DNA of 63,660 bases, the filler included, from Octopus bimaculoides (Eukaryota): the NCBI RefSeq assembly GCF_001194135.2. It is 6 parts of 4 records of this genome, joined end to end, with 100 filler letters (N's around TTAATTAATTAA, not from the genome) between each part and the next. Parts side by side here need not be neighbours in the genome. Positions count along the whole stretch, not along the records: positions 1 to 21,272 come from NC_068991.1; 5 more parts are not named here. One strand, given 5' to 3'. A program made the position numbers and the translations under genes. How positions within the stretch are numbered: position 1 is the first letter of the stretch; the number at the start of each line of letters is the position of its first letter. Below, piece by piece: positions 1 through 63,660 of the stretch. Under the pieces are notes generated by a model. The model was not told the DNA's origin. It made no database searches and saw only the letters and a list, made by a program, of their open reading frames with translations.

Positions 1-1356
1 TATATATATATATGTATATATGTATATATATATATATATACATATATATTAGTGTGTATTAGTTTGACGCTCGGGAAAATGAAAAAGTCTTTTCGAGCCT
101 ACGCTCTTCAACAGAAAGGACTAAGAGAAAATAAACAGAGAGAGAATGAAAAAAAAACTGTACATGTATGTTATATATGTAATTATATATTATACATATG
201 TAACTTTTACATATATTTTATATATGTAATATCTATGTATTTTATACATGTCGTCATATATTTTATATATGTAATTTGTACACACGGTGGTGCACCAGCA
301 TGACCGCAGCCACTTGGCTGAAACACATAAATAAATAAATAAAATGCTTATAACATAATGGATAAATAAAGTTTTAAAAATGTGTCAATAAATCTCCCTA
401 AATGTATAATGTGACAGCATTACTTAACGTAATTGCGTTAGGGGCCAAATTATTTGTTATTATACTGGACGAGTAATAAGTTTTTTTTTATTCAAACTGA
501 AATTTTATTGCTTGAAGCAAGATGGGTTTTTGTTTTTATACTGAATCATTTGTAATTTTTTTATATTATGACTGTAGGCTTGTAATTTTAAAATAATATA
601 TTAATGTGGATATCTGAAATTTTTTTAGTGGATTAATCTGTAATATTCGTATTATGTACCAATGAAGATATTTGTCTTGAGTGTAAAATATATTACTATA
701 TTCGTAGTTAAATTTAAATTATAAGTTCTAAGTACGCTATCTTCATTATATTAAATGATTATACATTTATAAATATACAAATAGAATTTATTAATTAATG
801 GTGATAACAACAACAACAACAATAATAATAATAAATGAATAATTTTATATTATGCCATATGGTGATCAAAAACTTTTCTATTGCAAGTACGAATTCCCAT
901 CTATTTTTCTGTAAGTAATTAATTTATAGATATATAAACTTAGATTTACAGAGATGTTTATCCGCCAATAAACTAAGTAATTTAGTATGTTGTACAAAGG
1001 AATAATGTTTATATAAATACAAATAAATAAATTTTAAAAATTATTATTTATAATTATATATTTTTAAATAATTATGCATATTTGTATTTATTTAGCTTAA
1101 TATATTTCATCAAGTGATGTTCTTTCGAGCTTCTATACATATAATAATTTATAGAGCAATATAACTATTGCCTTACTCTAATTTCGTTCCTTCCAAAAAA
1201 ACTTAGTAAAATTTTTTTTTTTTTATTTATAGCTTATTTTCTCTTTCTTTAAGAAATGATATAGTTTATAATTATCGTAGCTCTATATTTTTGTTTACTT
1301 TATTTACGGAGATTTTTCTTCTGGTAAACTAAGTAAACTGGTATCTTTACTTGTTA

Positions 1357-2728
1357 TCAGGTCATCCCATAAGTTCTGTCCAAATTTTGAATAAAGAAAA
1401 CAAGTGATGAAATATTATATTTGATTGAAATTTAATCATCAATGTACTTTCCCTGATTATCTATGACTTCCTTCCATCTATTTACAAGCTTTATAATCCC
1501 ATCAATGTGAAACTCTTTTGGTTTCAAAGCGAAGAACTCTGAAATGCCAGTTTCGACTTCCTCCTGGCTTGCGAAAGTTATGTCCCCCAAATGATTCTGT
1601 AAACTACAAAACAAATGGTAATCTGAAGGAGCAAGGTCAGGAGAATAAGGTGGATGAAGAATTTTTTCACATNNNNNNNNNNNNNNNNNNNNNNNNNNNN
1701 NNNNNNNNNNNNNNNNNNNNNNNNNNNNNNNNNNNNNNNNNNNNNNNNNNNNNNNNNNNNNNNNNNNNNNNNNNNNTCTTTGCCGTATGGGGTCGCGCAT
1801 TGTCCTGATGAAACATCACTCCTTTTCGATTCACTAAAGCGGGTCTTTTTCTCTTCAAAGCTTGGTTCAAACACTCTAATTGCTGACAGTAGACTTGAGC
1901 ATTGATTGTTGCATTAGGTGGTAACAATTCAAAGTGAATTACTCCTTTGCAATCCCACCAGATAGAGAGAAGAACCTTTTTCCCATGAAGTTCCCTTCTC
2001 GGTTGTGGTTGAGCGTTTTCTCTTTTACCAAGCCACTGTTTACGACGTTTAACATTTCGATAGAAGATCCGGTTTTCGTCACCAGTTACAAGTCTATCCA
2101 AAAAGGGTAAAATGAGTTCGCGAGAATGGAGAGAAGAGCAGATGTCAACTCGGGATTTGCGCTTGCTTTCGGACAATTTATGAGGCACCCATTTTCCAGG
2201 GTTTAGGAACCTTACGAAGTTGTTGAAGATGACGATGAACAGTTGTATGGTTTGAACAAAGCTTTATTGCCAATTCTTCAACTGATAGTGCAGGATTTTC
2301 TTCAAGTAATGCCTCAAGGAGCTTATCATCAAACTCAACTGGACATGCTGTTCGATCTTCATCTTCAAGGCTGAAATCTCCACTTCTGAATTTTGCAAAC
2401 CATCTTCTGCAAGCTCTTTCATTCAAGCATTCTTTCCCATTAAACTGAGTGTATGTTTCGAGTCGCTTCAGCTGCAGAGTTTCCTTTTTCTGTTTTTGTA
2501 CTCATAAAGCATTATGTGCCTTAAATGCTCTTTGGATACTTCCATGTTAGAAAGGGTTTTAATCAAAGAAATTTTAATTCTGTTATTCTGTAAAATAATA
2601 TATAATTAGTTTAAATGTACACAAATGCATAAAAATAACTTTTAATTCCATTAGACATTCTAAAATATTATTAAATTTCATTCAATTTTAAAAAGGTAAA
2701 ATCGGACAGAACTTATGAGATGACCTGA
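1357..2728 (-). mobile_element. Mariner (DD34D) transposon, full length, with both TIRs; transposase frameshifted
   Basis: 25-bp TIRs tcaggtcatcccataagttctgtcc (1357-1381) and ggacagaacttatgagatgacctga (2704-2728, 1 mismatch), each flanked by TA. Motifs LVTGDE, FHQDNARPH and HPPYSPDLAPSDYHLF are split over frames from ATG 2545 to stop 1432. An N gap lies at 1673-1776. Confidence 0.96.
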
Positions 2729-2739
2729 TAGTTACAGTT

Positions 2740-3690
2740 GTGGCGAGTGGTAGTGTCTCCAGTATGGAAAGCTATGCCAGGGCCGCTACGGCGAAGAAGC
2801 CAGTGCCGCTGGAAACTAAGTTGATCGAGCTGGATAGGGAGGAGGTGAGCAGAAGCAGGAATTTGATAGAGGTAGAGGGAGACTCATATAAATTGTTCCC
2901 CACTCCTGCCAAAAGAGACCAAGGAAGATAAAATACTGAGGACTGTTGTGCGTCGTACACAGGCTATCGAGACCAGTAAAATTCAAATGGTAATGGAAGA
3001 AGAAATCGAGGAGTGCCTGGGTGAAATTATAGATGAAGCCACGTACATCCGCAGAGGAAGAAAGTTCGATACGGTGGGGGTGAGGTTTGCCACCAGAGAA
3101 GAGGCAACCAACTGGTGGGGATTTGGATTCGAAACGTAGCTTTTTGTCACATTCGAGGACATAGAAAGAATTCCCTACCAGATAGAAGTGGAGGACGAGA
3201 GTACATTAAATGTCGTAGTTGAGGGAAGAAAGCCAAACTGTCACATATGCGGGGAGAGAGGCCATATGAAGACCAAATTCCCCCTATGAGTTTACACAGC
3301 CGGAACGAGAGAAAACGCAAACAGAGGAAGAAAACATTGCAGACCACACTGAGGAATCTAAAGAGAGACAGAGGTATAAAACAGAGGAAACAAAAGAGAA
3401 GAACAATAACGGGTCTTCTAGCCCTAAAAAGCGGAAGAAATATAAGTCAAAGGATCGGTCAACAGAGAACAAAAAAGAGACAGGAAAGCCAGAAACTAAT
3501 AATGTACAAGAAAAGGAGAGAATGGATAAAGATGTTAAATATAAGGGAATAACAAGAGTGAAGATGCCGGAAGCCTGTGCTGAGAAATGCATTTTGATAC
3601 GCGAGGAAAATTACTGGGAGTACATAAAAGAATTTGATGAGAATGTAACAGCGAAACGGGTTTAGTTGGTGGAGACCCCCCCCCCCTAGA
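2740..3690 (+). mobile_element. Tx1/L1-type non-LTR retrotransposon ORF1 relic
   Basis: SYARAA, YIRRGRKFDTVGVRFATREEA (RRM-like) and zinc knuckle NVVVEGRKPNCHICGERGHMK across broken frames; homologous to 37900-39300. Confidence 0.7.
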
Positions 3691-4754
3691 ACTGATTATT
3701 TACAGTTGATAAAGACGGAAGTAACAGTGATTAATGGGAGAAAAATAACGCGAATATTTCAATTTTTGGAGTTGCAAAACTGTTAAAATGTATGCATGGA
3801 GTTTAAGTAAAAGTGAAAAACTGGATAAATGTAACCACCCGACTTCGGGTGTCGAGTGGACATTGCGCCTCATTTTTTCATCCTTGCATATTGTCATTTT
3901 ATTTTAATTTTTCTTCTACTATCATCATTCGCTTTTTGTAATTTTTAGTTCCCCGATTTTATGTTTGTTGCGTTTTGTACTAAAGAGGCTTTTATACATA
4001 GAGAGGAATTTATATAAATTCATTACTGTATATAAGTCGAAACAAATTGTTGGCTTTATTTGTGTTTTTTGAAGATTTGTTATGTTATATTATATTACAT
4101 TATATTATAATGTAAATAAATTTTAGCTTGTCAATTGTTTTTCTCTATTTCATTTAATATTTGTTTATTATAATTATACCCTTTTATCTGTGGTATTCAC
4201 CTATTGTACCAGTGAATTGTAGGTTTACATCCCTTTGAAGGAAATGTTTTTTTCCTTCGTTTGATTTATATATACGCACACTCACACACAAACACACACG
4301 CACGTAGGCTCATTACTACACATTTTCTGCTGGTTTTCTGATCAGATTCATATAATTTCTGTGAATTACATCATTGCAGAAATTTCAACTCAGAATGAAA
4401 TCAAAATATTACACCAATTGGTTGTGAATCTCATTGTTCCTGTTGTCTCCTTAACACTCATTCACCTAGCATGGAAGCGGGCACAACATATACATCTCAG
4501 ATTTCAAAGGAACTCAAATAGACAAGAGTGGATAATCCTTTGCACAGGTGAAAAGTCAGGTGATTGATATTTGCACCACTATTCTTATAGTATAACAGCA
4601 AGACATAATCCTTAACAACCAGTGGCTGGTACCCATTAACCTTTTTCCTTTTACAGCAAGCCTACTTAATCAGTTGAAAGATAATGACGTAGCCCACCAG
4701 GAATGCAGAGGACCGAACTGACAAAGCAGATGAAGGGGACAAGTTGTTAACAAC

Positions 4755-4823
<69 letters not shown>

Positions 4824-4826
4824 AAG
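4755..4826. repeat. (AG)n microsatellite
   Basis: Direct reading. Confidence 0.95.
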
Positions 4827-5793
4827 AGTGGGCGCGAAATGTAGTGTCGATACAGTAATCTGAGAAGTAATTGTATAGCTATATAACTGGGTCTATGAAA
4901 TAGGAAAAACATTTGTGATTCACCATAATCAATGGATAAGTTACAATAGTTAACTCACTCATGTGCTGATGGGTCTTAACTAAGGAAGCAACGTGTTGAT
5001 AGATCTCATCACAAAGGAGAAATAGTTGAGGATGATTACAAGTTCGGTTAGATAGAAAATAGCAGAGATGCTACAATAATCCATAAATCAAATTTTCTAG
5101 AAAATATTTTATGTGGGAAATGAGTCATTTGTCATCATAAGGAAATGCAAAATTAAATTACACGTAAATTTAAACAATGAAAAATTCTTGAAAATATACT
5201 TACTGCCAAATAGGAGATGCCAGGAATAAAACATAACCAACAAATGCATCATGATTGCAGAATATTCCCAAAATTTATGCTCTGTCCAAAAACTATCTCA
5301 AGGTTTGACTCTTTCGTTTCTGACTCCTATTTATATTGTCAGCACAATTATTACATGGGTCAACCACCCTCTCAACACCCGCGTCAATTTAGGGTAGAGC
5401 TTAGCAACAACCGGGGAGAAGTATTAACACACCAAATAATTGCTTTCATTACATAAATTAATAGGTTATTTTACACCCCATCATTTCTAAATTGATCCCT
5501 GACATTTAAGGTGAATAAACGAATATTTGTTTATTTCATTATTCTTTCTAGTAAATTCTTATTGTTAAAACTACATAATCCATTCAATAAAAATTAGAAC
5601 CAATCTTAATAGGTTTTATTCTGGATAGCTAAATACTATAATAGTAATAATTAGCATAGTTTAAAATTACGCAATTCTGCATTTTGAAATGAACTAAATG
5701 GTTATTGTCTATTTATAGGTGATTCAGATTTCAAACATGATTTTAATTTTCGCCTATCAGGTACAGATTTTGCACAAATGGCTGCCAAATATA

Positions 5794-6122
5794 CAGGGTG
5801 TCCCAAAAGTTACAGATGGGTTTCAATTTTTAATAACTTCCTGAAGTTTATAAATAAATGTATGAAACTTTGATACAATATAAAGAACATAATGGAAATT
5901 AATATGGACAAGTCAAATTTTGTAACACTACACCATCACATATGAAAAAATGACATCGCTTAAATGCCAGTCATTTTCGGCTTCGCACGCCCGTGTTCTT
6001 TCCAAAACCACAACGCCCTCAAGAGTTTCAGACTCCACTTCTCTGATTTCTTTATTGATGTTCTCCTTCAGTTGCACCAGGGTCTCCGGTTTGTTGACGT
6101 AAACCCTCTCTTTCTGGTATAG
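5794..6122 (-). mobile_element. Tc1/mariner-superfamily transposon 3' fragment (transposase C-terminus + terminal repeat)
   Basis: YQKERVYVNKPETLVQLKENINKEIREVESETLEGVV...C....WHLSDVIF is a typical Tc1-like C-terminus. It ends in the terminal repeat cagggtgtcccaaaagtt with TA at 5792-5793. Confidence 0.85.
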
Positions 6123-6124
6123 AT

Positions 6125-6517
6125 TACTATAAACCAATGCATTTGTGTTATCATGTTCAATTCCTTGAATAAATGATCCTGTTGCATCGCCAGTCAAATG
6201 TCTGTCATTATCTTCTGTAACAGTTAATGAAGCATCAAAAACAGGAACACCTAAGAACTTCTCTTGTAAGCGTAAAACTTCTGTGCCTTCAGCTGTTTTG
6301 ATACGGTTTGACTCTTCAACTTCTTCATACTCCTTCAAACCAAGAAGATCTCTGACTGTTACTTCAGCTTTATCTAAATGACGCCGCTGAAACGGAGCTG
6401 GGGGATGATAAATCATCCTCCTTGCTCTTTCATGAGCATCAACACGATAAACCGTATCATACATTATTCCAATGTACGTAAAATAACAAAATATTTCAGT
6501 GTAATTAGTTGAAGCAT
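6125..6517 (-). pseudogene. M4-family (thermolysin/pseudolysin-like) metalloprotease N-terminus: signal peptide + FTP propeptide; frameshifted and truncated
   Basis: ORF 5928-6464 N-half reads LLGLKEYEEVEESNRIKTAEGTEVLRLQEKFLGVPVFDASLTVTEDNDRHLTGDATGSFIQGIEHD. This fits the FTP propeptide pattern (G..v.R.Q+.+.GvpV.g..l.v ... G.f+..+..D) as I recall it for LasB and vibriolysin. An ATG at 6517 gives MLQLITLKYFVIL, which joins TYIGIMYDTVYRVDA across a 1-nt frameshift near 6477-6482 (signal-peptide-like). A pyrimidine-rich acceptor (tttttcctattgcag) precedes 6622. No HExxH catalytic domain was seen in the window. Confidence 0.72.
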
Positions 6518-7269
6518 TGACTTATTACTTTATTTTCACAGGAAAAAAAATTATTAGCTTGTAAATTACACTTAATACCAAACATTATGTCGTTTAGCAA
6601 TTCTTTTTCTTGGTTAAATAATCTGCAATAGGAAAAAGATCAACTGTTGATGGAGAGAACGTGATGATTGCTGTGTGTTTTCAATTATAGCTTTGATATT
6701 TCTTATACTTGGGTCCATAATTCAGCTCTTCAACTAAATTATTTATCAGCCTTCTAAAAAATAAAAAGAGAAAGAAAGAGAGAAAATCAGAGAGAGAGAG
6801 AGAAGGGAGGCATCACTCAGTAAAATCCTGGTTTCAATAATGAGCATTTTGTTGTAGAAGGGTTTCCTGCTCATCTTTTCAGACTTCTAAATATCATTGA
6901 AGCATGAACCCATTATCTAAGAATATCCTTCTCTTTTGTATCTCCTAATTTCCATTGATTTTTATATTATCAATTTATTTCAATGAAGAAATACACCAGA
7001 AACAAATCGTTTCACAATTATTTCAAAAGAATAGATAAAAGACAAGTTAACAATTCTAAACACATTACAAATATTTTTTCTAGAGATTGCTTCTATTATA
7101 GCTCTTTTAGATTTGTACATCACTGCAATAATTATGAATGGCAATTGACACAAAAACTGTGATAAGTACTGCATTGTATTCTCAGAGAAATCGCTTAAAT
7201 CTTGGGCTCCTTGTGTCACTGTTCTCAACAAAGTTATATAACACTTAGATAATGAAATCCATTACTTCT

Positions 7270-7700
7270 AGCAATGACATTTTGCCCGTTGATTGCTAAG
7301 GCCATTATTTCCAGCAATGCTGCCGCAGGAACATTAGGTTATTAAAGCCATTGTTTCCTGTAAAGACTTTTAAATTTAGGGCGATAATGCCATTGATCCC
7401 GGTAAAGATACTTAAATTTAGATTACAAAGGGAATAGAACCCACCAATGAAAATTAACATTTAAGTTTCTAATGCAAACGCCAACGGCAAAGATGCTCAA
7501 CGCTTAAGTTTTCAAAAACATTGATCCACAGGAAGAGATTTAGTGTTAAGTTTACTAAAGCCATTGTTCTAAATGCATCCTACGTAATGTTTAGATTACT
7601 AAAGGCATTGTTAGCCAGTAAAGACACTAAGACTTTGCTTTTGCTAAAGCCATTCTTCCCTGAGAAGACACTTAATTCTGGGCTGCTACAGTTATGTATT
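7270..7700. repeat. Degenerate 42-46-bp tandem repeat (two blocks, about 7 units)
   Basis: The core ctaaagccattgtt recurs at about 7296, 7342, 7384, 7426, 7555, 7599 and 7644. Confidence 0.7.
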
Positions 7701-7769
7701 TCAGGAATGATATTTAACATTGTTCCCTGCAAAATCATGTACTCCCACTAATTCATATCTGGATTTACT

Positions 7770-9830
7770 TACACCCTTTTGAAGTGTCCACAAGCGCTCA
7801 GCTTGTCCGTTTGATCTTGAGTGATACGGAGGAGATATGATATTTTCAATTTAGAACATCTTTCAAAAATTCTTAAATTTATTCGCCGTAAATTGTATAC
7901 CGTTATCGATGATTATTTTGTCCGGGACACCATACTTTGCAAAAAGTTCATGTATAAAATTCCATGTTACCGTGTAGGTCGGTTTTCTGCATTTACACAT
8001 TTCTGGCCATTCTGTAGAGCTAGCTACCACTATTAAATAATATGATCCGTATAATGGTCTTGTGAAGTCTATGAGTAGCCTGGTCCAAGGAATATCAGTC
8101 TTGGGCCAAGGATGAAATTTTATAAGTACTGATTTTGCTGTAATAGCATAACCTCTGCAGGATTTTGCCAACTTCTCAATATCTAGTCCATATTCAACCA
8201 TTAAACATAACTCCTCATAAGCGACTTCATCCTAGAAATTCCTGGATATGCAGTGTGGAATTCCTTTAACATTCAATTTTGTAGTGAGACAAACATTACG
8301 ACCCTCTGTGTATGCATAATCACATTGTCGCATATCAAATACAAATTCGAAACTGTGTTTCGTCCAGCCACACGCTTTTTTTTTTATTTGTGTCTTCTGA
8401 TCTCACTATTTTTTCCTGTTCAGGATAAACTCTTCCGTCTCTGATTTAATTTTTATTTCCCACGAGGCAATTCACATACAACGTTGCACAATATATTTTT
8501 TATTACATTTTCGGCTTTTAACGCCGCTACCACTGAGTCTTCTAGTGGTTCATTATATTATGGTATTAACCTCGACAAACCATTTGCATGTTCCAATTTT
8601 TTAGATGACAAATACTCCACCTTGAAGTCATAATTTAGTAGGATGGCTCCCCAGCGCTGCAATCTGTTGGCAGTATGTGTGAGGATATCCTTTTTTGATC
8701 CATTGATCGACAATAATGGGCGGTGGTCTGTCTGCAAGTGGTATCTTCTTCCATGTATAAATTTATGGAATAGTTTTACAGCATATATGATGGCTAATGC
8801 ATCTTTCTCTCTTTCGCTACAACTTTCATCAGCCGGCAATAAGGAACGCGAAGCATGAGCTACAGCTTTCAGGCTACCATCTTCATATTTGTGTAAAATC
8901 ACAGCTCCAATACTACTTCCACTAGCTTGTGATGCCACTACTATTTCTGAATTCAAGTAGAAATGTGACAATGACAATTCCGAAGTTAAAATGTTTTTAA
9001 TTTCTTCAAAATTTTGTGGCACTTGTCCGACCAGTTCCATTTAACATCTTTTTTCAACAAGTTATTCAGGGATGCTCTTAAATCATACATCTTCGCTATG
9101 CGTACCTGGTAGCAATTTGCGAGCCCCCAAAATGCTTGTAATGTTGTAATGTTTGTGAGGGGAGGCAGATTTTTATTGCACTCGCTCTTCACGAATCTGG
9201 TCTGCGTCTATTTTCATCGATAATCTGCCCTAGATGTAATAATCTTGAGATTCCCATTTGATGAGTACGTCGTCAAATTACACTATAGCGAAATGCGAAC
9301 CTGCGGTTAAAGTATCCATAGCTTGTTGGAAAATGCCTGGTGCTACATTTATACCAAACTGAAGTTGATTAACTCTATACTATCTTTTAGCATTTATAGT
9401 TTGAACATTCTTTATCAATTTATACCTGCAGGTATGTTTCAGATAAACCCAATTTTGAAAAAGGTTTTCCACCATTCAACTTCACAAAAATGTCTTTTGG
9501 ACTTAGTAACAGGCAATTATATGGCATCAAACATTTGTTTGACCCTATTGAAAAATCAGCACATATTATTTTTCTCCTGACATAGCTGTTGTAGATGCCC
9601 ATTTAATGTAATTAATTTTTTCATTAACCTCAAGCGTTTCAAGCCTATGCAATTCTTTATTGACTTATTTCAACGCTACGAAAGGTACAATTAGTTTCAG
9701 TTTAAATACCGGTATAGCGTTTTCTTTTACTTGAAACTTCACTTTTGTTTTGGTGCAAAGACCTAATTCATCATTAAAAAAATTTCAGGAAAAATCTTTT
9801 TCAATTTTTAAAAATTCCTCCGACGCCTTA
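7770..9830 (-). mobile_element. Gypsy/Ty3 LTR retrotransposon pol relic (RT-RNaseH-integrase)
   Basis: ELGLCTKTKVKF, DIFVKLNGGKPFSKL, RNaseH AVAHASRSL / LAIIYAVKLFHKFIHGRRYHLQTDHRPL, and integrase PWTRLLIDF, YGVPDKIIIDNGIQF, PYHSRSNGQAER. RT-RH-INT order indicates Gypsy. Many stops and frameshifts; no LTRs found. Confidence 0.93.
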
Positions 9831-9877
9831 TTTATTTACTTATTTATTTATTTATTTATTTATTTTTGATCCTTGTA

Positions 9878-9955
9878 ATGACCCTGTGAAGTCTATATGT
9901 AGCCTGGTCGAAGGAATATCAATCTTGGGCCAAGGCTGAAATTTTATAGGTGCTT
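9878..9955 (-). mobile_element. Second short Gypsy integrase fragment
   Basis: tgtgaagtcta..tagcctggtc.aaggaatatca.tcttgggccaagg.tgaaattttata matches 8061-8136. Confidence 0.75.
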
Positions 9956-10004
9956 ACAAAAATTTTTAAAAAAAGAGAATTATGGAGAGGTATCATAAGT
10001 TCAA

Positions 10005-10177
10005 TAATTCCATCAAGTCTGTTCGGAATACCCCAGTGCGTAACTGGGTACTTAATTTATCGATCCCGAAAGGTTGAAAGGCAAAGTCGACCTCGGCTGA
10101 ATTTGAACGTAAAGACAGACGAAATACCGCTAATCAGTTCGCCCGGCGTGCTAACGTTTCTGCCAGCTCGCCGCCTT
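10005..10177 (-). mobile_element. Family A tRNA-derived SINE
   Basis: Reverse complement of aaggcggcgagctggcagaaacgttagc...cctttcgggatcgataaattaagtaccag. Confidence 0.88.
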
Positions 10178-10560
10178 TTTAAGTAAGTTTATTGTATTTT
10201 ATTTTATATTATATTATTTTTTACATACAATGTATATGAAATAACATCTTAAACTTCTTTAGCTGTGAATTTCAATTCCAATAAGTAAGATGTAACCTTC
10301 GTTATTATTAAAACAAAAACCCTGAAGAGATTCTACCCTTTACAGCTTAAATTCTTAACACTGGATTTAACCCAAATGCTTTAAATTATACATTACTAAG
10401 GGGCCAGAATCGAAACATATGTAGGTTTTTTTGAGTCTTCTATTGTGTTTTTTTTTTTAATTTATTTGTATTTATATCTTAAAAACAAATTATGATGCAA
10501 ATAAATTAGCTATACATCTTTAACTCTCCATTTCCTTACATTATTAATTTTCCCTCTGTG

Positions 10561-10602
<42 letters not shown>

Positions 10603-11514
10603 CATGTATGCATGTATGTAAGTATGTATATGTATAAACACACATGTATGTGTGTATGCATCAGCAGACCTGTAACAGAAAGGCTAGGTTGCATAAAATA
10701 TTTCGTGTAGAAAATGAGTCATTTGTCATCATAAGAAAATAAAATTGTTACATATATACTGATAATAGATTATTTTAGACCCTATTAATTCTGAATCGGT
10801 ACTTGACATTTAAGGTGAAATAACAAGGTTTTTGTTTATTTATTTATTTATTTATTCTTCCTCATTAATTCTTATTGCCAAAGCTATAGAATTCATTTAA
10901 TAAAAATAGGGAGCAATCTTTATAGATCACATTCAGGGAGACAAAATACTATAATAGCAATAATCAGCATAGATTAACATTAATAATAATTTATACTCTT
11001 TTCCACACCATATTATTTTAGTGTTTGAAATAGCCTTCACCCATTCCTCCAATAAAATTCTCTCCAGCGTCGTAGATGTCTGAAAAAGTAAAAAACCCAA
11101 AACAAAAACTATCCATTTGACCAACCATAAGCAGATACAGCATATTTCTTTGCTTAAGCTAATTACAATGAGCCAGGACAATTGTCTTATGAAACGGGGC
11201 AATTTTTAAAATCTATTACATTTTAGGTTTTTGTCAATAGGCAAATATTTCTTTTACTAAATTACTATAACATGAAATACTATAACCAAAATGTTATAAC
11301 TTGCTAAAAATATATTATAACTTGGTTTCTGCATTATAACACGGTTTCTGCATTCAAAGTTATTCAATGATTTTAAATAATAGTTTTGGAACTGGCACAA
11401 AGGAATAACAATGCTTCTCCTTTATTTGAAAGGTTTTTAATAAAGATAAACCCACAAAATTAACTATACTTTAAACAGTAACCATCTCTGGGCTGATTTA
11501 ATATTCCAGTAAAG

Positions 11515-13104
11515 AACTCTAGATGTAAATGGAAACTAATTACTAGAGATCAAGAAGATTAACATTAATGGAGACTTCATTTACTTCAGCAGAGATTTTA
11601 AGTCTAGAATGAATAATAAAATGATAAAACGATGGCAAGAAAAGCCCCTACATGGTAAATACTGGGCTAAACTAAATGCGAAAGAAATAGACAGAGAAAA
11701 ATCCCAGCAATGGCTGAGAAGCTCAGGACTCAAAGCAGAGACTGAAGGATTTTTAATTGCTGCACAAGACCAGAGCCTCCCCACCAGAAATTACCAAAAA
11801 CACATAATGAAAAGAAATATAACAAGTAACTGTAGAACATGTGGAGATGGACAAGAAACAATAAATCATATTATCTCTGGCTGCCCAGTCCTGGCTAAGA
11901 AGGAATATATTCACAGACACGACAGAGCTGGGACCTATATACACTGGAAGCTATGCCAACACTATGGAATNNNNNNNNNNNNNNNNNNNNNNNNNNNNNN
12001 NNNNNNNNNNNNNNNNNNNNNNNNNNNNNNNNNNNNNNNNNNNNNNNNNNNNNNNNNNNNNNNNNNNNNNNNNNNNNNNNNNNNNNNNNNNNNNNNNNNN
12101 NNNNNNNNNNNNNNNNNNNNNNNNNNNNNNNNNNNNNNNNNNNNNNNNNNNNNNNNNNNNNNNNNNNNNNNNNNNNNNNNNNNNNNNNNNNNNNNNNNNN
12201 NNNNNNNNNNNNNNNNNNNNNNNNNNNNNNNNNNNNNNNNNNNNNNNNNNNNNNNNNNNNNNNNNNNNNNNNNNNNNNNNNNNNNNNNNNNNNNNNNNNN
12301 NNNNNNNNNNNNNNNNNNNNNNNNNNNNNNNNNNNNNNNNNNNNNNNNNNNNNNNNNNNNNNNNNNNNNNNNNNNNNNNNNNNNNNNNNNNNNNNNNNNN
12401 NNNNNNNNNNNNNNNNNNNNNNNNNNNNNNNNNNNNNNNNNNNNNNNNNNNNNNNNNNNNNNNNNNNNNNNNNNNNNNNNNNNNNNNNNNNNNNNNNNNN
12501 NNNNNNNNNNNNNNNNNNNNNNNNNNNNNNNNNNNNNNNNNNNNNNNNNNNNNNNNNNNNNNNNNNNNNNNNNNNNNNNNNNNNNNNNNNNNNNNNNNNN
12601 NNNNNNNNNNNNNNNNNNNNNNNNNNNNNNNNNNNNNNNNNNNNNNNNNNNNNNNNNNNNNNNNNNNNNNNNNNNNNNNNNNNNNNNNNNNNNNNNNNNN
12701 NNNNNNNNNNNNNNNNNNNNNNNNNNNNNNNNNNNNNNNNNNNNNNNNNNNNNNNNNNNNNNNNNNNNNNNNNNNNNNNNNNNNNNNNNNNNNNNNNNNN
12801 NNNNNNNNNNTGTGGAATCTAAAAACAGAAACAATTCCTATCATAGTAGGTGCCTTAGGTATAATAAAAAAATATTCAGACAAATACATAACAAAAACAC
12901 CAGGACTTACAAATATATATAACATACAGAAAATTGCACTACTGGGTACTGCACACATTCTACGCAAAACACTTTCAATACAGTAAACATAAGAGCACCA
13001 CAGCAAACCACAGCACATACCCAAGGCGCACAGAGCTGCGCTCGGTAGTGAAGTGAAAGCACGTTATAAAAATAAAACTACTGAATAATAATAATAATAA
13101 TAAA
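11515..13104 (+). mobile_element. Dong/R4-clade (restriction-like endonuclease) non-LTR retrotransposon, 5'-truncated 3' end
   Basis: WQEKPLHG, ETEGFLIAAQDQ, CRTCGDGQETINHIISGC knuckle, RHD motif, C-terminal IVGALG...LGTAHILRKTL, a 3' UTR and a (TAA)n tail. An N gap lies at 11971-12810. Confidence 0.92.
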
Positions 13105-13339
13105 AAATTATTAATCTATTTTTTACTTGTTAATTTTAAAATTAATTTAATATTTTTCTTGTAGTTAATTTTATTCAACTTAGGCTTCGTTTTCAACTCT
13201 CTAAAATTTTACTTTAATTTATGTTGGGTTTTGATTTAATTAAGTTCTTTATTTGTTATAATTTACTTAATTTTAATTTTAATAGGATGTATCATGCAAT
13301 TATTTAAATCTCTTAAAGGTACACTTCGATTGATGAATA

Positions 13340-15480
13340 CATCTTAACGTGCTTCCTTGCCTATGATTTTTCAAATTAAATTTTGATGTAAGAATTTAGT
13401 AAATTTCTTCTACAAATGTTCACAGCGTTTACTTCCTCTACTATACGGCTTGGCTCTACTAATTATCTCCCAGTTAATTGTATATTCTTTACTATTATCT
13501 TTTATTGACCAAATTAATGTACTTAAACTCGTACTATCTTTCTTATTTCTATCCCTAAACGATAGTTCGGGATTAGCTATTCTACGTTTAATAAAGGTCT
13601 CGCTAGCACCTATGATGAAATACACCTGTCCCTCTGAAATAACTTTACACCTGTACAGTTTCTTTAATTTTGACGGGCATAATTTGTTTGTTGCGCAATC
13701 ACAACTCTTTTCCCTAATTCTACTTTCTTTATCTCCTTTTACTACTTGATATTTTATATTCCTAGTTTCGTTCATTTTATGCTCTAATTTATTTACTCAT
13801 GTTTTTTATTTTCAAGATTTTGGGTACCACTTTCCTTTATAGTGTTTGAGTTAGTACTCGCTACATCTCTATCATTAATTTCCCTGTTACTACGCATTTG
13901 GTTACTATCTCTATTTTGATTACTTATTTTCTCATTGCTGCTCTTTCTAGCGTGCATATTTACTCTCTCTAACGCCGTCATAGAGTTTTTATCAGTTACT
14001 TCCCTTGCACTATTTGCTTTATTATATTTATTATTCGAGATGTTACCTCCACCAACCACACCCATTTCGTTACAATTATATATTAAATTTTGGTAATAGT
14101 TAATTTCCTTCTCGTAGAAATTATTTAATGATTTCGCGCTTTGTGTTGTGATTTTACTGTTTGAAAAAGCTATTCTCATTTTATGTGCGTTAAAAATTTG
14201 ATAATACCTGCTATATTTCGGAAAATATTTTTTAACAGCCAAATAGAATAATTTTGGAACGTTACAACTAATTTGTTTACCAAAGAAAATAATATACCAT
14301 TCTGTGTTATCACATAGTTTATCTTTAGAGAGGTTATTATTATTCATACTAGATGTGTTTTTTTTATGTCTCTGGTTTGCATATTTAGGATGCTTTACAT
14401 CATATTCCCTATCTGTTGTAGTATTTTTGATAGGAGGGTTTATATACTTATTATCAGTCCTATTTGAGAGCTTTATACGAAAGTTTTTATTTATAGGTTT
14501 ACTTGTTAGTTTATACGGTTCTATTTTATTAGTGTCATTGCTATTCTCTTTACTGTGTATTATTCAATTTTGTTGTGGCTGTGTGGTAAGTAGCTTGCTT
14601 ACCAGCCACATGGTTCCGGGTTCACTTCCACTGCGTGGCATCTTGGGCAAGTGTCTTCTACTATAGCCTCGGGCCGACCAAAGCCTTGTGAGTGGATTTG
14701 GTAGATGGAAACTAAAAAAAGCCCGTCGTATATATGTATATATATGTATATGTGTGTGTGTGTTTGTGTGCCTGTGTTTGTCCTCCTAGCATTGCTTGAC
14801 AACCGATGCTGGTATGTTTATGTCCCCGTCACTTAGCGGTTCGGCAAAAAGAGATCGATAGAATAAGTACTAGGCTTACAAAGAATAAGTCCCGGGGTCG
14901 ATTTGCTCGACTAAAGGCAGTACTCCTGCATGGCCGCAGTCAAATGACTGAAACAAGTAAAAGAGTAAAAGAGTATCATGACATTATTTTTATCCTTACT
15001 ATTTTAAATTCCATATAATCTTAAACTATTATTACTTATTATTTTAAATTATCTTTCTTATTATCATCATTACCAATATCTATGTATTCTTTTATTAAAA
15101 TCTTAACTTTTCTCTGTATCTTGCCCTTCTCAGTGCTAGGTTGTAAAAGTTTTCATTTTGCTTAAAGATTTCTTCATTGGCAGATAAGTTCGAAATACCT
15201 GCAGACACATTTTCAACTATTTTCTGGGTTATACTTCTAGGATGAGTGCTGTTTCTGTTGATGTATCTTAAGTTTATGCTAGGTTTATCGTAAGGTTTGT
15301 ATGTTCCCTCACTGAGATATAAAGTAATATCGAGGAAGTTAGCGGAATTGTGTTCGTTTTCAATAGATATGGATAACCTATATTCTTAAAAAATTTGAAG
15401 AATCTTTTCTTATACTTATCAATCTGACTATTAGAGGAGTTACCCAGAGTGAAAAATGCATCATCTTTATTTAGACCCCA
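13340..15480 (-). mobile_element. Penelope-like element (RT C-half, linker, GIY-YIG endonuclease), interrupted by a SINE
   Basis: RT GLNKDDA...NFLDITLYLSEGTYKPYDKP...STHP (15100-15480); linker NVPKLFYLAVKKYFPK...IFNAHKMRIAFS; endonuclease CDCATNKLCP...IIGASETFIKRRIAN...TSLSTLIWSIK...INWEII...CEHL (13410-13775). Confidence 0.85.
14574..14985 (+). mobile_element. CORE-type SINE (family B), full length
   Basis: Head tgtggctgtgtggtaag; CORE-like ttgggcaagtgtcttctactatagcc; internal microsatellite; tail gcatggccgcagtcaaatgactgaaacaagtaaaaga. Confidence 0.88.
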
Positions 15481-15489
15481 CTCCCAACT

Positions 15490-15900
15490 CAGGAAATTCC
15501 CTACTTAATCTAAACAGTATATAAATGCCTACTAAGTCTGTAACCACCATAGGACCAAATGGGCAACCAAACGTGCGAATGTATGAGGGAGCAACTGAAG
15601 ACCCTTCAGTACCCGCTATAACAACCACGAGTCCTCTTTCAACATCCCAGAGAGACGTAACGTCACAACCTTGGCCAAGCACGTCTGGTCTTTGAAAGAA
15701 AGTTCCACCGAGCACAGCATAAAGTGGAAGATCCTAGAGAAATGTAAACCGTACTTCAATAGTAGCAGGAGGTGCAGGTTATGCATGACTGAGAAAAGAG
15801 TGATTTTAAAGTGCAACCAACACCCAGGTATTTACCTGAATAGCAGAAGTAAAATTTAGTTGTTGCTTACATGAAAGGAAGTACATCCTATCATACCTGC
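15490..15900 (+). mobile_element. Second Penelope-like element, GIY-YIG endonuclease fragment
   Basis: YEGATED..TRYNNHESSF...TTLAKHVWSLKE...IKWKILEKCKPY...CRLCMTEKRVI...LNSRS; opposite orientation to 13340-15480. Confidence 0.88.
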
Positions 15901-16325
15901 GTTCCCCATCATGACTATAACCACCAGTTCCCCAACGTCGGCCTTCCACCTAATACCCTGGAGTCAGGCAAAGAGTTTGACCAGAACATACACTAACGCA
16001 GCCACAAACATACACGCTCTGACACTTACCCAATAGACGGCAGACACTTACCCAATAGACTGTTTTCCGGCACCCCCAGTATAAGTTCTCATACACATTC
16101 TACTCCTACATTCACCGCATGCAAACTTAAAGGCCCACGAAATTAACCAATACATGAAAGAAAGAAAACATGCTAACGAACACATATGTGTATGCCCACA
16201 CCCGCTGTAGTATACCATTTACTGGAAAAATTATAAAGTCTAAATAATTAAAAAACTAAAATACCTAAATTATGCATAAGTTAAACTAAATTTCTATAAT
16301 TTAATCTATTTTCATTAATTTACAG

Positions 16326-18750
16326 AAAAATTTGGCTAGAACTGCAGGCAACGAAAAAGAAAAACAGAACTTTTTGTGGAAATGATGGACGATCTCTTTG
16401 ACATAGCTCATTCAGATGCTTTGGGACAGATGAAAATTGAAGAGGATAAGAAGCTCTTAATGTTTCAGCGCCAAAAGAGATGACTGGGCTCTATGGTTGG
16501 TGTAGATCAAAAACTAAAACACAAGTAAGAAAGAGCACTGAAGTGCACTTCAATGGAAACTGTCAGGAAAAAAGCTCCTATGAAGAAATAGAACAAAATT
16601 TTGCTATTCATCAGTTTGCTACATCAGAAACTGATGATTCAACATCAAGCAGCCAAAGCAGTGGTGGTGGTGACGACAATGAAAATTCTTGTCATCGTTC
16701 AGCAAGTAACAGCAACAGCAACAACCGCAGCAGCAATAACTGTTCCAGCAACTCGAGTTACATAGTAGTTTTTTTACTCCCCGTCTCTCTGAAGTTTTTG
16801 ATAGTTGCAAAATTACTGACAGGAATGGCGGTTACATATTAATGGCTGCTGCAGAGGGTTTCAGGCGTGATACTGAAAACCTGGTAATAAATCGCACTTC
16901 TTTTCAACGCCTTAGAAAAAAATTTAGAGAAGCGAGACACAGAAACACAGCACAAATTTAACCTAAACGACTGTCAAGAATTAGTGTTGCACTGAAATGG
17001 AAAGCTGCTCCCAGCACTCACAGGCGTTGAAAAGGTTGATATACTGGCAATAATAGTAACTTTTCAAGGCAAGGAGCAATTGCTTGGAGTCCCTGAAACT
17101 CCAACATCTTCAGGAGAACAGCAAGCAATTGGCTGTTTACCAAACAGTGGAGAAATGGGGTATAACTGACAAAATTCAAGTACTTTTCTGTGATACGACA
17201 ACAAGCAACACAGGTCGAGTAAATGGTGCCTGTATAAATCTAGAAAAATTGTTCAATTGCGACCTGTTGTATTTCCTTTGCCATCGTCACATTTTTTAGT
17301 TAGTTTTTAGGAGCTGTTTCGACTCACTGATGGGTGCAACTTCTGGTCGAGACAAAAGATTTGGAGAAACGTAACCTAGACGAAACTCAACAAGAAGGTT
17401 TACATAACTGGTAGCAACGTAGTACCTAATGATGTCTGCTCTACCATTCTTGGATTTCTTAAATACTATATTTCTACGCAGAAATAACAGCGAGATGATT
17501 ACCGAGAATTGATGGCGTTAACGATGATCTTTCTTCACAGCATTCCGAAGAATGGGATATCATTTCGTATGCCAGGAGCTGTAGGTCATGCTAGATGAAT
17601 GTCAAAAGCAACTTATACATTCAAGATTTACCTGTTTCAAGATCAATTTCAGTTATCTCTTGGGGATTCTTTAAGAAGAATATGTATTTTTCTTGCTCGA
17701 GTGTACGTTCGAGCCTGGTTTCTGTCATCAGAAGCAATTAAAGCACCTTATCCTGATTTCCTATTCATGCATCGACTGATAAATTATCAGGATATTGATC
17801 CAGAAATCAGTAAGGTTGCTGTGAAAACATTTTCCAGCCATGTCTTGTACTTAGCTCCCAAAACTGCTCTATCCATATTTGATGACAATGTTCCAACAAA
17901 GGGTAAAGCAAATATTGTTCAACTTATTCTGGAAGCAGACAAAGGTGAAGAAGAGGAAGAAGCAAAAAACCAACTGAAGTGGTACATTCTGCACCAAAAT
18001 TACTTTTCTTCCCTTACAAACATCGACTTTTCGTCTTTTGTAACTCCTGCTACAAAACTTTCTTCACGAGATATTCTATCAGTACCGATTTGCTCGACAC
18101 AACACGGAAGGATTATTCTGGTTACAAAAGTGGACTTGAAAAACATGAGAAGACAGTTGTTGTGAATGATGTTGCAGAAAGAGGTACCAAACGCTTTCAG
18201 GATTGCAATAACATTCTCACAAAAGATGAAACTGAGAAACAATTTGTTTTACGGGTCGTTACCGAAAACCGTAAAACACACCCAACTACCACTAAATCCT
18301 CTCTTATGCAAAAGTAATGTTCAATATCCAGTGTTCAGTGTTCACGTTATGTAATCGATTCTAGAGAAATTATTGTTGTAAATAAAAATGCGTTTCTCTT
18401 ATAGAAGTTGTGTGCTTTACTAAGAAAACCTAATATTTCTTAGGTTTTTCGTGCTATTTCAAATTTGATTCAGAACGTTTTTAAACATTTGTTGGGGTTG
18501 CCTGGATGTGTCCACATAAATTTCTCTAAGAAAAAAGAAAATGGTCGAGATTGGGAACAGTATACTGCTTTTGAACAGAATTAATCGTTGCGTATACTAT
18601 GTTCCAACTTCAAGGCGTTTGGAGGTCGCCTAGCAGTTGTCCGATTGAGCTAAAATTTTGCACACAGCGGTTTTTTTTGTTGATTGAAACAAGATCAGGG
18701 AGAGGAGCAGCAAAATTTTAATTTACGGAAAATAAACTATTGCACAGTCG
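16326..18750 (+). mobile_element. hAT-like (probably hATm-type) DDE DNA transposon, degraded, 5' end missing
   Basis: MDDLFDIAHSDAL..KIEEDK, LVLHxNGKLLP, LLGVPxL, FCDTTTSNTGRVNGAC, LCHRHIF (CxxH), RDDYRELM, PGAVGHARxM and VVNDVAERGTK; stop near 18317. Subfamily label is from memory. Confidence 0.75.
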
Positions 18751-19079
18751 TGGAGATGTGCAATAGGATGGAAAGGCCTTTTATACTGGATATGAGGTAA
18801 GTGTTCAGGCTAAAAAAAGGGCAGTCAATAGAAAATAAAGTTGTAAGGATGATATTAAAAATGTAGAATGAGTGACAAGGGAAGTGGTTCCGAGTATAGG
18901 GATAAGTGGAGCATGAAATATGTGCAGTTCAGGTTTCATATAATTAAAGAGGCTGAGTCAATAGTGTCAGTGCCATGGTTAAAAGAGTGATGGGGAGATA
19001 GATGATAGGAAGAGGAGTTGTGGGGTAAGCTTGATAAGGATAGATTGGGTTGGGGTTGGGGTACAGACATAAATGATAG

Positions 19080-19385
19080 TCCTCTAGGAATTTAAAACCA
19101 GTTCCATGTGAGAATTCCAATATGCTGATGATTTTGTTCGTATAGATGAACCTGCTGTGGGATTAGAGAAGAAAATCCGGGCATGGAAGCACAATCTGCA
19201 ATCAAAGAACCTGAAAGTTAACTTAATAAAGACTAAGGTACTATGAAACGGGAGAACAGATAGGACACAGTTTCCATCAGGGAAATGGCCTCGCTCATTA
19301 TGTCGGAAAGAAGTAGGTAGAAATTCAGTGTGGTCTGTCCAATGCAAACTATGGACCTATAAGAGGAGCAGTGGAATCATAGAAG
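19080..19385 (+). mobile_element. RTE-clade LINE RT fragment
   Basis: EFQYADDFVRI...WKHNLQSKNLKVNLIKTKVL, followed by the GKWP..C..C region shared with 22345-23885. Confidence 0.8.
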
Positions 19386-20037
19386 TCGTATAAATAAAAG
19401 GCATTACTACAAATGTATACGCCTTCGACTTTTTTTTACTTATGACATCCTGAAAAATGGATACTTTTTAACAAAATTTTCTGAAAATACCGCTTAGATG
19501 TTGTGGCTTCAGAGTATATAGGAATCTATGAGAGAGAATTTTTTTGGATGGGGTGGAGAGAGGAGTTTTGGAAAATTCACACGAACTGACTTTTTTCCCC
19601 TCATAACGGGTATCTTTTAATGAAATGTTATAGAAATCCCTTTCAAATGGCATACATTAGGATTATAAAGAAATTTGTGGGGAAAACTTTTTCAGGGCTT
19701 TTCTTAATTTTTTTTTAAACCACAGTCTTCGAAATGATGGGGGTGGGGAGGCATCTCTGTATGAAAAAGTTTTGTAAACTCTTTTTCTTATGTACTCCTA
19801 ACCTAATCATCCCACTTCAGACCTACCTCCGCCAGTTTTTTTGTTTTGTTTTTTTGCACTTCAAAACCATGGGAAGAGCATTTTTCTTTAAATTGTTAAT
19901 ATTTTCAGGGAAAGAAAGTGAGTGATTTAAGGGCGATTTGGCTGTTGTTTCTAGCATATTCAAAGACAACCTTCCTCGTTGTTTCTTTATCACTCTCGCA
20001 TGTATTGTTTTTCAATATTTTTCCCCATAATACATTT

Positions 20038-20420
20038 GTGTGTTGGCACTCCGTCGCTTACGACGTCGAGGGTTCAAGTTGATCCAATCAACGGAACAGC
20101 CTGCTCGTGAAATTAACGTACAAGTGGCTGAGAACTCCACAGACACGTGTACCCTTAACGTAGTTCTCGGGGATATTCAGCGTGACACAGTGTGACAAGG
20201 CTGACCCTTTGAAATACAGGTACAACAGAAACAGGAAGAAAGAGTGAGAGAAAGTTGTGGTGGAAGAGTACAGCAGGGTTCGCCACCATCCCCTGCCGGA
20301 GCCTCGTGGAGCTTTAGGTGTTTTCGCTCAATAAACACTCAAAACGCCCGGTCTGGGAATCGAAACCGCGATCCTATGACCGCGACTCCGCTGCCCTAAC
20401 CACTGGGCCATTGCGCCTCC
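20038..20420 (-). mobile_element. Full-length tRNA-derived SINE (family C) with target-site duplication
   Basis: tRNA-like head ggaggcgcaatggcccagtggttagggc...ggtttcgattccc; TSD ccataatacattt at 20025-20037 and 20419-20431. Confidence 0.9.
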
Positions 20421-20707
20421 ATAATACATTTATATGCTATAAAAAAAAAGAAAATTTGAGAAATTATTAATTTTTTTTTTTTTTTTGCAACACCGCTCCT
20501 TGCCCTCGATTGTTTCTGTTTAGAAATGAAAATATTGGAGAGCCTGTGAAGGTCATTATTAGGATTTATCCACAGTGATTTTTAAAAATTACGGATATGT
20601 AATTGTATAGCAAGTGACTTGATCTGAGATCGTGTGCTGGAACAAAAGCAATTGCAGCGTAGACGTTTGTAAGACATTCAAGGACACACAGAAACCGTTA
20701 ATTTCAT

Positions 20708-20906
20708 GGCACTACTTAAATACAGCGGTCCCGATGCATCTACGTAACGATATGAATGGGAGGGTTAGTTTTAGGGTTAAGGTTAGGAAGTCATTACACG
20801 TCCACACAGCGTACATTTTAAATGCTTTGTACGTAATACCTGTATTTAAGTAATACCTCTGTATTTAAGTAGTATCGTTAAAAGACCCCTGTATATAAGT
20901 AGTACC
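20708..20906. mobile_element. MITE-like element with 18-bp TIR and internal TTAGGG-like repeats
   Basis: ggcactacttaaatacag (20708-20725) vs ctgtatataagtagtacc (20889-20906); agggttagttttagggttaaggttagg inside. Confidence 0.6.
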
Positions 20907-21066
20907 AGTTTCGCCTCAACATTAAAATTTCATTTGTGTCAAAATATTTTCTTCGCTTTGAAATCGCGACCTGCTCACTGACAAAACTTCGCAAAAGTAA
21001 TGCAGCACGAATTTTTGTCAGTGAACAGCAAAACGCACACGCACGCACGCACGCGCACACACACAC

Positions 21067-21272
21067 AGGCGAGCTGGCAGAAACGTTAGCACGCCGGGCG
21101 AAATGCTAAGCGGTATTTCGTCTGCCGTTACGTTCTGAGTTCAAATTCCGCCGAGGTCGACTTTGCCTTTCATCCTTTCGGGGTCGATAAATTAAGTACC
21201 AGTTACGCACTGGGGTCGATGTAATCGACTTAATCCGTTCGTCTGTTTTTGTTTGTTCCCTCTATGTTTAGC
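21067..21272 (+). mobile_element. Family A tRNA-derived SINE
   Basis: ggcgagctggcagaaacgttagcacgccgggcg...gagttcaaattccgccgaggtcgactttgcctttcatcctttcggggtcgataaattaagtaccag. Confidence 0.92.
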
Positions 21273-21372
21273 NNNNNNNNNNNNNNNNNNNNNNNNNNNN
21301 NNNNNNNNNNNNNNNNTTAATTAATTAANNNNNNNNNNNNNNNNNNNNNNNNNNNNNNNNNNNNNNNNNNNN
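21273..21372. other. Artificial 100-bp scaffold spacer N44-TTAATTAATTAA-N44 (also 24890-24989, 43561-43660, 58336-58435, 60811-60910)
   Basis: The same 100-bp layout occurs five times; the 12-mer is a palindrome with stops in all six frames. Confidence 0.93.
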
Positions 21373-21626
21373 ATATATGGATATATATATATATATATAT
21401 ATATGGATATATATATATGTATATATATATGTGTGTGTATATATATGTATATATATATATATGTGTGTATATATATATATGGATATATATATATGGATAT
21501 ATATATGTGTGTGTATATATATGTATATATGTATATATATATATATATGTGTGTGTATATATATATATATATGTGTATATATATATATATGTGTGTGTAT
21601 ATATATATATGTATATATATATATAT
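21373..21626. repeat. Compound (TA)/(TG) microsatellite
   Basis: Direct reading; source of spurious YI/CV-rich ORFs. Confidence 0.95.
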
Positions 21627-22040
21627 CATCATCATCATCATCATTTAACATCCGTCTTCCATGCAGGCATGGTTTGGATGGTTTGACAGAGATGGCCAGG
21701 TAGAAGTCTACTTCAGGCTACTGTGTCTATTCTGGCATGGATTTTTTGGCTGGATGTCCTTCCAACCACCCTGTACAGTGGACTGAGTACTTTTTACATG
21801 CCACCAGCACTGGCAGGGTCACCAAGTAACTTGAAAGATAAGGAATTTTGAGAAGAGAGGGGACATTAGAGGAAGTGACCTTGTGTCAGATGTTGAAAGA
21901 TTAGTGTGTGACAGAGAGGCAGAAACAGGTGTCTTGCTATAGAGAAGGTACATGGTTACCTGGCCAAGAGAGAGGGAGAGAGTGGTAACAAGAAAGAGGA
22001 CAGAAACAGGTGTGCTCCTGTAGAGGAGATACACATACAC
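21627..22040 (-). mobile_element. RTE-type 3' tail element with (GAT)n end and purine-rich extension
   Basis: (CAT)n-ttaacatcc...ggatgtccttcc...ggtcaccaagtaacttg. Related copies at 52530-53000 (-), 49780-50052 (+), 48560-48800 (-) and 57305-57395 (+). Confidence 0.7.
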
Positions 22041-22344
22041 ACCTATATAATTACTAATGGCAGTACCTAGTCTTGCTGAAAATTATTTGTAAGTTAAATA
22101 ATCATTAATTCAGAATATCTTAGATAAATTTCTTTCAAGGAAATGCTGACAACCTTTATTTGGTCTGGAAATGTTAATTTCCTAAGAATTGTTGCATTCA
22201 ACTAATGTAGAATATGGTTCGAGTTCATCAACATCCAAAATTTATATAGGGTCCAAAGACTACTTAACCTCAGAACTTCTCAAAATGTTGTGCTTTTATC
22301 TAAGACTTAAACTTCCTACATGCAAGACTGTTCACATATGTACA

Positions 22345-23885
22345 TAGATACCTTTGTGCATGTGTGTATCAACTAATTAGGAAGAGAGTTAGTCTAGATG
22401 AAATGCAGTTTGTTTTTGTGTCAGGGAGAAGCACCACCGATGCTATATTTCTGGTAATGCAGCTGCAGCAGAGATATCTAACCAAAAATAAACCTGTGTA
22501 CCTGGCTTTTGTTGACATGGAGAAAGCCTTTGACAGGGTCTTCCACTCCCTTATCTGGTGGTCAATGAAGAAACTAGGGATAGACAAGTGGTTGGTGACA
22601 GCTGTACAAGCCGTGTATAGGGATGTTATCAGTACGGTGAGGGTTGGTTACAAGTATAGTGCTGAATTCGGGCTACAAGTAGGAATTCACCAGGGATCAG
22701 TCCTCAACCCCATCTTATTCACCATAGTCCTCTAGGCAATAACAAAAATTTAAATCAGGCTGCCCCTGGGAACTCCTCTATGCTGATAACCTTGTTCTTA
22801 TAGCTGAATCACTACCAGAACCAGAGAAGAAATTTCAGGTGTGGAAGCAAGGTCTAGAATCAAAGGCCTTAGAGTTAATTTAACAAAATCCAAAGTCTTA
22901 GTAAATAGGAAAGCAGACAAATCAGAAATCCTTTCAGGTAGATGGCCCTGCTCAATCTGTATAATAAGCACAGGTAGAAACTCCATTAGATGTACATGGT
23001 GCAAACTATGGACACGAGGTGCAGCAATATCAGAGGGAGGTTAACAAGGAAAATAGTTTTTGTGTGTGTCAGGTGCACAGGTACAATGAACACTAGACAT
23101 GTACAGAAAATAGACTCCATCAAATGCCAAGGAGGATACCTAGAAGTAGATGATAGCTTCCCTTATTTAGGTGACCAAGTCAGCAGTGGAGGTGGATGCT
23201 CCAAGAGCATAGATGTTAGAATAAGAACAGGCTGACCAAACTTCAGAGAGCTCCTACCTCTGTTGGTAACAAAGGGCCTCTCCCTCAGAGTGAAAGGCAG
23301 ATTGTATGATGCCTGTGTCTAAACAACCTTGCTACACGGCAGTGAAACATGGGCTGTGACCATCAAGGGCATACATAGGCTTGATAGAAATGGAGCTGGT
23401 ATACCTCACTGGATGTGCAATGCCAGTGTGTATGTACAACTGTGTAAGCATCTTGAGAGAAAAGTTGGGCATAAGAGGTATCAGATCTGTGCAAGAGAGA
23501 CTGTGCTTGTATGGCCATGTGATATGTATGGATGAGGACAGCTGTGTAAAGAAATGCTGATCTCTAACTGTGGAAGAGGTAAACCCAGGAAGACATGGAA
23601 TGAGATGGTGAAGCATGATCTTTGAACATTGGGCCTCATGGATGCGATGACAAATAACCGAGACCTTTAGTGATATGCTGTGCTTGAAAAGACTCATCAA
23701 GCCAAGTGAAATTGTAGTCGTGGCACATACTAAGCACCCGTTACACTCTTAGAGTGGTTGGTGCTAGGAAGGTCATCTAGCCATAATACCATGCCAAATC
23801 AGACTGGAACTTGGTGCAAATCTCCAGCTTACCAGTTCCAGTCAAACTGTCTAACCCATGCCAGCATGGAAAGCAGATGCTAAAT
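22345..23885 (+). mobile_element. RTE-clade LINE, RT through 3' UTR, degraded
   Basis: GRSTTDAIF, AFVDMEKAFDRV, VGIHQGSVLNPILF, CPWELLYAD, WPCSIC..TGRNSI.CTWC, LHGSETWA, and an RTE-type 3' UTR. Confidence 0.92.
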
Positions 23886-23939
23886 TAGGATATATATATA
23901 TGGACACACAAGAGATGCAGAGAAAGTAGTGTTTGTATA

Positions 23940-24480
23940 TTGAAGATGCACAAGAACCATAAGAAGTGCAGTTACTAATTGACTTCCTTGGATGGGTCGT
24001 TAGTGGTAGTGGATGATTTCTGCTACGTAGGGTATAAAATTTCTAGTGTGGAAGGATATGCTGACAGTGCAATAACTAAAATAAGAATAGGATGGAGAAA
24101 ATTCAGAGAGCTTTTACCTCTGTTGGCAACGAAAGGTTTCTCTCTCTGGGTGAAAGGAAGATTCTATGATGCATGTATACAAACAGTAACTCTATTAGGG
24201 AGTGAGACATGGGTTCTGAATGCAGAGGACATGTGAAGGCTAGAAAAGAATGAGGCTAATATGTTCTGCTGGATATGTAACATAAGTGTACATGTTCAAC
24301 AGAGCCCTAGTGTTTTGTGAAAGAAGTTAGGCATAAGAGGAGTTTGAGGTAGTGTGAAAGAGGGAAGACTGCACTGGTTTGGTCATGTGATGTGGATGGA
24401 GGTCAACAGTTCCATAAAGAAGTGCCATTCACTCAAAGGTGATGGAAGACATGGGATGAAGTATTAAAGGACAACTTAAC
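23940..24480 (+). mobile_element. RTE-clade LINE fragment
   Basis: VVDDFCYVG...IRIGWRKFRELLPLLATKGFSLWVKGRFYDACIQTVTLLGSETW. Confidence 0.88.
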
Positions 24481-24989
24481 CATCCTCATGCTTAACCATC
24501 CTCTCACACTATCTCCGATGAACAGATATAATGAACATCCTAGAAACAGCTGTAAGACCTATTTATAAATAAATGATTGCATGTTTTTGTATAAATATAT
24601 CTATGTCTTTTTTTTTTATATAAATACAGTGAAAGGTTATTACTAATTGTACCCATATTCTTATCATATTTCCAGCCATCACAGGGAAGTTACCCGCCTA
24701 GACCATCAAATCAAGGTTCCTCTCAGCACAACTCTTATGTATGTATATGTGTCATTGTATTTATGGTTATGTGAGCTCATGTGTGGATATACATATATAT
24801 TTATATCTCCACATACAGATATAGATATATGTCTGTATGTGTATATATGTGTGTGTATATATATGTATGTTTATGTACGTATGTGTGTGNNNNNNNNNNN
24901 NNNNNNNNNNNNNNNNNNNNNNNNNNNNNNNNNTTAATTAATTAANNNNNNNNNNNNNNNNNNNNNNNNNNNNNNNNNNNNNNNNNNNN

Positions 24990-25028
<39 letters not shown>

Positions 25029-25538
25029 ATGTGTGTGTGTGTGTGTGTATGTCTACGCCCATTCACATTTACTAAATTCATTCCGATAAATATCTATCTA
25101 AATAGTTCTCATCCGCTCTCGTCTATCTGCCAATGTAACATATCTATTGATCTATGCGTTTGTTGTTTCATTTATCGATTCTTGTTCATCTACATATAAA
25201 GTGGTATTTCGCAAAATAGTTTATAAATATAAGTTTTATTTCTGAAACTGCATCTATCATACGCATTTATGCACTCACACGCACGCGCGCACGCACGCAC
25301 ATATGATAATCTAGTGAAGCTCTTGACTAGGCTGTGGGTCTTGGCATCGGTAGTTGGGGAGCCATGTAATGGCATATATATATGCTGGCCTTTATACATA
25401 TTTTATTTCAATTTACAATGTGAGCCATGTATGTAGAACATGGTTATTCTACAATATGCTTCGGGGCTGTGCTTTTTAAACGCCGAAATTCCTTACTGTT
25501 CTGCAACATTTCGCTCCAGTGGAGAAATATGCAATCTA

Positions 25539-26805
25539 CGAGGGTGGGCTCCAAAGTCCAGAGGCTGACTACGAAAAATCATGTTAAAGCTGTAAGATCT
25601 TGCATACATTCATTTCAACGGTATTCTTTCTTAACAGGTAAACTGACATCTGACTCTTTAAAGAACACTCTAAAAGTAACTAGTAGCGAGGCCTCTTGAA
25701 AATCGACAAGATTTCGCATCGTCGTATTATCAAGTACCCGAAGAAAAAGGGTTTAGACTCCAGCGACATGCATACGAACATGGTAGCTACATTAGAAGAT
25801 GACGCTCCAGCTCTATTAACTGTACACAAAATGGCAGTTGAATTTAGGAGGAGAACGGAAAGTCTTGAAGATGATCCAAGGTCTGGGCGCCCTACAACTG
25901 CCACCACCGAGTAAAAACATTGATAGCCTTCATCACATGCTGATGGATGACAGCCGATTGATTATAAAGCAAATAACCAATGCTGTGAATGTATCACGAG
26001 AGTGTTGTTCTAATTTTGCATATAGAAATCGGCATGACGAAGGTTTCTGCTCGGTGGATACTATGTCTGAAATCTGATCAAAAACGCACCAGGCTGAGCG
26101 CATCACGGGAAAATCTGACATTGTTTCAGGCAGATTCAACTGGTTTACTTGAACGTTTCCTAACCCAGGATGGATGTTGGCTACATCAGTTTGAGCTAGA
26201 GATAAAGAGAGAATTGATGCGGTAGGAAAATGCCTCCTCACCTGCTCCGAAGAAGGCCAAGATCGTTTCATCTGCAGGGAAAATGATGGTGTCATTTTTT
26301 TATATGCAAAACGCATTTTGTTTATTGTCTCTGTTCAAAATTGCCCCAACATCAATTGAGAGTAGCATACCAAGTTGCTGAAGCCGTTACGAAAGGTTAT
26401 CAAGACCAAACACCCAGGAAAACTAACGAAATTGGTTTGTTTCATCAGGACAACGCTCCAGCACACACGTCTTTGCTTTCAATGGCTGCTGTACATGACT
26501 GTGGCTTTGAACGTGTTGATCAGCCCCATCCCATCAATTCTCCTGATTTGACATCATCTGACTATCATCTTTTCCCCATCATAAAAAAAACCCCACTTGG
26601 CTGGGAATTAGTATCGCATATCTACTGTTGATGACTTCTTTGACCAACAGAGTGACAGCTTCTTGATCAATGGGATCAAAGCACTGCAACAGCGATGGAA
26701 GGAGTGTGAAGACCACGAGTTGGACTTTATTGAAAAATAAATCTCGTTTCGTCATATTTCATGAGAGTATCTTGGTCAGCCTATGAACTTGTCAACCGAC
26801 CTTCG
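25539..26805 (+). mobile_element. Mariner (DD34D) transposon, second family, near full length, decayed
   Basis: Diverged TIRs TA-cgagggtgggctccaaagtcca and tgaacttgtcaaccgaccttcg-TA; motifs SLEDDPRSGRP, KVSARWI, FLTQDGCW, LFHQDNAPAH, NSPDLTSSDYHLF. Confidence 0.9.
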
Positions 26806-27108
26806 TATGTATATATTAATATAAATCTCAAGGTGATTGTTACGTAGTTTGATATGAATCTATGCATTTATGCATGTATCTTTATTTCTCTATATATCCT
26901 TACCAAAGAACAATTCATATATCAATTATCATATATTATATTATATTATACAATATATCATGTTATATTTTTATATCTACGATGTATAGAGAGTTAATAA
27001 AATTCTATTTCACAAAAACTGCAATATCAAAGTTTCTGTTTATGTTTACAATCACACAATCTCTCACAGACTATACAAGAAACAAAAACATGCTATTATT
27101 ATATCTGC

Positions 27109-27156
<48 letters not shown>

Positions 27157-27511
27157 GCGTGTTCGTTCGTATTTTCAGAATTTCCGTAAACAACATTTCA
27201 ATTTGCCATATACTATTTCCAAGAAACTTTTGGAACTTTCATTATTTTCTACGAGAGATTAAACTTGACTTCCTTCGGTTATAGTTGATATATTTCTCAT
27301 TCTTTTGTATATGAGTTAAATTTAAAGAAACAAACTTTACAAAAGAACGTTTATAGATTCGACCATTGTCTGAAACATTAAAGTGACATACATCGAGAGT
27401 CGGCATGGGCACGGGTTTTACGAGATATTGCTCAGAAGGCGGGCAACACTACTAAAAAACGTGAAGATAATTTTTCGTTAGGCGTGTCTTTCAGACAATC
27501 CTGCTGGCCTC

Positions 27512-27549
27512 ATGTTGACCATGGCTAATCTCGAGAGACGAGACAAAAG
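27512..27549 (+). CDS. Candidate first coding exon of an unidentified plus-strand gene (MLTMANLERRDK)
   Basis: ACCATGG context at 27518-27524, strong donor AAG|GTAAGC at 27550, and a locally CpG-rich non-repeat setting; no homology recognised. Confidence 0.3.
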
Positions 27550-28316
27550 GTAAGCTGTGGTTGGTTGAATTAATTCGCCACTCGATTTAACCCCGCTGCC
27601 CAGTCATTGCGATTTTGTTGGTAAGTACATTCTGTTGCATGCATTAATGCTGGATCTCCTGTCTAAAGAATATCTTCCTCTCAAAAACTTGGGGGCCCTA
27701 TAAAATGTCATGGGCACTGCCCTTGCTCTTCTGAATCAACCAGGTAAAACAATAATAATCTTGAAAAGTATAATTTATTTATATCGTTCTATATTAGTAT
27801 GACCTATCTTACATGGAGTATTTCAGTTTATTTCAGAGAGACTGCATTCATGCTGCTACAAGCACCCATACACTTACATTATGAACACCCGTGTCTACAC
27901 ATCGCATACACGCCCTACACATCACGCACACACACTTATACACACACATAACATTGAATAAATGAAAAGGGAACAAGAAATTATACAACGAACGTCATTA
28001 GCTTATAACTGTTTCTGCTATAAAACGCTGTGCATTCAGAGCTGACTGCTCGCACATCACCTAATAGCTTCTTCTGAGCTTCTAAAAAGAGTGCAAGGTT
28101 ATTTGGGAAATGCTTGAATATATGTGTATATCTTATATATCTGTGTATATGTCACCGAGATAGACTTTGCCTTTCATTCTTTCGGAGTCGATAAATTAAG
28201 TACCAGTTGCGTACTGGGTCGATCTAATCAACTGGCCCTTCCCACTCAAATTTCGGGAATTGTACCTATAGGGGAAAAGGTATATATATATATTATATGT
28301 GTGTGTATGTGTATGC

Positions 28317-28317
<1 letters not shown>

Positions 28318-28378
<61 letters not shown>

Positions 28379-28385
28379 ATATATA
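28318..28385. repeat. (TCTA)n microsatellite
   Basis: Direct reading. Confidence 0.95.
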
Positions 28386-29798
28386 NNNNNNNNNNNNNNN
28401 NNNNNNNNNNNNNNNNNNNNNNNNNNNNNNNNNNNNNNNNNNNNNNNNNNNNNNNNNNNNNNNNNNNNNNNNNNNNNNNNNNNNNNNNNNNNNNNNNNNN
28501 NNNNNNNNNNNNNNNNNNNNNNNNNNNNNNNNNNNNNNNNNNNNNNNNNNNNNNNNNNNNNNNNNNNNNNNNNNNNNNNNNNNNNNNNNNNNNNNNNNNN
28601 NNNNNNNNNNNNNNNNNNNNNNNNNNNNNNNNNNNNNNNNNNNNNNNNNNNNNNNNNNNNNNNNNNNNNNNNNNNNNNNNNNNNNNNNNNNNNNNNNNNN
28701 NNNNNNNNNNNNNNNNNNNNNNNNNNNNNNNNNNNNNNNNNNNNNNNNNNNNNNNNNNNNNNNNNNNNNNNNNNNNNNNNNNNNNNNNNNNNNNNNNNNN
28801 NNNNNNNNNNNNNNNNNNNNNNNNNNNNNNNNNNNNNNNNNNNNNNNNNNNNNNNNNNNNNNNNNNNNNNNNNNNNNNNNNNNNNNNNNNNNNNNNNNNN
28901 NNNNNNNNNNNNNNNNNNNNNNNNNNNNNNNNNNNNNNNNNNNNNNNNNNNNNNNNNNNNNNNNNNNNNNNNNNNNNNNNNNNNNNNNNNNNNNNNNNNN
29001 NNNNNNNNNNNNNNNNNNNNNNNNNNNNNNNNNNNNNNNNNNNNNNNNTGTGTGTATATATTTACATGGGACTGTATATATATATGTATGTATGTATGTA
29101 TGTTTGCAGGTATGTATTTACATATATAAATATATACATACATGCAAGTATGTATATTGCTACACATCATAATTAAGTATTTCATTATAAAGCAATTCAT
29201 TGGTCCAATATGGACGTATTATACGTATTTCAAATTAACGTCAACTTCTCCATGCCTCCTGAACCACCTACAACTGAGTAGATTAAAAGAAAATTTCTAT
29301 AATTCAATCAGCGGTAGGGAATTAGTGAGTAACAGTCCAAAAGCTTTCGTTCGTCGTTCTCTTGTTAGCAGAAATGACTCCAATTATACTATAAGAGTCC
29401 ATTTCTTAAACATGCCTAATCAAAATTCAATTTGGGCCAGAATTCCAATGGTGTTATCAGAAATTGTCGGGCAATTATTATTGTCTAATGACTGAAAGTA
29501 CAGTTCTTACTCATTCCATGTAATTTCCATATTAGAGTAGTCAGCTGTAATGGACTTTTCAGAATCAATATTCTCCAATTTTTAAAGACTATTAAGGAGT
29601 AGTCGTCAATTATGGCTGAAGTGAGGCTGAAAGCAGACATTTTGTTTCTTACGAGGTTGGGTTTACAGAAAGAAAGAGATTAAGAGAGAAAGAGAGAATC
29701 GGAGACAGACTGACAGACAGAAAGAGGGGGAGAGAGAGAAATTGAGAGATTATGTTTGAGAGCGAGAGAGAGTTAATACATATATGTGTGTGTGTGTA

Positions 29799-29829
<31 letters not shown>

Positions 29830-29942
29830 ATGTGTGTGAGTTAATAAAAGTGGATAAATATATGTTTGCTTAAGAAAGAGATAGACAGTTATAAAGCTTA
29901 TATATCAGCTGTGCTTTTAAATATGCTTAAATTTCAAGTTTT

Positions 29943-30001
<59 letters not shown>

Positions 30002-31143
30002 ATTGGTGAAGACGTTTTCATCCTATTATTAAAAGAAGTCATCAACAGCAGATATGACATCATCATCACTGCGATACTGGTTCGTAACCAAGTGGTTTTT
30101 CCTGTTGGGGAAAAGATGTTATTCAGATGGGGCCAAATCAGATAAGAAAGTAGGTTGATGACCAGTTCAAAGTCACGGTCACACACGGTAGTCATTGAAA
30201 CCAAGGACGTGTGTACTGGAACAATATCTTGATGAAACATGACCACTTTCCTCAGTTTTCCTGAGCGTTTGATGTTGATAGCTTTTCATACCAATCTCAA
30301 CAAGTTGACATGGTACTCTCCATTGATTGAGTCACCCTTTTTGAAAGCAGGAAATAAAAGCAAACCTTTTGTGTCCCAAAATATTAAGGCCATCACCCCT
30401 GCAGATGAAACGATATTGGCCTTCATTAGAGCAAGTGAGGTGTATTTCCACTGCATGGATTGTCTATTTGTCTCTGGCTCAAACAGATGAACCCAACACT
30501 CATCCTGAGTTACGAAACGTTCAATAAAACCAGCTGGATCTACCTGAAACAGTGTTAAATTTCCTCGAGATGTTCTCAGCCTGGTGAATTTTTGATCAGG
30601 TGTCAGAAGACGTGGATCTATCGAGCAGGAAACTTCGTCATGCTGAATATTGTCAGCTCTCTCACATGATATGCTAACAGCGTTGACTGTTTCCTTTATA
30701 GCTAATCACCTGTTATTCTTCAGTATGTAATGAAAGCGATCAATATTTTCCTCGGTAGCAGCAGTTGCCAAACGACCAGACATTGGGTAATTTTCAAGAC
30801 TCTCCGTTCCCCTTCTACATTCAGCTGCCCACTTTTGCACTGTCGTTAATCTGCAGCGTCATCCCCTAATTTAGTAACCATATCAGCATGAATGTTGTCT
30901 AAACCGTTTTTCTTCTGGTACTTGATAACACGACGATGCCAAATTTTGTTGATTTTCAAGAAACGTCGCTACTTGTTACATTTGAAGCTTTCTTTAAAAA
31001 GTGAGTTGTCAGTTTACCTGATAAGAAACGATGCTGGTATTAATAAAAAACGAAAGGAGTTGAAATGAATGCATGCAAGATTTCACTGCTCTTATATCAC
31101 TCATCCATACCAAGGCTATGAGCTTTTCAGCTCAACCTTGCAT
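30002..31143 (-). mobile_element. Mariner, same family as 25539-26805, 3'-truncated at an (AC)n tract
   Basis: The 5' UTR and N-terminus align with 25600-25760; MFHQDIVPVH; TIR-like gagcttttcagctcaaccttgcata at about 31120-31143. Confidence 0.85.
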
Positions 31144-31175
31144 ACGCACAAATTGACACAACCATATTTGGCTTT

Positions 31176-31182
31176 GTGTGTG

Positions 31183-31221
<39 letters not shown>

Positions 31222-31222
31222 A

Positions 31223-31279
<57 letters not shown>

Positions 31280-31298
31280 GTGTGTGTGTGTGTGTGTG
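31176..31298. repeat. (TG)n/(TA)n microsatellite
   Basis: Direct reading. Other tracts at 1-50, 10555-10660, 24780-25050, 27112-27152, 29951-30001, 43661-43790 and 58285-58335. Confidence 0.95.
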
Positions 31299-32289
31299 CA
31301 ACATGGCACAACGATNNNNNNNNNNNNNNNNNNNNNNNNNNNNNNNNNNNNNNNNNNNNNNNNNNNNNNNNNNNNNNNNNNNNNNNNNNNNNNNNNNNNN
31401 NNNNNNNNNNNNNNNNNNNNNNNNNNNNNNNNNNNNNNNNNNNNNNNNNNNNNNNNNNNNNNNNNNNNNNNNNNNNNNNNNNNNNNNNNNNNNNNNNNNN
31501 NNNNNNNNNNNNNNNNNNNNNNNNNNNNNNNNNNNNNNNNNNNNNNNNNNNNNNNNNNNNNNNNNNNNNNNNNNNNNNNNNNNNNNNNNNNNNNNNNNNN
31601 NNNNNNNNNNNNNNNNNNNNNNNNNNNNNNNNNNNNNNNNNNNNNNNNNNNNNNNNNNNNNNNNNNNNNNNNNNNNNNNNNNNNNNNNNNNNNNNNNNNN
31701 NNNNNNNNNNNNNNNNNNNNNNNNNNNNNNNNNNNNNNNNNNNNNNNNNNNNNNNNNNNNNNNNNNNNNNNNNNNNNNNNNNNNNNNNNNNNNNNNNNNN
31801 NNNNNNNNNNNNNNNNNNNNNNNNNNNNNNNNNNNNNNNNNNNNNNNNNNNNNNNNNNNNNNNNNNNNNNNNNNNNNNNNNNNNNNNNNNNNNNNNNNNN
31901 NNNNNNNNNNNNNNNNNNNNNNNNNNNNNNNNNNNNNNNNNNNNNNNNNNNNNNNNNNNNNNNNNNNNNNNNNNNNNNNNNNNNNNNNNNNNNNNNNNNN
32001 NNNNNNNNNNNNNNNNNNNNNNNNNNNNNNNNNNNNNNNNNNNNNNNNNNNNNNNNNNNNNNNNNNNNNNNNNNNNNNNNNNNNNNNNNNNNNNNNNNNN
32101 NNNNNNNNNNNNNNNNNNNNNNNNNNNNNNNNNNNNNNNNNNNNNNNNNNNNNNNNNNNNNNNNNNNNNNNNNNNNNNNNNNNNNNNNNNNNNNNNNNNN
32201 NNNNNNNNNNNNNNNNNNNNNNNNNNNNNNNNNNNNNNNNNNNNNNNNNNNNNNNNNNNNNNNNNNNNNNNNNNNNNNNNNNNNNTTTA

Positions 32290-32500
32290 TACTTGTCACT
32301 GTCATCAAACCGCACCCATGCTGGGGCACCGCCTTGAAGAAATTTTAGTCGACTGAATCGACACTAATACCTTTTTCTAAAAGCCTGGTACTTATCCTAT
32401 CGAACTCTTTGGCCGAACCGCTAAGTTACGGGGACGTAACCTTTTGTCAAGCGGTGGTGAGGGACAAACACACATGCGCACGCACACACACACGCGCACG

Positions 32501-32546
<46 letters not shown>

Positions 32547-32700
32547 AACACACACACACACACGACAGGCCTCTTTTAGTTTCCGCCTAACAAATCTACT
32601 CATAAGACTGGGAACGGCCAGAGGCTGTAGTAGATGACACTTGCCCAAAGTGCTACGGAGTGGGACTGAACCCGGAACTATATGTTCGAGAAGCAAGTTT
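32290..32700 (-). mobile_element. CORE-type SINE (family B)
   Basis: Reverse complement of the 14574-14985 architecture. Confidence 0.85.
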
Positions 32701-32945
32701 CTTAAGCCTAAAGATCTTTTTCACAAGGTCGGACAAATAATATACTTTTATCTCAATTACGGTGTGTTTGAATGTAAAAGATAGAGGACAGTCATAACGA
32801 ATGGAAAAACCCTTGACCACAGGACTACTTGTCCAGGCAGGGCCGACCCAGGGCAAAACAATACAGGAATAAACTGTTATGTTTGTTCTGAACGTAGACT
32901 TAAATCGCTGTATCTCTAGTTCGAAACATATTTTATTATTATCAT

Positions 32946-33809
32946 AAGGTGGTGAGCTGGCAGAATCGTTAGCACGCTGGACGAAATGTTTGTTGGTATT
33001 TCACTCGTCGCAAGGTTCTGAGTTTAAATTCCGCCAAGGGGTCGATTAATTAACTACAAATGAAAGACTGGGATCGATGTAATCGACTAGTCCCCGCCCC
33101 CCAAATTTCAGGCCTTGTGCCTATTGTAGAAATGATTATTATTATAAGTATCAAGGCGGTCAGCCGGCAGAATCGTTAGCACGCCGGGCAAAATGTTTCG
33201 GGGCATTTCATCCGTTTTTGTTCTGTGTTCCAATACCTCTGAGGGCAAGTTTGCCCTTCATATTTTCAGGATCGATAAGATAAGTACCAGTTAAAAAATG
33301 GGGTCGATGTAATCGACTAGCCCCCTTCTCCGAAATTGCTGGCCTTGTGCCAAAATTTGAAATCATTATTGTTATAACTGTTCGAGTCAGAAAAATTGCT
33401 TAGAAGCATTTCTTCCGTCTGTTTATGCTCTGAGTCCAAATGCCGTCGAAATCAATATTGTCTTTCCTCCTTTCGGGGCTGGAGGTCGAAAAAATAAAGT
33501 ACCAGTTCGGCACAAGGGTCGATGTAATCAACTTGACCTTCCTCTCAAAGTTGTTGATCTTAAAGTTAGAAAGAATTATTATTACTGTTGTTCTAAAATA
33601 TTGGTTTCAAATTTTGGCGAGCAATTTTTGGGAAACGGGCAAGTCGATTACATCGACCCCAGTACACAGCTAGTACTTATTTGATCGACTCCGAAAGGAT
33701 GAAAGGCAAGGTTGAACTTGGCGGAATTTAAACTCAGGACTTAAAGACGGACTAAATGCTGCCATGCAGTTCGTCAGGCGTGCTAACGATTCTGCAAGCT
33801 CGCCGCCTT
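32946..33809. mobile_element. Cluster of four family A SINEs (three plus, one minus)
   Basis: Plus copies at about 32946-33140, 33153-33365 and 33385-33570 (degenerate); minus copy at about 33620-33809. Confidence 0.85.
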
Positions 33810-35164
33810 ATAATTGTTCTAAAATATTGTTATCAAAATATTAAAAGGTAAAAGATCCATCTCTGCTTTTTGTCAATAGTGTATTATCTTAGGGTGTTTC
33901 CACACCATACACTGTCATAATTTTGAAGTGCTAAAATGAATCACTAAATATTCATCAAATCCCACTCAACACCTTTAATTGAAGAAATACACGCAAGACA
34001 ATACAGGTTATGATATACAGAAGGTAGACATAGTTTTGGCTGGAAAGTCTTTGAACTTAAGTTTACAGAAATCGGAGCTTACCAGCGGCCTGTCTACAAC
34101 GACATAATTTTAATTTTGAACCAAAATCCATATTTGAAATTGAAAGGTTCATTATTCATTTTGCTACATTTCTTTATCTCCAGTAGTTTCCTTACTCTCA
34201 GATATTTACAAATAATCTTTCATGATTTGAACGGTAACCTATCTGGTAAATGTTATTCCGCAAGAGGACCAAATAACAAGATGTAAGATACTAGATATTT
34301 CTTTCATTCTGTCGTTATCAATTTATCATTGGGTAAAACCCCAGCATGCCGTCACTGGCTTATCTGATCTATATACGCAAGCCAATTACCGGTTGGGCAG
34401 TGTGTTCCTGTAATCAGATGATTAGTTCTGATTATCTCAGCCTAGGCGAAATTTGAACTCGAGTTACAAATCCGGAAGTCATACCGCAAGGCACCTCGTC
34501 GCACGGTCTAGAAATTTTGTAAATCCACCGATTTGGACTGGTACTACATCTGTTTTCCACCGAGGGAGTCAAACGATGAGACAAGGGAGAATTACCGAAA
34601 ACGATTTAACCAATTATTCGCGTTAGACTCTGTTATAAATGTATTATTTGTATAATTGACGTCACCTTTAATTTCCTTGTAGTAGATAAATTAATTAGTT
34701 TTAATGTACTAATCATGACTATATCTCTTCACAGTAAAAACCATTGACTCTGTGCCACAAAGTAATTAATAACTTTTAAATAATTGACATATGTTTGCAA
34801 TTATTTAACTGCTGTCTGTTTCTAATTATATCCGATATGTCGCCCCTTGCCACCCATAAACACATCGCATTAATTAATAAATTAATTACTTAAATAAGCT
34901 GTTCATTAATTCATTATATTTATTTTTATTCTCTATTTTCTTTTAAAAAGTCACTGATATTCTTGTATTTCAGTTTCGAATACAAGATAGAATGGCAGCA
35001 ATTCTATCTACTATACTTTTCCTGTTTAAAAAATGGGAATTTGCGGCTTGATAGACAAGAATGAAATAAAACACAAAACAGTTGATTTCTAACATTGTCA
35101 CAAGGCCAAAATTTTCAGGGGTAAAGTTAGTCGATTTGATCAACTCCAGCACTTGACTCATATT

Positions 35165-35365
35165 CTAAACTATTTGAGGATCCGGCTGGGTTGACGGTTC
35201 GCGTTGGTCGGCCACATATTTCATGGTCACGGCAGTTAAGGAAGTATTTCTCGGAAATGAGAACTGACTGGGAAAGCACTCGGATGGTTGCTCGGGACAA
35301 CCCGAGCAGAGTCCGACAAATGATGGATCCAGTTACGCGTTGCATCAGCGCATGCCCCCAAACCT
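35165..35365 (+). mobile_element. LINE (RTE/CR1-like) C-terminal fragment
   Basis: RVGRPHISWSRQL...W.....VARD......MMDPVTRCISACPQT resembles LINE C-termini. Confidence 0.5.
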
Positions 35366-35599
35366 GAGAAGATAAAAAGCTAAGATTTAGGCTGACAGAA
35401 TATAAACACTAAAACGCGAAGCAATGAAACTAAATATCTTCCTATGAGATAAGCCCAGGGCTTGAAATTTTGGAGAAGGAAAAACCGATTATATCGACCA
35501 CAGCATTTAGTTACCACTTTTTTGTATCAATCTTCGGGAGATGAAAGGTAAAGTTAGCTTTAACGGGATTTTGAACTCAGAAGAGAGGAGCCCAAGAAA

Positions 35600-37305
35600 A
35601 TAAAATAAAGAAGAAATAGATCCATTATAGCCAACGTCTCACAAGGCAGCACTTCTCTCTCCACCCTCAACTTCCTTTTCAAATGAAACTTGAAAAAGTT
35701 GATGAGGGCTTGGCCAAAGAGGTAAGTGCTTGTCTTTAGAACTTTCAAACGGGTCCACTTACTACCTCTTCGCCACAGCCACTAGACAAATATAAATTCC
35801 CTGCCCCATTCCGACCAATCTTCACAATGGATGCAGTTGATAGCCGGATCCGTCCTACACGTGACAGCAGATGTTCCACATAAACCCACAGATCAGCAAT
35901 ACTCGGGCACAGGCCTAGGGCGTGCAGAACGGTTTCATCCTTCTGAGCGCACCTCAGGCAGGCCCGGCTGACGGCACTTCCGTGCTTGTAAAGCTTATCT
36001 CGAACAAACAGTACCCCTCGGTAGCACTGCCAGGTAAGGAGTTTCTGGAAGTTAACCATAGGCCTATGCCCGAAAGTTCTCCGAATTAGACCGGTTAGTT
36101 GATCTTCATCAACGCCAAAGTTTCCCCGAGAACGTCGTCGCACTTTTTCTCCACTAGTCCTCTATAGAACGCTAGAGTGGAACTACCACCGACTGCATTG
36201 CCCGCTTAGCGGAAGACTGAGCGCTTGACGGCACTCGAGGTACCAAGCGCCTTTCCTTGGTCTATGCCTAATCCAGGTTTGCAGCTCAGTCAAAGAGACG
36301 AGCTGTGGAAAAGCGTGCTTGACAAACGGTAACCACATCTGCTCACCGTCAAGGTAAGGCTGGGGATGCTGCAACCTCAGCGCATGTCTGCGCATCAGTA
36401 ACCACAGAATGCCGAGCCCTCCATTCAGCGGCTCAGTCGAATGCGTCCCTTCCACAGAAACCGGAAGAGTAAGCGCACCAGCTTGGTCAACCAGCAAACA
36501 GGTCAAGCAATGACAGTCAAGCAATAATAGGTGATGGATGCGATGTATGCATTCGCTAGCTCCGCTCGACCGTTCAGGGACAGCTTCCTATCGGCCTATT
36601 CCTGGGTGAGACTCGCAACCCTGCTCGTCACCACGTCCCAGTTTTTCTCCTCCCGGAGGTCCGGACCAAACCAGACCCCGAACAACTTAACGGGACCGTC
36701 TGTTCAGTGCCCCAGGACGCTGTTGGACGGTATGGACTTGCCTCTCCAGGTGCCGAGTTGCAAGCCCACTGACTTTTCCGCGTTAATATTTGCTCCTGTC
36801 ATCGCTTCACATTCTTGTAGTGTGTCGCCAATCAGGTCTATATGCCTGTGGCTCGACTCTATGACGGTTACATCATCAGCGTAATCAGACACACTTCTCG
36901 CACATCCTAGATCACGCGGGACACCCCTCAAAGCCACTAACTTCCACAGTAATGGCTCAAGAGTCAGTAAATACAGAAGGGAAGAAAAAGGGCATCCTTG
37001 ACGAACCGAACGCAAGATGCTGAATGGCTTCGACAGGTGACGATTCACCCGAATAACCGAGGAGATGTCGCTGTACAAGCAGAGATCCAACCGCGGAGAA
37101 CTGAACCGAAACCGGCAGCCTTGAGGACAAACATCAAGTATTGCTGGTCGACCCTATCAAAGGCTTTAGATTGATCTAAATTGATCAGAGACCCACCCAT
37201 GCCAGCTTCCTTACCCAATTCTCTATGGTGTAGTGCATAAGATGGTTATCGTGAATAGTCCTGGCCTAAATCTTCAACTCTGCATTTAGAAGAGTGAAGG
37301 GCCTG
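35600..37305 (-). mobile_element. Tx1/L1-clade LINE ORF2 (RT + C-terminal zinc finger); endonuclease absent
   Basis: RPFTLLNAELKI, LINLDQSKAFDRVD, VRQGCPFSSLLYLLTLEP, YADDVTV, and the C-terminal RACLRCAQKDETVLHAL. Confidence 0.92.
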
Positions 37306-37306
37306 A

Positions 37307-37352
<46 letters not shown>
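37307..37352. repeat. (AAT)n microsatellite
   Basis: Direct reading. Confidence 0.95.
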
Positions 37353-37655
37353 CTCTAAATAAAATTCTTTGTTCTTTATGCATTCTCAAACGGCTCGACC
37401 AAATCAAATCAAATTTTACAAGGTAATAGTATCAGATCCCGTGAGTGTCAACATGTATCTTTTCTTTTCTTTTGGATTAAAGCAATATAACATTGGTACT
37501 GGTTCGGTATTACGTGTCAAAAATGAAAGAACAACATCTATATTGTAATGTGATATAATATTGTTTCACTTTTATTCTTTCACTTAATTCTAATGTGATA
37601 AGGCTATAATATTGTTTCACTTTCGTTTGGATCAAGCGAGAAGCGAGAAAAAAAG
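37350..37655. mobile_element. Probable non-autonomous (Helentron/MITE-like) insertion
   Basis: ctttatgcattc..acggctcgacc...aaattt head and a gcgagaagcgag end; it separates the ORF1 and ORF2 relics. Family assignment is by resemblance only. Confidence 0.35.
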
Positions 37656-37659
37656 CATT

Positions 37660-39370
37660 TATCTATAGGTGTCGCAGGTCGTTGCTCCCAAGTCGTTGCT
37701 CCCAAGTCGTCAGTCCTTTGTATATAGTTCTTTTTATGGTAGTCCGATATTCTCCTGTGACATTCGGGTGCCTTGTTTTTAAAAGTGTGTATGTGTTTTG
37801 TTTTATAGCAATAATTTTTATGATTTGTGGAATGTAGAATGTGGGCGTGAGGTAGCTGTTTGCGTAAATGTTTAATATATTGTTTAATGTCTGCATGAAT
37901 TCTGCATTGTTTGTGTCTGTTGTCTAAGTTATTGTTTTTGTTTGTGTTTGGTTCTGTGTGACGGTTCTGTTCTTGTTTGTTCGTGCTAGGCTGTGTTTGT
38001 GTGGATGCGGTGTCACCTTTCTGTGTTTTCCGATGTTTTTGTGTTACTGCCGCCTTTTTCTTCAGTGCTCTGCTTTCTCTTCCCTTTTACCACTGTCCAT
38101 TCCTGGGAACTCCCATCCGATGCTCCGTTCTCGTCCTTCTCTGCGTCCAAAGCGTCGTCGGGGAGGGGTACATTTGAGCAGATGAGAGTTAGCTCATCTG
38201 TGTTCTTTTCGCTTTCAGTTCTTTTTTTTCTTTCTTTGCTTTTGCTGTAGCTTCTTGTCCCGCTCCGCTTAGATGCCCGGCGTCCCGAACTGCTGTCTCC
38301 TCTTGTTCGTTTGGCCCTGCTGTGTTTTTTGCTGGAGTTTCTGCTGTGATAGAGCTGCTGGCAGCAGGGACATTTTGATGGGTGCTTTGTTGGTTGGGTA
38401 GAGAGCTATTAAATGGCTCGGGTTCGCCACAGAGGTGGCATTTCGACCGCAACATGTAGCCTCCTCCCTCTTTTTTCAGGATGATAAAGTCGGGGATATT
38501 TTCTATTTGCTTCTCCTCAATTTGGCAGAGGAGCATCATCCCGTTCCTATCCAGTTTTACTTCCTCAACCTATATGATTGGAGGATATTTGACCTACCCC
38601 CAACTTCGTACGGGACGGTTGCTGTTGTATATTCAATATCAATTTCAGGCGGGACGTCGGCCACCTTGATCCTTACTACTCTTCTTCCAAGGTACGTTGG
38701 GACAAGGAGTAGTTCCTCATTGCGTAAGAGAGCTGACTGAATGTTTCCTCGCCTCTTCTTCGTTTTGGAATCTCACTTCTACGATCCCAAAACGCCTCCC
38801 TCTGCTAACGTAAGTCTTCTTATCCCAAATGGGGCGATGACATTTTTCTATGAAGGCTTCAGTCGTTCTTTCCATTTATTTTGTTTTTAGACTTATCACT
38901 TTGTATGTTATTGTCCTCTTCTAGATCTATTGCTCGATCTCAATGGGAGTGTGTAGGGCGATAATTCCTCCTATTTCTTCAAGAGACCCTTCACCTTCTC
39001 CAACAATTCATTATTTTATTTGATATTTTCCATGTAGTTGCAGGCTGAAGCGAACCTGCTTCGACCTGCTTCGTTTGTGTGCGAAGAAATCTCAATTGTC
39101 TTTTCTTCATTTTTCATCTGTTGTTTCTTTTCTTCTTTTTCCTCTGTGGGAACAATAGTGGTGGTGAGGGCGGGGAAGTCTTCGTTGAGCTGGCTGTTCA
39201 ACCTCTCGTCATCATTCCCACGGTCGGTCACCATTATTTTTGGTAAAATTTTCATAGAAATTCTTCGATGTAATTGGCGTATATAGCCCCCAAAAGGATT
39301 AAAAAAAAAAACTAGCGCCCTAGGAGGGCAGCTGCCTTATAACACGAATCGAGCAACAAAACAAGACTTC
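37660..39370 (-). mobile_element. Tx1/L1-type ORF1 relic
   Basis: KTYVSRGRRFGIVEVRFQNEEEA, LLVPTYLGRRVRIKVADVPPEI, KCHLCGEP knuckle-like; homologous to 2740-3690. Confidence 0.72.
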
Positions 39371-40187
39371 AACAACTCGTGACAACAAAAGTCAAACAAT
39401 TTCGGGAGCTCAAAACATATGACTTACCTCGAGGAAATTTGCTTATGTAATAAGAATCTTTAATATCACATGCATATGTTTATTTTAAGAACAATTACGT
39501 TGCTCAAACGCACTGTCATTTATATTTGCCGAATTGTTCTAAACTTGAACACTTTACACTTTTATCAAGTACATTAATATAATTTTCATACGTCTAATGG
39601 TACAAGTGATTACCCATTTCGATTCATGTCGGGGTACAGCACTCAGTAGTTTATTCAATTATATCGATTTTGACATTATTTTAGCATTTTTGGAAAAAGG
39701 AAGGCTAAATTGATGTAGGTGATATTAAAAAATATAAAAGATGTCATTGAATACTATGACATGGTATTTTGTCCGGTTCACTGCTGTTTCTGATCCACTG
39801 TCACCTATCGGAATACAAATGGCAGTCGACATCAAATGTAAATTGATACATGAAAATTTTACATCGCATCAGTTTGCAGTGTGTCGACAATATCCTCTTA
39901 CGTAAAGTACACTGTACTCGTTGTCATGATTTATATCATAGAAGCGAACAGAAACAAAATATATTAGCAGTTTCAGTAGAGGGCTAATACGGAGTATCGA
40001 TGTAAATGGATATTCAATTTGATGTCTACCTAGATCAGTGGATAAAATAATAAGAACAAAAACAACAGCAACAAGAAATAATTGTTTCTTACATATCCAT
40101 ATAGTAACATGATTTTAAGGAAAAGAAAATAGCATAATTGTATAATGGTTGTATTTCACAGGTATATTAACATTATAATAGATAAAC

Positions 40188-40550
40188 AGGCAGTGAGCTG
40201 GCAGAATCGGTACTGTACCGGACAATTGTGCTTTGCGGCATTTCGTACGTCTTTACGTTCTGAGTTCAAATTCCACCAAGATCGACTTTACTTTTCATAT
40301 TTTGAGGGGTTGATAAAATAAGTACCAGTTGAACACTGGGGCCGATGTAATCAAACTTCCTGGCGGTGAGCTAGTAGAATAGTTAAAGCGTCGGAAAAAT
40401 GCCTTGCAGTATATGTTCCGACTCTTCGTATTCTGAATTCAAATCCAGGCAGGGGTCATCTTTTCTTTCCAAGGTTAATAAAATGAATTCTCAATCAAGT
40501 TCTGGGGGCGATCGTATCGAATAAACTCCTACCTTCAAAGTTTCTGACCT
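40188..40550 (+). mobile_element. Two tandem family A-like SINEs
   Basis: ggcagtgagctggcagaatcgg (40188) and ggcggtgagctagtagaatag (40362) heads with bodies. Confidence 0.8.
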
Positions 40551-42064
40551 TCATTTTAATTCAGAAATATTTATTAAAAATTAGAAATTTTTATTACTAA
40601 AATAAAACCCTTGAGGGAAATTTATCGCTCTACCATGTTTGTTTCTGGAATTAAAAAAATGAAGAAACTAAGAAATAAGAGAAGGGTTACAAATATAAAA
40701 TAGAAATAAATTAAAGAAAATTTTTTGAAAACACAAAATAGAAAGAAATAATTATGAACGGAGTGATGGATGGTGGAATAAATGAATGATTATCAAAACC
40801 GCCCCATTACCATTTAGAAGAAAGAGGCGATACAGTACTTTTTGAGACGAATCGCTTCAGTAGAACATAGTGGCTGTAGATAAATTACTTGTAACAAAAT
40901 AAGTTAGCGGGAAGACGAAGTGATAGATAACGGTATTACATGAAACATGTGCGTTGTGTGACATATGATTAACAATGGTCCGTTATCTATTTCAGGTGAT
41001 ATCTTGTAAAATCTATCTGACTGACGGAAAGACAGAAAAAATACTGATTTGAAGAAAAACATTAAAATTAAGAGAAACAAATAAAAAGTTAAAGCATTAT
41101 TTAAGGGATAAATGTCATTAGAGAATCCATTACATAACACATACATAAGTTATATTCGTGTAAGAGTCGCTTGCATGACAAATAGATAGATAGATAGAAA
41201 AATTTAAGGAAAAGCGAATTGATGCATTTCTAAACATACTCACTCACACCCATTACTAATAAGGCAAGTCTCATGCAGTAAAAGTTTACCTATTTTTTTA
41301 CGCAATATAACTGATCTACAGCAATGTTTTTTTTCATTATCAAATCGGAAACACCTTTTTAATGGAATTTCCAGTGTCTTCTCTTATTAATGTAGTTTAT
41401 ATATATGTTCGTTGGCTGCTTTCTCTTATTGGACTACGGCCGTATTATTGCACTTTCTATTGCACTTTCTCCAAAGAATTAAATCGAGCAAGTCAACCCC
41501 AGAATTATTTCCATCAGATACTTATTTTATCGTATTTATTTTGTATCATTCATTCATTTGACGTGAAATTTTCCTTGTCGTGCTATTTAAATCGTGAAAT
41601 TTTTCTTGTCGTGCTATTTAAATCGTAAAATAGCTTCCTTGTCTTTTCTTTCTTCTACTTTAAGATTGTAGTACAGGGTAAAAGTTCGGATCCAGTTAAC
41701 GTTTAGTAATCTATGTATAAATGAAATGTGAAAGGTTTTTAAAAAAATTATCGTTCAGGCGCAAAAGCCTATCAGAAAGATAGTCAAAGTAATATGTGTG
41801 TACGTAGATCCTGCCATTTTCGCATGATCTACGTAGATATGCCTTTGCACCTGAAGAGATGCCTTTGCGCCTGAAGATAGGCATTTGCGCCCGAAATTTA
41901 GAAGCTTCCCTCATTTCTCATGTCATTTATTATTCTACTTTTGTACTACATTGCTTCAAGCAAACTACAACGCTCTTCTTTGTAATCTCTATTCTTTTAT
42001 TCTTGTATTCGCTTCAGTCATTTGACTGTGGCTATTCTGGAAGGGTGTTTAATCGAAGAAATCG

Positions 42065-42221
42065 ACCACAGAACTTATTCTTAATAATTCTAGTACTAAT
42101 TATATCATTCTCTTTAGCCGAACCGCTAAATTACGGGGACATAAACACACCAACATCGGTTGTCAAGCAATGGTATGGGACAAACACAGACAGAAACACA
42201 TGCACATATAAATACACACAC

Positions 42222-42257
<36 letters not shown>

Positions 42258-42432
42258 ACACACACATATATATGACGGGCTTTCAGTTTCCTTCTGTCAC
42301 ATACACTCACAAGTCTTTGGACGGCCCGAGGCTATAGTAGAAAACTCATGTTGAAGGTGCCACACAATGGGACTGAACCCGGAACCATGTGGTTGAGAAG
42401 CAAGCATTTTACCACACAGCCACGCCTGCGCC
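42065..42432 (-). mobile_element. CORE-type SINE (family B)
   Basis: gggactgaacccggaaccatgtggttg head in reverse; ccgaaccgctaa.ttacggggac body. Confidence 0.85.
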
Positions 42433-43279
42433 TATATATTTACGAAAAGAATATTTCTCCCTTACATTGATCTTCAACGTAAAGTATAGGATAACGGTTA
42501 AATCTAGTTCAGTTAAAAATTCTAAATTACTATTTCCTATTTCCTTTCATTTGTAGACGTTTTCATAACTCATCGGTACAGCCAATGTTCAATTATATTG
42601 TTAACAAACTAAAGATGATTTTTTTCAAAGTCTGATGTGGAGGTGAAGTGTGCATGAAAAGTGGAAATTCTCTGGTGAAAAATATCTGTCTGTAAACATA
42701 GTATAGATTTCCACAGTTTTTCAGCAATATCAAACATTCATAAGAAATTTGAATAACGTAGATAGAATTAATATACATAGAACAAAATAGATGAAATAGA
42801 TTGATGTGTGATTATTTTAACAGCGCATTCATATGTGTTTCTTGTTGTGTGTGTGCGTGTGTTTGTTTGTTTGTATTTGAGTGTGGAGGAGTGATTTGTG
42901 TACAAATACATATAGGCACATGTACACAAACAGACACGCATATGTACAATGGAGGTCGACTCCATACTGGGATCGACCACCATTTTCTAACAATAACTTT
43001 CAAAGCAAAGATGACTCTGAAGTCCAGTTTATGATTTGTAGCGTTTTTCCAAAGCTATTGCATAAATGTCTCTTCTCGGTTAAACGCAGTACAAGATCAA
43101 GAGAATTTCCAACGTGTACGGCTATGCAACTTTCCAAATCATCAATAGAAAGACAAAATCTATTACCTGCTTATTAAATTGCTTTGGTTCATGTATCCTT
43201 GATTGGCAAACGTAACCGCTTTAATAGAAAGACAAACTCGCTTACAGAGTACGACATTTGAAAGGATTATTGACATATA

Positions 43280-43515
43280 TTAAGGTGGTGCTCCAGTATG
43301 GCTGCAGTTAAATGACTGAAATAAGTAAAAAAATAAAAGAATATAGATGCAGGTGTGGCTGTACCGCAAGAAGCTTATTTCCTAACCACATGGTTCTGAA
43401 TTCAGTCCCACTGAGCATGATACTTTGGCAAGGTGTTTTTCTACTATAGCCTCGAACCGACTAAAGCTTTATGAGTAGATTTGGAAGAGGGAAACTGAAG
43501 GAAGTCCGTCGTATT
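43280..43515 (+). mobile_element. Family B SINE tail followed by the head of another copy
   Basis: ggtggtgctccagtatggctgcag tail, then ggtgtggctg...ttcagtcccactg...ctactatagcctc. Confidence 0.75.
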
Positions 43516-43660
43516 TCCTTCAGTTTCCTTCTTCCAAATCTACTCATAAAGCTATATATANNNNNNNNNNNNNNNNNNNNNNNNNNNNNNNNNNNNNNNN
43601 NNNNTTAATTAATTAANNNNNNNNNNNNNNNNNNNNNNNNNNNNNNNNNNNNNNNNNNNN

Positions 43661-43744
<84 letters not shown>

Positions 43745-44399
43745 TAATATATATACACACACATATATATGTGTATGTGTGTATTTATAATGAAGGATAT
43801 CAAATGAAATGCTAGAAAGAAGAAACTTTAGAAATACAGAATTAATTTTAAAGAAAAGAAAAAGATTCTTTTTTTTTATTGATATTAAGTGAATTGTTTT
43901 TCGATAGTTAAATAAATAAAAATAGATTAGTATATAGATATTGAATTAATCTAGTTTAAAAGCTTATTGAAAAAAAATTTGTTTTACTTTTAATTTTGTT
44001 TATTGGTTTTACTGTAAATGTTTATTTATTTGTATTTATATATTTATTAAACTATCACAGCTTGCAAATCAGATTAACTCCTCACTGAACATTTATAGGA
44101 AAGGATCAATAGCTAAGTTTAACTTACATAACATTATCTTTATCGTTATTGCCATTTCTTTATATGACATCATTGCAATATTCTAAAACCATTTTCTGAG
44201 GATAATTCGTGATTTGAGAAACTTGGAAAATATCAGTTGGAAATGTTTGAAGAATTTTAATTTTGAAAGAAACATCAAAGTACAACATAGTATAAAGAAA
44301 TGTAAGTCACTTTTAATGCTTTAATTAAAAGAAAAAAATGGAATATATATATAAATAAATGAAACATAATCATCAACATTATCATTTAATGTTTGTCTT

Positions 44400-45610
44400 T
44401 CCATGCTGGAATGTGTTGAGCAGTTTTATGAGATTCAATGGGTCTGAGGAATGCATCATGTTATAATACTTACTTTGGTACGGTATCTTCTCTTCGGCTG
44501 GATGTACTTCTTAATGCCAACCACTTTACTGGATGCTTTTTTCATGCCATCACACTAATGAGGTCACCATATAACTCACATCCCTTTCAACTTGAATGGA
44601 ACTACAATAGAGGGGTTAAATAGTGAAAGAAGGGGCTTCAACAGGTTTCTTTCTGTAAAAGTGATACATTGATACTTGCATTATTCAAAAGTGGATGAGA
44701 ATAATCAGAGTTGGAAAGAAAAATTAAAGATGGTAGAAATGAGGCATCAGGGTGGGCCCTAAAGGTGCAAGGTGAACAGAAGTGAATGAGAACAGAAGAA
44801 AAGGAAGGTTGTATAATGTGTTGTACAACCTGGTTAAGTATATGGGTGACGAGATCGTATCCTATTCTGTCAGATAGTTTAAGCATCTCAGTAGTAGTGC
44901 CTGATGGTCCAGAAGCTTTCCTTGCCTTGCTATCCTTAATTGCTTTATCTAAAATACTGTTGTCAACTAGGATAACTAATCCCTTCTGATGGAGCCCTGT
45001 TAGAAAGACCTTTTCCTTCTGTGCATTTTCCACATTTAATAGCCATTCATAGTAGCACTTCCATGTCCCTTTCTTTTCAGAATCACTAGATACAAGTGAT
45101 CCGTTGTCCATCCATGGCCACTGCTCTCTCAAATTTCTTGATTTCCTCTGAATCATTACTTTGCCATCTGAGAAATACTTCTGGTCTGCACACTCTAGAA
45201 CATTGGCAAATCCCTTAGTTTCAGTTTCTCTCCTTGCTAAATAAACCTGTTGCCTAGAATCTCTTCTAGGTACCTAGTAGGATTCCTTGTTATCCCCATT
45301 CTTCCCATCTTTCCTAGCTTGTTTCTTCATTTTTGTAGCTCACTGTACCTCACTCTTCCAGCACCACATCACCTATGGTCTGGCCAAGGCTTTGTACTAT
45401 GTATATACTTGATCTGTTGCTCTCAGTAGCTTTTCTTGTCAGAAGTTCCTATTGTCTTCAGTTTAAAGGCTTCTAACCCCCACCTCTTTTTTGTCAAATG
45501 TTTCTAATTGTCAATAGATCTTTAAGCTGCCATATTTTGCTTTTCCAGCCTGGTTTGTGTTTCTGATTCCTTTTAGCTCTAAGCCTGAAGTTACTAACCT
45601 ATGTTGAGTT
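44400..45610 (-). mobile_element. RTE-clade LINE relic (pre-RT linker, start of RT, 3' UTR piece)
   Basis: KKGTWKCYYEWLLNVEN...KAIKDSKARKASGPSGTTTEMLK; RTE-type 3' UTR at 44400-44560. Confidence 0.82.
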
Positions 45611-45613
45611 GTA

Positions 45614-46831
45614 CATCCTTCATCCCATAAATAATGTGGGGTTTTTTATACTTCTTTTATTTTTCAAAATTAAGATAAACAAAATTCTTTTTTTATCTAA
45701 AATTTACTCTCCTTCATTTTCTTCAATGCTCTTCCATCTATCTGGTAGACTTTCAAAGCCCCTCTCCAAAAATTCACTTGTCCATGATAAAAATACTCCT
45801 CCAGTACTGTTCTAACCTCGTCTACAGAATTCATATTTTTTCCATCCAAATGATTTTGAAGACTGCAGTATAAATGATAATCAGATGGGGCAATATCTGG
45901 CAATATGGGACAATATTTGGTGGGTAGGGCATCGTTTCCCATTCAAACTGCTCCAACTTTTGGAATGTCATCTTCATTGTATGCCATCTTTGCTTTATCC
46001 TAATGGAACAACACCTTTCCTCTTGAAACCAAAGATGGTGGTTTTTCTTCTAGGTCTGACTTAAGCCACTCAAGCTGCTCACAGTAGATCTCCTTTGTTA
46101 TTGTTTGGTTTGGGTTTAAAAGTTCAAAGTGGACTAAACCTTTCATATCCCACCAAACAGATAACAACACCTCATGTGGGTGAAGACCTTCTTTTGTCAC
46201 TATTCTGTCCAAAAGAGGTTAATTCATAGATGTGATAGCAAAGAAGAGCACACATTCACTCTCTCTCTCTCTCTCTGCGATTAGACTCGGAAAGTTTGCG
46301 AGGAACCCATTGACCCAATTTGCTAACTTTTCTGATGGCACGCAGGTGTCGATGAATGGTTGAATGACCAATTCCAAGCTTTTCTGCTCGTTCCTCAACC
46401 ATTGCGATGGAATTTCCTTCCACCAGGCTTTGCAGGACGTCCTCGTTGAGCTCTAAAGATCTTCCAGGATGAGGCTCATCTTCTAGGCTGTGGTTTCCAG
46501 TTAGGATTTTCTGGAATCACCGTTCCAGAAATTGTCTTATGCTTATTATCCGATCCCCATATACTGCATTAATATTCCTTGCACTTTCCATTGCATTGTT
46601 GCCTTTATTGAACTCATAAAGCAAAATATGCTCCTTTGTCACTTCCATTATAGCTTTGAAAAAATAACTGTTAAAATTGAACTGCACTCTTCAAAACTTG
46701 TACTAAGAATAAGCACAAAGTGAAATTTCTACCTGCTTTTATAGCAAGTTGATGCAAGTAGTTTATCCTGTCCCCCTCTGACTTTTAGTTCATACAATTG
46801 AAAAGACCCCATTATTTATGGGATGACCCAA
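45614..46831 (-). mobile_element. Mariner (DD34D), related to the 1357-2728 family
   Basis: TIRs catcccataaataatgtgggg (45621) and ccccattatttatgggatgaccca-a-TA (46807-46833); VLLSVWWDMKGLVHFELL, PDIAPSDYHLYCSLQNHL. Confidence 0.9.
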
Positions 46832-48339
46832 TACATTTACAATCATTTGCCTGTCTTACGTTTTTTGGTTAGAATGTCAACAATCTGGTTTGTGTGGATA
46901 GGTGATCAGATAGTTGTCTAGTTTCTGAAATTAATCATATATATATATATGTATATATATTAAAGGATTGGTCTGGTGTTGTAAGAGGCCATAGCCATGT
47001 CTTTTGCAGTCCCTTAAAATCCAGGTTGATATTTTCTTGAGGGGACTGCTCGTTGAGAAACGTTTCAGTATTATGCACAAAAGGTGCAATTCTAGAAAAC
47101 TAATATTCAGTGGAGGGTGAACTAAGGAAGTAGTGTGTGTGGAGCCTGGGTGTGGTTAATGCAGAATATGCGATAATAGGAGAAAAGATGAGTATGTTGG
47201 GCTGGTCTGTGAGATGGTGGTGGTGACTTGAAAGCTTCAAGGGAACAGAGGCTATAGTAGTAGTGGTACAAAAAGTAAGGTGAGATGACAGCATATGTGT
47301 GCTAGAGGTTAGAGTAAATTTTAAATTTTTAGTCATTCACAATAGCCATTTCTGCTGTATTTTTGTTCTGTTTTACAGCCATTTGTTTCATATTAACACA
47401 GATGTGATTGCTCTTTTGTTAGAGTTGTTATTTTAATTGTAGGACACCTTTCCTACCACTTCAATCATGAAGTCTAAGTGAAAGATAATTTATCAGCTAG
47501 CCAAACAGAAACAAGCAGTGTTGAGTAACCTGCTGAAGGATGCAACGTGCTTGTCATAAGATTTGAACTTAGAGTCTTGTGGTAATCTAGTTCTTTAACC
47601 CTTTTGTTACTGTATCTATTTTGAGATGCTCTGTGTTTCTTTCAATTAATTTAAATAAAACAAGGAATTTAGTAAAATAACTTAGTTATCATTCAGCTAG
47701 TGTTAGGAACATAAATTGTGACTAAGGTTTAGTGGAAGATTTTGATTCAAAACTTATGAAAACAAGACATTTGTACTCAGAGCCAGAGCCGGTTTCAGCT
47801 GGGTTGGTAACGAAAGAGTTGACCACATGACTAACATGTTTGTAATTTCAGAAATTTGAATAGTTTTATGCTAAAACTCCTGATTAACCTTAACTGCAGA
47901 GTGCATTCCCATCTTTGAAAAGTTGATTTTTATTCTGTTGTTAACTTTCTTGATCACATCGCCATTTTCCTGATTACATTGCCATCCTTTGACAAGTTTC
48001 CCAATCATGTTCTTTTATTCTGCTACCAGTTTCTTTCAGCGGATTGTGATTATTCCAGACCACTACTTTCAGAAGTTCTACTCTATTAGATCAACTCCAA
48101 TATTTTGTCTGGTACTTGTTTTATTAATCTTGTAAGGAATACAAGGCAAATTGTTTACGATGCTGAAATAACTTCAATTAAACTGAATACTTCATGATAC
48201 TCTTGTTCAGTGCACTTTGTTAATCCTATACCCAAATATAACGGAAAGTGAGGTGTAATTCTTATGAAATCATGCCAGTATGGAAAGATGAAAAGTGGAT
48301 GTAAATCAATGATAATGATGTTATATACTCTGCACTCCA

Positions 48340-48386
<47 letters not shown>

Positions 48387-50149
48387 TTGGCTTTCCATCT
48401 ACCAAATTTCTTGGACATGAGGCTTGCATGATCGGATCGCATCTAGAATCATATGGTTTTGAAGGGAAATTCTTAACCTCACAGTCATTCATATGCCTGT
48501 ATCTCACTTAATTGATTTTCCTATATACTTTGCCTTGGTTAAAATTTTCAATCATATCTTTGGGAATTATAGAAACAAATCCCTTTTGTTTGTTTTCCAT
48601 CCTGCTTTTCCTTGCCAACATGGGTTAGAGGTATATATTATTGAGACATTATTTTACAGCCAGATACTCTTCCTATAGCTAAAACCTGTCTTTCAAGTAA
48701 GAGATCACTCATTACATATCATAAGGATACAAGGCGAATGGACCATTTGTGGACGGAGGTGGGGGGGGGGGGAGACAACAACTTCACCACTTGTGATGTT
48801 TGGAAAAGCACAAATGTAAACACATGCGCTCACACACACATACACAGAAGCACACGCACTCACACACGCACTCACACATTCACACATACAGTGGGTTTCT
48901 TTCACTTCTACATTATATGATTTCATGATGAATTCAAAAATAAGTTACTTTTTAAATTGATTTTACTATTTAAAAAGAAAAAAACGAATTATGTTAACTA
49001 CTACTTGGAATGACATGAGTTTTTGAATATCTTCAAACCAAAATAGAAGACATGGAAAAATATTGGGAAAATCTAAAATCGATTTGAGTGGAATTTTCCA
49101 AATAATCAAAATGTTTTGTTTCTTTCAATATTTTCGTTTTTGACTCTTGATCAATAGTGTTCAGTTATTCACTTATGATTTCCTATACAACTTAGCATTC
49201 CATAAAGGTTTCATTCCGATTTTTATTACAACTTGCTTAGTGGAGTTGAGGTGAAATAAAGTTGTTATTGATAGAAACTGTACTCTGGGAAATATATTGA
49301 CAGTTCCTTGATTTTTAGAAAATCTAAAAACTAAACTTTGCAAGAAGTTTGAAATTGTAGAATAAACTAAATGTACAAAAACAAAGAATGAATATTTTCA
49401 TCAAGTCCCAAGTAGACGGAGCATTTCTTTCTTGACATTTATGTCCATTTGATTTTGTTTGGAATGTCTTAACAATTTTTGAATACCACACTGGTAGAAA
49501 TAATCAATACCATGCTGGTAGAAATTCCTCCCATATATGACTATCCGAACTTCAATGTATATATTATCACATATCTTAAGTATATAAATCAGAAACCTAG
49601 TCATCAATGGAATATTGGTTGCTGTTGAATGTTCTGGACAAGGAAATATTTATTTCTAGTTCTTTTGAGTATTTATCTTTTATTTGTTTCAGTCACTGGA
49701 CTGTGGCCATGCTGGGGCATGGCCTAAAAGGGATTTAGTCAAATAAATCAACTTCAGTCCTTACTTTTTAAAGATTGATGCATTGATGTGGGTGCTTGTG
49801 CCATGTAAAATGCACCTGTGGTGATGCCAACTGAAAAGTACTGATGATGGTACCGCATAAAAAGCACCCAGTACACTCTGTGGAGTGGTTAGCATTATGA
49901 AGGACATCCAACCATATAAACCAGGCCAAAACAGACTATGGAACTTGGTGTGGCCCCTGGCCTTACCAGTTGCTGTCAAGCTGTCCATCCCATGCCAGCA
50001 TGGAAAATGAACATTAAGTGGTGGTGATGATGATGATGATGATGATGATGATATGAATTCTGTCAGTGGTTTTGCAAATACTGCAAAAAAAAAAAAACTA
50101 AGTTATGAACACAAACAAACTAATACCACTTGTCAAGTAGTGTGAAGAC

Positions 50150-50340
50150 AGAAGCATACACATATGTATGTACACACACACACACACACACATACATATA
50201 TGATGGGTTCTTGTCAGTTTCCATCTACCATACTCACTCACAAGGCTTTGGTCAGCCCAGATCTAGTAGAAGATTCTTGCCCAAGGTGCCATGTGGTGGG
50301 GCTGAAACTGAAACCATGCGATTAAGAAGCAAACTTGTTA
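50150..50340 (-). mobile_element. Family B SINE 5' half
   Basis: cacaaggctttggtc...cttgcccaaggtgcc...gaaaccatg. Confidence 0.75.
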
Positions 50341-52529
50341 TTCCAAAATGATTATGTAATATCTCTAAATTAGCTAAATTTATTAGTATCATTTATATGA
50401 TGTTTCCGAATGAGCAAAGTTAATTAACAGTATTTATAAAACACAAAACAATGAAAAGTATTACTAAATTTGCAGTGGAATATAAATTAGATTCCCTTGA
50501 ATTGTTACAAATCCAATACTAACTTTAAAATACATGGATAAAAATAGTGAATACTTCAGAGTATAACAGACTAAATTTCTAGGTTAATTAAAAATTTCTC
50601 TAATATCCAAAGTCAAGAACCAAATAAGATTCTAAATTATAAAATAGTTGATGTCCTTAATGCAAGTTTATTTTGGGGGGGTTTTTTCTGCTGCTTTTTT
50701 TTTTTAAGAAAACACAATTTTAATTGATATTTGAAATCCAATTATTAATGCAAGTATGGGATGGGATATGAAGTAAAAGTTTATTCCTTAAAAAAATATA
50801 AACTGAAATTATATTCAGTTTAAACCAGTAGGTTTCCACCACTTTTAGCTTATGAACTTTTTTGATTCCTATTTTATTTAGGTGGACACTCATAGCCATT
50901 CAATATTTTAAAATCCTATTATATTTTTACAATTAGATATTATGAGGAATTGTATTTAAAAAATTGTTAAAATATTTTGTGTCTTGTAAAAGTATAACCA
51001 ATTTATTGCAGATAAATTTTAATGACAAAATCTTATGTGGACCCCCCATAGGCTATATGGACCCCAATTGAGAACCATTGGTTTAAACCTTAAATCAAAT
51101 TAAATCCACTTAATAAGTAGGCTTGTTTTATTTAATCTTATTCAATATTGAAAGAGGAATCAAATTTAATCAAGAAACTAGTTGGATATTCTTTAAAGTG
51201 ATGTCTGCAATATAATGCTCATAAAATAATTCTGTACTTATTAGTGTTGAATGTGTACTAAGTCCTTTGTTTATTCTCATCATTTTATTGTAGCAGTCCG
51301 CTGAAGAAATCAGTCCACATAAAATATTGTTATATGAAACTTTAAGCTACTTAGCACAGACATTGAAAATTCATATACTTCATTTTCCTATTTCTTTATT
51401 ATCATCCTGCAATTTTTTCTAAAGATTTGCTCCAATTCATTCTTCATTATTATCTGCCTTTTACATTGTAAGATCCTTAATTTTTAAAGTTTTGACTCAG
51501 AATAAGTTGGTGGATAAACCTATCATGCTACAGGTCTTCAGTGGGAACTTTGATTTTGATTTATGTGGACGGATTCTTCAGGTCAAAGTACTAGTCTGTA
51601 GAATGTGTTCACCTCAACCATCACAGCAATATTTTGTGATTCAGCTGCAATACTGAATATGGTGTATAACTGTAATCTTATGTGTGATATAAAGCTATAA
51701 TACTGGTTTGAGCTTCATTTTCAGTTATTTTCCAATGCAGGAAATGACAAATTTTCTGTATCAGCAATATTTTTAAAATATTATAAATGCTTTATGAATT
51801 CATTCATTTCCATCAGAATACAAGATGAGGTGTAATTAATTAAACGATGGTTTTTGCACTGAACTGCGAGACAAGAGACTGGAGTGAGCTCTGTCAAAGT
51901 TTGGTGTCTTAGAGAACTAGAATGGAGTATTATACAATGTATATTAATGTGGTTAAAAATTTACCAAGGCCTTCCTGTTAAACTTCATTTTCCTTTATGG
52001 CTTTTACAACTTATTTCTACTTACCAAATCAACCAATGAAAGAAGCCTGTAAGCAGGCACCTGATCTGCTAAAATAGCAACCAAATCTTCCACAAATCAC
52101 ACTTTAACATCAGGTTGGCTAAATCACTTAGAGTAAAATTTGACAAACATTAAACTGTGTGTAGACGAATGGAGAGGGACTGTCTTTGTTCTGTGATGAT
52201 TTAATCCATCATCCTGTTTAACTTGTCCATCTGACCCTAGCATACCTTTCATAAAATCCATTCCAGATGAGGTCTCCAGTCTAAGTATGACTCCATCCTT
52301 TCCTTTTTCTAACTAAGTTACTATCATTATTGCAGTTCAGCAAAAGAGACCAATTGAATAAGTACCAGGCTTAGAAAAAAATTCATTTAATTAAAAATTG
52401 TTCAAGGCAGTGCCCCAGCATGGCTGCAGTCTAATGACTAAAACAAGTAAAAGATAAAAAGATTACGTATCTATATTCCCCATATCTAAGGGACACAAGA
52501 ACTTTCATACACATGTATGCACATCATTG

Positions 52530-53000
52530 TCATCATCATCATCATCATCATCATCATAATACATTTTTCTTGTTGACATGAGTTGAGCAGTTCAACAGGA
52601 ACTGACAAGTCAGAAGACTGCACCATGCCCTGTTGTCTGTTTTGGCATAGTTTCTACAGCTGGGTGCCCTTCCTAACACCAAACACTTTAGAGAGTGTAC
52701 TGGGTGCTTTCTAACATGACACCAGCACCAGTGAGGTCACCAAGTAACTTGCAAGACCAGACCCTTCAACTGAAGATGGTGGAGAGAGCAGTAGTGAGAG
52801 ACATATTGCAGTAGAGAAGAAACATGGCTGCCTTAGGTAGTGGGGGGGGGAGAGAGAAGATGGTGAAGATGCAGTGCAGTGGGAGGGGTATGCAGTAATG
52901 TAGGTCAGGGAAGTGGAAGAGAGTGAGTGGGTAAGTTTCAGAGATTTTGAAAGGAGAGTAGGAGATGAAGGGTAGAGAGAATGCAGTGAGTGGACCACGG
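52530..53000 (-). mobile_element. RTE-type 3' tail element, same family as 21627-22040
   Basis: (CAT)n, gggtgcccttcctaacacc, agagtgtactgggtgcttt, ggtcaccaagtaacttgcaag. Confidence 0.72.
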
Positions 53001-53206
53001 GTCGGGGGAGGAAGTATTAGTAGGATAAGTTGAGGTAAATAGATTCGACAGTAACAGATTGTGTGCAGGTACATTTGTGAGTGTAAGTGATAGAGGGGAG
53101 GGAGAATACAGGTAGCCGGGAGTTGAAAAGATGAGTGGTGGGGGAAATATATAAAGTTGAAAATGACATAGTGTGTGTGTGTGTGTGTGTGCGTGTGTGT
53201 GTGTAA

Positions 53207-53420
53207 AGGAGGCGAGCTGGCAGAAACGTTAGAATGCCAGGCGGAATGCTTAGCGGTATTTCATCTGTCTTTACGTTCTGAGTTCAAATTCCGCCGAGGT
53301 CGACTTTGCCTTTCATCCTTTCGGGATTGATAAATTAAGTACCAGTTACATACTGGGTCGATCTAATCAACTGGCTCCTGCCCCCAAAATTTCGGAGCTT
53401 GTGCCTAGAGTAAAAAAGTA
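53207..53420 (+). mobile_element. Family A tRNA-derived SINE
   Basis: aggaggcgagctggcagaaacgttag...gcctttcatcctttcgggattgataaattaagtaccag; a partial copy lies at 28153-28272. Confidence 0.88.
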
Positions 53421-54689
53421 TGTATATGTATATTTGTAAGTGTGTGTGTGTGTGTGTGTGTGTGCACGCATGTGTGTGTGCACGCATGTGTGTGTGATTG
53501 CTGATTCCATTTTGTTTGTTTGTGTGGCTGGGGGATTATGGCTTAATCAGAGGAAAGAGATCATTGACCATAAACATTTTCAAAGTCTCCAAGTCTAGTA
53601 GAAGAAAGGGAGAAAGTTTCTTTTCACTGGAAACCTGGCTCAGATTCTTGCAACCAAGTCGTGACTCTGCTAAAGACTGCTTCCTTAAGAGCAAAGTAGG
53701 TGGAATTAAACTAGGTGATGGATTATGCCTACCACCCAAGAACAGGCATGTTTTCCATATTGAGCTTTCACATGGTTTCTGTCTGTCAAATTCCACATTC
53801 AAAATATTACCAAACTGAGACAATGGTTAAAAAAAACAAAGAAAGAAGAAACTTGGCCAGATTGTCATGCAAAGAGTTTGAATCCAACACCACACAGCCA
53901 CAATACAAAATTCTTAACTGCACAGCCATGCCCACCCCAGCTATATGATATTTTTGCAAAGAAACAAGCCAATGTTCCTTCTAATAAGATTCCAATACAA
54001 ATAAAAACATTGATCTTAGCAATTGTTTGCTGATTACATTTCTTTCTATTTAATTCATTTTATTTTAATTTAGATAATTATTGTTTCTCTATTTAAACTT
54101 TTATTGAGGCACCAATTTATTGTTTCTATTTACCTTAAATATAATTTTGTTTATTCCTTTCATTGAGATGCTGTTCATATATATTAAAATTCCTAAGAAA
54201 TTATCTTCTCCATGTTAACAAACTTGAGTTAATTCAGTCTTTGATATCTTGTGGATTTTCTTAGATAAAATCTGTTTGCTGAAGCAAATGAAAGAAATAA
54301 AATCTGACATATTATACCCAATGATTGATTCTTTTACACAGCTACATTTGATATCTACTTCAAAAATATTCCCTTTTATTGTGAAGTATATTTGCCACCT
54401 AAATGTGGTGGTCCCATAGAGGATGATGCTACTGTTTTTTATAGCCCCAGGAAGACATCTCCTCCAGCTGGCTAACCACACGCTATCTGTGTCTGATTAG
54501 TATTTGTAAAGGGAAATCATCATTCCCATCTCTGGGCCTATATGATACACACAGACCCAGGTTTCATCCTTTTATTAATTTAATTCTTCTACATTATATT
54601 TCAAATGGTTGCCTTCCACTTTAGGGCCCAGAAAATATTTCAATAGTTATTGACCCTTTACAAACTATAAATCAACCCATACTAAATTC

Positions 54690-55270
54690 ATCATCATCAT
54701 CAAGATTCTTTAACTGATGCAGCCAGTCATTGGAATGCCACTCTAGATGCTTTCTTAGTCAGCCATCATCACTGCTCTCTGTGTAGCAGGTCTGTTGTGC
54801 AGTGATCTGTCCAGTCCTTGATGTTGTCAAACTAGTATTTTCTCTGTCAGCTTCTCTTTCATCCTCCATATTTAAAATACTGCTCACATATCTGCAGTGG
54901 AGAAACTGCTATCTACACAAACCTTTACTGACTTTCATGTTGCACCTTCAAGCCAACTAACATGTCATTGTCCTCTCTATCTCATATTTTTACCACAATG
55001 CTTTCTGCTCTTATGAAGATTTTGTGTTTAATGCAACCACCTCTTCCTTGTTATCATCTATACAAAGTATCATCAACTGAACTCTGTGATTTAAAAAAAA
55101 ACACTTCCTGCAGAAGTACAACCCTTTGAAACCTGCCTTGGATTCCACACTCTCTTTCTCTGTGGACATCAAAATACAGGGATTCAAACAACTAAAGTTC
55201 AATCACTTTGTCCTCATCTCTGAGAAAGCCTTGAAAAGGCTACAAATCAGGACCCTCTTCCTTAGACTCA
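54690..55270 (-). mobile_element. Old RTE-like LINE relic with (GAT)n tail
   Basis: Degenerate RT (FVAFSRL, GCTSAGSVFFL, CIDDN), C-terminal IKDWTD-like segment, and a (CAT)n tail on the plus strand. Confidence 0.5.
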
Positions 55271-57529
55271 ATAAAAAAGATATAATAATGCTTAGTTAAA
55301 GATATTTCAACAATGCGTAATTTTTATAAACTTAATGATGTTGAAGTAATATATTATGTATAAAAAATGATATTGCAAATTTATTCCTTAGAGTCAGTTT
55401 GGTTTATGATTCAGTAATATTCACTAGTGAACTACATATTCTATTCACATAATTATTATCTAAATTGAAACCTTTTCCAGTGAACTTCCTTCCTACACTG
55501 CAATTCACATTCTATTATTTAGCTCCATCCATACCAAGAGGCTACATAAGATAATGTTGCCAAATACACTGTTATTTCTTTTTTTTATTTAAATATTTTA
55601 TAAGGAAAAATTATCTACCACTAGCTATTATAACCTAAATTTGCTTTATACTGTTTTCTATTAAGGTTTCAGTGCAATGAGCTTTCAGCATTAATTACAG
55701 TGACTTTGCTATTTGTTTTCCTTGCACCAGGTCTCCCTAGATATTTTCCCCAGTCATTCCAAGTTGTTACAACATTTAGCATTCATTCAGTCATTAAAAT
55801 TCTATAATCTACCTTTTATCTAAAATCTGGCAGTAATGGTCAGACTTTGCTGATAAAACCAAAACCTGTCTAGAGTTATTACTGTACTATCAAAGATCAA
55901 ACTCACTCCCTCTACTCACTGCATTCTCTTTTTAATTAATTGTAACTAATTTAAATTCCAAGGTTGTCTACTTTCTCTGTCTTGTACAGAATTACTCATT
56001 AAGATATTTGTTTTTCTCCTTCCTGCTTATTCAATTTTAATTACATACATTAATTATGTTAGGACTAACTTTACTTTCTGTTTCAATGTTCGGCAATCGT
56101 TTGTGCTGCAGTTTGATGAGAAGCATAATATCAGTTCTTTAAACAATTTCAAGTCATTTAGTTGTCTATCATCCTTATTTGTTTAAATGACATATAGAAG
56201 AAGAGATAACATTAGGCAGGAACTGACTTAAAATAAAGGGAATCTTGAAAAGAGTCTATTTTTAGTCAATAGCCAATTTTCGATCTTGAGTTTTTCAAGA
56301 CAAGTTCTTTATACAGCCAAAATCTTCATAAAATTCTACACGCTGAAAATACAGTAACAAAAACATCAAAATACATATATGTATATCAATTACATAAAAC
56401 ATTATAAAATATATCAGAAAAATAATGATCTTCTTTAGAAACTTCTTTTCAGATTTTTACATGTTCTTTTCAAATTATCACTTTTCCATAAGGTAATTTT
56501 TTTTTTTTATGTATTCCAGCTTGTTTAGTTTATTGTCTATAAATTTCTTCCACTATTAGTGAAATAAAGTTTTTAAAGAATTAAGCACAGAGGAAGTTAT
56601 AGAAAAATATTACTTTTTGTTCTAGTTGAAAATATCCTGGAAAAAAATTTTTTTTTGTATATCTCACCAAATTTTTTTTTAAAGGTAGTCTATGTGAAAA
56701 GAATCATGAGAAAGCAGTCTTATTTTATGTATATCTACTATTAGTATTATAGAATAATTCTTAACAAGAGATGAGATTAAATTCCAGAAAAAAATCTAAT
56801 AAATAATTCTTAACAAGGGATGAAATTAAATCTCAGAAGAAGTTTAATATAGATTTAATCTAGGAGATCAGTCTAACTTAAAACCTTAATCTTAAAGAGA
56901 ACTTTTCTGAACCCAAACCTATAAGATTTTTGTGTTGCTGGTTTCTATTGGCAACAATCTGTTTGTTTACATCTATTTTTTCCGATGCTGGCACGGGGTC
57001 ATTGAGAAGTTATTTGAGACAATATTTCACAGCTAGTTTCTTTTCCTGTCACAGATCCTTTACTTTTCTCTATTTCCCCAAAACTATCTTTCCCAATAGT
57101 GAGTACTGTTTTTCGCTCTTCACTACCACCCTCTATCATCACACACACTATCTTTCCTATTCTCCATCAGTTATAGGGTTAGGGTTAGGGTTAGTCTTCC
57201 AAGCTGTAAGGTGACCTCTCTAGTGCTGTGCAAAAGTATCATTTACACTCTGTAAATTATTGACACTTTACCAAAATAGACACTGGAACTTGAGGCAGTC
57301 CCTCTACTTGTTGTATCCTGAAGAATTGTCTAACCCATACCAGCATCAGAGTGGAGGACTCGTGTTAAATGATGATGTGATATACCACATCATCATGTAT
57401 ACAAACATTTTGATCTCTGAAACATAATAGCCCTGATTCCAACCAACCAGGCTGTGAGTTTGGTAAATTTGGTGAGTGAATTTGGTAAATGGAAACTGTA
57501 TGGAAGCCCATTGAGTGTGCACTACCAAC

Positions 57530-58291
57530 CCCGAAAAGAGATTGATACAATAAGTACCAGACTTTAATAAACTCTTCAAGGCAGTGCCCCAGTATGGTTG
57601 CAGTCCAACAACTGAAACAAGCAAATGTTATGTAGGTGCAGGTGTAGCTGTTTGATAAGAAGGCACAGGAGTGGGCGGTGAGCTGGCAGAAACGTTAGCA
57701 TGCCGGGCGAAATGCTTAGTGGTATTTCATCTGCCATTACGTTCTGAATTCAAATTCCGCCGAGGTCGACTTTGCTTTCATCCTTTCGGGGTCGATAAAT
57801 TAAGTACCACTTACGCACTGGGGTCAATATAATCGACTTAATCCCTTTGTCTGTCCTTGTTTGTCCCCTCTATGTTTAGCCCCTTGTGGGCAATAAAGAA
57901 ATAAGAAGGCACAGGAGTGGCTGTGGTTCCGGGTTCAGTCCCACTGCATGGCGCCTTGGGCAAGTGTCTCCTATTATAGCCTCAGAATGACCAAAGCCTT
58001 GTGGGTGGATTTGGTTAATAGAATCTAAAAGAAACCTGTCATGTATGTGAGACAATATTTCACAGCTAGTTTCATGTATGTGTGTTGTCTGTCTGTTTGT
58101 CCTCCACTACCACTTGACAACTGGTGTTGGTGTGTTTACACCTCCATAACTTAGCAGTTTGACAGAAAGAGACTAATGGAATTAGTACCAAGTTAAAAAA
58201 AAAAATAAGTACTGGGGTTGTTTTGTTCAACCTAAAATGCTTCAAGGCAGTGCACCAGCATGGCCACAGTCAAATGACTCAAACAATTAAA

Positions 58292-58295
<4 letters not shown>
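57530..58295 (+). mobile_element. Family B SINE tail plus full copy, interrupted by a family A SINE
   Basis: Tail at 57530-57625; head at 57635 resumes after 57920 (gggttcagtcccactgcatggcgccttgggcaagtg); tail near 58245-58290. Confidence 0.8.
57674..57900 (+). mobile_element. Family A tRNA-derived SINE with 20-bp TSD
   Basis: ggcggtgagctggcagaaacgttagc head; TSD ataagaaggcacaggagtgg at 57655-57674 and 57901-57920. Confidence 0.92.
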
Positions 58296-58335
<40 letters not shown>

Positions 58336-59124
58336 NNNNNNNNNNNNNNNNNNNNNNNNNNNNNNNNNNNNNNNNNNNNTTAATTAATTAANNNNNNNNN
58401 NNNNNNNNNNNNNNNNNNNNNNNNNNNNNNNNNNNCCACCCCCCAAAAAAATCTCTAATCAAAGAGCACTAGATTCTTTGGAACAAAGTAAGCGAATGTA
58501 TACGAAAACAAGGACGAAAAGAACCCCAGAGAAATGGTACACAAATACAAATAACAGGACATTAACAACGGGTGTCTTTCGACAAAGGACGAATTAAATT
58601 AAGCTGGCGTGTGTGGAAGTGAAGCCTTGTACATTCATATATATATATATATATACGTATATAAAACAGTAGGGTGTGATTTGAGGACGATTGGGCGTTA
58701 TTTCTGGTACGTCTAGCTACTATATGCAGGTCTTCTTGGTTGGCAGTTAGAACAGAATCTAGTTTATGCATACTTGTGGGGGGGGGGCGTGCTATATGTG
58801 TGTGTGTGTGTGCGTGCGGTCATGATTAAATGTGATATAATAATTGAATAGGCGTGTGTAGATGTACGTATGCACACATCTAATGTATTATAGAAATATG
58901 TGTGTGTTTGTGTGTGTTTGTGTGTGTGTGTGTAGAAAGACGGTAGAAGGAAAAAGCTGAGGTAAGTAAACATTAGATAGAAACTGCTGACGTCATACCA
59001 CACCCACTTGCAGGTGAGCACACCTGTACACACTTGAATAGAGGGTGTATATGAAGAGACAACAATAGCATATATATAGATATATGCATAGATTGAAATG
59101 AACGTAGACACGCATCTCGGTATG

Positions 59125-59125
59125 T

Positions 59126-59171
<46 letters not shown>

Positions 59172-59234
59172 GCACATATATATATATATACATACACATA
59201 TATATTTATGTACGCACGTGTGTAGGTAGGTATG

Positions 59235-59285
<51 letters not shown>

Positions 59286-59770
59286 GTATATATATATATG
59301 TATATATATATATNNNNNNNNNNNNNNNNNNNNNNNNNNNNNNNNNNNNNNNNNNNNNNNNNNNNNNNNNNNNNNNNNNNNNNNNNNNNNNNNNNNNNNN
59401 NNNNNNNNNNNNNNNNNNNNNNNNNNNNNNNNNNNNNNNNNNNNNNNNNNNNNNNNNNNNNNNNNNNNNNNNNNNNNNNNNNNNNNNNNNNNNNNNNNNN
59501 NNNNNNNNNNNNNNNNNNNNNNNNNNNNNNNNNNNNNNNNNNNNNNNNNNNNNNNNNNNNNNNNNNNNNNNNNNNNNNNNNNNNNNNNNNNNNNNNNNNN
59601 NNNNNNNNNNNNNNNNNNNNNNNNNNNNNNNNNNNNNNNNNNNNNNNNNNNNNNNNNNNNNNNNNNNNNNNNNNNNNNNNNNNNNNNNNNNNNNNNNNNN
59701 NNNNNNNNTATATATATATATATATATATATATATAATGTACGTATTTTATATATATATATATGTGTGTG

Positions 59771-59828
<58 letters not shown>

Positions 59829-59850
59829 TATATATATATATATATATAAT
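59125..59850. repeat. (TA)n/(CA)n microsatellites flanking an N gap
   Basis: Direct reading; gap at 59314-59708. Confidence 0.95.
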
Positions 59851-61020
59851 ACTTTTTCTTTTGAATATGAAAATTTAAAAGTTTAAAAACCTTATAATAT
59901 ATATATATATATATACGCACTCATAAATAGTAATATAAATGTATATTAAATAGTAATATAAATTAAATAGTAATATAAATACGCACAAATACTTATTTGC
60001 GTATATACCAATATATATTTAGATACTCCAACATGTATATACATCTGTGTGTGTGTATGTATGTATATGTATTAATGTATGCAAAGTTATATGTGTGTGT
60101 ATGACAAACGTCTTTGATACGTGAATTTAGAACTTATCAAGTAATTAGGCATAAAAAAAAAAGAAATCCTGGAAAGTTACTGGTTTCGTATTAAAACGAC
60201 AATCGTCAGCAGGTGTGACTATGTAAGACATAAGAAGAAGCTGTTGGAAAATGTACACAACGCTACAAACTCTACAGTCGTCTGGGTTTATCCAATCAAG
60301 ACCAATTAATTCATGAAAATTGATTCTATTTGCATCTACATCTAAACATTATATTCCTCATCCATGCGACATATATCTCTCACTCACACACAAACACATT
60401 TATGTGAATAGTGCAGGCTTGATTTCGTGGTGAGGAGTTTGCTTCGCAACCACATGTTTCTGGGATCTGTTCCAATGGAGTGGATTTAGAGGACAAAAAC
60501 TGAAAGAAGCCCTTCACACACGCATATATATATGTATACGTCTTCAGCCATGTGGCAAGACCAGGTCAACATGACTGGATGTAGAGAGGGGTGCAGTAGA
60601 TGACCTCTTACTCTTCTTTTCGTTCTTGGACTCCCCAAGCTCGCACGTACTTCTTTGCCCCTCCTGTTCGTGCTTCACAGCGTTCAATACATACACACTT
60701 CACGTCTGGCTGTACAGCCTTTTTGCTTGTTTGTTTATTCACCGTTTCGTTTTCCTGTCTTGTTTTCCGTCCGCCACTACCCTCCACGAAAATAATTTAA
60801 TTTGTGTTCGNNNNNNNNNNNNNNNNNNNNNNNNNNNNNNNNNNNNNNNNNNNNTTAATTAATTAANNNNNNNNNNNNNNNNNNNNNNNNNNNNNNNNNN
60901 NNNNNNNNNNTATATATATATATATATATATATATGTATGGATGTATGTATGTTTGTATGTATGTATGTATGTATGTATGTATGTATGCTTCTATGCATG
61001 CTTGTATGTATGTGTTTATG

Positions 61021-61140
61021 TACAGGGTTGACTAGCCCGGATTTTTTCTTGCGGGGATACCTGAAAATGAGGGTTTACGTCAGCAAACTGGAGAACCTGG
61101 TGCAACTAAAGGAGAACATCAATAGATGTTACTTAACGGT
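61021..61140 (+). mobile_element. Internally deleted Tc1-like fragment, same family as 5794-6122
   Basis: A TA-cagggt start is followed directly by LTSPDFFLRGYLKMRVYVSKLENLVQLKENIN, nearly identical to the 6-kb copy. Confidence 0.75.
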
Positions 61141-62224
61141 TCAGTGAAATGTTTCTGATTGGATAAATAGCAAGTTTTAAATATGTAATAGAATCGATTT
61201 ATTCGACTAAACCCTTGGCAGTAGTGTTCCAGTATGGTTACGCGCAAATGATCAAAACAAGTAAAAGGGTAAATGAACACTAAAATATGCGCACACACCA
61301 AACACACTCACACACACATACACATAAACATATATACACACACACGCCTACACAAAGAAAACCACACAGACACGTATACACAAACACACAGGTATATACA
61401 CAGTTACACTTCTACAAATATACACATACATAACAGACGTAAAAATTGTAAAAATATCTTTAATAGCGTCAATAGTTTCAAGTCTCACATGAATGCCAAA
61501 TCAACATACGCAGTAAACTAATTGCGTACGTGTGTCTACGTTTGTACATGTGTTGTGTGTGTATGCGTATGTTTGTGTGTGAGTGACTGCATTTTGTTTT
61601 TGACATGTACAGGTCAAAAAATACAAATACATATGAATAGGATTATAAAATTATACATCTTTGAGAGAAGTGAAATGAATGTGTTATCTTAATGGGATAT
61701 TTTCCACACGTGTACATTCGTAACATTTTCGCTTGAAAGATCCACCAGATGTTTGTTTTTCATACAGAATGTAAGATGTAAACAAATAAACAAATAAACA
61801 AGCAGCAAACTGAAAAATATAAATCAACAGTCGAAATCTCGTATGTTCTAGTGAAAAACATATGTTGCAATCTAAAAATGGAATTGTTTAGATATCCAAG
61901 CTAAATTTCGGCTTCTTTCGACAAGCAAAACCACAGACTTCCGAAGTAAGTTTCTTTAGCCGGTGATATGAGATGAATATATATTGCAGTTCTGCACTTC
62001 ATTTATATCTATAGTTTATATAAGCAAGGTTTCAAACTCGGACCGAGGCTATATATACTTGTTAGGTGAAGCAAGGCACACACACAGACACACGTACACA
62101 CGCATGCACAAACATATGTATACACTCTCATGGCTGAAAGATAGACATATGCATATATTCTCTTGCTCATTTATATGTTTCGGCCCTAAGGCTGTAGCCA
62201 TGTTGGTGCATTGCCAGTGATAAT

Positions 62225-62960
62225 ATTCCGCATTATATATATGGTGAAACTTGTTTACTGATTATGCTTCAAGAACCCCGCAGAGAACTTTTGCAGTTTC
62301 AAGCAATGTTGATTTATGTAGGTGTTCAATCTTTAAATTTATTCGAATCTTTTGGAGCCATATTAATTGTTGAGTGCTGATAGTTGCAAGCACACCAGTT
62401 ACTACGCTCAATCTCTTCGTTGCTCACAACTAGCATATTTCCCACTTCAAATCATTATAGGTGTTCAATTTTCTTCTTCTTTCTGTCTGATCTTCTTGTC
62501 TCCAAGATATGCTATGTCAATTATCATGCAAGTTTTTTGTTCGCTACAATGTCAGGTTTTCGATGTCTGATCTGATATTTACACTGACTCATTTCATCCC
62601 ACTGAACATTGAGTCTTCATTCTTGGTAACACTTCTGAGATTTGGTCACACTACGTCTTTGCTCTTTGTAGGTTGTGATTTCTACCGAGCTCCCAAATGC
62701 ATCATTTTTGTCACGTTGTCATGCCGTGTTTTGTAATCACGTTGTCATTGTGCCAGTTTCGGGCATTCGCTAGCAATGTGCCATACCATTTCACCCCTCT
62801 CACCTCACACTCTACATTTGTCACTCTCAGTTGTGTTGTCAATTCAGCACCACACATAATTCGGTTTGTTCTTGATCTGCATATTCTCTTTTGTGTTGTT
62901 GCAATAAAAGCACGTTTACATATTTGGGTTGTCAGGGATACGTTTCATACAAAATTTAAT
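62225..62960 (-). mobile_element. Dong/R4-clade RLE endonuclease relic
   Basis: KCRV.GE..EMVWHIASECPKLAQ..YKTRHDNV, RHRKPDIV...CMIIDIAY, STLLETAKVL..VLEA*. Confidence 0.88.
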
Positions 62961-63361
62961 ATATTAATGTTTTAAAGTTTTCTTGAGATGTTCGTTTGTC
63001 TATCCAGTTGGAAATTGCAGTAGTACTTTTGCAATGAAACGGATATTTACATTTTCGAATACTCAGTGAGAAAGGTAAGGATAAGTTTTCACAGAAGTTA
63101 TAGATATTAAATTATTTTAAACTGATTGTTTTTGTGTTCGAAAGCTGTATGTAAGTTTCCAAACTTATTTTGAGGGAGATTCAAAATATTCACAGGAAAT
63201 TGTAAATATTCCAGTCTTTGCGATTAGTAGGAGGAAGCAATGTTCACATTGTTGAATGTTTGAATTTCTAAAGCTTTCTTTTTCCTTTTTAAACGTTTTG
63301 CTGTGGTTTACAGTTTTTGTAGTTGTGCAGTATGTATACATTGGCAGGTGCTTACCTTCTT

Positions 63362-63362
63362 A

Positions 63363-63453
<91 letters not shown>

Positions 63454-63610
63454 TTATGTTTGACTTTTGTTTTGCATTTGTACAAGTTGGATCCAAGTCT
63501 CACCCAGAGACCTCAAGAGACAACAAGTTAGAAGTTCATGTAGGTGTTATGCCTAGGGTACCATATATTTGGATTTGTACAGTTTTGTTCGAGTGAATGT
63601 TTAAGAAACC
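63362..63610 (-). mobile_element. Non-LTR retrotransposon 3' UTR (Dong/R4-like) with long (AAT)n tail
   Basis: gaggtctctgggtgagacttggatccaacttgtacaaatgcaaaac is followed by about 30 AAT units on the minus strand. Confidence 0.6.
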
Positions 63611-63660
63611 ATAAGAAAATTATGTTTGCTTTAAAATTTGAGATCACATAGACAGTATTT

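What the first reader, a model, noticed from the sequence alone, without database searches (positions are those of the whole stretch)
6125..6622. Bacterial-type M4 (pseudolysin/vibriolysin-like) metalloprotease propeptide exon in an animal genome
Seen: the minus-strand peptide GTEVLRLQEKFLGVPVFDASLTV...TGSFIQGIEHD, a signal-peptide-like start (ATG 6517) reachable by one frameshift, and a spliceosomal-type acceptor before 6622. Established: the FTP propeptide is characteristic of secreted M4/M36 proteases, which are mainly bacterial or fungal; LasB has a similar R.EQ..NGV.V...SG.FV..IA.D segment (recalled, not searched). Inference: this is a relic of an intron-bearing, secreted protease gene of possible ancient horizontal origin, and it may mark a lineage-expanded digestive or salivary protease family. 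It is the only recognisable non-TE protein in the window.
Basis: partly seen in the sequence, partly recalled or inferred. Interest (0 to 1): 0.72.

Follow-up and report, generated by a model that had tools for sequence, protein, structure and literature searches.

The report
Dead fragment of octopus M4 protease gene
The peptide is real, but it is a broken 322-base leftover copy of the front end of an octopus thermolysin-type (M4) protease gene. It lies just upstream of an intact copy, and the family and its bacterial origin in octopus are already published.

Summary
The window is Octopus bimaculoides chromosome CM046611.1, 100% identical to a fetched locus. The minus-strand peptide at 6464..6135 is a true homologue of the N-terminal (FTP) propeptide of M4 zinc proteases. 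It is 86-92% identical to intact ~650-aa Octopus proteins that carry HExxH, and 76% identical to the Argonauta protein.

It is not an exon of a working gene. DNA homology to the family's large exon 2 covers only 6459..6138. The segment has no demonstrable acceptor and no signal peptide, and nothing past codon ~130 of ~650 is present. It is the last recognisable piece of a decayed tandem gene unit (about 11089 to 6138) whose TATA box and signal-peptide exon are deleted.

The intact neighbour is ZnMP4 of a 2018 paper. Its real signal-peptide exon lies at 5252..5204. Its exon 2 begins inside a 1,108-N assembly gap flush with the window's left edge. The NCBI gene model (protein P0023, 723 aa) grafts the dead fragment on as first coding exon, most likely because of that gap.

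Seven M4-type 'ZnMP' genes of this octopus were published as ancient bacterial transfers, with RT-PCR from hepatopancreas (PMC6011040). The finding is ordinary and already known.

The parts
6138..6459 (-). Truncated copy of the 5' part of exon 2 of an octopus M4 protease gene. It corresponds to family residues ~25-131: the N-terminal propeptide with the FTP motif, but no PepSY-like part and no catalytic domain.
   Evidence: blastn gives 96.1% to O. sinensis L004 14805-15115, 95.6% to L005, 94.5% to O. vulgaris L006, 92.2% to O. bimaculoides ZnMP5 (L003), and 95.3% over 215 bp to the neighbouring ZnMP4 exon 2.
6135..6464 (-). Stretch used by the NCBI model P0023 ('neutral protease', 723 aa) as its first coding exon (aa 1-110). 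The ATG at 6464 is fortuitous, the predicted donor GT is at 6134-6133, and the product has no signal peptide.
   Evidence: P0023 aa 1-110 are 100% identical to this stretch.
6111..6137 (-). 27-bp junction of unknown origin between the M4 stub and the next block.
   Evidence: It matches neither the paralogues' exon 2 nor the O. vulgaris flank.
5928..6110 (-). Non-M4 sequence that happens to stay in frame and lengthens the ORF to 178 aa. It is probably the C-terminal relic of a transposase; that reading is from memory and Pfam gave no hit.
   Evidence: No Pfam hit. The same block sits upstream of the orthologous O. vulgaris gene: window 6110-4813 matches L006 9114-10439 at 89.5%.
5204..5252 (-). 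Genuine signal-peptide exon (MMHLLVMFYSWHLLFG + 1 nt) of the intact neighbour gene ZnMP4. The donor GTAAGT starts at 5203 and the intron is phase 1.
   Evidence: tblastn of P0022 aa 1-17. The alignment with five paralogous signal exons is and the sequence.
5328..5335 (-). TATAAATA box conserved upstream of the signal exon in all paralogues. It is the probable core promoter of ZnMP4.
   Evidence: Alignment, sequence. That it is the promoter is an inference.
1..5203 (-). Intron 1 of ZnMP4, containing a mariner-type element. It runs into a 1,108-N assembly gap at the window's left edge, and that gap hides the start of ZnMP4 exon 2.
   Evidence: Window position 1 equals L002 16464. L002 16465-17572 is N, and exon 2 resumes at 17573 with ..RDLLGLKEYEE.
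1307..1375 (-). Cryptic 23-codon mini-exon (NLWDDLITSKDTSLLSLPEEKSP). The NCBI model uses it to bridge from the dead fragment to the post-gap part of exon 2. No other family member has it.
   Evidence: P0023 aa 111-133 are 100% identical to it. AG and GT flank it.
10770..11089 (-). Decayed unit A: homologue of the region upstream of the signal exon.
   Evidence: 70-76% identity to L004 9457-9774, L005 and L003.
10684..10744 (-). Decayed unit A: homologue of the first 60 nt of intron 1. The ~330 bp that should lie between 10770 and 10744 (TATA box plus signal exon) are missing.
   Evidence: 80-89% identity to L003-L006 10096-10163.
7019..7312 (-). Decayed unit A: homologue of the 3' part of intron 1, which lies ~400-700 bp upstream of exon 2 in O. 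sinensis.
   Evidence: 71-72% identity to L004 14084-14353 and L005 14565-14836, collinear with the exon-2 stub.
7863..9040 (-). Retrotransposon pol remnants (RNase H, integrase core) inside unit A's former intron.
   Evidence: Pfam RT_RNaseH 2.5e-21 and rve 2.8e-4. O. sinensis shares the block: L004 2838-4023, 85.5%.

Best explanation
The segment is a non-functional stub of a duplicated gene. Octopus M4 ('ZnMP', elastase/neutral-protease-like) genes sit in tandem clusters. Each unit has a TATA promoter, a 49-nt signal-peptide exon, one phase-1 intron of 2-13 kb, and a single ~1.9-kb exon that encodes propeptide (FTP plus a PepSY-like part), catalytic domain (HExxH ... NEAFSD) and a C-terminal extension.

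The window holds the wreck of one such unit (about 11089 to 6138, minus strand). Its promoter and signal exon are deleted, a retrotransposon sits in its intron, and exon 2 is cut off after about codon 130 and joined to unrelated, probably transposon-derived, DNA. Only 322 bases of coding sequence survive (6459..6138). They stay open by chance and have picked up six replacements at positions otherwise constant in Octopus.

The stub lies 0.9 kb upstream of the promoter and signal exon of the intact neighbour ZnMP4. It has no start codon of its own lineage, no demonstrable splice acceptor, no secretion signal and no catalytic part, so it most likely does nothing. NCBI's gene model uses it as exon 1 most likely because an assembly gap hides the true start of ZnMP4's exon 2.

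Shown: homology, extent, missing parts, collinearity, the gap, identity with the gene model. Inferred: order and timing of the decay, lack of function, and why the model was built that way.
For: - The window is 100% identical to O. bimaculoides GCA_001194135.2 CM046611.1.
- The two-exon structure is seen in Argonauta, O. sinensis (two genes), O. vulgaris and O. bimaculoides ZnMP5.
- Exon-2 homology is limited to 6459..6138.
- No other M4 coding sequence or 3' flank occurs anywhere in the window, even at tblastn E<=10.
- Homologues of the upstream region, intron start and intron 3' part lie in collinear order, and TATA box plus signal exon are lost.
- The intact signal exon of the neighbour is at 5252..5204, with conserved TATA box and GTAAGT donor.
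- A 1,108-N gap sits directly before the rest of ZnMP4 exon 2.
- P0023 equals the stub, plus the mini-exon 1375..1307, plus post-gap exon 2.
- There are six fragment-specific replacements, including a family-conserved Gly changed to Arg. dN/dS against paralogues is 0.39-0.49, versus 0.0-0.33 among most functional pairs.
- The O. vulgaris orthologous flanks are conserved on both sides (about 90%) but the M4 stub is absent there.
- The published ZnMP4 cDNA amplicon matches the neighbour's exon 2 at 99.05% (PMC6011040).
Against: - The 110-codon frame is still open, and the stub is only 4-5% diverged from functional copies, so recent death, gene conversion or residual use cannot be told apart.
- The dN/dS counts are small (4-9 synonymous, 6-14 replacement differences) and overlap the values for ZnMP4 itself (0.57 on 3 differences).
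- An NCBI model does include the stub, and I could not inspect RNA-seq support for it.
- Loss of the splice acceptor is not proven: an in-register TTATTTTAC|GT against the paralogues' TTTTTTAG|GT is suggestive but not significant.
- The assembly is short-read based and has gaps nearby.
Confidence: 0.85

Rival explanations
1. The stub is a working alternative first coding exon, as in the NCBI model P0023. Transcription would start upstream of 6464, and splicing 6135 to 1375..1307 to exon 2 would give a non-secreted isoform with a partly duplicated propeptide.
For: P0023 is built exactly this way. GT and AG dinucleotides exist at the predicted junctions. The frame is open for 110 codons.
Against: - The third junction uses a 'cag' that is the first three bases after a 1,108-N gap, so the model's acceptor is set by the gap.
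- The product lacks the signal peptide that every family member has, and it repeats residues 38-110 of the propeptide.
- The mini-exon is absent from all other family members.
- A canonical promoter and signal exon for the same gene lie between the stub and exon 2.
- O. vulgaris lacks the stub at the orthologous site.
Confidence: 0.04
2. The stub was never part of a whole gene unit. It is a small ectopic insertion, an exon fragment captured during double-strand-break repair or carried by a mobile element, that entered the ZnMP4 upstream region in the O. bimaculoides lineage.
For: The 505 bp between 6615 and 6111 are specific to O. bimaculoides, while both flanks are about 90% conserved in O. 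vulgaris. Homology starts inside the exon, without a demonstrable intron end. Unexplained filler lies on both sides (6460-6615 and 6111-6137).
Against: Sequences homologous to the gene's upstream region, intron start and intron 3' part lie upstream of the stub in the right order and at roughly the right spacing: 558 bp from the intron block to the stub, against about 440 bp in O. sinensis. That is what a decayed whole unit predicts. O. vulgaris has 1.3 kb of other, transposon-like sequence at the site, so loss there is equally possible.
Confidence: 0.08
3. The stub is an assembly artefact: reads from another M4 paralogue, or from the gap-hidden start of ZnMP4 exon 2, were wrongly joined into this contig.
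For: The assembly is short-read based with N runs at 1673-1776, 11971-12810 and at the window edge. The true 5' end of ZnMP4 exon 2 is missing from the assembly.
Against: The stub sits in a gap-free block, 1777-11970. It differs from ZnMP4 exon 2 at 10 of 215 overlapping bases, so it is not the same sequence. Its own unique substitutions and truncation match no fetched paralogue.
Confidence: 0.03

Closest known systems
O. bimaculoides ZnMP4 (XP_014776937.1 in PMC6011040; current NCBI model P0023 'neutral protease') and its Octopus paralogues and orthologues (P0022, P0024, P0025, P0026)
   Same: The stub is 92-96% identical in DNA to the first ~320 nt of their exon 2 after its first ~20-35 nt. 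It lies in the same tandem cluster, 0.9 kb upstream of ZnMP4's own signal exon.
   Different: It lacks promoter, signal exon, demonstrable acceptor, the PepSY-like half of the propeptide, the catalytic HExxH/NEAFSD domains and the C-terminal extension. It carries six private replacements.
Pseudolysin (LasB pro-elastase, PDB 8cr3) and vibriolysin Mcp02 (PDB 3nqy/3nqz), MEROPS family M4
   Same: These are the closest solved relatives of the intact octopus proteins (8cr3 E=3e-87, covering propeptide and catalytic domain). The propeptide profile containing the window peptide aligns to the Mcp02 propeptide residues 13-99 and to LasB 46-118. In these enzymes the propeptide acts as folding chaperone and inhibitor; that is established knowledge and was not tested here.
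   Different: The bacterial genes have no introns and carry their own signal peptide. The octopus genes carry the signal peptide on a separate exon. The window holds only part of the propeptide.
Unprocessed (duplicated) pseudogene fragments in tandem gene clusters
   Same: It is a partial copy next to a functional paralogue, with regulatory and terminal parts lost, transposons inserted, and coding sequence that is still recognisable.
   Different: Nothing notable. The frame happens to remain open, which misled gene prediction.

Membership tests
Pfam FTP (PF07504), fungalysin/thermolysin propeptide motif | Score at or above the Pfam gathering threshold (21 bits) | tested here: inconclusive
   20.0 bits, E=6e-4, residues 52-87: just below the cut-off.
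Pfam FTP (PF07504), fungalysin/thermolysin propeptide motif | Homology to propeptides of proven M4 enzymes | tested here: met
   20 of 21 aligned homologues hit FTP (best 3.8e-10). The profile hits Mcp02, thermolysin and LasB propeptides.
MEROPS M4 / Pfam Peptidase_M4 + Peptidase_M4_C (thermolysin family) | Catalytic domain with HExxH and the third zinc ligand in NExxSD | tested here: not met
   No catalytic-domain sequence anywhere in the window (tblastn with 145 family proteins). The motif is present in the paralogues and in the neighbour beyond the gap (HEFAH...NEAFSD in P0023, HELAH in P0022).
MEROPS M4 / Pfam Peptidase_M4 + Peptidase_M4_C (thermolysin family) | Secretion signal preceding the propeptide | tested here: not met
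   The stub's first in-frame Met gives MYDTVYRVDAHERARR, which has no hydrophobic core. The family signal peptide is on a separate exon, and unit A's copy of that exon is deleted.
Octopus HGT-derived Zn-metalloproteinases (ZnMP1-7, PMC6011040) | Sequence membership in the cephalopod ZnMP4/ZnMP5 clade | tested here: met
   86-92% aa and 92-96% nt identity to the clade members. The published ZnMP4 and ZnMP5 amplicons map at 99% to the adjacent gene and to L003.
Octopus HGT-derived Zn-metalloproteinases (ZnMP1-7, PMC6011040) | Complete two-exon gene unit (signal exon plus ~1.9-kb exon) | tested here: not met
   Only 322 nt of exon 2 remain and the signal exon is lost.
Functional exon | Homologous splice acceptor, and expression | not testable with these tools
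   An acceptor is not demonstrable. No read data are available. The exact 178-aa ORF product is not on record in the assembly collection.

The most novel reading that the evidence does not exclude
The open 110-codon stub is transcribed and translated on its own or as in the NCBI model. That would give a non-secreted, FTP-only propeptide fragment that acts as an intracellular inhibitor or chaperone decoy for the neighbouring M4 zymogens, since M4 propeptides are known inhibitors of their enzymes.
Probability: 0.03. Interest if true: 0.45.

Novelty: already known. Interest (0 to 1): 0.15.

Why it matters
It matters little as biology. It is one more decayed duplicate in a tandem cluster whose family and bacterial ancestry are already in the literature. 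There are two practical points.

1. The NCBI model P0023 for O. bimaculoides 'neutral protease' is most likely a gap-induced chimera. It should not be used for signal-peptide, domain or phylogenetic work.

2. The loci show a uniform gene plan across octopods: a bacterial-type body in one exon and the secretion signal on a separate small exon. The same M4 clade is present in bivalves and gastropods and separates cleanly from the sampled bacterial sequences. That is consistent with one old acquisition followed by gain of a eukaryotic leader exon.

Tried and rejected
- Word-index search with the 113-aa peptide found nothing. The exhaustive search found 21 relatives and later searches found 86-100% identical Octopus proteins, so one search was a false negative of the index.
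- Single-sequence PDB search and NCBIfam gave no hit. A profile was needed.
I replaced it with tblastn of all family proteins against the window.
- I tested whether the copy includes the intron end and acceptor. Local alignment of 6460-6519 and 6460-6619 against the paralogues' intron ends was no better than shuffles. I therefore dropped the 'AG to AC acceptor mutation plus 4-nt deletion' reading that the MAFFT alignment had suggested.
- I looked for the rest of exon 2 or its 3' flank elsewhere in the window and found none.
- I looked for the exact ORF product in public assemblies, including transcriptome-derived ones. It is not on record.
- dN/dS was computed but the counts are too small to be decisive.
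- Pfam gave no hit for the 65-aa tail at 5928-6124, so calling it a transposase relic rests on memory only. I ran no further search on it.
- Literature searches for M4 or thermolysin in cephalopod salivary or digestive glands found nothing specific. Only the HGT data paper is relevant.

Full report
WHAT IS THERE

The minus strand of the window carries a 178-codon ORF at 5928..6464. Pfam places an FTP propeptide motif at residues 52-87, but at 20.0 bits, just under the gathering score of 21. NCBIfam and a single-sequence PDB search gave nothing. A word-index protein search also gave nothing; later results showed this was a false negative.

HOMOLOGY

An exhaustive phmmer scan of 1.84 billion representatives found 21 relatives.
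- The best is a 649-aa Argonauta hians protein, E=3e-45, 76% identity, matching its residues 25-129.
- Pfam on the hits shows FTP, Peptidase_M4 and Peptidase_M4_C.
- Searching with that protein brought in intact ~650-aa proteins from Octopus sinensis, O. bimaculoides and O. vulgaris. NCBI names them elastase, neutral protease, virulence metalloprotease or protease-like.
- The same search found bivalve and gastropod proteins at 35-40% identity, then Vibrio, Shewanella, Pseudoalteromonas, Photobacterium and others at 32-40%.
- tblastn shows the Octopus proteins are 86-92% identical to the window peptide over 106 residues.
- A 21-sequence profile of the propeptide region, with the window peptide as first row, hits the solved propeptides of vibriolysin Mcp02 (3nqy_A, 5e-13), thermolysin (5a3y, 8e-9) and LasB pro-elastase (8cr3, 2e-5).
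- 20 of the 21 profile members hit Pfam FTP.
- The intact O. sinensis protein's best solved relative is LasB pro-elastase (E=3e-87).

WHERE THE WINDOW COMES FROM

One O. bimaculoides model, P0023 ('neutral protease', 723 aa), is 100% identical to the window over its residues 1-110 (6464..6135). It is again 100% identical over residues 111-133 (1375..1307). The locus that encodes it, L002, is from GCA_001194135.2, CM046611.1. It is 100% identical to window 1..16464 in reverse orientation, so window position w equals L002 position 16465-w. This places the window at about 51,460,402-51,481,673 of that chromosome.

GENE PLAN OF THE FAMILY

Each protein maps as two blocks in Argonauta (L001), O. 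sinensis (L004, L005), O. vulgaris (L006) and O. bimaculoides ZnMP5 (L003).
- Residues 1-17 lie on a small exon.
- Residues ~18-650 lie in one uninterrupted exon of about 1.9 kb, which follows 2-13 kb downstream.

The small exon is preceded by a conserved TATAAATA box. It ends ...TTT GGC A|GTAAGT, which makes the intron phase 1.

THE NEIGHBOUR GENE

The window contains such a signal exon at 5252..5204 (MMHLLVMFYSWHLLFG plus 1 nt). Its TATA box is at 5335..5328 and its GTAAGT donor starts at 5203.

Its exon 2 lies beyond the window's left edge. L002 16465-17572 is a run of 1,108 N, and directly after it the sequence resumes mid-exon with ..RDLLGLKEYEE and runs uninterrupted to the stop (P0023 residues 134-723). 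The start of exon 2 is therefore hidden in an assembly gap.

The NCBI model replaces that missing start with two pieces: the upstream stub, and a 23-codon mini-exon (1375..1307, flanked by AG and GT) that no other family member has. It then enters exon 2 at a 'cag' that is the first three bases after the gap. I read this model as a gap-induced chimera. That reading is an inference.

EXTENT OF THE STUB

blastn limits DNA homology with the paralogues' exon 2 to 6459..6138.

| Compared with | Identity |
|---|---|
| O. sinensis L004 | 96.1% |
| O. sinensis L005 | 95.6% |
| O. vulgaris L006 | 94.5% |
| O. bimaculoides ZnMP5 (L003) | 92.2% |
| Visible part of the neighbour's exon 2 | 95.3% over 215 bp |

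- At the 3' end, homology stops at AAT GCA (6138). A 27-bp filler follows.
- From 6110 there is a block also found upstream of the orthologous O. vulgaris gene: window 6110-4813 matches L006 9114-10439 at 89.5%. This block keeps the frame open by chance. It looks like the C-terminal end of a transposase; that is from memory, and Pfam gave no hit.
- At the 5' end, a MAFFT alignment suggested an in-register intron end with AG changed to AC and a 4-nt deletion. Alignment of 6460-6519 or 6460-6619 to the paralogues' intron ends scores no better than shuffles: 29-382 and 72-488 of 500 shuffles reach the observed score. I therefore do not claim this.
- The ATG at 6464 lies outside the homologous part.
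- The frame opened by ATG 6517 (MLQLITLKYFVILRTLE*) bears no likeness to the family's signal peptides.
- The 'acceptor' before 6622 lies in sequence that continues unbroken in the O. vulgaris orthologous flank up to 6616.
- No further M4 coding sequence, and no 3' flank of exon 2, is present anywhere in the window.

CONTEXT: A DECAYED GENE UNIT

Upstream of the stub on the gene strand lie homologues of the other parts of a gene unit, in the right order.
- The region upstream of the signal exon: window 11089-10770, 70-76% to L003, L004 and L005.
- The first 60 nt of intron 1: window 10744-10684, 80-89%.
- The 3' part of intron 1: window 7312-7019, 71-72% to L004 14084-14353 and L005 14565-14836.
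- The stub itself.

Between 10770 and 10744, about 330 bp are missing. Those bases hold the TATA box and signal exon in every intact unit. Retrotransposon pol remnants (RNase H 2.5e-21, integrase core 2.8e-4) sit in the former intron. O. sinensis shares this block (L004 2838-4023, 85.5%).

The simplest reading is a former tandem copy that lost its promoter and leader exon and most of exon 2.

In O. vulgaris both flanks are conserved: window 7760-6616 matches L006 6698-7811 at 90.5%, and window 6110-4813 matches L006 9114-10439 at 89.5%. The 505 bp that hold the stub are replaced there by 1.3 kb of other, transposon-like sequence. So either each lineage eroded the old copy differently, or the stub entered later as a small insertion. 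I rank the second reading lower.

STATE OF THE CODING SEQUENCE

- Six replacements are private to the stub at positions otherwise constant among the Octopus copies: S to P, K to N, G to R, T to S, D to H and I to N. The Gly lies in a well-conserved column of the family alignment.
- Nei-Gojobori dN/dS of the stub against the paralogues is 0.39-0.49. Most functional pairs give 0.0-0.33.
- The counts are small, and ZnMP4 itself gives 0.57 on three differences. This fits relaxed constraint but is not decisive.
- The stub's 4-5% divergence is of the same order as one lineage's share of the ~10% non-coding divergence between O. bimaculoides and O. vulgaris. It has probably drifted since about that split. 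This is an inference.

WHAT IS ALREADY KNOWN

PMC6011040 (Data in Brief 2018) lists seven O. bimaculoides 'ZnMP' genes among twelve genes judged to be horizontally transferred from bacteria. It reports RT-PCR products from hepatopancreas mRNA. [quoted passage not shown]
- Its ZnMP4 amplicon matches the neighbour's exon 2 at 99.05% (L002 18354-18669).
- Its ZnMP5 amplicon matches L003 at 98.96%.
- ZnMP1 is P0007.

The family, its bacterial affinity and its expression in the digestive gland are therefore published.

My own quick neighbour-joining tree used 63 sequences and 576 columns. It separates all 20 named mollusc sequences from all 18 named bacterial ones in 100 of 100 bootstraps, with cephalopod, gastropod and bivalve subclades. 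This is compatible with one old acquisition. The tree is unrooted and thinly sampled.

VERDICT

It is a dead 322-bp stub of a known, published gene family, mis-annotated as a first exon because of an assembly gap. Interest is low and the novelty rating is 'already known'.

Noticed in passing
window 6135-6464, 1307-1375 and the left edge (L002 16465-17572): The NCBI model P0023 ('neutral protease', 723 aa, O. bimaculoides) looks like a chimera. It joins the dead stub, a cryptic 23-codon mini-exon, and exon 2 entered at the first 'cag' after a 1,108-N gap. The gene's real signal exon (5252-5204) is skipped.
   Followed up: yes
window 1432-2426 (-), with the N run 1673-1776: A mariner/Mos1-type transposase (HTH_48 hit; DDE-type ORFs) lies inside ZnMP4 intron 1. 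The same element sits at the orthologous place in O. vulgaris (L006 12474-13423, 92%), so the insertion predates the species split.
   Followed up: partly
L007 10001-13022 (CM046611.1, about 16 kb downstream of ZnMP4): The next cluster member, P0032 ('hemagglutinin/proteinase-like', 432 aa), has M4 sequence only from family residue ~290 onward, fused to about 130 unrelated N-terminal residues. A PIF1-helicase ORF lies directly upstream, and orphan signal-exon copies lie at L007 7410-7475 and 18823-18888. The cluster is full of partial copies.
   Followed up: partly
L006 4839-4889: O. vulgaris carries an extra, orphan signal-peptide exon copy about 5 kb upstream of the real signal exon of P0025, with no exon 2 after it. 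This is another decayed unit.
   Followed up: partly
ZnMP4 exon 2 (L002 ~18450) and O. vulgaris P0025: ZnMP4 and its O. vulgaris orthologue have HEFAH in the zinc motif, where the other octopus paralogues have HELAH.
   Followed up: no
exon-2 5' region of all Octopus copies: Synonymous divergence in the propeptide region is very low between species and between paralogues (dS 0.015-0.06), while the adjoining introns are only 70-90% identical. This points to gene conversion or unusual constraint on this stretch.
   Followed up: no
window 11609-12922 (+), with the N run 11971-12810: An ORF with a zf-RVT domain (reverse-transcriptase zinc-binding region, 6e-6) is interrupted by an 840-N assembly gap. 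It is a non-LTR retrotransposon remnant.
   Followed up: no
PMC6011040, methods: The paper says its 'O. bimaculoides' animals were collected at Shenzhen, China, outside that species' range as I recall it. Even so, its ZnMP4 and ZnMP5 amplicons are 99% identical to the Californian reference genome.
   Followed up: no
   Followed up: no
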